From NCBI GenBank assembly GCA_030390025.1, contig CM059432.1, forward strand, positions 86,802,001 to 86,866,000: DNA of 64,000 nucleotides. Reading direction: 5' to 3'. Under the pieces are notes generated by a model. That model saw only the letters and a list, made by a program, of their open reading frames with translations. It was not told the origin of the DNA and made no database searches. This document shows positions 1-64,000 of this stretch, in pieces. How positions within the stretch are numbered: the first letter of the stretch is position 1; each line of letters begins with the position of its first letter. The position numbers and the translations under genes were made by a program. This DNA is from Squalus acanthias. Lineage: Eukaryota.

Positions 1-175
1 TTAATCCATTTAATAATAGATTACATAGGTGGTTGGAGGAAAGGAGAACAAAGGGTTATAAGAATAGAGTGGGCACATGGGATTAGGACCACTGCTTGTA
101 TGGAGGATATACATTAACGTTACTGGTTGAGCCAAACGGCCTGTCTCCATGTTGTAATTTCTATGTAATTTTATG
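1..175 (+). mobile_element. Degraded CR1 LINE 3' end
   Basis: CR1-type 3'UTR (gccaaacggcctgtctcc) and an 8-mer-like tail ttctatgtaattttatg. Confidence 0.6.
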
Positions 176-179
176 ACCT

Positions 180-290
180 AGTTTTTCCTACATTACAACA
201 GTGGTTACACTTCAAAAGCACTTCATCGTCTGTGAAACACTTTGGGGCATCCTGAGGTTGTGAAAGGCACTATATAAATGCATTTGTTCT
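180..290 (+). mobile_element. 3' tail fragment of the Deu-domain tRNA SINE
   Basis: cctacattacaacagtggttacacttcaaaag...gaaaggcactatataaatgca is the reverse complement of the tail of the full copy at 40961-41416. Confidence 0.7.
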
Positions 291-1034
291 TTGTTCTTCT
301 ATGCTTGCACTAAGCCAGTACCAAAATTTTGTTTCAAATAACAGACAGGACTAATTTTCTCTTTCACAAATTGTCTCTCCCAGTTTTCTCTCCTGTCCAC
401 CCTTTTAAGCATTGACCAATTGCCAGGGTACAGTTGCATAGGTGGTAGTTACTGTTTGGTCTTCACCCAGGTGGCCATCTGTAAACCTTGGTAGTGAGTG
501 TTGACTTTTGTTAATATTTGGTTTTAAAGGACTTAGATATCCTGAACATACATTTATGGATTAAAATAAACCTAACCGCTGTCTATTCACTATTTGTTTT
601 GCAAGGCAATGTGCTCCGTCTGAGAAGTTATCTTATGGTGACGATTGATTTCAGAAAGTAATTTAAAACTACTGTAAACGAAGTTAGAGATTATATTGTT
701 GTAAAAGTAACCATCATTCTTTAGAGTTGCATTAAAAAGAACAGCAAGAGTTTTGATGAGGTTTTGGCAGTAATTATGTAAATTTTATATATCTCTTGCC
801 AAATCTTCATCACGTGTTGTGTAAATATTATGTGCAATTCATGCCAGGGTACAATTCCACTGGCACCAGCAGCTGCCTGGGACCTCACGTAAGTGGACTG
901 CACATACAATACAATGCCTGCTGAAGAACTGCTCTGTGGCTTCACACCACCCCCAAACTCCAGTAGTTAAGCAATGATTATTTTGCAGGGATACTGGACA
1001 TGGAAATTTCAGAAATGTACATGTAAAACGGTGC

Positions 1035-1745
1035 ATAGAATTATATAGAATATACAGCAGAAAAACAGGCCATTTGGCCTAACTGGTCTCCACACGAGCC
1101 TCCTCCCACTCTAATTACCTCTGCTCACTCTGCTTCGTATCCCTCTATTCTCTTCTCCCTCATGTATGCATCAGGCCTCCCTTAAATGTATCAATGTTAT
1201 CATGTGACAGCGAGTTCCACATTCTCACTACAGTCTGTAAAGAAATTCCTCCTAAATTCTTTATTTGATCTGTTAATGGCTATCATATATTTATGCAACC
1301 TTGTTCTGGACTCACCCACAAGTGAACAGTTTCTCCACCTCCAACCTATGAAACCCCTTCATAATTTTAAAGACCTCTATGAAGTCTCCTCTTTTCAAGA
1401 GAAAAGAACCCTAGCCTGCTCAATCTTTCCTCTTCGTTGCATCCTCTCAATTCTGGCAACATCCTTGTAAATCTTTTCTGTACTTTTTCCAGTACTTCAA
1501 TATCCTTTTTGTAATAGAGACCAGAACTGCACACAGTACTCCAAATATGGTCTAACCAGTGTTCTATAAACATTTACCTTTGTGCTTTTATATTCTATTC
1601 CACTAAAAATAAACCCCAGTACTTTGTTTACACTCTTCATGGCCTTATCAACTTATGTTGCTACTTTTAGCGATTTATGTATCTGTATTCTCATAGCTCT
1701 GGGCTCCTCAACCCCATTTAGTTTCCTACCTTCCAAGGAATAAGT
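1035..1745 (-). mobile_element. Degraded CR1 LINE (RT C-terminus + 3'UTR)
   Basis: ORF 1367-1573(-) [30 protein letters not shown] is CR1 ORF2 C-terminal sequence; tail repeat at about 1035. Confidence 0.85.
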
Positions 1746-1994
1746 GGCCTCCTTATATAGCCTAATAAATAGAAGTCTAGATTACAGTTTTTACAGATTT
1801 TGTCTTTTGGCACATTCTTTCTCAGCCTATCCTTGGTGTTATGATCATTTTCTTTTAAACATGTTTCTTTTTATTGTTTTCCTGAAGTTGGTGACTCCTG
1901 CTGGAGTGAGGTTCCTGGGCACACCCAAACCTTGCTCAAATGCCCATTTTCATACATGATCCCAGACAACAAGAGTTGGGAAGTCGTTTGACAA

Positions 1995-2262
1995 TGGGAA
2001 TATCACAGCTGAGCCCATTCCCGTCAGATGAGTACTTACGCATACTATCCAGTCACCGGATAGTAATGAGGCGAGAAAGCCTAGTTGATTTTTTTGCCCA
2101 CCCTAGTCCAGTGGTATTGAGGACAATTGTAGTACTCCAACAACCACTCAACCTGAGACGAGCTAACTCAGCACAGATAGGGGTTGGAGCCTATCTTTCC
2201 TGGTTTGTATAGCTCTTACCACACTTGGCAGTTTAGTTAACCACTGAACCAATTAGGGTTCC
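1995..2262 (-). mobile_element. Ancient tRNA-derived SINE, degraded (family name uncertain, AmnSINE2-like by recollection)
   Basis: Minus strand has ..ccaggaaag..tctgtgctgagttagct.., a motif that recurs at about 5100-5450(-), 10380-10650(-), 16200-16580(-), 19245-19520(+), 33210-33520(-) and 34210-34890(-). Confidence 0.6.
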
Positions 2263-3534
2263 TTCAGTTGCTTTTTTTTCTCTTTAGTTTTTACAATACT
2301 CCTATAATTGGAGAGTTCTTAGCCTATCTATGCAGGACCTATTAGTTCCATTTTTACTTCTCTTCACCACTGCATCTTTCCGGACTGGATCAGGATTAAA
2401 TGTTCTGATCATTATGAAGGAATGAATAAAAGACTTAAAAGCTCTCATTACTTCTGAATAGGACAAACTCCTTGAGCTCTAGCAGCCCACTGAGCTTTAT
2501 ATATTTTGGAATTATTTGTGAAATAGTGGAAATATGAACACCTTTTTGCCCTAATAATTCTTTAATAGTATTGAACATACAATATTTTGAAATGTATCAT
2601 ATTTTACCCCTGCTTGCATCTAGAGTTCCCACCATTTGCCAAGTGGAATAACATACATAGGTAGGATTGTAGTGGGGGGTGTTGCCAAGGGTGGAACTTT
2701 GGCTTGAGCTCTGACAGTCTCTTTGCTCCTGACAAAAACTCAGTAAAAATCCCAGTTACTTTAATTATTAATGCCTCCACATCACAAGACATAAAATCAA
2801 GCAGATAACTTGTGTCTCTGAAGGAGTCGACATGCTAATATATTGATTAGGACAGGCTGCTGGAAGGAGGCTACTTGCTTTTGATCAGAAATAAATCAAT
2901 TGCTCAGATATGAATGGAACGTGTCAAATATCCATCATGGGCAAATTTGTCAATGTAACATTTTGTAGTCCTCATCAACACCTGCTAGTGATCATTTTCA
3001 TGCTTTCACATTTATTCGTTGTAAAGATTGCTGGTTTTGTTCAGTTAATTATCTTTATCTGATTGACTAACCTCCACACAAAATGACAATTTTGAGAGTG
3101 ATTTGAGTATAAAAAATGTCTACATTGTGTGTGGTGGCAGTTCAATTTATTTCACTGTGGCACAGAGGTAAATCAGGCTCTGTAAGTTTTTTTTTTGGTT
3201 TTTTTTTTTACACAATTTATTTTGCTTTTGCTAAGAAATAAGATTACTTATTTTCTTCCTGTAAAGTGCTTCATCTCAAGTTCTGTAAGAATTCAAAAGA
3301 TCCTGTCTGACTGGTTTGATTAATTCCTTGTGAACTTTCCAGACTGGACACCTCAACTATATTGCTTACTTTTGTGACTAATTCTATTTTTGAATAAACC
3401 AGTAACAAATAGTGGCTGGCACCATTCATCTTGTCCATCTTCTGAAATGACATGAGATGTACTAAAAAGTTATATATTATCCAGGAACAAGTTTTCAATA
3501 AAGGGAAGAACGCTAATTCCCATTTACGAATGCA

Positions 3535-3960
3535 CAAGAACATATGCAAACAAGGAAAAGTCCAGCTGATACATCGAACCTATCCCATACAACTTATTTA
3601 CACCATTACCCCAGTCCACACCTCACCCCCGCCAACCAGTCACGCAATCGCTGGGACAGACAGAAAAGAGAGAAAAAACCTTAGGCCAATTTAGGAAAAG
3701 AAAACTCCAGGAAATTCTTCACTGACCCATGAAGGCAATCAAACAAGTTCTAGGAGACCATGGTAACTGGGAGACATATTTCCAATACCCACCTACCTCT
3801 ATAACGTTATGTCGGCCATACTCAGGAACTAGTCCAGCTCCCTTTTGGATATCTGCAGCAAATATGCACTCACTACAAGAGCTGGTAACTTGATCCAGAA
3901 GTTGATGCCTCTTGGGAAAAAAGTACCTCCTGACATCTGACGTAGTTCTATGCTTACGTG
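3535..3960 (-). mobile_element. Old CR1-like LINE 3' end
   Basis: ORF 3829-4050(-) FFPRGINFWIKLPALVV...ISKRELD resembles the CR1 C-terminal motif FFTQRVVNLWNSLP..FKRELD. Confidence 0.6.
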
Positions 3961-5619
3961 ACTTGTACTTAAAGTTGGTTTTAGATCATAGCAACCACGG
4001 GTTTTTCTACAGAAGTTGCCTTTTATAGTGAGAATAAAAGAGTATCCCAAATTGGCTTATGAGTATAAGATATAGGAATCTTAGGTCATATGCTTTTAAG
4101 TTTTAGCTTTTGCTGATTGGCCTTTAACCTTTTGCAGAGGATCTCACTGTACAACTGAGTCAAACAAAATCCACCAATCCGAGGTCTGGATCCAAACTTT
4201 TTTTGCTCTGTTCAAGCGGACAGTTCTTCATAGAACAAATTTTGTAAAGTTGGGATTAGTCCAACTTACCTTGTAGAGCTGTATAGCACTGTCATGTGAA
4301 ATACTCTTGGGAGTTTTGTTCATGGCACTGGGTGGCTGGAATCAGGTACTAAAACAGCAAAAACAAAAAAACAGTTCATGTATTTGATGAAAATTAGTAA
4401 AAAGGAGGAAAGTTTAAAAAGGAGCCTCCCCCTCAAATTATTTTGTTTAAACAATGTACCTTAGATCTATAATATTTATTTTTCTCAATATCTGGCAACA
4501 GCTGCTGGAAAATGCTCATATGTGGATACCAAATGAAAACAGGATTGGGCTTGGTTGTTTTGTCCCCAGTTGAATTTCCTGCCAGTAGCAACTATTTAGG
4601 TTTACAAAGGAAGAACAGCTACTCTGGTACTAGACAGCTGTGAAACTGTAACATACCATGGGCCAGCAACTTAAATGAGAAGAAATTTGAGGGGGTTTTG
4701 GGGGGGGGGAAAGATTTTGATCTAATTGTTTTTTGGGTACATAATAGTAGGGCTTACTGCTAGTGGAAAACTTCCCCCATTCCCAAATGTCTGACAGCTC
4801 AAAAGGGAGCTGCTAGAGAACAATCAGGAGATTCCCAAGGAGAAATTTGTATAGCTGCAGCAATTCCATGGAACAGCAGCAAGATTACTGGGAACAACTG
4901 GAGGTTTGCGGAAAGGAAAATGCAACTAAGAGTGTGTGTGTATGTTTATAAGATAAGCCGTACTTATTCTTCCTTTAATTAGTGGGTCTTATCAGATATA
5001 TAGAATGGACTCATTTGTCAGCATACTACCTGAGAGATTCAAGACTAGCTCAGCTACACTTAGCCCTCATGGAGCGAACTCATTCTTAACCACCAAGGTT
5101 AAAATAAAACAGTAACAGCCATGTCCAGCTTTATAATCTTATTTACATCTCATCAAGTGGCTATTCTGGATGGATCAACCTAGACAGTGATCTTTGCCAG
5201 ACTATTCAATAGGGGGGGCAACACTCTTTACACATACACAGTCCAGCAGGAAATACTTGATAATAAACAGCAGGTACCTTGGCTAATTTTTCCTTCCTAG
5301 TCCAGGGGTACTGAAGCCAATTATTGTGACCTGTATTGATTCTAGCAGTGCTTAGCTAGCGTAGTATGGAGTAAGGATCAGACTAGGAACCTTATTAATC
5401 TATATGCCTCAGTTCCACACTGGGTGGTGCACCGAGTAAATGAGGCCAAGGCGTTGCACACCACTTTCCTACGTTTATCAAGGTATCCATTGTATATCAA
5501 ATATTGAATGAGATTTTTAAATATTGATGAAAAGGTTTATATAACATGCATCTATACAGCACCTTTAATGTAGATAATGGTCCCACGGTGCTTCACAGAG
5601 GTAATAATAAAAATGATTA

Positions 5620-7955
5620 CATGATGACAGAAACATGGCTGCAAACAGGACAGAATAGGCAGTTGAATATTGCAGCTATAATGTATTTAGAAATGATAGG
5701 GAATGAAGAAGAGGTGGTGGGGTAGAAATAACAATGGCAGTAGCAAGAAAAGACATAACTTAAAAATAAAATAGAAATGGAATCTCTGGATTGAGATAAA
5801 GGATAGAAAGGGATCAGTCATAGTATTAGGGATATACTACAGATCAAATAATGGAAAGGAAATGGAGAAATATATAGACAAATATATGAAATGAGTTTTA
5901 AAAAAAAATCAATCATGGGGGATTTCAACATTCCCAAATAAATTGGCAGGGAGGGGGACTGAAAGGGGAGAATGGAATGGAGTTTTTACAGTGTGTATAA
6001 GACTCCTTTCTGATCAGTATGTAAGAAGTCCAACAAGGGAGCAAGCACTGCTAGATCTTGCACTGGGAAATAAACCAGAGCAGGTAAGATTAGTAAGTGT
6101 GAGAGAACATTTATCGCATTTAAAAAGTACTTGGATATGCACTTGAAGCGCTGTAACCTACAGGGCTACGGACCAAGAGCTGGAAAGTGGGATTAGGCTG
6201 GAGAGCATTTTTTGGCTGGCACAGACACGATGGGCTGAATAGCCTCCTTCTGTGTTGTAGATTTCTAAGATTCTATGAACATCCAGGGAGTGGCAATCCC
6301 AATATAAGATTTAAAATAATGATTGAGAAATATATATAGTACAAAGACCAAAGTAATATATTGGGGGAAAAAGCCAACTATGAGGGAATGAGGATGGAGC
6401 TAAGGAAGGTAAACTGGAGAAAAATATTGACAGATAGAGAGGCAGAACAACAGTGGGCAATATTTAAAGGAGAGATCAACAGAGTTCAAAAGAAATATGT
6501 TCCACTAAAAATAAGAATAAACTAGCTAAGAATGAGATGCTATGAATAAATAAAGAGGTGGGCATAAAATTGAATCTAAACAAAAAGGCATATACAAAGT
6601 ACATAAACAATAAAGAGGATGACAAAAGGGAAAGAGGTTAAAAAGACAATTAGGAAGGGAGAAAATATGAAATGAAAATATCAGAGTATAAAAATAAAGT
6701 ATTCTATAAGCACATAACAAAAGGAGAATTGAGATAGGGATAGAGCCACAAAGGGATGAGCAAGATAAACCTCACAGGAAATGATATTTAAATGGCAGTA
6801 GTGAATAGATACTTTGCCTCAGTTTTCACTGAAGAGGCATGGCTTCATAAAAGGAAGGTCATTTTTAACCAACCTTATTGATTTCTTTGAAGGAGCAACA
6901 TAAAGAGTAGGCAAGGGTAATTCAGTGGATGTGGTGTACATGGACTTTCAGCAGATCTTCGATAAGGTGCCACCTAAGAGACACATGACAAAAGTCATAT
7001 AGGAGTTTAGGGAAGTTTCTCAGACTGGCAGAAAGTGGGAAGTGGTGTCCCGCAAGGATCCTTGCTGGGACCACCGTTGTTCAGGTCTAACATAAATGAT
7101 TTGAAGTGATGGGGGGGCGGGGGGGTGAATTATAGGTAATAACGTTGGGGGTGGTATAGCTAATAATGTGGAAGACTGCACCAAAATACAAGAAAACATA
7201 AATAGGCTTGCAAAGTGGGTTGAGAAATGTCAAATGGAATTGAATATAGTGAAGTGTGAGGTGATTCATTTTGGTAGGAAGAATAAGGAGGGCACTTATT
7301 CCTTGGGAGGTAAGAAACTAAATGGGTTTGAGGAGCAAAAAGATCTGGGAATTCGGATACATAAATTGCTAAAAGTAACACAAGTTGATAAGGTCTTGAC
7401 GAGTGCAAGCAAAATACTGCGGTTCATTTCTAGAGGAATAGAATACAAAAGCAGGGAGGTAATAAATTTGTATAGAACCCTGATAAAACAATACTTGGAG
7501 CACTGTGTGTAATTCTGATCTCCATACTTCAAAGATATTGAAGCACTGGAGAAAGTGCAGAAAAGATTAACAAGGATGCCAGAATTGAGAGGGTATATCA
7601 TCAGGAAAGATTGAGCAGGCTGGGTGAATATGGAGAAACTTGTCAGTATGTACAGAACAAGAGGGCATAAATGCAAGACTGTCAACTAACAGATCAAATA
7701 AACGTTTAGGAGGAATTCCTTTATACAAAGATTGGTGAGAATGCAGAACTTGCTACCACATGGCAGTGGCTGAAGCAGATAGCAATTATGCATTTAAGGG
7801 GATGCTTGATGCATACGTAAGGAAGAAGTGAAGAGTGATATAGGGAGGTAGGGTGGAAAGAGGTCATTATAGTGGGAGGAGGCTTGTGTGGACTATAAAC
7901 ACCAGCATACATCAGTTGCGCTGAACAGCCTGTTTCTGCGCTGAAGATTCTATGT
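5620..7955 (+). mobile_element. Degraded CR1 ORF2 (endonuclease to RT to 3'UTR) with a short nested CR1 3' end at about 6111-6276
   Basis: GDFN and LLDL endonuclease motifs; ORF 7168-7512 KCEVIHFGRKN...LYRTLIKQYLEHCV. The nested piece is flanked by GAACAT at 6105-6110 and 6277-6282. Confidence 0.85.
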
Positions 7956-7959
7956 AGCT

Positions 7960-8306
7960 GGGCTGAGGTTGGAGTGTGATCAGGCGATGTTACAGAGGTT
8001 GATGACTGCCATAGATTTGGGGGGGGGGGGGCGCGCGGGGCGCGGGCGACAACATGTTTAAGGACGCTGGAGAGGAAAGAAGATTGGAGATGGGGTGGTA
8101 GTTTGCAAAGACAGAGGGGCAGTGTTTTTTTTTTGAGGAAGAGGAAATGATGGTTTACCTGAGGAGACAATGTCAGCTAGCATGGGGGCCAGGAAGGGAA
8201 TTTGGGCAGTCAGCAGTTTAGTGGGAATGGGATCGAGAGCAGGAGATGGGTGTCATGGATGAGCTGAGCCTGGAGGGAAACTAGAGATATTTGCCAGTTT
8301 AGGGCT

Positions 8307-8337
<31 letters not shown>

Positions 8338-8720
8338 GGTTTGGTTTGGTGGGCATGGGGAAGGGAAGGAAACAACAGAGGCAGCTGAATACATGGTTTT
8401 GATCTTAGCAACAAAGAATTCAATGAGCTGCCCCATGTGTTGTTGGAAGTGAGGGTGAAGCAAGGTCGAGGGAGTAGCTGTGAATATGGGTGTTGATGAG
8501 ATGGAGAGATTTAGGGAGGACAGGAAGACAGTAAATTCAGAGAGAGGACAAAGGGAGCGGAGATGGAGATTGAAATCACCAAGGATGAGGCGGCGCTCAG
8601 TGCAGAGGCTGAGGGAAGACCCCGGTGCGAAACTTGGGGTGGGCGGTAGAGAATGAGGATTTTAAAGGAGAAGCAAGAGAGGTGGAATAAGGTGGTGTTC
8701 AAAAGGAGAAGGTGCCAAGG
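7960..8720 (-). mobile_element. Degraded L2-like LINE fragment containing G homopolymers
   Basis: Purine-rich plus strand. ORF 8511-8780(-) FKILILYRPP resembles an APE endonuclease. G30 run at 8307-8336. Confidence 0.55.
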
Positions 8721-11700
8721 GAGATGGGGAAGAGCCCAAAGCAAGCAGAATATTTGCTGATGAACAGAATTAAAAATCAAATATTTTTAATTCCAAGTGT
8801 AGGTTTTGATTCCTTCTCGGTCTCATTTGTTAAACATTTCAGCCCATCCATTCATTTCTCCACAGCCAATAAAATGTTCAGAATGTACCTTTACGCTAAT
8901 TTCAAATTCTGCTGTTAATTTCTGTAGTCAAGTCTTCTCTTCAGTCAAGTATCGATGAAAATATCCCTCCATTTAGGTTTACTCCAAAACCTCAATTTCC
9001 TTTAACTTGGCCCTCCTTATTTATACTTTTCAATCATGCCCCCTTCTGAAGTTATTCTTTCCCTCCTGTGAATCTTCAATACTTTGATGTCTTTTCACCT
9101 TATTTTCCCCAGCGGAATCAATAATACCAAGTCCTTGGCGTGTTCCATCTTCAGCATTGCTGCTCTCTGACTGCTTTTCTTTGCTCCACGAGCTTGCTCC
9201 AAGGACTCTTTCCACCTTGCCTAGGTTCCAATTTCAGATGTTCCATTGATGTCTTAATTTAGGTCAATCTTCCATTTCTGACTTCCCTTGGAAAGTCATG
9301 TTTGACAGATACAACCCATTTTTTCTCCAAACACAGCTCTTTAGGAAACTTAAAAGTTAGTAACAATTTGCCTTTCTTAAGTTAGGTGTGTTGTATTTAC
9401 AAAACAACAACAAAAAATTTCAATTAAGTAATTCAATATTGTCTATTGCAGTAGGGCAGATCGGAACACAACAGCAAACATTGGTTGGCCCTCAGTCTGA
9501 AATATCAATTAAGGCATTATTATACTGCAGGTGTATTGCTTATAGCAATGAAGAGCTAGAATGCTAGGTTATACTGTTGGCTCTGCATTGCTCTCAAAGT
9601 GCACAGCTCTGACCAAACATACTTGTACACATGCAGAACTCCAGTCACTAGCATCCAAATGCCAGTTAAGAGTTTTAGTGTTACTGAAAACTGACAAGGC
9701 AGTTAAGTTTTCTGCTAATGCTAAAAAGTATATAAAGTGGTTTAGTATATAAAATGAAGTTTTAAGAAATCAAACCTGCAATCTTGTTGCAATATCTGAT
9801 ACAAAGTGAGCTTTAATTAGTGCAAAGCCAAAACAGTGAGAAACTACTTCCTTGAGCTGTCACACCACTTGCCAGAATTAAATTCAGCTTGGTGACTTTA
9901 TTCCTAGTTATACTGCCGTTTTTGCATCAGCGAGCTACATCACATCGAGTTCTCAACAAACAGCACAAGACGACAGGTACAGATAAGATTTTAATGTTAA
10001 CTTTTATTATTTTAAAACAACTATGTTGAATGTCATTGTCCTTGCATAAGAAATAAACTAAAATTTATTTAGGGAACACAATTTCTATAAGATTATGAAA
10101 ACTGCCCCAATAGATTGGTGGTGAAAATGACCAGTAACAGTTATAAAATATACAGGTGATCAGACATTATTGTTCCCAGAAGAGATTCCCATGACTGTGC
10201 ATTACATTTCTTATTTCCACCAAGTAAAAACAGCAAATATCACATTTACAGAAATGACAGCATAAAAGGTAAACCCAAATTAGAGGAAACATCGAGAAAT
10301 ATGCAGGAACCAGAAAATGTAGTAATACAATCGAGGGTATCTCTTCCCTGCCCCAAATTCTCTCTTGTCCTGCGGGGTATAGTTCTACGGTTCCTGATTT
10401 TGGGGGCCATCTCAGCCAAGCCCCTTCCTGTCCTCATCCAAAATCCACACGTAGTATTCAGCAGGAGCAACTGGTTTGGGAGCTGGTGCAGGCTATTTAT
10501 CCCCCACCCCTCGAGCACTTAATCTAATTATAACATCTCCCCTGCAATCCTAGCCGAGATCGGCTAACTCAGCACAGAATGGGGATGGAACCTGTTAACT
10601 TCCCAGTCTGTATGGCTCAGTTCCACACCAGGCACTGCCTTTACCAACAGTTACATCAGAATATTTAAGTTAAAAAAAACATTTGTAATGCATTTTCATC
10701 CTAGTGCTGCTGATTACAGTGACCTTTGCAGGAGATCCAAATGTACTTTGGGAACAGTGTATTGAGGTATGTTTGGGCAGCTAGTTTGCACATGAAATGG
10801 TTTCAACTACCTGAATGCTCACATAGAACATTAAAAACTGCACTTTTAGAATTTTGTGGAAATAGCTTTGTCAATGGAAAAGTTTGAGTTGAGTAGGTGG
10901 TAAAGTTACTAGTCCATGTGGGAGGATCACTCTGCTAATTTAGCAATGGAGAATATATTATCAAAATTACTTAATGTTTGAGGGCATGTCAGCATTTTTC
11001 TTCTCTTCTGAAGTCAATGACTCATCCTAAAATAGTGTTCATGAACAACCTTCTGCTGCTTAAAATTCCATTTTAAACTTACCTGGTGGGCTATTTACCA
11101 CTGAAACATCATAGCTGAGCCTAATCTGGCCTTCATTTGAGGATGTCACACACACCTCTCCATTAGGGATCACTGGATAGCAAACAGAAACAGGAATCCT
11201 GGCTGACTTTTAACCTCACCCTAACCTGGAGATGCTGACATACATACATATATATGACGATTTGAAGAATGATGACAAGAAATTAAAAATGTAAATAAAT
11301 CTACAAGACAAATAAGATACAGGGTCTGAAGAACTCAAAGTAGGGAAAACAAAATCAAGGCCAGAGATAGCAAGGATGTACCTACATATCCTTAAATTAA
11401 GTTAGGGAAACGCTACTCATCTCAAAATTGCTTATATTGTAACAATCTCTCACTTTCTACACCTCCTTACATCGACGGAACTAACTAAGCAACATCATCA
11501 CAAATTAACACAATATTGTAGTTAAAACTAAACCAACCAGAATTTGCATAGCAAGTTTCAAGGGTCAGGCTTCTGTTCTAGATAAAGTATCACATTCTGA
11601 TTTTCACAAGCTTCTTAGCATTAGGTAATTTAAAGACAGCATAAACTGTAGTCTGGCACCAACACCGCACTATTCAGAACTTATTAGAATTAAAGTAGCT

Positions 11701-12024
11701 CATACACAGACGCAACTTAAAAGTCAGTACACAATATCTTAGTAGGTACCTTACTCAGCAAAAAGCAGTCCATCAAATTTTTCAATACTAGGCGAGGAAG
11801 AACTGAGCAAAATTAATAAAAGATCTCTGAAGAACTGCAAGGTTTCTGTATGATAAAGAACATTCTACATGCAAAGGTCTGCTCACAGCATACTAAGAAA
11901 TTCCCTTTTGATGAAGTCTTCACTACAAAGTTGTGGAAAATGTGTTCAGAAGTGAAAACAATGCTTAAAGGATCCTTTGCAGAATACTGTAGTTATTCAG
12001 AATTAAATGCTGTTATTTAAGTGC

Positions 12025-14597
12025 CCTATTGTATAAAACTAAGATTTATTTTTTTCTTTAGCCAATTCTGTATTTTTCCCCCCACAGTACAACACTCAGA
12101 AAATATAGGTGTAATTAAACAGTGCACAAGTTTGACTTATCACAGTGCCAAATTAACACTGCAAACCATGAGATTATTTCCACCTCCAATGATATTAACA
12201 AATGGTAAATGCAGCATTTTGTTAAAACTTTTGCAAGTGCAAGATTTGTACAAATATATAGACTACATTCAGGCCGCATCAAGTCAATTAGCTGGTATGG
12301 TACTTAAAAAAAATATATTAATAACAAACTAAATCTAGTTAAAACATAACATTGTTCCTGCAGGGATTTCACCTCAAATTATACACGAGTGCTTGGGCAA
12401 TGTTTTGATATTGTATCCTGCATATTTAAGATTTTTTTGAGAGACAGAATTTGCTGAAATTAATTTCTCCCAGAATGTTGCAGGCTGCACAGCCCAAAGA
12501 CAGATGGGGAAATAGAATGTTTTGATTTAATGAACCGTTAAGTTGTGGTTTCATACAAAATTATCAATGTTGTCTGAAAAGGGTTCTCACTGTGGTCATT
12601 TACTGAGATGCTGAAACTGCCTTAATTTTAATCCCAGTTTTGAAAATCTGTGATGATCAAGCAATCCTAATTTAAGAGAACTCACAACCAGTAGATGGAT
12701 TTGTAAGTAATTTAACCTGAAATGTTAATCATGGGGTGTAATTAATATAGCTTTGACTATAATATGGCTAACACCAGGCAGTAAATAGGCACTTCAGATT
12801 GAAGTACAGCAGTGGAAAAATAAATGGAGTGTAGATCAGTATTTACAAATGCTGTCCAAAACGATCATTGAGCTCAGAATTGCTGCTGGCTATGCTGACA
12901 AATCAATTAAATGTTGTGAAAGAAGTAGTTAGTGAAAAACTCAATTCAACCATAGGAAAGCCAATGAAAGCTGCCAATCAATAAAACAGAAAATAAAAAG
13001 GAAAGTTAAACACACTTGTTTTTCCTTAATGTCTTTACAAAAAAAAAAATCACAACTTTGCATATTTTATCAGGGGATAGCACACACTCATTATTTAACC
13101 CTGTAGTTGAGTTGCTGCACCATTAAAAATAATAATGATCAGACCATGTTGGTCTGATTTATTTGGAGGATACGGTGAATTAAAATATGGTTTCTTTTCT
13201 CAATTTTATATTAAAAATTTACAAAAAAGTGTTTGCAAGTGTTAACAAAAGTCAACTTGTGAATGCTGCTAAGGCGATTCAGTACACAAAGGGTTACATT
13301 TCTTACACAGATCAGCACTCCTTTGGAAAAAGTTCACCGTCATCTCTGGTCTACCTCAGATATTATCTTTGGAGGTTTCAACGGTTGCACCCTGAAATTG
13401 TTTTCCATGTAGTTTTCAGCCCTAATTTTGCTATTAGGAATATATGCCATAGTGGTATAGATTATCCAAGTCCCATATTTTTTACAATTACTTTCAAATT
13501 CCAACATATGGCATTTAATTTCATTCATAAATAATGGTATAACAAAGACTAGCTCTATGCGTTCCATTATAAAGAGAAGCTAATAAACCATAACACAGCA
13601 ACATATTTTGTTAAACAGCTTTAAGTAATAAAAAAACAATTTGTGAAAACATTAATTGTATCCTTCAAGATGAATTGTACTTTTTATATCGTAAAGAATT
13701 AAAGACAAGATGTCATCTACAAGTGAAATGAAAATAATTTACAGGACAATATTATGACAAAACAGCTTTTCATTCAAAATATATTTCATATTAGAAGCTT
13801 CAAGTATGATAACAAAAACGTGACATTGGAGAAACATAACAAATTAATGCGAAGCAATACATTATGGTTGTGTTCCAGTTTAAAACTGTGTCTGTTTTGG
13901 GGAGAAAGGAGCACAAAGGCCCACACTGAAGGCTAGTCAATGACCCTGACAAATACCCACAAAGAATATATTTTTCCGAAGGCAATTTGGCTCAACTCAA
14001 GTACAATAAATTAAATATATTTTTGTAATGAGACAATTGGTATTCAAAATTTTCCTTTAAGTTTTGGAATGCTTCATTAAATGCAATTTGTTGTTGCAGC
14101 AAAAAATGCCACAAGTTTTTAGACACCCTGCCATATGACCACAATGCATTAAATTTAGTACAATAATAAAATTGCAAATGTCAATTAAAAATGGATCCCT
14201 TTGCTTTTATTGCACATAGATTTTGTTTTGTTTTAAATCTCCAAGCATGCATCAATATCTATTTATTGCACAACATAGGAGGGCTTCAAACCTTCTCACA
14301 AGGTGTATCCTCACAGTAAACTAAACAATAAAGAGATGGTTTATTGTTGAAACTACAATATTTCTTCCTAAATGTTGCATTAATACTGTCTAATAAACCA
14401 AATAGGGTCAGTTGCAGGGACTTAACCAGCGATCAGCATGTGGCCAGATGTACACTAGTAGAAATGCAGTAAAGGAAGTAGTCTTCAGTGCCTGCAGGCA
14501 AGTTTCTGTTAAAGTTCAAAGTTCAAAGATTGACTGATCAAAGTGCTTTTGGACTCAGCAGTACTTTTTCCTCTACTAGGGTCAAGAATCTGAACCA
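12025..14597 (-). other. UBE2W: Putative long 3'UTR of UBE2W
   Basis: AT-rich, no recognisable TE, directly after the stop codon. Minus-strand AATAAA at 14340-14345, 14262-14267, 14206-14211 and 12045-12050. The true end is inferred, not seen. Confidence 0.55.
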
Positions 14598-14611
14598 TCA
14601 ACATGTATCAT
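14598..14611 (-). CDS. UBE2W: UBE2W terminal exon, coding part (..DDTC-stop)
   Basis: Acceptor tatttttgttttacag|ATGATACATGTTGA. With the leftover G from the previous exon it reads D-D-T-C-TGA, the known UBE2W C-terminus. Confidence 0.93.
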
Positions 14612-17600
14612 CTGTAAAACAAAAATAGACCTGAATAAGAATACTCGGCAGCACTGTGGTGGTATGCGATATTCTCAGTTATCACATCTCAAACATGACA
14701 TGGAGGACAGAAAGGCAAGAAAGTCTTATGAAGCTCGAAATTACTTCAAATTTTTGGAGTTCAAGTAGCTCCATACAGTCATCAAAAACAGATCAAGTTA
14801 CAACCTCAAAATACATTAAGGAAATACATTAATAATGTACAATCTTCTATTTTTCAGATTGCAAACTTTATACAAATCATTATAGCTTTCACACTGCTGA
14901 GTTTTGATCTACGAATACCTCTTTCACTGTCACTGAATTTTTCTTTGTTTTTACAATATTGCAATGAAAGTCATGAAAATCACTCGATAGGAATCAAAGT
15001 GTTTCAGGACAGTTTGACAAGAGGAGATTGTATTATCAACATGCTCATTATGTTTATACTATTGGAATTATTGAACAGTTTCTAAGAATTGGGAGTAAAA
15101 TTTTGCACCTTACACCACTAATGTGAGCCAAGTGATGGATCATCACAAGATTAGTAATGATCTACCAGTGCTGCACTTTGGCTGGCCCACTGCATCTGGT
15201 AGGATCTTCCCAAAATGAGTCTGCTTGATAAGTAATAAGATGCCCATTATATGTCTCATGCACTTTTAAAAAGTGTTGTGTAACGCACTGTAGTTTTTTT
15301 AGGCTAGAAATTAAAACTATTCTCTCTCTGATGTTCCCATAAGCTTACCTCAGATGGCAAGATTGCTGTCGGAGGCAACGCTGCAGTGTAAATGATGTTT
15401 GCCCTATCAGAGGCACTAAAACCTTCCCGTGGGAAGGGGTTCAACTGGGTGCTACTAATGGAAAACGTCATCATTGGAAAAGCTTAATAACTCCCACTGG
15501 CAGTACTTGGCTTTGGTTTTACTATTTTGGATTTGGCTGTAGATGGCTGACCTCAGGCCACCGATATAGTTAGCAACTTGCAAAAGGAACTGACTCAATT
15601 CCACTGGAAGTGGTTCTCCAGAATAAAGGCAGCATGTATAGTGATTGACACTACATAAAGATAAAAATTGTGATGAGAGAGTATCGTATGGGGCACACTT
15701 GAAAATGGTTAGAAACTCAGTTTTTTTTTAAACTTTTACCCAGCAGACTTTTCCTAATTTCTGCCAGTGCTTCTATAACCAGCTATGAGTAAGTAGGCAG
15801 CATTAGTTGACTTGCTTTCCAATTTTCCTTTTACCTGTGGAAACAGCTCCCCTGAACATCTCAAACTGGCTGAGTTTAGGAAACTTGCAGGTGTGAATGT
15901 AAAACGTTAGTTTTTTTTAATAATGCCTATGTAGACTCAAAAATAGATTACTTAATGCATAATCTTTGTACATCCCAAAACCTATTCCTATACAACAGAA
16001 AAATGAGCAGCACTCGTATTGAATTCATCGTATAATCTTACTTTATCATGTCACCATTTGATCTGGACTTGTTCAGTACTGTCAGCTGCTCCCATTACAT
16101 CAAAGTCTAGTTAAAGGTATCTTTTATCCAACTGTCCCAACCATGTTATGTGCACGTCACAAACTTAGTAACTGCAGGAAGGGCAGTTCTAACCGAGAGC
16201 TGTCTATTTCTTTTTCTTTCCTCTTCTCCTGAAGGTGCTGCAAGTGCTATGCTATGGATCCAGGGTGCAGACAGCTCTCCATTAATCACCATGGTGGCCA
16301 TCCTTCATGCATGATTCTTAACAGTTGATAGCAGCAAGCTATATGACTCAAAGGCATCACAGCAAAGCTCAATGCTCTCACCACACGTCCACAAACATGC
16401 ACTTTGCAGCAGGAGTGCTTTGATTGCAATCAGGCAGCTCCCCTGTTCCTTACTTTCTCCTTCCAAGCAGAGGCTGAATGAAATATCTCAGCTGAGATCA
16501 ACAAATTCAGCAAACTGTGTATAGAATCTGGGAACTTCTGGTCCTTATGGTTCAATGCTCCCCACTAGGCCATCAGGAAGCTCAAAGTAACTTAAGAAAA
16601 AAATTAGCCTGCATAGATCTGATAATAATTAAGTCTAAAAATCTGTTTATTGAAATAAAAAAATACTGTAAATCCAGATAACTTGCTGTTATTATGTTCT
16701 AACAGATTTTGTTTAAAACATTGAGCTGATGTATACATTGGACCCCTTTAGTTAAGAGGGCAGAAAACCTGCACAACAGTAATCCTTATTCATTAGATTT
16801 TACAGCAAGTTGGAGAAAAGTTAACATTTATAAATGCAGAGTCAAGTTTCCTATATGTAACCTAAAATGATGGGGAAGCTGGTCCTGTGAAGAACTTCTG
16901 AATGTCTGGAGTGATATTACAGTGGATAGACTTAAAATAGCATAATGCAAGACTCTTACACAATTTTTTTCCTTTTATAAACTTTGGAAATGAATCCCAT
17001 CAGAATGGTCATCTTCACTTTGTAGTCAGGTGGAAATATACAAGAGCATACTTGAAAATAATAGAGAATATTAGAAGTGTGAAGTGGATTGCAAGAAAGA
17101 ATTCAATCTGGAGGGTCAGTGGACATAAATACCATGTGAGAAATTTAACATACTCCCCATTATATAAGGTACTAAATTGATATAAGGAAATTGTTGCCAA
17201 TATCCAAGTACCTCCAAAAGACTCTAAAATGAAAATTTAAAATCTAAATCACCTTGAATCAAACATATTATGATTTGCATTCTTGTGTTATTCTAAAAAG
17301 GTTGTTATTCCTTATTCCCCCCACTCATTCATTCATTTTTCTGTGCAGTGGTGTGTTGGCTATGCACCTTATGTAGTGGAAGGACTAGATGTGATCTGGA
17401 GGGATGAAAGAGGGAGCCTAGTTTTCTTGCCCTGGTCTGCTTGGAACTTCTTCAAAAAAGCACAGCTAAGATTCAGAACTCTAGAGCATGGGAGGATAGA
17501 ATCTGGATGCATATATTGTAAGCACAATTTTCCAAGTCTGCAGTTGATACTAGGATAGGAGGCAAAGCAAATAATGAGAAACAATGCAACCATATTCAGA

Positions 17601-17639
17601 AGCATTCAAAAATTTGGATCAGAAGATAGTTGATCCAAT

Positions 17640-18110
17640 TCCATGTGGATAACTGGCTATATTTTTCACCACCTGCCATGTCTAAACTGCCACAGTGGCA
17701 GTGTGGCCCTCATCAACAAATCACACTGGACTCTCCCCTACTCCTCTGGTACCTTCTCCTCCTTTGAGCACATCACTTTGTTCCACTCCTCCTTTAAATC
17801 CTCATTTTCTACCACCCTCCCAATCCCAAGTTTTCCCCCCAAGCTATCCTCCCTCAGTCTCTGCATTGAGCAATTCCTCATCCATGGTGATTTCAATTGC
17901 TATCTCTCCTCTGAATTCACTGCCCTCCTGTCCTCCCTAAACCTCACCCTCCATCTAAAATCTCCCATCTATGTTCATGGCCAGCCCCTCAATCTTCCGT
18001 CTCACGTGGCCTTTCTACTTTGATCACTGATAAGGTCATCTCCGACCACTTCCTTGTGTCCTTCACCACCCACATCCCCTACTCCCTTCCAACCCCATTT
18101 CTTTCTGTGT
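17640..18110 (+). mobile_element. L2-like LINE endonuclease fragment
   Basis: ORF 17643-18023 GYIFHHLP..GSVAL..SSFE..IHGDFN..HGQPLNL, typical APE endonuclease motifs. Confidence 0.7.
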
Positions 18111-18520
18111 CCAACCCTGCAGACTCTGCCTTCATCCAAACAGGCAGCAAGAACCTCATACCTGTTGGATAAGGGCAAAGGCTGAGGCTCCTCCAGCACT
18201 GCACCTGGGGTCCTCTTACCTGCCTGAGTCGCAGTCACACCCTCCTGTCACTTACCACTAACCAGACCTGTACCACTATATAACCTAAGGGGTGTGACTG
18301 CTTCCTGGATCAAAGTGTCCAGGTAACTCTCCCCCTCCCTGATGCCCCGCAATGTCTGCACCTCGGACTCCAGCTCAACAACTCTGAGCTGAAGTTCCTC
18401 GAGATGCAGACACTTACTGCAGACATGGTTGTCCGAGATCCAGAAGCTCTCCACAAACTCCCACATGCTGCAATTGCGGCACACCACCTGCACTGCCATC
18501 CCTATATAACCTTGTTTTAT
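18110..18520 (-). mobile_element. CR1 ORF1 N-terminal fragment (zinc finger / coiled coil)
   Basis: ORF 18248-18499(-) CRNCSMWE..HVCSKC..LQLRVVELESEVQTLR and 18002-18238(-) LPLSNRYEVL. Confidence 0.8.
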
Positions 18521-19024
18521 TTATGTAATTAGAGTTTATGCATTTAATTAACTTATCCTATCATCATCATTTAACCCTTTAAGCTCTGGTAGTATTGTGG
18601 TGAATGTGCACTGTACCCCTCCAAGGTCAATATAGATTTCCTGAGATTCAGTGTCCAAAACTGAACGCAGTATTCTAGATGGGTAAATGAAAGTTCTTTT
18701 GGCTCAACAAGTCCATTCCATTTTTGACTCAATTGGTTACAGATTTAAAAGTCAGCTTGGTAACCCATTATATCACCCAGTCTTGACATATTTAAACATA
18801 AACTCAGTGAAACGGGAAAAGTATTGTATTAATTCAAAATTTAGCATTTCAGCAACTACTTTTAAAACAAAAGCACAGCACTTCATCTAACCACGTTTTA
18901 ATTTGTATCTAATATAGCGTAATATTGGGAAAAGTAAAACAAAAATACAAAATTTTACATTAAATTGAACCTTTACCAATATTTCTAGACTAACACACTG
19001 CATGCCTGAAGTATCTGCACCTAC

Positions 19025-19100
19025 CATGATACCACCATTTTGTTTTCTTTGGATTTTTATTACACGTCCTTACATAAAATGAATTATCAGGAGGCCGCCT
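19025..19100 (-). CDS. UBE2W: UBE2W penultimate coding exon (76 nt, phase 0/1)
   Basis: tctgctttattacag|AGGCGG...TATCATG|gtaggt; translates to RRPPDNSFYVRTCNKNPKKTKWWYH plus one base, in frame with the 37120-37275 exon. Confidence 0.96.
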
Positions 19101-19244
19101 CTGTAATAAAGCAGATAAATTGAAATGGTTAACACTAATGCAATCAGATGCTTCATTTTACACGCCAGAGCAACCCACTCCAAGGATCTGGAACAAGTTT
19201 GTCCTGTACATACTGTCATAATAGACTGCAGAGTAATTTTCTAC

Positions 19245-19520
19245 AATGGCTTTGCAGGTGTATTCAGTAGCTGTTTCATACAGACCAAGAAGGTTCCAGG
19301 TTCAATTTTCTGCCTAAGTTAGCTAATCTTAGCCAGAGTGAAGGTAGTTGCACTATAATTGGCCACAGTACACAAGGGTATGCGCTGGAGGTTGAGGAGG
19401 GGGTGGGAAAAAACAGTCAGTGCTCAGGCTCCAGAGACTTCTACTGGAAGTATGGATGTCAGGTGAGAACAGGATCAGGCTTAGCTGTGACAACCCTTGT
19501 AGTTGAATAGGCTGCTGATA
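19245..19520 (+). mobile_element. Ancient tRNA-derived SINE copy adjacent to a UBE2W exon
   Basis: catacagaccaagaaggttccaggttcaa...agttagctaatcttagcc...gtcaggtgagaacaggatcaggcttagctgtga; same family as 1995-2262. Confidence 0.6.
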
Positions 19521-20213
19521 TAAATATCCTACAAATTGATCCAACCCACAAAGTGCCCCAACATAAACAGGATAAGCCATCCACCTCAGCAGCAATGATG
19601 CAATTATATATTTTTGTCCAAAAGCAATTAAAATGTGATCAGAAGAAAATACTAGACATATAAGGGTCATAAAAAAAATATTTTGTGGTAAAGGAAAATC
19701 AATGTTCAAATATATTTTCGCTGCTCAATTTGATGTGAAACCTTAACTTTACGAATGATGCTTTTTTTGCAAGACTCATTATTCATTTAAGTTCTTGGCT
19801 TCATACAGCTGTATGTAAATGATAGGTGAACACCCTGTTTAATTGGAGCCTTGCACTGCTTTTAGGTCTGCAGCCCTTTTGGGGATGTAATTATTTTTGC
19901 GAATATATACTGATTGAAATTTGCTGCTAGTTAGCAGAGAATAAAGGGAATCACAACTGTCAAAGCAGTAGGTAACGAACATGGTAGATAAGGGAGTGCC
20001 GATGGATGTTATTTATATGGACTTCCAGAAGGCATTCGATAAGGTTCCACACAAGAGACTGCTGACAAAAATGAGCGCATATGGAATTGGAGGCAACCTA
20101 TCGACATGGGTAGGGAATTAGTTAGGAGGTAAGAAACAGAGAATAGGGATAATGGGTATGTACTCAAATTGGCAGGATGTAACTAGTGGTGTCCTCCAGG
20201 GATCTCTACTGGG

Positions 20214-20349
20214 CAATGTTCCCTTTAAGCTGCTCAGCTGCGCATCTGTCCACAGCTCCCGCGCAGGCCATTTGTAGAATAGGAAAAACCGCACATGCAC
20301 GGGAATTTGAATGGGCCACGCACCCAAAGAAAGATTAAAGGGAACATTG
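20214..20349. mobile_element. hAT-like MITE (136 bp), copy 1
   Basis: TIRs CAATGTTCCCTTTAA / TTAAAGGGAACATTG; degenerate 8-bp TSD ctactggg / gtacagag. Confidence 0.8.
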
Positions 20350-20415
20350 GTACAGAGGCCTCAGCTTTTCACTATATTTATAATGAGTTAGATGAAAAGA
20401 ATATAGAGCCATATA

Positions 20416-20835
20416 CAGGAAACTTTCGTTTATCCGGCACCCAAATATCCGGAATTCTCGCTTAACCAGCAAAAATCATCCTCCGAAAACTCCTCTCAAA
20501 TAACCGGCAATGTTGCCGAGTCGCAGTCGAGTCTCCGCGAACGCCGAGTACTCCGAAAACTCCTCTCAAATAACCGGCAATGTTGCCGATCCCGAGTCCG
20601 AGTCCGCGAACGCCGAATTAGTCAGTAGGGGTACTTTTCAAGAAGTGCCACTACTCGGCCTCCTGGCGCTGTCGGAAGTCCGAAACACTGCAGTAGCAGG
20701 ATTTGATTCTCCCGCGCTGCCTGGAGTCTCTTTGTTAAAAATAGCCTCGGTAGATATAACTCTCCGTTATCCGGTACTTTCGATAAACCGGCACCACGCC
20801 GGTCCCGTCGATGCCGGATAAACGAAAGTTTCCTG
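20416..20835. mobile_element. Tc1/mariner-superfamily (pogo/Tigger-like) MITE, 420 bp
   Basis: Perfect 24-bp TIRs CAGGAAACTTTCGTTTATCCGGCA (20416-20439 / 20812-20835); TA on both sides; CpG-rich; internal 70-bp-period duplication (20481 and 20551). Confidence 0.88.
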
Positions 20836-21352
20836 TATCCAAGTTTGCTGATGACATTGTTAGGTGGCACAGCAAATAGTGTAAATGGGAGCAGAAAGTT
20901 GCAACGGACATTGATAGATTAAGTGAGTGGGCAAAACTGTGGCACATGGAGTTCAATGTGGGGAAGTGGGAGGGCATCCACTTTGGACCCAAGAAAGATA
21001 GATCAGAGTATTTTCTAAATGGTGAGAAGCTAGGAATTGTGGAGGAGAGAGAGTTAGGGGTCCAAGTACAGAAATCACAAAGCTAGTAGACAGGTACAAA
21101 AAAATAATAAAGGTTAATTGAATGTTGGCCTTTATCTCAAGGGGGCTGGAATACAAAGGGATGGAAGTTATGTTACAGTAAAATAACGCTCTGGTTAGAC
21201 CCCATTTAGAGGACTGCATTCAGTTCTGGGCACCGCACCTCAGGAAGGATATATTCGCCTTGGAGGGTGTGGTGCAGATTCACCAGAACTATACTGGGCT
21301 CAAAGGTTTAAATTATGAGGACATGTTGCATAGTCTAGGCTTGTATTCCCTT

Positions 21353-22380
21353 AGTAGCCATGATGTGGAGATGCCGGTGTTGGACTGGGGTGGACAAATG
21401 TGAGAAGTCGCACAAAGAAGCAGCGCTCCGAAAGCTTGTAATTTCAAATAAAACTGTTGGGGGGAAAAATTAAGTTGGTAGCGCCTCCCGTTAGCGCCTT
21501 AGGAGGGCGCTAATGGGGCGCAAAGCATCTAGCGCCCAGGCGCGGTGATGTTTGCGCCGCTCGCGAAATTAACTAGACATTTTGCGGCGGCGCTAAACAC
21601 TACCGCCACGATCTCCTGCGCCGGCAGATCGTGACGTCAGTCGATTGCGCAACACCCCGGAGCAGATATTGAGTGGCGCCCCCTGCCTTACCGCCTGACG
21701 CTAGCAACGACAGGTTGAGGGGAGCGTTTTGCAGTCATGAAGGGACTGGGGGAGCGCTATTTAAAGGCGACCGCTTCCTGCCTTTTATTGTTGGTGCCAT
21801 TTTTGAACCACGCATTCTGAGAGAGAGAGAGAGAGACTGACTTCTGGAGAGATTCAACGCTGTGTGAAGGAGTTTTGGGTACTGAGCAGCACTTTGCAGG
21901 TTCATTTTGATTTGCCATTCCTTGTATCGATTTAGAAGAGACTGTGGGGGCTGCACTCTAAGCTCTTTCCCTGGTACTCTCCATTGTTCTTTCCAGCAGT
22001 TTTGATGTGCAGATCTCTCCAGGCCGGGATTCAAGGCTGCAATGAGCAGGATGTGGATGGAAAGCAAGATCAACCATCCCCTTTAAGAACTGGCCGGTGC
22101 CATTGTGTGTGTGTTCCATTGCTGACTGACATCACATGAGCTTCGCCAGCGCTCTGAGGTAGTGCCTCGCTCCTCGGCCTTTGCGCCTTAAGACAGGTGT
22201 GAAGCGCCTGATTTAGCGCTCCAATCACCTCCAGGGGCGATAAAAGTCAAGTTTGCAGTTGGTGGCGATAATTAGCGCCAGGCGCTAATCTTTGCGCCCG
22301 GCCGATAATTGCGCCCCAAATGGGGCGATACTGAATTTCTCCCCCTTGGACTATAACCTGGTGTTGTGCGACTTCTCACA
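21353..22380. mobile_element. Penelope-like pseudo-LTR remnant, interrupted by a Harbinger-like MITE
   Basis: 11-bp TSD TGTATTCCCTT (21342-21352 / 22381-22391). Same family as 24428-24606. Internal inverted repeat tgtgagaagtcgcacaa / ttgtgcgacttctcaca; partial hammerhead-type ..gcagcgctccGAAAgct. Confidence 0.7.
21460..22345. mobile_element. PIF/Harbinger-like non-autonomous DNA transposon (886 bp)
   Basis: Imperfect TIRs GGGGGAAAAATTAAGT / ACTGAATTTCTCCCCC; 3-bp TSD TTG (21457-21459 / 22346-22348); CpG-rich subtermini with many AGCGCC/GGCGCT motifs; no transposase ORF. Confidence 0.75.
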
Positions 22381-22779
22381 TGTATTCCCTTGAGTATAGA
22401 AGATTAAGGGGTGATCTAATTGAGGTGCTTATGATTAAAGAAGTTGATAGGGTAATTAGAGAGAAACTATTTCCATTGGTGGGGGAATCCAGAACAAAGG
22501 GGCAGAACCTTAAAATTAGAGCTAGACCATTCAGGGGTGATATCAGGAAGCACTTCTTTGCATAAAGGGTAGTGGAAATCTGGAACACTCTCCCCCAAAA
22601 AGCTGTTGAGGCTACGTCAATTGAAAATTTCAAAACTGAGATTGATAGATTTTTGTTAGACAAGGGTAATGGAACCAAGGTGGGTAGATGGAGTTAAAAT
22701 ACAGATCAGCCATGATCTAATTGAATGGCGGAACAGGCTCGAGGGGTGAATGGCCTTCTCTTGTTCCTATGGTCACTAC

Positions 22780-23228
22780 AACTTTGGAGTGTCAGTCTAG
22801 ACTATGTGCTTGAGTCCTGTAGCGAGACTGGAAGCTACAATGTCTGACTCTGAGGCAGGAGTGCTACCAACTGAGCCAACCCAACAATATTCGGACAAAC
22901 CAAGAAACCAGTCACAAAAGAAGGAAATTGCATTTATATAATCGCCTTTCACAACCTCAGGAAATCCAAATCGCTTCACATCCAATAACATATTTTTGAA
23001 GTGCAGTCTCTGCTGTAATGTAAGGAAATGTGGCAGACAAATTGTACACAGCAAAGTCTCACAAACAGCAATTAGATAAATGACCAGATAATCAGTACTT
23101 TTTTTTTTAAAGGTGGTATTGGTTGAAGGATTAAATGTTTGCCAGGACACTGGGTGAACTCCCTACTCTTCGAATAATGTCATGCGATCTTCTACATTCA
23201 CCCAGGAGGGCAGCTGGGCCTCAGTTCT
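22780..23228 (-). mobile_element. Deu-domain tRNA SINE fragments
   Basis: Head (gtgctaccaactgagcc) at about 22780-22880 and tail/body at about 22920-23228, matching 40961-41416. Confidence 0.75.
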
Positions 23229-23490
23229 TGTGAAGCACTTCTTCACACAAAGGGTAGTCAAAATCTGGAACTCTTTCTCCCCCCTACCCCCAACAAAAAA
23301 AGCTGTTGAGGCTAGGTCAGTTGAAAATGTCAAAACTGAGATTGATAGATTTTTTTTTATGCAAGAGTATTAAGGGTTACGGAACCAAGGTGGGTAGATG
23401 AAATTAAGATACATATCAGCCATGATCTAATTGAATGGCGGAACAGGCTCAAGGGGCTGAATGGCCGACTCCTGTTGCTTTTGTTCCTAC
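23229..23490 (+). mobile_element. CR1 3' end fragment
   Basis: KHFFTQRVVKIWNS..KTEIDRF; 3'UTR gaatggcggaacaggctcaaggggctgaatggcc. Confidence 0.85.
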
Positions 23491-24427
23491 CTTTCCTGAA
23501 ATAGAAGTCATGCGTCAGCAGAGAAAAACAGGAAGAAAATTAGCACCACAGGTAAAGGGGGAGAAAAAGTATTCCAAGGGAAAATATTGAGAATGGAAAT
23601 AATTCTTATTGTACATTCAAGTTTTAATGAATAGATCTCCTATATCAGTTTACATATCAACTCCTTATCGATGGAATCCCAACTAAAGTCTTGCGCTAGG
23701 GCCACATTCAGTAATGTTGCTAAACGCAGATCTGTGCCTACAATTCCTCACGCAGTAAGCTCCAAATTTTAATTACGCATTGGGCAATTGCCAGATAGGG
23801 ACGAGCCATGTCACTGCTGGGAAAAAAACAAAAACACAATTGGGTTAATAGTTCTAATTGAAGGGGGCCCATTTACTTGCTCTGTGAAAGCTGGAATAAA
23901 TTGAAGTACAAGAAAAGGAGAGGCAGCAACATGTGAAATTTTAGTTTGGTCAACTTTCAGCAGTTGGGCAGGTCATGAATAAAGGCTGAGGGGCATATGA
24001 AGCAAGTCTACAAATGACAATGAGCATTGTAAGTACCATTGTCCTAAATATATGATAAATATTACTAACCAATACTTAACTGCAACATGGCTTGGACTCT
24101 TCATTTTGGGATAAATGAAAACATTTGGGGGCACTTAGTCAACAACAACCAAGACTATCAATTAAGTGTCAACATTATTCTTGCTTTTGGATACTCAACC
24201 AAAAAATGACTGGCATTTAAATAATTCAGTACCAGTGGAGCCCACAAAAAGTATGTATTTCTCTTTAAAAAAGCTTTTATACAGAGGACTGTAAAACACA
24301 AGAATTTGTGGTCTATCCAAATTTACAATGATTGGTAAACAATTCTGTTTTTCGGATGAGACACTAAACCGAGACCCCATCTGCCCTCTCAAGTGGATGT
24401 AAAAGCTCCCATGGCATTATTTCAAAG

Positions 24428-24606
24428 GTCGCACAACACCAGGTTATAGTCCAACAGTTTTATTTGAAATCACAAGCTTTCGGAGTTACTACTCCTTCGG
24501 AGTAGTAACTCCGAAAGCTTGTGATTTCAAATAAAACTGTTGGACTATAACCTGGTGTTGTGCGACCTCTCAATTTTGTCCACCCCAGTCCAACACCGGC
24601 ATCTCT
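24428..24606. mobile_element. Penelope-like pseudo-LTR fold-back element inserted in a Deu-SINE fragment (about 24345-24640)
   Basis: 14-bp TSD GCATTATTTCAAAG (24414-24427 / 24607-24620). Perfect 70-bp inverted arms at 24426-24495 and 24499-24568. Confidence 0.8.
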
Positions 24607-24639
24607 GCATTATTTCAAAGAGCAGGGGAGTTTCTCCCC

Positions 24640-25150
24640 TCCCTCCCCCACACCAAATCTTGGCACTACCCCACCCCACTGAACTGAAAGCAGGGCAACT
24701 CAACACCTGCAAGAACAAAAATCATCCCCAGCCCCCTCGAGCAGAAATCCAATCAATCCCACCAACTTGAGTAGAAATAGCCATCAACATCTACCCATTG
24801 ATTGAGCAGAAACAAGTACGATCAACGCCCCCCCCCCCCCATGAACTCAAATCCTGCCAACAATTGCCACCCTCCACCCCCACCCCCGAGCAAACCCCTG
24901 CAGAAATCAATAGAGGATAAAAAGCATCTTCACCCCCCTCCTCACCGAGCAAACTCAGCTACCCCTTCTCCCGAGAAGAAATCCCTCCCCCCGAGCTGAA
25001 GCCGATCCCGTTCTCCCATCACTTCTCGCATGAAAAATACCCTCTCCCCTCCTCATTCCAGCAGCACCCCCCCTCCCCCCCACACACCGACAGAGATGGA
25101 ATTAGGACACAACCCAGTGCCACCAAACCCGTCCCCATCTACTCTCTCCT
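24640..25150. repeat. Degenerate C-rich minisatellite-like tract
   Basis: Recurrent (cc)gagcagaaat / ccgagcaaac motif separated by C runs. Confidence 0.45.
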
Positions 25151-26059
25151 CCACCCTGGTCTTCATATTCTCCTTTATGTGCATGCGCTATACAAGGGCA
25201 ACTACATCCTCCTCAATTGAAACTTTTTCACAGATCTGATCGAAGTGGTTTCATACCATCATTGTGAAATTAATGGAAACAGGACCTCCCTCCTTATTGT
25301 ACAGCTCTACATAAATCTTTAAAGTTCAAACATAGCTATTTTATAGTCAGAAGTCATGCAAAGACAAGACATACTACAAAAAAAAGCATAGGCAACCTGA
25401 AGAGGGCCTAACAATGGGCTAAAGTAAAAGGAATGACAACACATCCTGAACAACCAAATGATCATATACTGAATATAGCACAACCTATGTAAACTCCACA
25501 AATGTCAATTCAACCTGCTGAATGACTGCTAGGGAGACAATGGCAGAGACAGTACACTCTTGCATATGTGCTCATACTTTGGTTATACTCTGCATTTCCT
25601 CCCCCATCCTTTCTTTGAAATTACACTGGATAGCAATCCTTATTTCAACAGCCCCATGCCTGCTGGCCAGGTCACTAGAGAGCAAGACCTCTGTGACTCC
25701 CTGTAGCATGCAGGGACTTCTACCTCGTAAATAATGCAGCCCACTCCCGTGAATGAAACATGCATGAGACATACACCAACTGCAACAAGTGAAGTTGGAC
25801 TAGGGAGGTAACAGATAGTCATGGCCCCTTCCTGGAGGCAGGTTCAAGTGACCCAACCTCCCTTTCAGAAGGAGAAATCAGATGAATGCGAGAGATGCAA
25901 AGTCAGTCAATAGCTGCCCATTCCTAACTAACAAGACCACTAGTCAATTTAGGGATGATTTCTGCCAAATAAGCCAATCAGCCCAGTAAGAGATTGAATG
26001 GAATATCAAAATTGCAATTATGTACATGGATTTCAGGGGAATCCTTCAGCTAAATAGGT

Positions 26060-26910
26060 ATAGAATAGAATCTTACAGCACAGGAGGCTGCCATTCAGCC
26101 CATCACACCTGTGCCAGTTCTTTGAAAGAGCTGTCCAATTTAGTCCCACAGCCCAGCTTTTTCCCCCATAACCCGGCAAATTAGTCCTCTTCAAGAACAT
26201 GTCCAGTTGCCTTTTAAAAGTTCCTATGGAATCTGATTCCACCACCCTTTCAGGTAGAGTTCCAGATCTTAACAACCCTGTGTGTGAAGACATTTCTCAT
26301 TTCCCCTCTAGTTCTTTTGCCAATTATTTTAAACAACAACAACTTGCATTTCCTTTAACGTAGTAAACGTTCCAAGGCTTCACAGGATCGTTATCAAACA
26401 AAATTTGACACCGAGCCACATAAGGAGATATTATGGCAGATGACCAAAAGCTTGGTCAAAGAGGTAGGTTTTAAGGAGCTTCTTAAAGGAAGAAAGAGAG
26501 GTAGAGAGGCGGAAGGCTCGGTTAAAGGCACGGCTACTAATGGTGGAGCGATTAAAATCAGGGATGCACAAGAGGCCAGAATTCGAGGAGTGCAGAGATC
26601 TTGGAGAGTTGTAGGGCTGCAGGAGGTTACAGAGATAGGGTATATAACAAGAAAAGCAATGATCCTAATACTGACCCCTAGGGGACCCCACTGCATACTT
26701 CTCTCCAGTCAGAAAATCATCCGTTCACCATTACGCTCGGCCTCCTATCCCTTAGCCAATTTCGTACCCATGTTACCACCATCCATTTAATACCATGTGG
26801 TTCTATTTTCCGCTTAAGTCTGCTATGAGGTACTTTATCAAATGTCTTTTGAAAGTCCATATGTACAACATCTATGGCACTACCTTCATCAACCCTCTGT
26901 TATTTCATCA
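26060..26910 (-). mobile_element. CR1 fragments with a nested L2 3' end (about 26335-26640)
   Basis: ORF 26033-26293(-) LPERVVESDSIGTFKRQLD. L2-type tail (aacaacaacaacttgcattt) and FK-LLKT-like end. Confidence 0.7.
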
Positions 26911-27774
26911 AATGGTATGGTAGAATAGTGTTTGTTACTGGACTAGTAATCCAGAGGCCTGGACCAGTAATCTGGAGACACGAGTTCAAATCCCACCATG
27001 GTAGTTTGTGAATTTGAATTCAGTTAATTAAATAAAACTGGAATTAAAAAGCTAGTATAATTAATGGTGATCATGAAGCTATTGGATTGTCGTAAAAACC
27101 CAACTGGTTCACTAATGTCGTTCAGAGAAGGAAACCTGCCGTCCTTACCCGGTCTGACCTATATGTGATTCCAATGTGGTTGACTCTTAACTGCCCTCTG
27201 AAATGGCCCAGCAAGCCACTTAGTTGTACAACCCAGCCCAGTCAACTCTGCAAAGTCCTCCTCAGTAACACCTGGGGACTTGCACCAAAATTGGGAGAGC
27301 TGTCTCACAGACAGCCTAACATAACCATACTCTCAGAATCATACCCATCTCCATCACCATCTCTGGGTATGTCCCACCGGCAGGACAGACCCACCAGAGG
27401 TGGTGGCACAGTGGTATACAGTCAGGAGAGTGGCCCAGGGAGTCCTCAACATTGACTCGGACCCAATGAAGTCTCATAAACAAGGAAACCGCCTGCTGAT
27501 TACCAGCCTCAGCTGATAAATTAGTGCAATCAAGCGGCACTTACTCACCAATAACCTGTCCGCCAGGACCACTTGGCTCCAGACCTCATTACAGCCTTGG
27601 TCCAAACATGAACAAAAGAGCTGAATTCCAGAGGTGAGGTGACAGTGACATCAAGGCAGCATTTGACAGAGCATGGCATCAAGGAGTCCTAGTTAAATTG
27701 AAGTCAATGGGAATCAGGGGGAAAACTCTCCACTGGTTAGAGTCATACCTAGCACAAAGAAAGATGGTTGTGGT

Positions 27775-27907
27775 CAATGTTCCCTTTAAACTGCGTGGCT
27801 GCACAGCTGTCTGGAGGTCCCGCGCAGCCCAGGACTGGCTTTTCAAATCGGACCCGCACAGCCCGTTAAAGGGACTGCGCACTCACAAAAAATTAGAGGG
27901 AACATTG
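27775..27907. mobile_element. hAT-like MITE (133 bp), copy 2
   Basis: CAATGTTCCCTTTAA...TTAGAGGGAACATTG; TSD gttgtggt / gttgtggg. Confidence 0.82.
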
Positions 27908-28407
27908 GTTGTGGGAGGCCAATCATCTCAGCCCCAAGACATCGCTGCAGAGTTCTTCAGGGCAGTGTCCTAGGCCCAACCATCTTCAGCTGCTTCATCA
28001 ATGACCTTCCCTCCAACATAAGGTCAGAAATAGGGATGTTCGCTGATGACTGCAGTGTTCAGTGCCATTCACAACTCCTCAGATAATGAAGCAGTCCATG
28101 CCCGCATGCAACAAGACCTGAACAACATTAAGGCTTGGGCTGATAAGTGGCAAGTAACATTCATGCCACACAAGTGCCAGGCAATGACCATCTCCAACAA
28201 GAGAAAGTCAAACCACCTCCCCATGACATTCAATGGGATTATCATCATCCTGGGGGGGGGGGTCATCATTGATCAGAAACTCAACTGGACTAGCCACATA
28301 AATACTGTGGCTACAAGAGCAGGTCAGAGGCTGGGTTTTCTGCAGCGAATGACTCACCTCCTGACTTCCCAAAGCCTTTCCACCATCGACAAGGCACAAG
28401 TCAGGAC

Positions 28408-28542
28408 CAATGTTCCCCGTATTTTTTGGGGGGTACGTGGCCCCTTTAAGTGGCTGCATGGCCCATTCACAGATTCATTGCAAAAGCCAGTCCCGGGCTG
28501 CATAAGACCGGCAGAGAGCTGCGCAGCTTATCGGGAACATTG
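28408..28542. mobile_element. hAT-like MITE (135 bp), copy 3, opposite orientation
   Basis: CAATGTTCCC...GGGAACATTG; TSD gtcaggac / gtcaggag. Confidence 0.82.
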
Positions 28543-28880
28543 GTCAGGAGTATGATGGAATACTCTCCACTTGTCTGGATGAGTGCATCTCCAACAGAAC
28601 TCAAAAATCTCAACACCATCCAGGACAAAGCAGTCCGCTTGATTGGCACCCCATCCACCACCTTAAACATTCACTCCCTCCACCATGACACTGTGTCCAC
28701 AGTGTGTACCATATACAAGATGTACTGCAGCATCGCGCCAAGGCTCCGAGAAAGACAAGGGCAGCAAGCGCATGGGAACACCACCAGCTCCAGATAACCT
28801 CCAAGTTACACACCATCCTGACTTGGAAATACATCGCCATTCCTTCATTGTCGCTGGGTCAAAATCCTTGAACTTACTAC

Positions 28881-29021
28881 CAATGTTCCCTCTAACTTTT
28901 TTTGGGCCGCGCAGCCCATTCAAAAATCCACTCATGCGCGTTTTTTTCATTTAAAAGCCGGTGAGCCAACTGCGCGGAGATCAAGACAGCTGCGCGGCCA
29001 CACAGCTTAAAGGGAGCATTA
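28881..29021. mobile_element. hAT-like MITE (141 bp), copy 4, opposite orientation
   Basis: CAATGTTCCCTCTAA...TTAAAGGGAGCATTA; degenerate TSD cttactac / caccctac. Confidence 0.78.
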
Positions 29022-30039
29022 CACCCTACCTAACAGCACTGTGGGAGTACCTTCACCACACGGACTGCAGCGGTTCAAGAAGGCAGCTCACCACCACATC
29101 ATCAAGGGCAATAAAATGCTGGCCTTGCCAGTGAAACCCACATCCCATAAATGAATAATAAAATTTGTTGAACACTCCATGTTGAATACCACTTGGAAGA
29201 AGCAAGGGCACAGAATGTACTCTGGGTGGGGGACTTCAATGTCCATCACCAAAAGTGGCTCTTAGCACCACCACTGACCGAGCTGGCTGAGTTCTGAAGG
29301 ACGTAGCTGCCAGACTGGGCAGGTGGTGAGAACCAACGCGAGGGAAAGCTACCTTGACCATGTCCTCACCAATCTACCTGTCGCAGATGCATCTGTCCAA
29401 GGAAGTATTGGTAGGAGTGACCACCGCACAGTACTTGCGGAGACGAAGTCCCGTCTTTACACTGAGGACACCCTCCATCGTGTTGCGTGACACTACCAGC
29501 GTGCTAAATGGGATAGATTCAGAACAGATCTAGCAGCTCAAAACTGGGCATCCATGAGACAATGTGGGCCATCAACAGCAGCAGAATTGTATTCCACCAC
29601 AATCTACAACCTCTCAGCCTAGCATATCCCTCACTCTACCATTACCATCAAGCCAAACGACCAACCCTGGTTCAATTAGAATAGCATGCCAGGAGCAGTA
29701 CCAGGCATACCTGAAAATGAGGTGCCAACCTGGTTAAGCTACATCACAGGAATACATGCATGCTAAACAGCAGAAGCAGCAAGGTACAGATAGAGTCAAG
29801 CGATCCACAACCAACGGACTAGATCAAAGCTCTGCAGTCCTGCCACATCCACTCATGAATGGTGGTGGATAATTAAACTAAGGGGAGGAGGCTGCTCCAT
29901 GAACATCCCCATCCTCAACTATGGTGGAGCCCAACATAAAAGACAAGGCTGAAGCGTTCCTTGTTCTGTTCTGTGGCTGTATGCTCCTCCTAGTTTTCTA
30001 TGCATCTTGTTTCTCCTCTCTGCCGCTGCGCCCTGGTGC

Positions 30040-30810
30040 CCCATCCGGCTTGTACAGGTCACTCCTGTCCCAGAACAGGTCCCAATGCCCCAGGATCTTG
30101 AAGCTCTCCCTCCTGTACCACTTCTCCAGCCACACATTCACCTGCGCTATCTTCCTGTTTCTGTACTCACTCGCATATGGCACTGGGAGTAATCCAGAGA
30201 TTACCACCTTTGAGGTCCTGTTCTTTAATCTTTTTCTTAGCTCCTGAAACACTGCCTGTAGGACCTCAACACTTTTCCTACCCATGTCATTGGTTCCAAT
30301 ATGGACGACGACTTCTGGCTGATCCCTTTCCCCTCGCAGAATTTCCTGTACCCGTTCAGTGAGATCCTTTACCCTGGCACCAGGGAGGCAACATACCATT
30401 CGGGGCTCACGCCTGCGGTTGCAGAAATGCCCGAGAGTCACCCACTCTCTCTCCCCCTGAACTCTCTGCAGGGTGACCACCTCCAGAAATGTGCCATCTA
30501 CGAAACTCTCAGCTTCCCATATGCACTGTAGTGACGCCAGCCACGGAGCTCGAGCTTGAGCAGTTGATGGCACTTCCTGAATATGTGGTTTTCTAGGACA
30601 CACAAAGTGTTTTGGAATTCTCACATGGCACAGAATGTGCATGCAACGGGCCCCAGCTTTCCTGCCATGTTAGCCAACAGTATTTTTAAGCTTTAAGGCT
30701 ATTTAACTGTTTAGCTAATACTAAAACTCTAATCACTAAAAACCCTAACCAATCAACTAAGTACTTAAACTAACTTAACCCTAACCACCAAATACTTATC
30801 CTAAATACTT
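30040..30810 (-). mobile_element. CR1 ORF1 fragment (SGNH esterase domain) and 5'UTR
   Basis: ORF 29998-30642(-) VCCLPGARVKD..PEVVVHIGTND..VVISGLLP..DLYKPDG, the GDSL/SGNH esterase typical of CR1 ORF1. Confidence 0.88.
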
Positions 30811-31639
30811 CTGTAATTCCTTGGGTTCCACCGTTCGTGCTGGTTGTTATGTCACTTGTTCAGTTTTCTCCACTTGGTTGTTTTGCGATGCTCTCTGCCG
30901 CTCTCGTCGCACCTGCCCTGTTTTTATGCTCCTCGGGCTTCCTGCAATTCTCTCATCATTTACTTATTTACTGTTGCCCCTTGGTTTAAATTACTTAGCA
31001 CCTCCTTCTCCCTCTGCACCAAAATCCCACTTTGTTTAGCAAGCCACTCCATTTAGTGGATTCTCCCAGCTCTATGAACACATAAGTCAAGGTACAAGAG
31101 AAAAAAAAAGTACCCAACTCCCCCCACTCAACTTGCAAATGAATAAGCTGTCACAGAAATGGGAAACCACAAGACACCGTCCCATTAGAATTTACAGCTA
31201 TACAGTAGACATGGCCATTTCCCCAGCCCATGATACACAAGAACAAAGTTTTGAGTGAGAAAAGGCCATTCAGCCCATCAAGCTCACTGCACCCAGAGTC
31301 CATGCTCTCACTAGCCAAAACCTCAGCATTAGTTGTTCTAGAGTCCAAGGTAAAAGTAACAGTTGATCTTCCTCTCCAAATTGGCTAGCTGTAGCTTCAG
31401 ATACTGGCTTGCACTACAGATCCAAATATGGCTACAATCAATTAAGTGATAAATTCCTTTCTTTGAGGAGGTTATTAGACAGATTTTGACTTCATGACAG
31501 CAGGTACGAGACCTTTCTTTTCTTCTGGCAGAAAAGGCACAATCTAACTGTCCACAATCTTGGCAACAGAAGGGTATGTAGTGTTATATTCTTTATAACA
31601 CTAACTCTAATTAGACCAGCACCTCACTGCAGATTTTTG

Positions 31640-32230
31640 GTACAACTGAGCATTCATACCTTTGACCTTACAGTGCTGAAACCCTCATAAATGCTTTTAT
31701 CACTTCCAGTTTTGACTGCTCCACATTTGTGGCCTACATTCTTTCACCCTCCATAAACGTTAACTTGTACAAAATTCTGCCACACATGTTCTGCACCAGG
31801 TCCAGCTCATCCATTATCCCCATCCTCACTGACTCACATTATCTCCCCATCCCCCCAATGCATCAAATTTAAAATCCTTGTTGTCGTCCTTAAATCCCTC
31901 CTTTACCTTCTCCCATCCCATCTCTGCAACCTTCTCCAATCCTATATCCCCACCCTTCCCAAATACACCATTCCTTTGACTCTTAACATTTGTGCATCCC
32001 TCCCACCCTAGTGGCAATGCTTTCAGCTGCCAGGGTCCTAATCTCTGGAGCTCCCTCCCTAAATTTCTCTACCGCCTTTAAAAACCTTCTGAAAATCCAT
32101 CTTTTCAACAAAAACTTTGGTCACCCCTCCCACCTTCTTTGGCTTAATGCCGGTTTTCCATATGCCTATCTGTGAGGGACCTTGGGACAATCTTGATGTT
32201 AAAGGTGCTCTATAAATACAAGTTGTTTTC
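31640..32230 (+). mobile_element. Degraded L2 LINE 3' end
   Basis: ..AFKNLLKIHLF.. C-terminus and tail gttaaaggtgctctataaatacaagttgttt. Confidence 0.7.
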
Positions 32231-32344
32231 TGACCCTGATCCCTTGATGGGGCAAATGCACAGACTAGAAAGGCACCATGTTCAGTTTCTGATCTGTGTG
32301 GAGTTTATTTCAGTCGGTTGATGGAAGAGGTGCAACAATTAGCT

Positions 32345-32540
32345 TTAACACTCTTGTCTCTACTTACCATAGTTATCCCCCCCGCCCCCCCCCCCCCTTG
32401 CATTTTTATCTGTTTCATTTCCTGCTCTTTTCTCAGTTCTGACGAAGGGTTTCGACCTGAAATGTTAACTCTGTTTCTCTCTCCACGGATGTTGCCTGGC
32501 CTGCTGAGTTTTTCCAGCGTTTTCTGTTGTTGTTTTAGCT
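32345..32540 (+). mobile_element. Penelope-like pseudo-LTR with a degenerate minimal hammerhead ribozyme (32439-32470)
   Basis: CTGACGA-agGGT-ttcg-ACCt-GAAA-tgtta, followed by ctctccacggatgttgcctggcctgctgagtttttccagc, which also occurs reversed at 38565-38650. Confidence 0.72.
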
Positions 32541-34469
32541 TTAACACCCATTGGGCTAGAGTGAATAAAAAAGTTCAGAGTTCCTGCTCGCTATCCAGCA
32601 GTGCCTCATTGGAAAGTGCACACATGGACATCAGACGAGGACATCATTAGGTTTGTTTGCAACGCGCCATGATTGAATATTTTGCTAATATAGTTTAGGC
32701 TCACAATGGAAGAATGACCACTTAGGTGAGGGACTGGAGAGCTGCCTACATATCTGCAACTGTACCACAGCAAGGCTCGATGCCAGAGGAGAGGATGGGA
32801 AAAATAGCATCATGCTGCCATTAACCAGTTTCCCCAGGATTTGCTCTTCTCCCACATCCTCCTTCAGTGGAGTATCAGAAAGCTCAGTCGGTCCCCCTGC
32901 CAGAGTTGACAAACAAGGCAGAGACCCTATAGGCATGGAGGAGTACTATTTGCTCCCTCTGGCAAATTCTTGTGATAACCCACATTCAAAATATCTATCC
33001 AGGGCAGAAATGCACCGTGTCCCAACTAAGTCCAAGAAGTTGGAACCTTGGAGGCAAGGTCATGCTCCATATTAGCTGGGTTCCAACCAATAATGTGGCA
33101 GTCAGCCTGGCATCAGCTTTGGAACTTACAATTTACTCAGATGGGATATCAACACATTGCAACAATTCACAATTGATACCCTCAAGCTAGAAGTACAGGC
33201 AGCAGCCCAAAGCAGCTTTTTCTTTCCAATTTCTTGACTCTTGTCTTGGAGAACTGGCTCTTCCTGGGATAATGTTTCACAGGTACAGACACCCTCCAAT
33301 ACCTCACCAATACAGACACTCTTCTACATAACAAGTGTAGAGCGTCACAGCTGACCTCATTTCTGTCTCACCTGATGTTTACACTCATAGATTTTCCAGC
33401 AGGGGTTAAGAGAGAGAATAATTAGCCATCAGAACCTTGGCTGAATTTTCTTTCCTTGGAGGTGCTGTCACTAATGTAGCACTCTATCTGCTGCATTGGC
33501 TTAACTGAGCACAGATCATTACTGGACGTTTTCTTTATAGACTAGCAAACAGTAGAAAGGATATTAAGAATGAAATTTGTAGACAAGTTAGAGAGGTACA
33601 GACAAATAGAGTTATAATTGTAGAAGGTAAAAACAATGTCTCTCCTGCCACCTGACTCAACAGACTTGCTAAGTTTACTTCTGCTCGTGTCTCCACCATT
33701 GGTAGTGGATTGCACTAGCATGGTGCAAAATGCTTTAACACCAGGATAGAAGTACTGTAGTATAAATCATTTCTGCCCGCTACTCAGATGTATTGTTGAT
33801 ACTGCAGCTGCTTTAGGAAATTCCCAACTAAGCCACTCTGCTGCAATCTTGAGATTTAACAAAGAAACACAAGGGAAGGGTAAACTATCAGTCCACGGAA
33901 ATGTATTGCTTGAAATTTCTGGCGAGATCTAAGGTGCATCGGCCCGAAAAACACATTACTATAACGAACAGCTATGTCCTTAACATTGATATTCAAGTTT
34001 TACGCAAATAACCGAGGCAAATTTTGAACATTCTAACCCTGGAGTTAATATTTCTAAATAGGATTCCTCAGTTTGCAATGATGAACCTTGTGTTTTTGAT
34101 CTAGAACTATGCAGTATGTGACAAGGGTATCTTTTTGTTGTTATTCTGCAAGGTATGCAAGAAATTTTACAGACCACTGTAGAAAACCACAATAAACTAT
34201 ATTGTTCTCACTAATTTTCTCCACTCCTAGTCTGAAGACGTGTAGTCTTTGCTCAGTATGGTCGTACGGGTGCCAGTTGCCCTTCTGTGTCTTGTTCAAG
34301 TGGCCATTACTATTGTGTGATCCTCAACAGCAAGTGACTGCAGGGAGTAGACAGCCAAGCCTGATCCTATCCTTATCCAATATCTACTTCAAACACAGGA
34401 GCAGGAATCCTGACTAATTTTCTTCTCCCAAACCCAGGAGCACAGATGCTACATGCAGTGCCCCTATAC

Positions 34470-34800
34470 AATTTTTTTTATTTGTTCATGGGATGTGGGC
34501 GTTGCTGGCAAGGCCAGTATTTATTGCCCATCCCTAATTGCTCTCGAGAAGGTCGTGATGAGTTGCCTTCTTGAACCGCTGCAGTCCGTGTGGTGAAGGT
34601 ACTCCCACAGTGCTGTTAGTGAGGGATTTCCAGGATTTTGACCCAGCGACGATGAAGGAACAGCAATATATTTCCAAGTCAGAATGGTGTGAGACTTGGA
34701 GGGGAACTTGGAGGTGGTGGTGGTGGTGTTCGCATGTGCCTGCTGCCCTTGTCCTTCTAGTTGGCAAAGGTCGCGGGTTTTCTGAGATGCTGTCGAAGAA
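34470..34800 (-). mobile_element. 3' end of the tRNA-headed LINE family, inserted into an ancient SINE
   Basis: Matches 62580-62908 in reverse (PLPTRRTRAA..GSKSW..PHGLQRFKK). Confidence 0.85.
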
Positions 34801-37119
34801 ACTAACTCGGTATAGACTGGGGGTCAAACCAGGGACCTTCTGTATGGCTCAGCTACTCTCAGCATACACCAGCTAAGCTACTGCAGGAGCTAATCTGCAA
34901 TCTTTTTTTCTTTAAAAAGCTCCATTCTGCAAAGATAGAAAGATTTCGATCCATTAAATGCTCCTGTCTCAATTTTTAAATCAACGCAAAACTCCAAGTG
35001 GACTCCAAGAATTGTGGAGGTGGGTACAGAGACTTGAACCATGTTCTCAATTTCTAACTAATAAATCCACTTGATTCAAATTGTATTATAATTGGAGGAC
35101 TCAACAGATTTCAACTATCCAAGGCAATCCAGGATTCCAATTTCAGCTTCCAAATCTGACAGATTGCCTTTCAATCTGGCCTCACCTTTGAAGTTGAACC
35201 ACAATAATTCTCAACTTTACAAAGTAGTCAGGAGAAGAAAAAGTAAAGAGTATCGTTTTTTTTTAAATAAAGATTTATGTGATTATTCGAATTTATCACT
35301 GAGTGAAGAATTTAGGACTGATGTTACAAAGTTCTTCAAATAAAGAATGATCAAAATGTGGAATGGACCTTTGGGTTCAAAACCCCTTGAATCAAATTTA
35401 CTTTGTATATGTCCAATTTTGAGCTCTTCAATTAGTCTAATCCATTTTCTGTGCCCTTCACCTGCATCCTTTAAGGAACAATTAGATGCTGTAATATAGC
35501 AGGGGAAAGAGGGAAAAGCTGTAGCTTCTTCCTGGATGGACGAGTCAGGATAGATTGAATTGCCTTCCTCAATCAAATTTTATTTTCATTTTAGTAAAAG
35601 TTACCAATGAGATCATGAAAGTTTTATCAATATGGTAAACTAAACTCGGTGTTGCCCTTTTTGTTATTCCTGTGTATTAAACAATTTGGGGAGAATTTGA
35701 TGCCAGCTATGGATCTTCACTCACCCAATCGCTTTTCAGAACACATTATTTTAATCTAGTTTATGTCACCATTCGTAAAACAAAGAGCATTGTAAATCCA
35801 CAACTTTTAGAGGAACTAAACACAATGGACTACATGGCAAAACTGCTATTTTATTGAAAATAAAACACTAAACATTTAAAACTTCCTGCCAATATTTCCT
35901 GTCCAATGTTTAGGTAAGTTGCTTCGTACAATCACAATTTGATATTTAAAAAAAATTAGTTTTATATTGGAGTATTATAATACTTTGAATAAGCTATGGA
36001 CTTTACTCTCACAGAAATGCTACATGAGATTAACTCAACAGCAATCATATAAAAAAAAAGGTACTATTCACTAAATATTTCTGGTCCCCTGCTTGTAAAG
36101 GAGCTCAGTGGACATTAGAACAGAGACTATCTGCTGACAGCAAAGCATGGACTAAAGATTTCTTGGGTGCTAAAATAATGTTTGAAATTGTTTTGGCTAA
36201 GTTTAGCTCAGAGGTACAAAATAAACTGATATTTGTGGGCTACAATTAGTAAGTTATTGCTCCAAAAGTGACAGAATGGGAAATACTGCTTGAAGCCATT
36301 AAAACTGAGTCACTCCAGTAACTTTCAGAGTAAATGAATTACCACCATACTTCTCAAAAAGCAGTTAATATTGATTTTATTGTTCAACAAATAATGAAAA
36401 TGTTTGCCAAACTAAGGTAGGCAATGGAAGGATGAGACTAAGGATGGTTTGCCAATCCTAGTCTCAATTTGGCAAGATGTCTAATTAGAGCCTGTTAGTG
36501 CTATGTAACCACATCATTTTCACATTTTACAGTTATCACTTCCAAATACCACATTACTTATACTGCTCCCACTACTCGTAGCTGATCCCATTAAAACATT
36601 GATGCATTCCTAATCAACTTAATCTTTCAGCAAAGCAGCTTTTAGCATTCAAATGCAAACTGGCTAAGTAATCTGAGATCTTATACAACCATCAGGGAGA
36701 TCATATGACTTGTATGTTTGAAATATATGAATTTTTTAGTAAACTGTCAAACTATTTATTACATTCCTTGGCCATACCAATAAATAAAGTCAATTCCCAA
36801 GCCTTAATCTGTTACTCTGAATCAACCACTAGGAAGTGCACATAGTGTAGATCAACTCATTCTCCCTACCTCCCTCAAGTGAAGAATCTTTAAAAATATG
36901 CACTACTAGCCACGATAAGCAACTAACATGTGCAGCTAAGTGAGCAGTACATCTTCAAAATGCTTTTCTAGTGCATTTCATACATGCACTCCAACAGAAA
37001 TCTCTAACCATGGGGAATTTATCTTTCTTTCCCACTCCCATTTAAAAAAAAATCAGGCTAGTAAGGTGCAAAAGGAGTTTATTTGATCAATTGCAGCTTT
37101 GAATCTAATCATGGATTAC

Positions 37120-37275
37120 CTTTTCTTTGCAACTGGAAAGCATGCTGATGATGCTAAGACAGACTGATTGCACAGAGAGAGCTGGAGACCAGTCTTCTGT
37201 CAGAATGGATAGACAAATGTGTCCGTTGCTGTAAACGTGAGGATGAACTGGAATATTGTCACCAGTGAACATAAC
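37120..37275 (-). CDS. UBE2W: UBE2W internal coding exon (156 nt, phase 0/0) carrying the E2 active-site region
   Basis: Minus strand reads ttccttattttttag|GTTATG...GAAAAG|gtaatc and translates to [52 protein letters not shown]. This matches my recollection of vertebrate UBE2W, including the diagnostic HPH motif (instead of HPN) and the catalytic Cys in GHICL. Confidence 0.97.
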
Positions 37276-38561
37276 CTAAAAAATAAGGAACAAACAATTT
37301 CAGTACTACACAACATTAACATATTTCTATCCACAAGTTGTCTACAACTTTCAAGAAAGAAACTTTGGTCATCAGTTTACAAAGTTAGAATTAAGAGAAT
37401 GTGCAGCCCATCTCAGTTGTGGGAGCTCTTGAAAGATTGCCACAACACCACAAATTTTTGTTTTTTTCTTAGATAGCACAAAGGTGCAGCCAAGAGAAAA
37501 CTATAATGCACAGTGACTTTGGTTCATTCTTTGCTGCGTTATTTCACTTCACAGGTGAGGTGACTGGATTACGCGAAGGGGGATAATGATCCATCAGCTC
37601 ATCAAAAGTTATGCTGGCTTATCATAAATCAGTACTGTATTCAATACCACCTCTCCAACTGCTAAAATGGCAACAGTATCAACTATTTAAAAGTCTACGT
37701 GAGCAATCCAAGGTGAATCAATGCTAAAATGGTAATATTTAGATAATGACAATAGCTTAATAATTTAATTGCATTTCCTAGAGCATGGACTAAACAGGAC
37801 TTAAATAATATGACACCAGAACAACATTTCCCCATTCATTTAAATGGCAACTACGTTTCATTTACCGGTATTAAAAGGAATCAAACCTTCCCTGCAGGGT
37901 ATGTTCAACATTTAACCCCTATGCAGACAATTAGTTACAGTCCTAAGGTGTATCCAAATATCAAAATGCTGCTGCCTTTAATCTACGTCACTACTGAAAA
38001 CTGCTTGCTTCATCATTTGGCTACTGCTATATCTACGTTATATATTTTTCAGATACAGTATTTCACTGGATGATTCCTCAACATGTTTAGTTATTTCTTG
38101 CAGCCAAAGGATACGCATCAGACCAAAATCTACTGCATCACTAGTCATTGTTTAGAACCCTGAGCAGTTAAATTATCCTATCATGACATATGTAAAGGAA
38201 GATAGGAATGATCACATACACACACAATGATTTTTTTTTTCAGCAACTGGCCCAGAACCAAAGAAACTCTTCAAGCCAAAGCAATCATTTGTTTTTAACC
38301 CTATAACACCTAAAGACTGCTTTCTTGCAGGGTGTGTGTGGGTGTGTGTGTGTGGGGGGGATATTCACTTATTAAATGAAGTAGAAAAAACTGTAGTTAA
38401 AGAGAAGGAACTTTTTGTTCAAAATACTCCCCTTTTCTATTAAAGAAAATAATGATCTTACTAAATATTTCTTCAGCATTTTTCTAAAAATATTAATTTT
38501 ATGACAAATTACAATGCAAATTTTGCAGCCAATGACATGGTGAAGCAAATTGTTTTTTGAC

Positions 38562-39150
38562 TGAAATAAAAACAGAAAATGCTGGAAATACTCAGGTGGT
38601 CAGGCAGCATCTGTAGAGAGAGAAACAGTTAACGTTTCAGGTCAGAACTGGAAAAAGTTGGAGATGGAACAGGTTTTTAAGCAAGTGTAGGGGCAGGGAA
38701 AGGGGGGTGGGAGGAAAGAACAAATGGGAAGGTCTGTGATAGGATGGAAGGCAGGAGAGATTAAGAGACAAAAGGGATGATGGTGCAAGGGAAAAGGAGA
38801 TGGTAATGGGACAAGTTAAGAAACAAAAGATGACTCTAGATGAAGTGTAAACGGCAATGGCAGAATGATCGACAGCTGCCATGTGAGAGAGAAAAAAAAA
38901 ATGGAGAGAGAGAGAAGGGCAGAGGTTATGGTCTGAAATTGTTGAACTCGATGTTGAGTCCAGAAGGCTGTAAAGTGCCTAATCGAAAGATGAGGTGCTG
39001 TTCCTCGAGCTTACGTTGCGCTTCATTGGAACAGTGTAAGAGACAGAGGACGGAGAGGTCAGAGTGGGAGTGGAGCGGAGAATTAAAGTCACAGGCGACC
39101 GGAAGCACGGGGTCACCCTTACAGACTGAACAGAGGCGCTCCGCAAAGCT
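38562..39150 (-). mobile_element. Penelope-like element fragment (GIY-YIG endonuclease C-terminus + pseudo-LTR)
   Basis: ORF 38926-39108(-) LPVACDFNSPLHS..RKLEEQHLIFRLGTLQPSGLNIEF; pseudo-LTR with the hammerhead core deleted at about 38640. Confidence 0.85.
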
Positions 39151-40660
39151 GGGTTGCCTCAGCTGGATTTTTTAAACCTACAATATTTCTGTACTGCTAG
39201 GATCCGCTCAAAGGCATTAAGTCTATATAACCCCAGGGTTCTCCAGGGGGCTGGGGGGAGGGAAGATGAGGAAATATATAGCTGCCTCATTCCCAGACAT
39301 GTCGGCAAGGGTACTGCTTACTTGGCAAAGTAACCTTAGCTTTGTAACAATGGGAAAACCCCAGAAGGTCAGTTAGCTAAAATGTCACATCAACTGATGA
39401 GCAACTGAGGCCACTATCAACCCGGTTTTTAGTGCTGAATACCAGTGAGGGCAACAACAGCTCGGGGGAGTGCAGTCCAGAGCACAGCCATGGCATCGTG
39501 GGGCAAATGACTGCACAGTGGGGCACAGCAAAGTGTAAAAATGCAATAATCATAGGGGGATTTGATAGTCTGGGGTACAGACAGGTGTTTCTGCAACCGC
39601 CAACGAGTCTCACATGGTTTGTTGTCTCCCTGGTGCCAGGGTAAAGGATATCACTGAACGGGTGCAGAACATTTTGTGGGGGCTGGTGGGGGGAGGGGTG
39701 GGAACAGACAGAAGTCGTGGACCATGTTGGAACCAATGGCGAAGGTAGGAAAAGGGTAGAGGTCCTACAAACAGTGTTTCAGGAAAGAGCAGCAAATTTT
39801 CAGGCAAATTACAGAAAGATGCATAAACTTTGGAGCAGTAAAAATGGGAGACTTCAATTATCCTAAAACAAACTGGAAAAGTAGCAGTGTGAAGGGCAAA
39901 GAGGGGTTGCAATTCCTGAAATGTATACAAGAGAACTTTCTTACCCAGTATGTTTCCAGCCCAACGAGGAAGGAAGCAGTGCTGGATCTAGTTCTGTGGA
40001 ATGAAGTGGGGCAAGCAGCCCATGTTTCAGTGGGACAGCAGTTGGGAAACAGTGTTCACAATATCATTAGGTTTAGAGTAGTTATGGAAAAGGACAAGGA
40101 AAAGTCAAATGTGAAAATATTTAACTAGAGGAGGGCTAATTTCAGTGAGATGAAAAGGAATCTGGCCCAGATGGATGGGAATCAAAGATAGGCAGTAAAT
40201 GAGTGACGGGAGGGCTTCAAAGAGGAGGCAGTTCAGGTACAGACTAGACACATTCCCACGAGGGGGAAAGGAAGGACATCCAAAGCTAGGGCTCTCTGGA
40301 TGACTAAAGATATAGAGAATAAAATGAAACAGAAAAGGAGGCTTATGATAAATATCAGGTTCATAATTCATTAGAGAACCAAGCTGAATACAAAAAGTAC
40401 AGGGAGAACTGAAAAAGGAAATATGAGGGGCAAAGAAAGTGTATGAGAATAGATTAGCAGGTAACATAAAAGGGAGCCCAAAAGTATTTTATAAACCTAT
40501 AAATAGTAATAGAGTAGTCAAAGGAAGGGTGGGGACCAAAAAGGAGATCTTCTTGTGGAGGCAGAGGGCATGGCTGAGGGACTAAATGAGTACTTTGCAT
40601 CTGTGTTCACTAAAAAAAGAGGATGCTGCCAATGTCGCAATGTGGGGGTAGGGATGGGTA

Positions 40661-40722
40661 AGACAGACAGAGAGACACAGAGAGAGACAGAGAGACACAC
40701 ACACACAGAGATAGAGAGAGAG

Positions 40723-40772
<50 letters not shown>

Positions 40773-40812
40773 AGAGAGAGAGAGAGAGAGAGAGAGACAC
40801 AGAGAGAGAGAG

Positions 40813-40843
<31 letters not shown>

Positions 40844-40898
40844 CACACACACACAGAGAAAAAAAGAGACACAGAGAGAAAGAGCGCGAGCGCAAGAC

Positions 40899-40941
<43 letters not shown>

Positions 40942-40960
40942 GGACAGACAGGACAGACAG
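40661..40960. repeat. Compound (GA)n/(CA)n/(GACA)n microsatellite grown from the SINE tail
   Basis: Directly visible; abuts the 3' end of the minus-strand SINE. Confidence 0.95.
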
Positions 40961-41416
40961 GCATTTATATAGCACCTTTCACGACCACTGGACGTCTCAA
41001 AGCACTTTACAGCCAATTAAGTACTTTTGAAGTGGAGTCACTGTTGTAACGTGGGAAACGCGGCGGCCAATTTACACACAGCAAGGTCCCACAAACAGCA
41101 ATGTGATAATGACCAGATAATCTGTTTGCGTTATGTTGGTTGAGGGATAAATATTGGCCAGGACACCGGGGATAACTCCCCTGCTCTTCTTCAAAATAGT
41201 GCCATGGGATCTTTTACGTCCACCTGCGAGAGCAGACGGGGCCTCGGTTTAATGTCTCATCCGAAAGACGACACCTCCGACAGTGCAGCACTCCCTCAGC
41301 ACTGCACTGGAGTGTCAGCCTAGCTTTATGTGCTCAAGTCCCTGGAGTGGGACTATGAACCCACAACCTTCTGACTCAGAGGTGAGGGTGCTACCAACTG
41401 AGCCACAGCTGACACT
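40961..41416 (-). mobile_element. Full-length tRNA-derived Deu-domain SINE (SacSINE1-like)
   Basis: Minus strand: A box TGGCTCAGTTGG, B-box-like GGTTCATAGTCC, central block GCACTGTCGGAGGTGTCGTCTTTCGGATGAGACATTAAACCGAGGCCCCG that I recall as the Deu domain, and a LINE-type tail. Confidence 0.82.
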
Positions 41417-42349
41417 AATTTCAAAGTTTGCAGATGGCACGAAACTCGGAAATGTAGTAAACAGCGAGAAGGACAGTAACAGACTTCAGGAGGACACAGA
41501 CAGACTGGTGAAATGGACAGACACATGGCAAGTAAAATTTCGCACAGAGAAGTGTGAAGTGATTCATTTCGGTAGGAAGAATGAGGAGAGGCAATAAACT
41601 AAAGGGTACAATTTTAAAGTGGGTGCAGGAACATAGAGACGTGGTAGTATACATACACAAGTCTTTGAAGGTGACAGGACAATTTGAGAAGGCTGTTAAA
41701 AAGACATACGCGATCCTTGGCTTTATAAATAGAGGCACAGAGTACAAAAGCAAGGAAGTTATGCTGAACCTTTATAAAACACTGGTTAGGCCTCAGCTGG
41801 AGTATTGTGGACAATTCTGAGCACCACACTTTAGGAAGGGTGTCAAGGCCTTGGAGAGGGTGCAAAGGAGATTTACTAGAATGGTGCCAGGGATGAAAGA
41901 CTTCAGTTACGTGAAGAGACTAGAGAAACTGGGGCTGTTTTCCTTAGAGCAGAGAAGGTTAAAAAGAGATTTGATAGAGATGTTCAAAATCATGAATGGT
42001 TTTGATAGAGTAAATAAGGAAAAGCAGTTTCCAGTGGCCAAAGGTTCAGTAACCAGAGGACACAGATTTAAGGTAATAACCAGAGGCGACATGAGAGAAA
42101 ACAAATTATGCAATGAGTGGTTCTGATCTGGAATGCACTGCCTGAAAGGGTGGCGGAAGCAGATTCAGTAATAACTTTCAAAAGGGCATTGGATAAATAT
42201 TTGAAAAGGAAAAAAATTGCAGGACTATGGGGAAAGAGCAGGGGAGTGAGACTAATTGGATAGCTCTTTCAAAAAGACGGCACTGGCACGATGGGTCAAA
42301 TGGTCTCCTTCTGTACTGTATCTTTTTATGATTAATTCTCCTAAGTATT

Positions 42350-42760
42350 CACTGTATCCTTTCTGTAACTCTAACGGTCTTCCTATAAACGAGTGCCCAG
42401 AATTGCAGGCAATACGCCAACTGCGGCCTAGCTTAAATCTTACAGGAATTCATCACTTCCTTGCTTTTACATTCAATGTCCCTATGTAGAAGACCTTTTT
42501 AAAAGGCTTTCTACCTGTAACAAGACCTCTAAAGATCTATGTATCTGCATCCCTAGATCTTTAGGTTCTTCCACTCTTAATCTTACCATTTAGGGTATAC
42601 TTCCTTTTGATGTTCTTTTTCCCCAAAATGTACTAATTCACGCTTCTCTGCATTGAGCTGCATCTGCTAGCTATCTAACATTTCCACTAATCTGTCTATA
42701 TCCTCTTGGAGTCTCCTCTCAGTTTGCCGTGCTCTAATTTGGTGCCATATCATTCCTCTT
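42350..42760 (-). mobile_element. Old CR1 RT fragment, probably continuing at about 45500-45660
   Basis: Reverse complement of KC-ELVHFG-K and W-MQLN motifs. Confidence 0.55.
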
Positions 42761-42809
42761 GTATTTATGTCCGAATCAGTCATATAAATCCGAAAGAAAA
42801 GAGATCCCA

Positions 42810-45495
42810 GCACAGGTAGCATTGCTGGTTAAAAAGGAGATTAATGCAATAGCTAGGAAGGACATTAGCTTGGAGGATGTGGAATCAATATGGGTTGAGC
42901 TGCAGAACACCAAAGGGCAGAAAACGTTAGTGGGGGTTGTGTACAGACCTCCAAACAGTAGGAGTGAGGTGGGGGAGGGTATGAAACAGGAAATCAGAGG
43001 TGCATGCAAAAAAGGCGCAGCAGTTATCATGGGTGACTTTAATATGCATATAGATTGGGCTACTCAAACTGGAAGCAATACGGTGGAGGAGGATTTCCTG
43101 GAGTGTTTAAGGGATGGTTTCCTAAACCAATATGTTGAGGAACCAACTAGAGGGGAGGCCATCCTGGACTGGGTGTTGTGTAATGAGGAAGGACTAATCA
43201 GCAATCTTGTGGTGCGAGGCCCCTTGGGGAAGAGTGACCATAGTATGGTGGAGTTCTACATTAGGATGGAGAAGGAAACAGTTAATTCAGAGACCATGGT
43301 TCAGAACTTAAATAAGGGCAACTTTGAGGGTATGAGGCGTGAATTGGCGAGGTTAGATTGGCAAGCGATATTTAAGGGGTTATCAGTGGAAGGGCAATGG
43401 CAGACATTTAGAGATCGCATGGATGAACTACAGCAATTGTACATCCCTGTCTGGCGTAAAAATAAAAAAGGGAAGGTGGCTCAACCATGGCTAACAAGGG
43501 AAATCAGGGATAGTATTAAAAGCAAGAAAGTGGCATACAAATTGGCCAGAAGTAGCAGCAAACCCGGGGACTGGGAGAACTATAAAACTCAGCAGAGGAG
43601 GACGAAGGGGTTGATTAGGGCAGGGAAAATAAAATATGAAAGGAAGCTTGCGGAGAACATTAAAACAGACTGCAAAAGCTTCTATAAATATGTAAAAAGA
43701 AAGAGGTTAGTAAAAACAAACGTAGGTCCCCTGCAGTCAGAAACAGGGGAAGTCATAATGGGGAACAAAGAAATGGCAGATCAATTGAACAAGTACTTTG
43801 GTTCGGTGTTTACTGTGGAGGACAAACAACCTTCCGGAAATAAAGGAGATCAAAGGATCTGGTAAGAGGGAGGAGCTGAGGGAAATCCTTATCAGTCGGG
43901 AAAAGGTGTTGGGGAAATTGATGGGACTGAAGGCTGATAAATCCCCAGGGCCTGATGGTCTGCATCCCAGAGTACTTAAGGAGGTGGCCTTGGAAATAGT
44001 GGATGCATTGACGATCATTTTCCAACATTCCTTAGACTCTGGATCAGTTCCGAAGGAGTGGAGGGTGGCTAATGTAACCCCTCTTTTTAAAAAAGGAGGG
44101 AGGGAGAAAGCAGGGAATTATAGACCGGTCAGCCTGACATCGGTGGTGGGTAAAATGATGGAATCAATTATTAAAGATGTCATAACAGACCATTTGGAAA
44201 GTGGCGACATGATAGGTCCAAGTCAGCATGGATTTGTGAAAGGGAAATCATGCTTGACAAATCTTCTGGAATTTTTTGAGCATGTTTCCAATAGGGTGGA
44301 CGGGGGGGAACCAGTAGATGTGGTGTATTTGGACTTTCAGAAGGCCTTCGACAAGGTCCCACACAAGAGATTGGTGTGCAAAGTTAAAGCACATGGGATT
44401 GGGGGTAATGTGTTGACGTGGATTGAGAACTGGTTGGCACACAGGAAACAAAGAGTAGGAGTAAATGGGTACTTTTCAGAATGGCAGGCAGTGACCAGCG
44501 GGGTACCGCAGGGTTCGGTGCTGGGGCCCCAGCTGTTTACATTATATATTAATGATTTGGACGAAGGGATTAATTGTAATATCTCCAAATTTGCAGATGA
44601 CACTAAATTGGGAGGCAGTGTGAACAATGAGGAGGATGCTAGGAGGCTACAGAGTGACTTGGACAGGTTGGGTGAATGGGCAAATGTATGGCAGATGAAG
44701 TACAATGTGGATAAATGTGAGGTTATCCACTTTGGTGGTAAAAATAGGGAGGCAGACTATTACCTGAATGGTGGCAGATTAGGGAAAGGGGAGGTGCAAC
44801 GAGACCTGGGCGTCATGGTACATCAGTCACTGAAGGTGGGAAGGCAAGTGCAGCAGGCAGTCAAGAAAGCAAATGGCATGATGGCCTTCATAGCAAGGGG
44901 ATTTGAGTACAGGAGTAGGGAGGTGATGCTACAGTTGTACAGGGCCTTGGTGAGGCCACACCTGGAGTATTGTGTGCAGTTTTGGTCTCCTATTGAGGGA
45001 GTGCAACGAAGGTTCACTAGATTGATTCCTGGGATGGCCAGACTGACATATCAAGAAAGACTGGATCAACTGAACTTGTATCCTCTGGAGTTCAGAAGAA
45101 TGAGGGGGGATCTTAGAGACGTTTAAAATCCTGACTGGTTTAGACAAATTAGATGCGGGCAGAATGTTTCCAATGTTAGGGGAAACTAAAACCAGGGGTC
45201 ACAGTCTAAGGATAAAGGGGAAGCCATTTAAGACTGAGATGAGGAGGAACTTCTTCACCCAGAGAGTGGTGAATCTGTGGAATTCTCTACCACAGAAGGT
45301 TGTTGAGGCCAGTTCGCTAAATATATTCAAAAGGGAGTTAGATATAATACTCACAACTAGGGGGATCAAGGGGTATGGCGAGAAAGCAGGAATGGGGTAC
45401 TGAGGTAGCATGTTCAGCCATGAACGCATTAAATGGCAGTGCAGGCTCGAAGGACCGAATGGTCTACTCCTGCACCTATTTTCTATGTTTCTATC
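42810..45495 (+). mobile_element. Young, near-intact CR1 ORF2 (endonuclease + RT) with 3'UTR; 5'-truncated
   Basis: ORF 42759-43865 (VYRPPN, MGDFN, LGKSDH) and ORF 43798-45126 ([38 protein letters not shown]). Frameshift near 43825, about 33-bp deletion near 44992, tail tttctatgtttctat. Confidence 0.95.
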
Positions 45496-46641
45496 CCTGG
45501 GACACATTACCTACATTCCACCAATCCAAAAGACTTCCAATTTACCGTTAATCTTTCTGTCCCCTATCCACCTCTTTAACAATCTGGTTACATTCCCTTT
45601 AATAACACATGCATTCAATTTTATAACGGGTCTCTTGTGACATCTTATCAAACACCGTCTAAAAAAAAAAATCAATATTTATAACATTCACCACATATGT
45701 ACAAACTCTGGTTGCCTCAATGGCCTTGGATAATTCCTTTTTGAAAAAACTCCTAGTAGCAATCTTTATTTGCAGAAAAATGATAATGTACTGCAGCACC
45801 ATAATAAGAATAGCAATACACAGGAAGGGTGCAAATGTGCGGCACAGCTTTTCTGTTCCGGTGTGCAGTACACTGTCCTTTCACATCTGGAACTTAATTC
45901 AATTCAAATCCAACCAAACTGATGAGACAAAAGCCTTTTCCATGTGCTGCCTGAAGAAGGTGTGTGTGAAATGAGTAGAGAGAATCGAGTATAGGCAATC
46001 TCAACACTGTTCTGAGACTGCAAATCCACAGCACAAAACGGCTCTAAATTTAGAACTAAATTAGCAACCTCAACTCAGAGGCCACAGGATGCCTGGTATG
46101 GAAATACCATATTTATGCTGCTCTTCTAAGGCTGGAATTAAAGCATATCGCTGTGGCAGAGAAAGGGATACTTCACTATTGTGGTGCCTGAGGCTGACAC
46201 CAAGTGGCGAGGATAATATTAGGTGATGAACTCAGTGCAACACAACATTAAAACATAGTGCTTTTAAGTGTGATTGTTCCCATAGCGCATCAGTAAACGA
46301 AATAAGCCTACATTCTTCATCGGACGAGCATAAACATTTATCATTCTTTGTCTAACATGAGCTTGTATATCCTTGAGTATGTCTGCAAAATACAGTCCCC
46401 ACCACTTACACCATCCTCGCTCATCACAGACAGCAGTCTATATTGAGCAAATGGCACCAACCATTTGCCATCACCATAGGCATCAATTACAAAGGCATTG
46501 CTTAAAACTTATTAAACGCGACAGCTATTTCAGTACTTCTGACTTTTTAAAAACGCTGATTTTTTTTTTATGGCTGCAGCCAATCAACATCTCACTTTGC
46601 AACATAAACAGGCAGATGTTAGAATCAGAGAGACATAAATA

Positions 46642-46832
46642 GAACCAAGACATTGTAGCAGAGGTTGACCTAATCTCACATTAAATGCATCAGCTGATTG
46701 AAGATGCCTGAAGTCTCCACTTTCTGACTGGTCCTTCACCCAGTAGTTGGAAGTTAACACTTCGGTCAGCTTCAAATCAGCTGATGCGATCTTATGATAA
46801 ATGTATCAACTTCTGCTACAATGTTTTGGTTC
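46642..46832. repeat. Imperfect long inverted repeat (about 190-bp hairpin), probably an old palindromic MITE
   Basis: gaaccaagacattgtagcagaggttga pairs with tcaacttctgctacaatgttttggttc; gcatcagctgattgaagatgcctgaagt pairs with acttcggtcagcttcaaatcagctgatgc. Confidence 0.75.
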
Positions 46833-46939
46833 ATTCATATGGATTTACCACGTACAGTGGGCAAATCATGTTAGTATGAACGTGCCCGCTATATGCGGTG
46901 GGGACTGTACTATTCTGCATATAAAGTGAAAAAGGTACT

Positions 46940-47940
46940 TAAAAAAAAAAAAAATTGTTCTTGGGATGTGGGCGATACTGCCAAGGTAGCATTTATTGCA
47001 CATCCCTAGCTGTCCTGACGGTATTAAGACAGCCAAAAAAATACATTTGAAGAAAAAGACCATGTTTTGCAACTGAATATCTGTGTGCAAGGCCATTCAT
47101 TAGAATCTTTAATCAAACGGGCTGCTTTGTCCTGGATGGTGTCGAGCTGCTTGAGTGTTGTTGGAGCTGCACTCATCCAGGCAGTGGAGAGTATTCCATC
47201 ACACTCCTTGTGCCTTGTAGATGGTGGAAAGGCTTTGGGGAGTCAGGAGGTGAGACACTCGCCGCAGAATACCTAGCCTCTGACCTGCTCTTGTTGCCAC
47301 AGTATTTATGTGACTGGTCCAGTTAAGTTTCTGGTCAATGGCGACCCCCAGGATGTTGATGGTGGGGGAATTCGGCAATGGTAATGCAGTTGAATGTCAA
47401 GGGGAGGTGGCTAGACTCTCGCTTGTTGGAGATAGTCATTGCCTGGCACTTCTGTGGCACGAATGTTACCTGCCACTTATCAGCTCAAGCCTGAACGTCG
47501 TCCAGGTCTTGTTGCATGCAGGCATGGACTGCTTCATTATCTGAGGAGTTGTGAATGGCACTGTGCAGTCATCAGCGAACATTCCCATTTCTGACCTTAT
47601 GTTGGAGGGAAGGTCATTGATGAAGCAGCTGCAGATGGTTGTGCCTAGGACACTGCACTGAGGAACTCCTGCAGCGATGTCCTGGGGCTGTGATGATTGA
47701 CCACAACCATCTTCCTTTGTGCTAGGTATGACACCAGCTAGTAGAGCGTTTTCCCCGATTCCCATTGACATCAGTTTTACTAGGGCTCCTTGATGCCACA
47801 CTCGGTCAAATGCTGCCTTGATGTCAAGGGCAATCACTCTCACCTCACCTCTGGAATTCAGCTCCTTTGTCCATGTTTGGACCAAGGCTGTAATGAGGTC
47901 GGGAGCCGAGTGGTCTTGGCGGAACCCTAACTGGGCACCA
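46940..47940 (-). mobile_element. tRNA-headed LINE family, RT fragment (about 47112-47940) plus tail piece (about 46940-47015)
   Basis: ORF 47466-47972(-) QLGFRQDHSAPDL..ALDIKAAFDRVWH..GVPQCSVLG..MFADD. Confidence 0.88.
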
Positions 47941-48949
47941 GTTTCACAGCTAAGATCAGGAATATACTGCAAGTGGAAATGCAGCAGTTAATCTGTCCTA
48001 CCAGTCCACAGGACATCATGTTAGTATGGCACTAAGAGCCCGCACCACATAGCGAAACTGGTATTCAAGAAATCACCCAGCATTACATTGTCCTTTATAA
48101 AGCACAGATCCTCAAAAATACTTGCGGGGAAAAAAAGTCACTGCCATTGAGTACTACATTAAATCTGGCGTCCAAATTCACAAATTATCATCTATACTGA
48201 GAAAGAGGACACAACTCTACCGTTAATATGTGATTTATAGTTTTTTTTGTTAAAGTGCTAATATACTGCTGAAGACAACAATACCTTTATATACTCCAAT
48301 ACATGTCATGCACTTTTTGGTTGACTGTCAACCAGCTTTTATTACGCCACCTCTACCATACAAGGAAAGCAGAAAAACTCTGAACTATTTAGTACATATC
48401 AGCAATAATAATAGCCGGTTGTGCCTTTAAGGCTGTAATTAAATCTCAGCTCTATTGAGATCCATGAACTGCCTCAAGCTTCAAGCTCATGGTTTAGGAT
48501 CTCATCAGAACCCACAACTGAATTGAACCTTATACCTCCCTGACAGCTACTCATTATCCTGTAGTTTGCACAACCTTAAAATAAAGCTCCTTGAGATGCG
48601 TCAACCAAATAAAAACTTAAAAACTCAGTTACTGAACCACTGTTGTTGGGAGCCCCCAAGCTCCTGGCAGTGCCTCCATTCCCAGCACCAGTGCCTTTCT
48701 TCCTCAATAACTCTTCCTCTGTACAAATCAAGTGGAACTCTTTCATCCCCACGGCATCAACATTACTGGAAGACAGGTTGTCTCTCCTCCTCCAAACAGG
48801 AATTTTCACTCTCTTCCCCAACACCAAAGACCAATTTATTGCGCTCATTCTCTCTCCCCATCCACTGCAAACAGATCTCTCCATTCCCCTGACTTTCGTC
48901 TTTCTATTTACTACCTTGCAAAACGGTGCCTTTCTTCCACAATTCAAGA

Positions 48950-49175
48950 AATCATAGAATGATACATTCGGCCCATCGTGCCTGCGCCAGCTCTTTAAAA
49001 GAGCCATCGATTAGTCCCACTCACCTGCTAGGTGGGAAAGTAAGCTGTGAGGAGGACGCAACGATGCTGCAAAGCTATATGGGCCGGTTAAGTGATTGGG
49101 CAAGAAGGTGGCAGGTGGAGTATAATGTGGGGAAGTGTGAAATTATTCACTTTGGTAGGAAGAATGGAAAGGCGG
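48950..49175 (+). mobile_element. CR1 fragments: short minus-strand 3' end, then a plus-strand RT piece that resumes at 52886-53067
   Basis: LGGKVSCEEDA..WARRWQVEYNVGKCEIIHFGRKN; continuation [20 protein letters not shown] at 52886. Confidence 0.8.
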
Positions 49176-49260
49176 CAATGTTCCTGTATCTGCAAGGTCC
49201 CGCGCAGGCCGCTCACTGGCTTTTCCACTGTAGATACCGCGCATGTGCAAAAATTTGAAT
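49176..49260. mobile_element. hAT-like MITE, partial copy 5 (left half)
   Basis: CAATGTTCCTGTA followed by aggtcccgcgcaggcc..accgcgcatgtgcaaaaatttgaatg, similar to the interiors of copies 1 and 2; no right TIR. Confidence 0.6.
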
Positions 49261-49559
49261 GTTGGTATTCAGAGGGAGAACGCAGTGCAGGTGTAAAGGG
49301 GGTGGTGTGGAAGAACGTGATCCAGGCCTAACAGAGGGCGGAGAAAAGTGACCCATCTTCCCATTTGGATCACGTTTTTGCTCTCATCCACCCCTCCCTT
49401 AGACCTAGATCACATTCTCCCCACCACTGTTCTCACCATGCTCCAACCCCCAACAAGTCCCCGACGGTCTTTCCCGGAGTTCCTGACAGTCCCCAACTCC
49501 CCATGAGCTTGACCTTCACCTTCCCCACGCCACCCCCGCCAGCTTTTCTGGCCTTTTCC

Positions 49560-52500
49560 CCCCCTCGCCGATCCCCTCTCCCCCTTCGACCCATCCCCTC
49601 CCCTCTCCCCCCTTCGACCCGTCCCCTCCCCTCTCCCCCCTTCGACCCGTCCCCTTCCCCTCTCCCCCCTTCGACCCGTCCCCTTCCCCTCTCCCCCCTT
49701 CGACCCGTCCCCTCCCTTCGACCCGTCCCCTCCCCTCCCTTCGACTCCCCCTCCCCTCCCCCCTTCGACCCGTCCCCTCCCCCCCTTCGACCCGTCCCCT
49801 CCCCCCCTTCGACCCGTCACCTCCTCTCTCCCCCCTTCGACCCGTCCCCTCCCCCCCTTCGACCCGTCCCCTCTCCTCTTCCCCCCGCTTCGATCCCCTC
49901 TCCGTCCCCTCGCTTCCCTTCCCACCCCCCTCCCACGTCCCCTCACTTCCCTCCTCCCTCCCACGTCCCCTCGCTTCCCTTCCCACCCCCCTCCCACGTC
50001 CCCTCACTTCCCTCTTCCCTCCCACGTCCGCTCCCTTCCCTTCCCACCCCCCCTCCCACGTCCCCTTCCCTTCCCTTCCCACGTCCCCTCCCTTCCCTTC
50101 CCACCCTCCGCCCCTCCCACGTCCCCTCCCTTCCCTCCCCCCCTCCCACGTCCCCTCCCTTCCCTCCTCCCATCCCATGTCCCCTCCCTTCCTTCCACCC
50201 CCCCTCCCACGTCCCCACCCCCCCACGTCCCCTCCCTTCCCACCCCCCCTCTCCGTCCCCTCCCTTCCCTTCCCAACCCCCCTCTCCGTCCCCTCCCTTC
50301 CCTTCCCACCCCCCCTCTCCGTTCCCTCCCTTCCCTTCCCCCCCTCTCCGTCCCCTCCCTTCCCACCCCCCCTCTCCGTCCCCTCCCTTCCCTTCCCACC
50401 CCCCTTCTCCGTCCCCTCCCTTCCCTTCCCACCCCCCTTCTCCGTCCCCTCCTTCCCTTCCCACCCCCCTTCTCCGTCCCCTCCCTTCCCTTCCCACCCC
50501 CCCTCTCCGTCCCCTCCCTTCCCTTCCCACCCCCCCTCTCCGTCCCCTCCCTTCCCTTCCCACCCCCCCTCTCCGTCCCCTCCCTTCCCTTCCCACCCCC
50601 CCTCTCCGTCCCCTCCCTTCCCTTCCCACCCCCCCTCTCCGTCCCCTCCCTTCCCTTCCCACCCCCCCTCTCCGTCCCCTCCCTTCCCTTCCCACCCCCC
50701 CTCTCCGTCCCCTCCCTTCCCTTCCCACCCCCCCTCTCCGTCCCCTCCCCTCCCTTCCCACCCCCCCTCTCCGTCCCCTCCCCTCCCTTCCCACCCCCCC
50801 TCTCCGTCCCCTCCCTTCCCACCCCCCCTCTCCGTCCCCTCCCTTCCCACCCCCCCTCCCTTCCCACCCCCCCTCCCTTCCCACCCCCCCTCTCCGTCCC
50901 CTCCCTTCCCACCCCCCCTCTCCGTCCCCTCCCTTCCACCCCCCCTCCCACCCCCCCCCTCTCCGTCCCCTCCCACCCCCCCTCTCCGTCCCTCCCACCC
51001 CCCTCTCCGTCCCCTCCCACCCCCCCTCTCCGTCCCCTCCCTTCCCTTCCCCCCTCTCCGTCCCCTCCCTTCCCTTCCCACCCCCCCTCTCCGTCCCCTC
51101 CCTTCCCTTCCCACCCCCCCTCTCCGTCCCCTCCCCTCCCTTCCCACCACCCCTCTCTGTCCCCTCCCTTCCCACCCCCCCTCTCCGTCCCCTCCCTTCC
51201 CTTCCCACCCCCCCTCTCTCTGTCCCCTCCCTTCCCACCCCCCCTCTCCGTCCCCTCCCTTCCCTTCCCACCCCCCCTCTCTCTGTCCCCTCCCTTCCCA
51301 CCCCCCCTCTCCGTCCCCTCCCTTCCCTTCCCACCCCCCCTCTCCGTCCCCTCCCTTCCCTTCCCACCCCCCCTCTCCGTCCCCTCCCTTCCCTTCCCAC
51401 CCCCCCTCTCCGTCCCCTCCCTTCCCTTCCCACCCCCCCTCTCCGTCCCCTCCCTTCCCTTCCCACCCCCCCTCTCCGTCCCCTCCCTTCCCTTCCCTTC
51501 CCACCCCCTTCGTCCCCTCCCTTCCCTTCCCACCCCCTTCCCTTCCCACCGCCTTCGTCCCCTCCCTTCCCTTCCCACCCCCTTCGTCCCTCCCTTCCCT
51601 TCCCACCCCCTTCGTCCCCTCCCGCTTCGTCCTCTCCCTTCCCTTCCCACCCCCTTCCCTCCCCACCCCCTTCGTCCCCTCCTTCCCTCCCCACCCCCTT
51701 CGTCCCCTCCCTTCCCTCCCCACCCTCTTCGTCCCCTCCCTTCCCTCCCCACCCTCTTCGTCCCCTCCCTTCCCTCCCCACCCTCTTCGTCCCCTCCCTT
51801 CCCTCCCCACCCCCTTCGTCCCCTCCCTTCCCTCCCCACCCCCTTCGTCCCCTCCCTTCCCTCCCCACCCCCTTCGTCCCCCCCCCCACCCCCTTCGTCC
51901 CTCCCTTCCCTCCCCACCCCCTTCGTCCCCTCCCTTCCCTCCCCACCCCCTTCGTCCCTTCCCTCCCCACCCCCCTTCGTCCCTTCCCTCCCCACCCCCT
52001 TCGTCCCTTCCCTCCCCACCCCCTTCGTCCCTTCCCTTCCCACCCCCTTCGTCCCCTCCCTCCCCACCCCCTTCGTCCCCTCCCTCCCCACCCCCTTCGT
52101 CCCCTCCCTCCCCACCCCCTTCGTCCCCTCCCTTCCCTCCCCACCCACCCCCTTCGTCCCCTCCCTTCCCTCCCCACCCACCCCCTTCGTCCCCTCCCTT
52201 CCCTCCCCACCCCCTTCGTCCCCTCCCTTCCCTCCCCACCCCCTTCGTCCCCTCCCTTCCCTCCCCACCCCCTTCGTCCCCTCCCTTCCCTCCCCACCCC
52301 CTTCGTCCCTCCCTTCCCTCCCCACCCCCCTTCGTCCCCTCCCTTCCCTCCCCACCCCCTTCGTCCCTCCCTTCCCTCCCCACCCCCTTCGTCCCTCCCT
52401 TCCCTCCCCCACCCCCTTCGTCCCCACCCCCTTCGTCCCCTCCCTTCCCTCCCCACCCCCTTCGTCCCCTCCCTTCCCTCCCCACCCCCTTCGTCCCCTC

Positions 52501-52785
52501 CCTTCCCTCCCCACCCCCTTCGTCCCCTCCCTTCCCTCCCCACCCCCTTCGTCCCCTCCCTTCCCTCCCCTCCCCCTTCGTCCCCTCCCTTTCCTCCCCA
52601 CCCCCTTGTCCCCTCCCTTCCCTCCCCACCCCCTTCGTCCCCTCCCTTCCCTTCCCACAACCTTCGTCCCCTCCCTTCCCTTCCCTTCCCACAACCTTCG
52701 TCCCCTCCCTTCCCTTCCCTTCCCACCCCCTTCGTCCCCTCTCTTCCCTTCCCAGCCCCTTCGTCCCCTCTCTCCCCACCCTATG
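49560..52785. repeat. About 3.2-kb polypyrimidine/polypurine minisatellite array with drifting unit
   Basis: Successive blocks: cccttcgacccgtcccct; ccctcccacgtcccct; 33-bp ccccccctctccgtcccctcccttcccttccca; 29-bp cccccttcgtcccctcccttccctcccca. Confidence 0.95.
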
Positions 52786-55071
52786 CTCCGCCGCAACGTT
52801 TGGTACTGCGCATGCACGACCGGATCAAGTTCGCATGCGGAGTACGAAACGGGCGCACATGCGCAGAGTCAAAAGCGCTGTGCAAATAATCACTCCACAA
52901 TTATATAGGGCTTTAGTGAGACCACACCTGGAGTACTGTGTACAGTTTTGGTCTCCTTACCTAAGGAAGGATATACTTGTCTTAGAAGGGGTGCAACGAA
53001 GGTTCACACGATTGGTCCTTCAGATGAGTGGGCTGTCCTATGAGAGATTGAGTAGAATGGGCCTATAGTAAAGGAGCCTCTGGGGAAGAGTGATCATAAT
53101 ATGATAGCATTTTATATTGAGTTTGAGAGTGATGTAGTGAAGTACGAAACTAGGGTCTTAAATCTGAACAAAGCAAATTACATAGATATGAGGGGCGAGT
53201 TGGCTAAAGTAGATTGGGAAACTAGATTAAAAGATATGACAATAGATAATCAATGGCAAACATTTAAAGAATTAATTCATAATTCGCAACAAATATACAT
53301 TCCCCTAAGGAATAAAACTCCCACGGGAAAAGTAGTCGAACCGTGGCTAACAAGAGAAGTTAAAGATAGTATTAGATTAAAGGAAGAGGCTTATAATGTT
53401 GCCAAAAAGAGCAGTAAGCCTGAGGATTGGGAGGATTTTAGAATTCAGCAAAGGAGGACCAAGATATTGACAAAGAAAGAGAAAAGAGAATGAGAGGAAA
53501 CTAGCAAGAGACATAAAAACAGGTTGTAAAAGCTTCTATATGTATGTAAAAAGGAAGAGATTAGCAAAAGTAAACATGGGTCCCTTACAGGCAGAGACAG
53601 GAGAAATTATAATGGGGAATAAGGAAATGGCGGAGACATTAAACAAATACTTTGTATCTGTCATCACAGTAGAAGACAAAAAACATTCCGGAAAAAGTGG
53701 GGAACCACGGGTCTAGTGAGAATGAGGAACTTAAAGAAATTAGTATTAGTAAAGAAATAGTACTGGAGAAATTAATGGGACTAAAAGTCAAAAAATCCCC
53801 ATGACCTGGTGGCCTACATCCTAGGGTTTTAAAATTGGTGGCGACAGAGATAGTGGATATATTGATTTTGATTTTCCAGAATTCCCCAGATTCAAGGGAA
53901 TGCTCCCTGCGGATTGGAAGGTAGCAAACGTATCCCCACTATTCAAGAAAAGAGGGAAGAGAGAAAACAGGAAACTATAGGCCAGTTAGCCTGACATCAG
54001 TAGTCGGAAAAATGCTAGAATCTATTAGGGACGCGGTAATAGGGCAGTTAGAAAATCATAATATGATTGGGCAGAGTCAACACAGATTTATGAAAGGGAA
54101 ATCGTGCTTGACAAATCTGTTTTTTGAGGATGTAACTAGCAGGGTAGATAAAGGGGAACCAGTGGATGTAGTGCATTTGGATTTTCAAAAAGCATTCAAT
54201 AAGGTGCCACACAAGAGGTTATTACACAAAATCAGGGCTCATGGGATTGGGGGCTAGTACATGAGCATGGATTGAGGATTGGTTAATAGACAGAAAACAG
54301 AGAGTATGAATAAACGGGTCATTTTTGGGTTGGGAGGCTGTAACTAGTGGAGTACCGCAAGGATCAGTGCTTAGGCCTCAGCTATTTACAATCTATATCA
54401 ATGACTCAGATGAGGGGACTGAGTGTAATGTATCTAAGTTTGCTGACGATACAAAGTTAGGTGGGCAAGTAAGCTGTGAGGAGGACGCAAAGAGCTGCAA
54501 AGGGATATAGACAGGTTAAGTGAGTGGGCAAGAACATGGCAGATGGAATATAACGTGGAGAAGTGTGAAGTTATCCACTTTGGTAGGAAAAATAGAAAGC
54601 AGAATATTTTTAAATGGTGAGAGACTGGGAAATGTTGATATTCAGAGGGACTTGGGTGTCCTTGTACACGAATCACAAAGTTAACATGCAGGTACAGCAA
54701 GCAATTACGACAGCAAATGGTATGTTAGCCTTTATTACAATGGGATCGGAGTACAAGAGTAAAGAAGTCTTACTACAATTGTATAGGGCCTTGGTGAGAC
54801 TGCACCTGGAATACTGTGTACAGATTTGGTCTCCTTACCCAAGGAAGGATATGCCTTAGAGGGAGTGCAACGAAGGTTAACTAGACTGATTCCTGGGATG
54901 AGGGGATTGTCCTATAAAGAGAGATTGAGTAGACTAGGCCCATATTCCCCAGACTCTAGAAGAATGAGGGCTGATCTCATTGAAACATATTAACTTCTTA
55001 AGGGGCTTGACAGGGTAGATGCTGGGAGGATGTTTCCCCTGGCGAGCAAGTCTAGAACTAGGGGTCCCAGT

Positions 55072-57055
55072 CAGTGCTTCCTGTAAGGTGTGCAGCCGTG
55101 CACTGCTCCAGGGAACCCGCGCAGCAGGCTTGCCGGCATTTCAATGTAAAAACTGCACATGCGCATTATGGACAAACAGGGGGCTATAGGGGGAGAGGAG
55201 CTAAACACGATCAAAATCACTAAGGAAGTGGTACTCGGTAAAATAATGGGACTCAAGGCGGATAAATCACCTGGACCTGATGGCTTACATCCTAGAGTCT
55301 TGAAGGAAGTGGCGGTAGGGATTGTAGATGCATTGGTAATAATTTTTCAAAACTCCCTGGATTCCGCTAAGGTCCCGGCAGACTGGAAAACTGCTAATGT
55401 AACACCCTTATTTAAAAAGGGCAGTAGACAGAAGGCTGGTAACTATAGACCGGTTAGCCTAACATCTGTGGTAGGTAAAATTTTGGAGTCCATTATTAAG
55501 GAAACAGTAACAGGACATTTGGATAATCATAATTTAATAGGACAAAGTCAGCATGGTTTTACGAAGGGGAAGTCATGTTTGACAAATTTGCTGGAGTTCT
55601 TTGAGGAAGTAACATATAGAGTGGATAAAGGGGAACCAGTGGACGTAGTGTATTTAGACTTCCAAAAGGCATTTGACAAGGTGCCACATAAAAGATTATT
55701 GCTTAAGGTAAAAAATCACGGGATTGGGGGTAATATTCTGGCATGGATAGAGGATTGGCTATCTAACAGAAAGCAAAGAGTTGGGATAAATGGTTCATTC
55801 TCAGACTGGCAATCAGTAACTAGTGGTGTTCCACAGGGGTCAGTGCTGGGTCCCCAACTCTTTACAATCTATATTAACGATTTGGAGGAAGGGACCAAGT
55901 GTAACATATCAAAATTTGCAGATGATACAAAGATGGGAGGGAAAGTAGTGAGTGAGGAGGACATAAAAAACCTGCAAGGGGACATAGACAGGCTAAGTAA
56001 GTGGGCAGAGATTTGGCAGATGGAATACAACACTGGAAAGTGTGAGGTGATGCACTTTGGCAGGAAAAATCCTAGAGCAATTTATTATCTTAATGGCAAG
56101 AAACTGGAGAGTACTGAAGTGCAAAGGGATCTGGGGGTCCTGGTGCACGAAACTCAAAAGGTTAGTATGCAGGTGCAGCAAGTGATTAAGAAGGCAAATG
56201 GAATGTTGGCTTTCATTGCTAGGGGGATAGAATATAAAAATAGGGAGGTATTGCTTCAGTTGTACAAGGTATTGGTGAGACCGCACCTGGAATACTGCAT
56301 ACAGTTTTGGTGTCCTTACTTAAGGAAAGACATCCTTGCTCTCGAGGCAGTGCAAAAAAGGTTCACTCGGTTAATCCCGGGGATGAGGGGGTGGTCATAT
56401 GAGGAGAGGTTGGGTAGATTGGGACTCTACTCATTGGAGTTCAGAAGAATGAGAGGCGATCTTATTGAAACATATAAGATTGTGAAGGGGTTGGATCGGG
56501 TGGATGCGGGGAGGATGTTCCCGATGACGGGTGAGACGAGAACTAGGGGACATAGTCTTAGAATAAGGGGCTGCTCTTTCAAAACTGAGATGAGGAGGAA
56601 CTACTTCACTCAGAGGGTGGTAGGTCCATGGAATATGCTGCCACAAAAAGCTGTAGAAGCTACATCATTAAATAAATTTAAAACAGAAATAGACAGTTTC
56701 CTAGAAGTAAAGGGCATTAAGGGTTACGGGGAGCGGGCAGGAATTTGGACATGAGTCTAGGTTCGGATCGGTCATGGCCCTGTGGGTAGTGGAGCGGGCC
56801 CAGGGACCGTGTAGCCTGATTCTGCTCCTATTTCGTGTGTGCAATTCTGTTAGATGCAGGAGATGGTTCTGTGATAGATAGTAGATTGGCGGTTAGGATC
56901 AGATCAGCCATGATCTTATTGAATGGCGGAGCAGGCTCGAGGGGCCGATTGGCCTACTCCTGCTCCTATTTCTTATGTTCTTATTTTCAATTGCCCACTC
57001 AGTCCCTTAAAGGGGCCACCCAGCGCAAGGCCAAAAAAAATTACAGGGTGTATAG
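55072..57055. mobile_element. hAT-like MITE copy 6 (about 55072-55167 and 56985-57055), split by a young CR1
   Basis: Degenerate TIRs cagtgcttcctgtaa / ttacagggtgtatag; degenerate TSD gtcccagt / gtcagaga; interior motifs shared with the other copies. Confidence 0.68.
55168..56984 (+). mobile_element. Very young 5'-truncated CR1 with uninterrupted RT ORF (531 aa)
   Basis: ORF 55159-56754 has all RT motifs through the natural stop with no disablement; tail tttcttatgttcttat. Confidence 0.95.
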
Positions 57056-57364
57056 GTCAGAGACTCAGGATAAGGGGTTTGCCATTTAAGAGCGAGATGA
57101 GGAGGAATTTCTTCACTCAAAGGGTTGTGAATCTTTGGAATTCTATACCCCAGAGAGCTGTGGATGCTGAATCATTGAGTATATTCAAGATTGAAATAGA
57201 TAGATTTTTGGACTCTGGGTGAATCAAGAGATATGGACATCGGGCACGAAAGTGAAGTTGAGGTCGAAGATCAGCCATGATCTTATTGAATGATGGAGCA
57301 GGCTCAAGGGGTCGTATGGCCTACTCCTGCTCCTAATTATGTTATTACATTTACAAAGTGTTGA

Positions 57365-57646
57365 CAGTCACAGAATAAGGGGTCGGCCATTTAGGATTGA
57401 GGAGGAGGAGAAATTTCTTCACTCAAAGGGTTGTGAATCTGAAATTCTGTACCCTGGAGAGCTGTGGATCCTCAGTCATTGAGGATATCGATAGATTGTT
57501 GGATATTAAGGGAATCAAGGGATATGGGGATAGGACGGGAAAGTGGAGTTGATGTAGAGGATCTGCTGTGATCTTATTGAATGGGGAGCAGGCTCGAGGG
57601 CCCATATAGCTTACTACTGCTCCTATTTCTTATGTTCCTATGTTCT
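57365..57646 (+). mobile_element. CR1 3' end fragment
   Basis: gaggagaaatttcttcactcaaagggttgtgaatc.., 3'UTR stem-loop, tail tttcttatgttcctatgttc. Confidence 0.85.
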
Positions 57647-57656
57647 TTCCCCATAG

Positions 57657-60600
57657 CTGTGTACGGTAGCATAGTGGTAATGTTACTGGGCTAGTAATCC
57701 AGAGGCCTGGACTAATGATCTGGAGACGGGAGTTCAAATCCCACCATGGCAGCTGGGGAATTTAAATTCAGTTAATTAAATTAATCTGGAATAAAAAAGC
57801 TAGCATCGGTAATGAAACTATCGGATTGTCGTATGTCCTTTAGGGAAGGAAATTTGCCATCCTTACCTGGTCTGGCCTATATGTGACTCCAGATCCACAG
57901 TAATGTGGTTGACTTCCCTCAAATGGCCAAGCAAGCCACGAAAAACAAGAATAAAACCAGACGGACCACTGACATCGACCGGCTTTGGACACGACAACGG
58001 CACACCCAGCCCAGTCAACCCTGCAGAGTCCTCCTCATTAACATCTGGGGACTTGTGCCAAAATTGGGAGAGCTGTCCCACAGACTAGTCAAGCATCGGC
58101 CTGACAGTCATACCTACAGAATTATACCTTTCAGCCAATGTCCCAAACGCCTCCATCACCATCCCTGGATATGTCCTCCCTCAGCTGATGAATCAATGCT
58201 CCTTCATGTTGAACACCACTTGGGGGTAGCAAGGGCACAGAATGTACTCTTGGTAGGGGACTTCAACGTCCATCACCAAGAATGGCTCGGTAGCACCACT
58301 ACTGACTGAGCTAGCCGAGTCCTGAAAGACACAGCTGCCAGACTGGGCCTGTGTCAGGTGGTGAGAGAACCAACACAAGGGAGAAGCCTACTTGACCTCG
58401 TCCTTGTGGAGACAAAGTCCCGTCTTTACACTGAGGACCACCGTGTTGTGTGGCACTACCACCGTGCTAAATGGGATAGATTCAGAACAGATCTAGCAGC
58501 TCAAAACTGGGCATCCATGAGGCGCTGTGGGCCATTAGCAGCAGCAGAATTGTATTCCACCACAATCTGTAACCTCATGACCCGGTATATCCCTCACTCT
58601 GCTATTACCATCAAGCCAGGGGACCAAACCCGGTTCAATGAGTGCAGAAGAGCATGCACCAGGCATACCTAAAAATGAGGTGCTAACCTGGGAAGCTGCA
58701 ACACAGGACTACAGACATACTAAACAGCAGAAGCAGCATGCTATAGACAGAGCTAAGCAATCTCACAACCAGCGGATCAGATCAAAGCTCTGCAGTCCTG
58801 CCACATCCAGTCGTGAATGGTGGTGGGCAATTAAACAACTGATTGGAGGAGGAGGCTCCATGAATATCCCTATCCTCAATGATAGCGGAGCCCAGCACGC
58901 GTGTGCAAAAGACAAGGCTGAAGCGTTTGCAACCATCTTCAGCCAGAAGTGCCGAGTGGATGATCCCTCTCGGCCTCCTCCTGAGGTCCCCACCATCACA
59001 GAAGCCAGTCTTCAGCCAATTCGATTTACTCCACATGATAAAGAAATGGCTGAGCGCACTGGATACAGCAAAGGCTGTGGGCCCCGACAACATCCCGGCT
59101 GTAGTGCTGAAGACTTGTGCTCCAGAACTAGCCGTGCTTCTAGCCAAGCTGTTCCAGTACAGCTACAACACTGGCATCAACAAAAAGCAGGACAAATCCA
59201 ATCCGGCCAACTACCGCCCCATCAGTCTACTCTCAATTATCAGCAAAGTGATGGAAGGTGTCATTGACAGTGTTATCAAGTGGCACCTACTCACTAATAA
59301 CCTGCTAACCGATGCTCAGTTCGGGTTCCGCCAGGAACACACCGCTCCAGACCTCATTACAGCCTTGGTCCAAACATGGACAAAAGAGCTGAATTCCAGA
59401 GGTGAGGTGACATCAAGGCAGCATTTGAATGAGTGTGGCATCAAGAAGCCCAAGTAAAATTGAAGTCAATGGGAATCAGGGGGAAAACTTTCCACTGGCT
59501 GGAGTCGTACCTAGCACAAAGGAAGATGGTTGCGGTTGCTGGAGGCCAATCATCACAGCCCCAGGACATTGCTGCACAGAGTTCCTCAGGGCAGTGTCCT
59601 AGGCCCAACCATCTTCAGCTGCTTCAGTAACGCCACAGATAACGAAGCAGTCCGTGCTCGCATGCAGCAAGACCTGGATGACATTCAGGCTTGAGCTGAT
59701 AAGTGGCAAGTAACATTCTTGCCACACAAGTGCCAGGCAATGACTATCTCCAACAAGCGATAGTCTAACCACCTCCAACAAGCGATAGTCTAACCACTGC
59801 CCCATGGTATTCAACAGCAGAACCATCGCCGAATCCCCCACCATCAATATCCTGGGGGTCACCAGTGACTAGAAACCAGCCACATAAATACTGTGGCTAC
59901 AAGAGCAGGTCAGAGGCTGGGTATTCTAAGAACATAAGAAATAGGAGTAGGCCATTCGGCCCTTCGAGCCTGCTCCGCCATTTAATGAGATCACGGCTGA
60001 TCTTCTGCCTCAACTCCATTCTGCCCTATTGCCATATCCCTTGATGCTCTTACTAGTCAGAAATCTATCGACTTCTGTTTTGAATATACCCAATGACTGA
60101 GCCTCCACAGCCCTCTGGGGTAGAGAATTCCAAAGATTCACCACCCTCTGTGTGAAGAAATTTCTTCTCATCTCAGTCCTGAATGGCCTACCCTTTATCT
60201 CAAGGCTGTGGTCCCTGGTTCTAGACTCCCCAGCCAAGGGAAACATTCTCCCAGCATCCATCATATCAAGCCCTGTAATAATTTTGTATGCTTCAATGAG
60301 ATCCCCTCATTCTTCTGAATTCAAGAGAATACAGGCCGAGTTTACTCAATCTCCTCTCATATGACAGTCCCGCCATCCCAGGAATCAATCTCGTGAACCT
60401 TCGTTGCACTCCCTCGATGGCAAGTATATCCTTCCTTAGGTAAGGAGACCAAAATTGTACACAGTACTCCAGGTGTGGTCTCACCAAGGCCCTATATAAT
60501 TGGAATAAGACTTCTTTACTCCTGTACTCAAATCCTCTTGTAATGAAGGCCAGCATACCATTTGTCTTCCTAATGGCTTGCTGCACCTGCACATTCACTT

Positions 60601-62908
60601 TCAGTGACTCATGTGCAAGGACACCCAGGTCCCTTTGAGCATCTGCATGCCCCAATCTTTCACCATTTAGGAAATACTCTGCCTTTCTGTTTTTTCTACC
60701 AAAGTGGACAACTTCACATTTATCCACATTATATTCCATCTGCCATGTTCTCGCCCACTCACTGAGCCTGTCGAGATCCCCTTGAAGCCTCTTCACATCC
60801 TCTTCGCAACTGCCACTGCCACCTAGCTTTGTATCATCAGCAAATTTGGAAATGTTACATTTAGTCCCCTCATCCAAATCATTGATATGGATTGTGAATA
60901 GCTGGGGCCCAAGCACCGATCCTTGCGGTACCCCACTAGTCACAGCCTGCCATCCTGAAAAAGACCCGTTTATCCCTACTCTTTGTTTTCTGTCTGTTAA
61001 CCAATTCTCAATCCATGCTAGTATATTACCCCCAATTCCATGTGCCCTAATTTTGTTCACCAACCTCTTGTGCGGGACCTTATCGAAGGCCTTCTGAAAA
61101 TCCATATACACCACATCTACTGGTTCCCCTTTGTCTACTCCACTAGTTACATCCTCAAAGAACTCCAATAGCTTTGTCAAACAGGATTTCCCTTTCATAA
61201 ATCCATGTTGACTCTGCCCAATCTTACTATTAGTTTCTAAGTGCCCAGTTATTGCATCCTTTATAATAGATTCCAGCATTTTCCCAACTACTGATGTGAG
61301 GCCAACGGGTCTGTAGTTCCCCGTTTTCTCTCTCCCTCCTTTCTTAAATAGCGGGGTTACATTTGCTATCCTCCAATCTGCAGGAACCGTTCCAAAATTC
61401 TATCGATTCTGGAAGATGACAACCAATGCGTCCACTATTCCAATGGCCACCTCTTTCAAAACCCTAGGATGTAGGTCATCCGGTCCTTGGGATTTATCGA
61501 CTTTTAGTACCATTAATTTTGCTAGTACTGTTTTTTTACTAATAATAATTTCTTTAAGTTCCTCATTCTCGCCACACCCTTGGTTTTCTCGTATTCCTGG
61601 GAGGTTTTTTGTGTCTTCCTCCATGAAGACAAACAAAGTATTTATTTAATTTCTCTGCCATTTCCTCATTCCCCATTATAAATTCTCCCGTCTCTGACTG
61701 TAAAGGACCTACATTTACCTTCGCCAGTCTTTTCCTTTTCACATACCTATAGAAGCTTTTACAATCCGTTTTTATATTTTTCGCTAGTTTATGCTCATAT
61801 TCCATTTTCCCTTTATCAATTTCTTGGTCCCCCTTTGCTGATTTCTAAAAAGATCCCAATCCTCAGGCTGACCGCTTTTTCTGACAACTTTATAAGCTTC
61901 CTCCTTTGACTTAATACTAGCTTTAATTTCTTTTGTTAGCCATGGTTGGATCACTTTTCCTTTTGGGTTTTTATGCCCCAGAGGAATATATGTTTGTTGC
62001 AAATTATGCATTATTTCCTTGAATGTTAGCCATTGTATGTCCACCTTCATACCTTTTAGTGAAGTCTCCCAATCTACCATGGCCAACTTGTCCCTCATAC
62101 CCTTGTAGTTTCCTCTGTTTAGATTGAAGACCTTAGTTTGAGATTGGACTACATCACTCTCAAACTTAATGTAAAATTCAATCATATTATGGTCACTTGT
62201 CCCTAAAGGCCCGTTTACCACAAGATTATTGATTAGCCCTTTCTCATTACACAGTACCAGATCCAGAATAGCCTGTTCCCTGGTTGGTTTCTCCACATAC
62301 TGATCCAGGAAACCATCTCGCATGCATCGAGTGTCTCACCTCCTGACTCCCCAAATCCTTCCCACCAACTACAAGGCACAAGTCAGGAGTGTGACAGAAT
62401 ACTCTCCACTTGCCTGGATAAGTGCAGCTCCAACAACACAAGAAGATAAACACCACCCAGGACAAAGCAGCCCGCTTGATTGGCAGCCCATCCACCACAT
62501 TAAACATTGACTCCCTCCACCACCGGCGCACTGTGGCTGCAGTGTGCACCATCTACAAGATGCACTGCAGCAACTCGCCAAGGCTTCTTCGACAGCACCT
62601 CCCAAACACGCAACCTCTACCACCTAGAAGGACAAGGGCAGCAGGCGCACGGGGAACACCATCACCTCCAAGTTCCCCTCCAAGTCACACACCATCATGA
62701 CTTGGAAATATATCGTTGTTCCTTCATAGTCACTGGGTCAAAATCCTAAAACTCCCTCCCTAACAGCACTATGGGAGTACCTTCACCACTTGGGACTGCA
62801 GCGGTTCAAGGTGGCTCACCACCAACTTCTCAAGGGCAACTGGGGATGGGCAATAAATGCTGGCCTTGCTAGCGACGCCCACATCCCAGGAATGAATAAT
62901 AAAAAAAG
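57657..62908 (+). mobile_element. Near full-length tRNA-headed LINE (57657-59927 and 62322-62908), split by a minus-strand CR1
   Basis: A box TAGCATAGTGG 57667-57677; B box GTTCAAATCC 57732-57741. EN: INIWGLVPKLGELSHRL, VGDFNVHH. RT: GPDNIPAVVLK, ANYRPISLLS, QFGFRQ. Tail gcccacatcccaggaatgaataataaaaaaa. Several internal deletions and frameshifts. Confidence 0.88.
59928..62321 (-). mobile_element. CR1 ORF2 fragment (EN end, RT, 3'UTR)
   Basis: ORFs 61784-62323, 61563-61805, 61400-61636, 60293-61279 (328-aa RT) and 60010-60264, all on the minus strand. Confidence 0.93.
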
Positions 62909-64000
62909 TATCCAATTCCCTTTTGAAAGTTATTATTGAATCTGCTTCTCCCACCCTATCGGGTAGTGCATTCCAGATCATAACAACTAGCTGCGTAATT
63001 TTTTTTCCTCATGTTGCCGTTGGTTCTTTTGCCAATTACCGTAAATCTGTGCCCTCTGCTTACCGACCCTTCTGCCACTGGAAACCGATTCTCCTTATTT
63101 ACTCTATCAACACCCTTCAAGATTTTGAACACCTCTATCAAATCTCCTGTTAACCTTCTCTGCTCAAAGAACAAACCCAGTTTCTATAGTCTTTTCATGT
63201 AACTGAAGTCTTTCATCCCTGGTACCATTCTAGTACATCCCCTCTGCAGCCTCTCCAAGGCCTTAATTTCCTTCTAAGTGTGGTGCCCATAATTGGCCAC
63301 AATACTCCAGCTGGGGCCTCACCAGTGTTTTATAAAGGTTGAGCATAACTTCCTTGATTTTGTACTCTATACCTCATTTATAAAGCCAAGGATTCCGTAT
63401 GCCATTTTAACAGCCTTCTTAACTTGTCCTGCCACCTTCAAATACTTGAGTACATACACACTCAGGACCTCTCTGTTCCTGCACCTTTAAAATTGTACCC
63501 TTTAGTTTATCGCCTCTCCTCATTCTTCCTACCAAAATGAATTACTTCACACTTCTCTGCGTGAAATTTCACCTGCCATGCGTCTTCCATTTCACCAGTT
63601 TGTCTATGTCTTCCTGAAGTCTGTTACTATCCTCCTCACTGTTTACTACATTTCAGAGTTTTGAGTCATCTGCAAACTTTGAAATGACGCCCTGTAAATC
63701 TAAGTCCAGGTCATTTATATATATCAAAAAAAGCAGTGGCCCCAGCACTGACCCTTGGGGAACACCACTGTCTACCATCCTCCGTATGAAAAACAGCCAT
63801 TTACCACAACTCGCTGATTCCTTTCCTTATCCAAGCTGCCACTGACCCACCTATTCCATGAGACTCAATTTTGTTAACCAGCCTTCTATGTGGTACCTTG
63901 TCGAACGCCTTCCTAAAATCCATGTAGACAACATCCAATGCATTCCCTTCATCAATCCTCCCTGTTACTTCATCAAAAAATTCAATTAGATTAGTCAAAC
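62909..64000 (-). mobile_element. CR1 RT fragment running off the window end
   Basis: ORFs 63801-63998(-) YMDFRKAFDKVPH and 62956-63174(-). Confidence 0.88.

Follow-up and report, generated by a model that had tools for sequence, protein, structure and literature searches.

Textbook accounts divide the retrotransposons without long terminal repeats into LINEs, which encode proteins and are transcribed by RNA polymerase II (Pol II), and SINEs, which are short, non-coding and transcribed by Pol III. An element near one end of a 64-kb stretch of Squalus acanthias DNA (the window) raises the question of whether a LINE can cross this division, as it begins with a tRNA-derived head like that of a SINE and continues into an endonuclease and a reverse transcriptase (RT). 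The extent given by the first-pass annotation, 57657–62908, needed only slight revision; the element is present, but it starts nearer 57659 and extends to the end of its A-tail at 62907. It is a decayed full-length copy, with several internal deletions, of an abundant LINE family of ~3.3 kb with a single endonuclease–RT ORF, and is colinear with positions 5–3309 of the family majority sequence at 80–91% identity. Its size without the nested CR1, previously put at ~2.85 kb, is 2851 nt. The positions earlier assigned to its A and B boxes are correct, as is that of the B box of a second head-bearing copy (26984–26993).

Table 1. Features of the tRNA-headed LINE family in the 64-kb window.
Feature	Position	Strand	Basis
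Decayed tRNA-headed Zenon LINE, full-length, with nested CR1	57659..62907	+	colinearity with family majority
tRNA-derived head, 21-nt internal duplication, A–B spacing 54 nt	57659..57752	+	
A box	57667..57677	+	read off sequence
B box	57732..57741	+	read off sequence
SINE-type body, common to the genome's head+tail SINEs; family positions ~95–306	57753..57926	+	
Hairpin remnant, 7-nt anticodon-like loop, contains family ATG at 57923–57925	57919..57940	+	
Basic N-terminal extension and AP-endonuclease domain, broken	57941..58430	+	Pfam PF14529/PF03372; tblastn
Linker and reverse-transcriptase domain, broken	58431..59927	+	Pfam PF00078
Nested ordinary CR1; 7 T4 runs on own sense strand	59928..62327	-	
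Single ORF, C-terminal part	62328..62840	+	
3' UTR: AATAAA 62852–62857, A-tail 62901–62907; tail common to SINEs	62841..62907	+	
Second head-bearing copy: head, endonuclease start, RT, tail; three MITE insertions	26913..29163	+	
Family segment 786–1603, directly behind tail of second copy	29175..29958	+	
5'-truncated copy, family 2983–3304	34472..34800	-	
Internal fragment, family 2025–2879	47111..47942	-	

In the copy at 57657 the downstream GCT partner of the hairpin loop is deleted, while the second head-bearing copy has lost family positions ~751–1985, about 1.2 kb of its interior. A tail fragment of the family also lies at 46953–47016, near the internal fragment that begins at 47111.

Judged by its sequence, the family is the elasmobranch Zenon element of the CR1 group described by Stuart et al. 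2026 (PMC13343379). The first 400 nt of the published SquAca_Zenon-1 consensus (3314 nt) equal our majority save for about three positions (by eye). The head stands at the start of each of the five elasmobranch Zenon-1 consensuses (SquAca, CarCar, RhiTyp, ScyCan and HypSab; 3.24–3.31 kb), and three of the five carry the canonical B box GGTTCGAATCC, from which that of the Squalus acanthias lineage deviates. Two hagfish rows and one coelacanth Zenon row are without the head and contain T4 runs (first 400 nt, by eye). As in Zenon, a single ORF encodes the AP-endonuclease and RT, ORF1 is missing and the tail is poly-A; the esterase ORF1 and microsatellite tail of canonical vertebrate CR1 are absent. 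The nearest proteins are LINE proteins from metagenomes, 45–48% identical, while the canonical CR1 in the window reaches ~30%. When a fragment of 70% identity was used to look for an older sister family, the same family came back.

Some of these features say nothing about the polymerase. Within the CR1 group a poly-A tail is described as unique to Zenon, and the missing ORF1 and A-tail are given as hallmarks of all Zenon elements (PMC13343379); as general Zenon traits, they do not count as evidence for Pol III. The lack of an ORF1, which the first-pass annotation had pointed out and which agrees with a leader of ~330 nt without a long ORF, was therefore already known. The main text of the same article has no occurrence of ‘tRNA’ or ‘polymerase III’, and it remarks on neither the head nor the terminator deficit nor the absent AUG. 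A search confined to the openly accessible literature found no earlier description of a tRNA-headed coding LINE.

The head belongs to the LINE as its 5' end and is not an inserted SINE, as had been proposed. Among 77 copies picked by their endonuclease alone, 33 (23/39 and 10/38) extend to head position 1–7, and the remainder are 5'-truncated with ends at 11–790. The flanks of the 39 have no in-register sequence in common, and in a second organism 380 contigs with unrelated loose ends all meet the element at the same base. The idea that an independent SINE landed by chance ahead of truncated LINE copies might draw on the abundance of head-bearing SINEs (2711 first-look candidates), but it is refuted by the head–ORF junction, which runs colinearly through dozens of unlinked copies, without an A-tail in between, and is the same in other species. 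A search for full-length copies inside one target-site duplication (TSD), suggested by the annotation, was run and gave no information; TSDs were scored in 4/36 copies versus 9.7% in mismatched pairs, and the family has no detectable TSD.

A second alternative is that the head-bearing form is a non-autonomous SINE–LINE chimera and owes its amplification in trans to an unseen master that has a different 5' end or carries an ORF1. None of the retrieved copies has a fully intact ORF (the longest open frame is 710 aa) and there is no AUG-initiated ORF, both of which such a chimera would accommodate. It is nevertheless very improbable, and largely refuted, since the majority ORF of 970 aa is open and under purifying selection (47 synonymous versus 30 non-synonymous non-CpG polymorphisms), no other family 5' end occurs among the 77 endonuclease-selected copies, and the same structure is found in five elasmobranch lineages.

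The element combines the tRNA-related 5' head with A and B boxes of a SINE2 with a length (3.3 kb) and a selected ORF that are foreign to that class of short, non-coding elements. ARAGORN found no tRNA in the 64-kb window, and a lowered threshold yielded noise only; Rfam gave no match for the head carrying the 21-nt internal duplication, and none at E<=10 for the full leader, candidate initiation hairpin included. A head copy without the duplication scored 21.2 bits against the Rfam tRNA model RF00005 (E=0.019), under the gathering score of 29. Among copies the boxes are no better kept than the ORF (A box 0.041, B box 0.026, ORF 0.035), and the folding of head and leader is not better than that of shuffles.

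The shortest Pol III terminators are reported to be TTTT and TVTTT (PMC8466645), and the family majority has neither on its sense strand. Three majority sequences, which differ at 35–90 sites and are not independent of one another, contain no TTTT, and TVTTT is absent in the two checked. Individual copies hold 7 T4 in 98.9 kb (32 copies), and none of 169 polymorphic sites creates a T4. Within the window, recounting agreed with what the first-pass annotation had read by eye: without its nested CR1, the sense strand of the 57657 copy has 0 T4 and 14 A4 runs (and 8 C4 and 9 G4 runs), the lone family TTTT lies at 28336–28339 (15 family segments, 6683 nt in all), and the neighbouring ordinary CR1 at 55168–56984 has 4 T4 runs.

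Because the strand is T-poor (T 19–20%, TT observed/expected 0.71), T4 alone is a weak test. In the ORF its absence compares with 1.65 expected under codon permutation (p=0.15, not significant) and 3.9 under synonymous resampling (p=0.013), and a first-order Markov model gives p=0.24 (not significant). For TTTT and TVTTT together, the majority ORF has 0 versus 3.23 expected (p=0.018) and the ORF plus leader 0 versus 5.1 (p=0.002), while runs of three or more T number 5 versus 11.4 (p=0.0055). The equivalent A, C and G patterns occur in the ORF at 1.06, 0.95 and 0.82 of expectation; the deficit is confined to T patterns and remains with codon usage fixed. Ten CR1 ORFs from the same genome, used as controls, have 65 versus 77 expected (0.85 of expectation), with two of the ten likewise at p<0.05. 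Terminators are fewer than chance and than in the controls, as had been suspected, and the deficit is moderate, part of it being due to the base composition. Sixty metagenome relatives have TTTT/TVTTT at a median of 1.0 of expectation, with zero in none. In a survey of metagenome relatives that retained 80 of 499 loci (28–45% identical in the best segment), no locus shows a B-box pattern in front of the matching region, and 78 have a T4 in the best segment (one of the other two, L141, has T4 runs elsewhere in the locus); terminator avoidance is therefore not clade-wide.

It is conceivable, if rather unlikely, that the captured head acts as a conventional internal promoter for Pol II or as a 5' UTR, or that Pol II read-through carries the element along. 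In that case the RNA would be capped, the ORF would be reached by reinitiation or read-through after a mini-ORF, and T-runs would be rare through T-poverty and the avoidance of U-rich splice and cleavage signals. Composition does explain part of the deficit, AATAAA with an A-tail can equally be a Pol II signal, besides being a general Zenon trait (PMC13343379), and LINEs are generally regarded as Pol II products (PMC5786205). Such an origin fits poorly with starts that cluster on the tRNA +1 base, and with a deficit restricted to T patterns at fixed codon usage.

The start of translation bears on the same choice. In the family majority no AUG runs unbroken into the ORF, and the first in-frame Met is residue 284, beyond the endonuclease. 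The leader has an ATG in good context that is in the ORF frame except for stops; it begins a two-codon uORF, AUG-GCC-stop, and is blocked by TAG in 39/55 copies and by TAA/TGA in 44/52. The good context, and a sense codon at codon 3 in 16/55 copies, would suit a capped Pol II messenger; against this, the youngest copies have two in-frame stops behind the ATG, and the whale shark row has a downstream GCT, but not the ATG, in frame (by eye). Two other starts were discarded: a conserved ACG, as other species carry ACA or AAA at that position, and a +1-frame ATG (36/60 copies), as substitutions are mostly silent in the endonuclease frame; no canonical slippery site was seen for the latter (by eye).

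The GCT may be the partner of a candidate initiation hairpin, whose loop AGC is retained in 54, 54 and 53 of 54 copies and whose sole common stem variant preserves the pair as G-U. Stems, loop and GCT are invariant in five species, the linker and next codon vary, and four published rows as well as our majority place the GCT in frame with the ORF (all by eye). Behind the GCT, our majority has one A more than the published dogfish row; frame calls that hang on a single base of a consensus row can therefore err. The hairpin is as stable as its shuffles (z=0.36), no two-sided (compensatory) change occurs among the 54 copies, and a loop–GCT pseudoknot could have only 3–4 pairs. In the dicistrovirus intergenic IRES, an anticodon-like hairpin pairs with an in-frame triplet ahead of a non-AUG first codon, and a double-pseudoknot ribosome-binding domain lies upstream. 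The loop AGC/GCT arrangement of the Zenon leader may resemble this hairpin.

On balance elasmobranch Zenon is probably transcribed in full by Pol III from the A and B boxes of its head, into an uncapped RNA whose translation would be AUG-independent. An ancestral Zenon would have captured the 5' portion of a tRNA SINE via template switching before the shark–ray split, and selection would afterwards have purged TTTT and TVTTT from the coding strand. Pol III would terminate in a short run of T, either at the 3' end or past the element (a T-run of at least four precedes the A-tail in only 4/36 copies), and the RNA would be polyadenylated via AATAAA ~45 nt upstream, like mammalian T+ SINEs. The endonuclease–RT would copy its own RNA as well as the RNAs of tail-sharing SINEs. 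For initiation, the favoured, unproven model is that the tRNA-mimicking hairpin pairs through its loop AGC with the in-frame GCT just before the first translated codon; reinitiation after the AUG-GCC-stop uORF is the alternative. The complete scheme, in which elasmobranch Zenon would be a 3.3-kb uncapped Pol III mRNA with a captured SINE promoter and a non-AUG start via a tRNA-mimicking IRES at the end of the SINE body, is put forward only tentatively. The usual Pol III transcripts are far shorter than 3.3 kb. The family is present in contigs, which carry no start or strand information, of two RNA-like runs; two raw-read runs, with 131 and 0 reads, were set aside.

The SINE of Squalus is ~400 nt long, with a tRNA head, body and tail laid out as in Deu-SINEs; its body is presumably of Deu type, an assignment made from host, size and layout. 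Body and tail are common to the LINE and the genome's head+tail SINEs, which are deletion forms of the LINE. The suggestion in the first-pass annotation that the LINE is their parent holds to this extent, although it is probably not the original source of the head: more likely it captured an older SINE head and later shed new SINEs.

If the Pol III reading is true, rays and sharks have preserved a naturally occurring Pol III messenger: a LINE whose promoter comes from a SINE, whose coding strand is cleared of Pol III terminators and whose ORF lacks a start AUG. One construct would make testable the activity of Pol III on kilobase-long coding RNA in vivo, the translation of uncapped LINE RNA and the conservation of SINE bodies. 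Even with Pol II, the family shows a LINE adopting a SINE as its 5' end and yielding new SINEs through deletion. Should the IRES reading be true, conserved SINE bodies would be ribosome-recruiting RNAs, and SINEs could arise from such a LINE by mere internal deletion.

Apart from the roughly three positions mentioned, no sequence difference in the first 400 nt separates the family from the published SquAca_Zenon-1, with which it shares the lack of ORF1, the endonuclease and RT, and the poly-A tail (PMC13343379). SacSINE1/LmeSINE1-type Deu-SINEs, reported from sharks, skate, chimaera and coelacanth (Luchetti et al. 2017, PMC5499810), have a tRNA head, conserved body and LINE-type tail like the Squalus SINE; unlike the Zenon LINE they are described as non-coding, and their LINE homology (to L2-2_CM) is limited to the tail. 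Lepidopteran Zenon and its deletion derivative Persaeus likewise provide a short element made from LINE 5' and 3' ends, but Persaeus is described without tRNA homology or a Pol III promoter (PMC6740152). Bipartite RTE/Vingi elements are also LINE-end deletion forms, in which the tRNA head stands on the short element and not, as in Squalus Zenon, on the coding LINE (PMC5786205). Mammalian T+ SINEs (B2, Dip and Ves) share with Zenon a tRNA head, AATAAA and a variable T-run ahead of the A-tail, but are short, non-coding and reported from mammals only (PMC8466645). R2 and L1Tc offer precedent for uncapped LINE RNA: their coding RNAs are presumed uncapped and translated through a structured 5' leader, as proposed for Zenon, but R2 is co-transcribed by Pol I and L1Tc is cut from polycistronic RNA, both being released by an HDV-like ribozyme and neither having a tRNA promoter (PMC6765202).

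The tRNA-derived head, which carries the A and B boxes, is the 5′ end of the LINE, and no ORF1 lies upstream of it. A search of the 3.7-Gb genome with head plus endonuclease as the query gave 41 matches out of 9083 first-look candidates, and 39 were fetched (7.5 kb each). Most show head-to-tail colinearity with the window copy, begin at the identical base and have unrelated flanks; one locus, L069, consists of head and tail alone. Because these copies had been selected by the head, sampling was redone with endonuclease-only queries. In the first such set 23 of 39 copies reach head position 1–7, the remaining 16 ending at 34–526, and no in-register sequence is common to the flanks. In the second set (38 copies; the query itself and one near-duplicate excluded) 10 reach this position and the others end at 11–790. 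These ends, together with the unrelated flanks, bear out the proposal of the first-pass annotation that the head is an integral LINE start without an ORF1. TSDs were looked for around family copies and none was detectable.

The majority sequence of 32 young copies (divergence 2.3–5.2%) is 3.3 kb long, with a single 970-aa frame containing endonuclease and RT domains. Non-CpG polymorphisms among family copies comprise 47 synonymous and 30 non-synonymous changes, an excess which indicates that the family masters were coding. In the fetched loci (L031–L069, L100–L138) substitutions amount to just 2–6%, while nearly all copies carry several private deletions of 5–30 nt, many bounded by short direct repeats; deletion appears to be one of the chief routes by which copies in this genome decay. 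Beside one Zenon copy, L041:864–2876 holds a 671-aa open frame resembling, by eye, the RNase H–integrase region of LTR retrotransposons. Many metagenome LINE relatives (L139–L218) have single frames of 1100–1300 aa on contigs of 3.5–4.5 kb, and three metatranscriptome runs (X18–X20, one labelled coral metagenome) share 7–9% of the element's words.

Features of the window, with family positions referring to the majority sequence
Feature	Window	Orientation	Family position
57657 copy, decayed	57659–62907	+	
CR1 nested in 57657 copy	59928–62327	-	
26914 copy, second with a head	26913–29163		
MITE in 26914 copy	27775–27905		
MITE in 26914 copy	28407–28542		
MITE in 26914 copy	28882–29020		
Segment behind 26914 copy	29175–29958	as 26914 copy	786–1603
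Tandem array, period 33	49559–52781		
Variable T of leader TAG	57929		309
48-codon frame at +1	~57955–58090		~357–500

On re-reading of the window, the positions first assigned to both heads, their A and B boxes and the sole TTTT proved correct. Without its nested CR1, the 57657 copy (2851 nt) has no run of four or more T (T4) and 14 such runs of A (A4); the ordinary CR1s are richer in T4, with 4 in the neighbouring element, as had been noticed for such neighbours, and 7 in the nested one. The 26914 copy (2.2 kb) contains three related MITEs with inverted ends of CAATGTTCCC type, one with an 8-bp duplication of the kind that hAT elements produce. Directly after its A-tail lies the bulk of the interior that this copy lacks, through either local rearrangement or a second insertion. 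Elsewhere, a 3.2-kb C-rich tandem array holds spurious open frames of ~950–1190 codons on both strands.

The family majority contains 0 T4 runs and 7 TTT, against 15 A4, 11 C4 and 9 G4; the 32 copies have 7 T4 in 98.9 kb. T4 is likewise absent from a second majority sequence, built from 27 copies of higher divergence and differing at 90 positions. The T4 count by itself is a weak test of terminator avoidance: the expectation is 1.65 under codon permutation (p=0.15) and 3.9 under synonymous resampling (p=0.013), and absence has p=0.24 under a Markov model. For the shortest Pol III terminators, TTTT and TVTTT (PMC8466645), taken together, the ORF has 0 against 3.23 expected (p=0.018). Equivalent A, C and G patterns occur about as often as expected. 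Ten CR1 ORFs of the same genome have 65 against 76.9 expected (two individually at p<0.05), and 60 metagenome relatives have a median ratio of 1.0, none with zero. T3+ runs (5 versus 11.4 expected, p=0.0055) and windows with four T of five (1 versus 9.8, Markov model, p=0.006) are likewise reduced. The deficit is T-specific, moderate in size and drawn from one lineage.

A usable AUG is also absent. The earliest in-frame Met of the ORF is residue 284, and the leader ATG, although in frame, soon meets stops: 39 of 55 copies have TAG as codon 3, and 44 of 52 have TAA or TGA as codon 9. In 16 of 55 copies the T of that TAG is replaced by C, G or A, a share well over the 2–5% background. When checked for tRNA mimicry, this region folds into a hairpin whose 7-nt loop reads C-U-AGC-A-A, the variable T being the U of this anticodon-like loop; an in-frame GCT lies ~12 nt downstream of the stem. 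Across 54 copies the loop AGC is nearly invariant, the sole common stem variant is G-C to G-U, other common variation sits at the U position, linker and CpG sites, and no two-sided change occurs. The fold is no better than that of shuffles (z=0.36). Of 60 copies, 36 have ATG as the first codon of the +1 frame that overlaps the ORF N-terminus, as do, by eye, the five published Zenon-1 rows.

Four sequence features agree, namely the start at the tRNA +1 base, A and B boxes kept from rays to sharks, the terminator deficit and the lack of a usable AUG. Because of these, the captured head probably drives Pol III transcription of the LINE, which would yield an uncapped, polyadenylated RNA translated independently of AUG. 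That Pol II uses the same leader is the less likely reading.

A 21-nt duplication widens the A–B spacing of the head to 54 nt. With it, an Rfam search gave no match; without it, the head aligns to Rfam tRNA at 21.2 bits, below cut-off. The suspected kinship of LINE and head+tail SINEs is confirmed by thirty loci retrieved with a SINE-junction query: these ~400-nt elements, some 5′-truncated, join LINE positions 1–306 and 3209–3305 and are deletion forms of the LINE. At the 28 junctions that were read, this type, which the query favoured, occurs 24 times, and the other 4 retain more of the head.

The family is already known as Zenon, and its SINE-type promoter architecture appears to be undescribed in searchable papers; no earlier tRNA-headed coding LINE was found in that literature. 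The Zenon elements of sharks, rays, coelacanth and hagfish all lack ORF1 and have a poly-A tail (Stuart et al. 2026, PMC13343379), and the main text of that paper mentions neither tRNA nor polymerase III. By eye, over the initial 400 nt of the consensus rows, SquAca_Zenon-1 matches the family majority, which makes a dogfish-type shark the probable host. In that stretch the rows of white shark, whale shark, catshark and stingray share this head at their start and contain no T4; hagfish and coelacanth rows have different 5′ ends containing T4. The elasmobranch rows keep the hairpin and GCT, with linker and following codon varying. Four rows have GCT in frame with the ORF; in the whale shark row the leader ATG is out of that frame. 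The dogfish row is one A shorter than our majority near GCT, which limits single-base frame reading of such rows. Contigs of two further organisms, B and D, span the head–ORF junction, and those of B have the same 5′ boundary. Lepidopteran Zenon deletion forms have no Pol III promoter (PMC6740152). Shark Deu-SINEs, by description similar in their tRNA head and LINE tail, occur also in chimaera and coelacanth (PMC5499810), which suggests that the head predates its fusion to the LINE.
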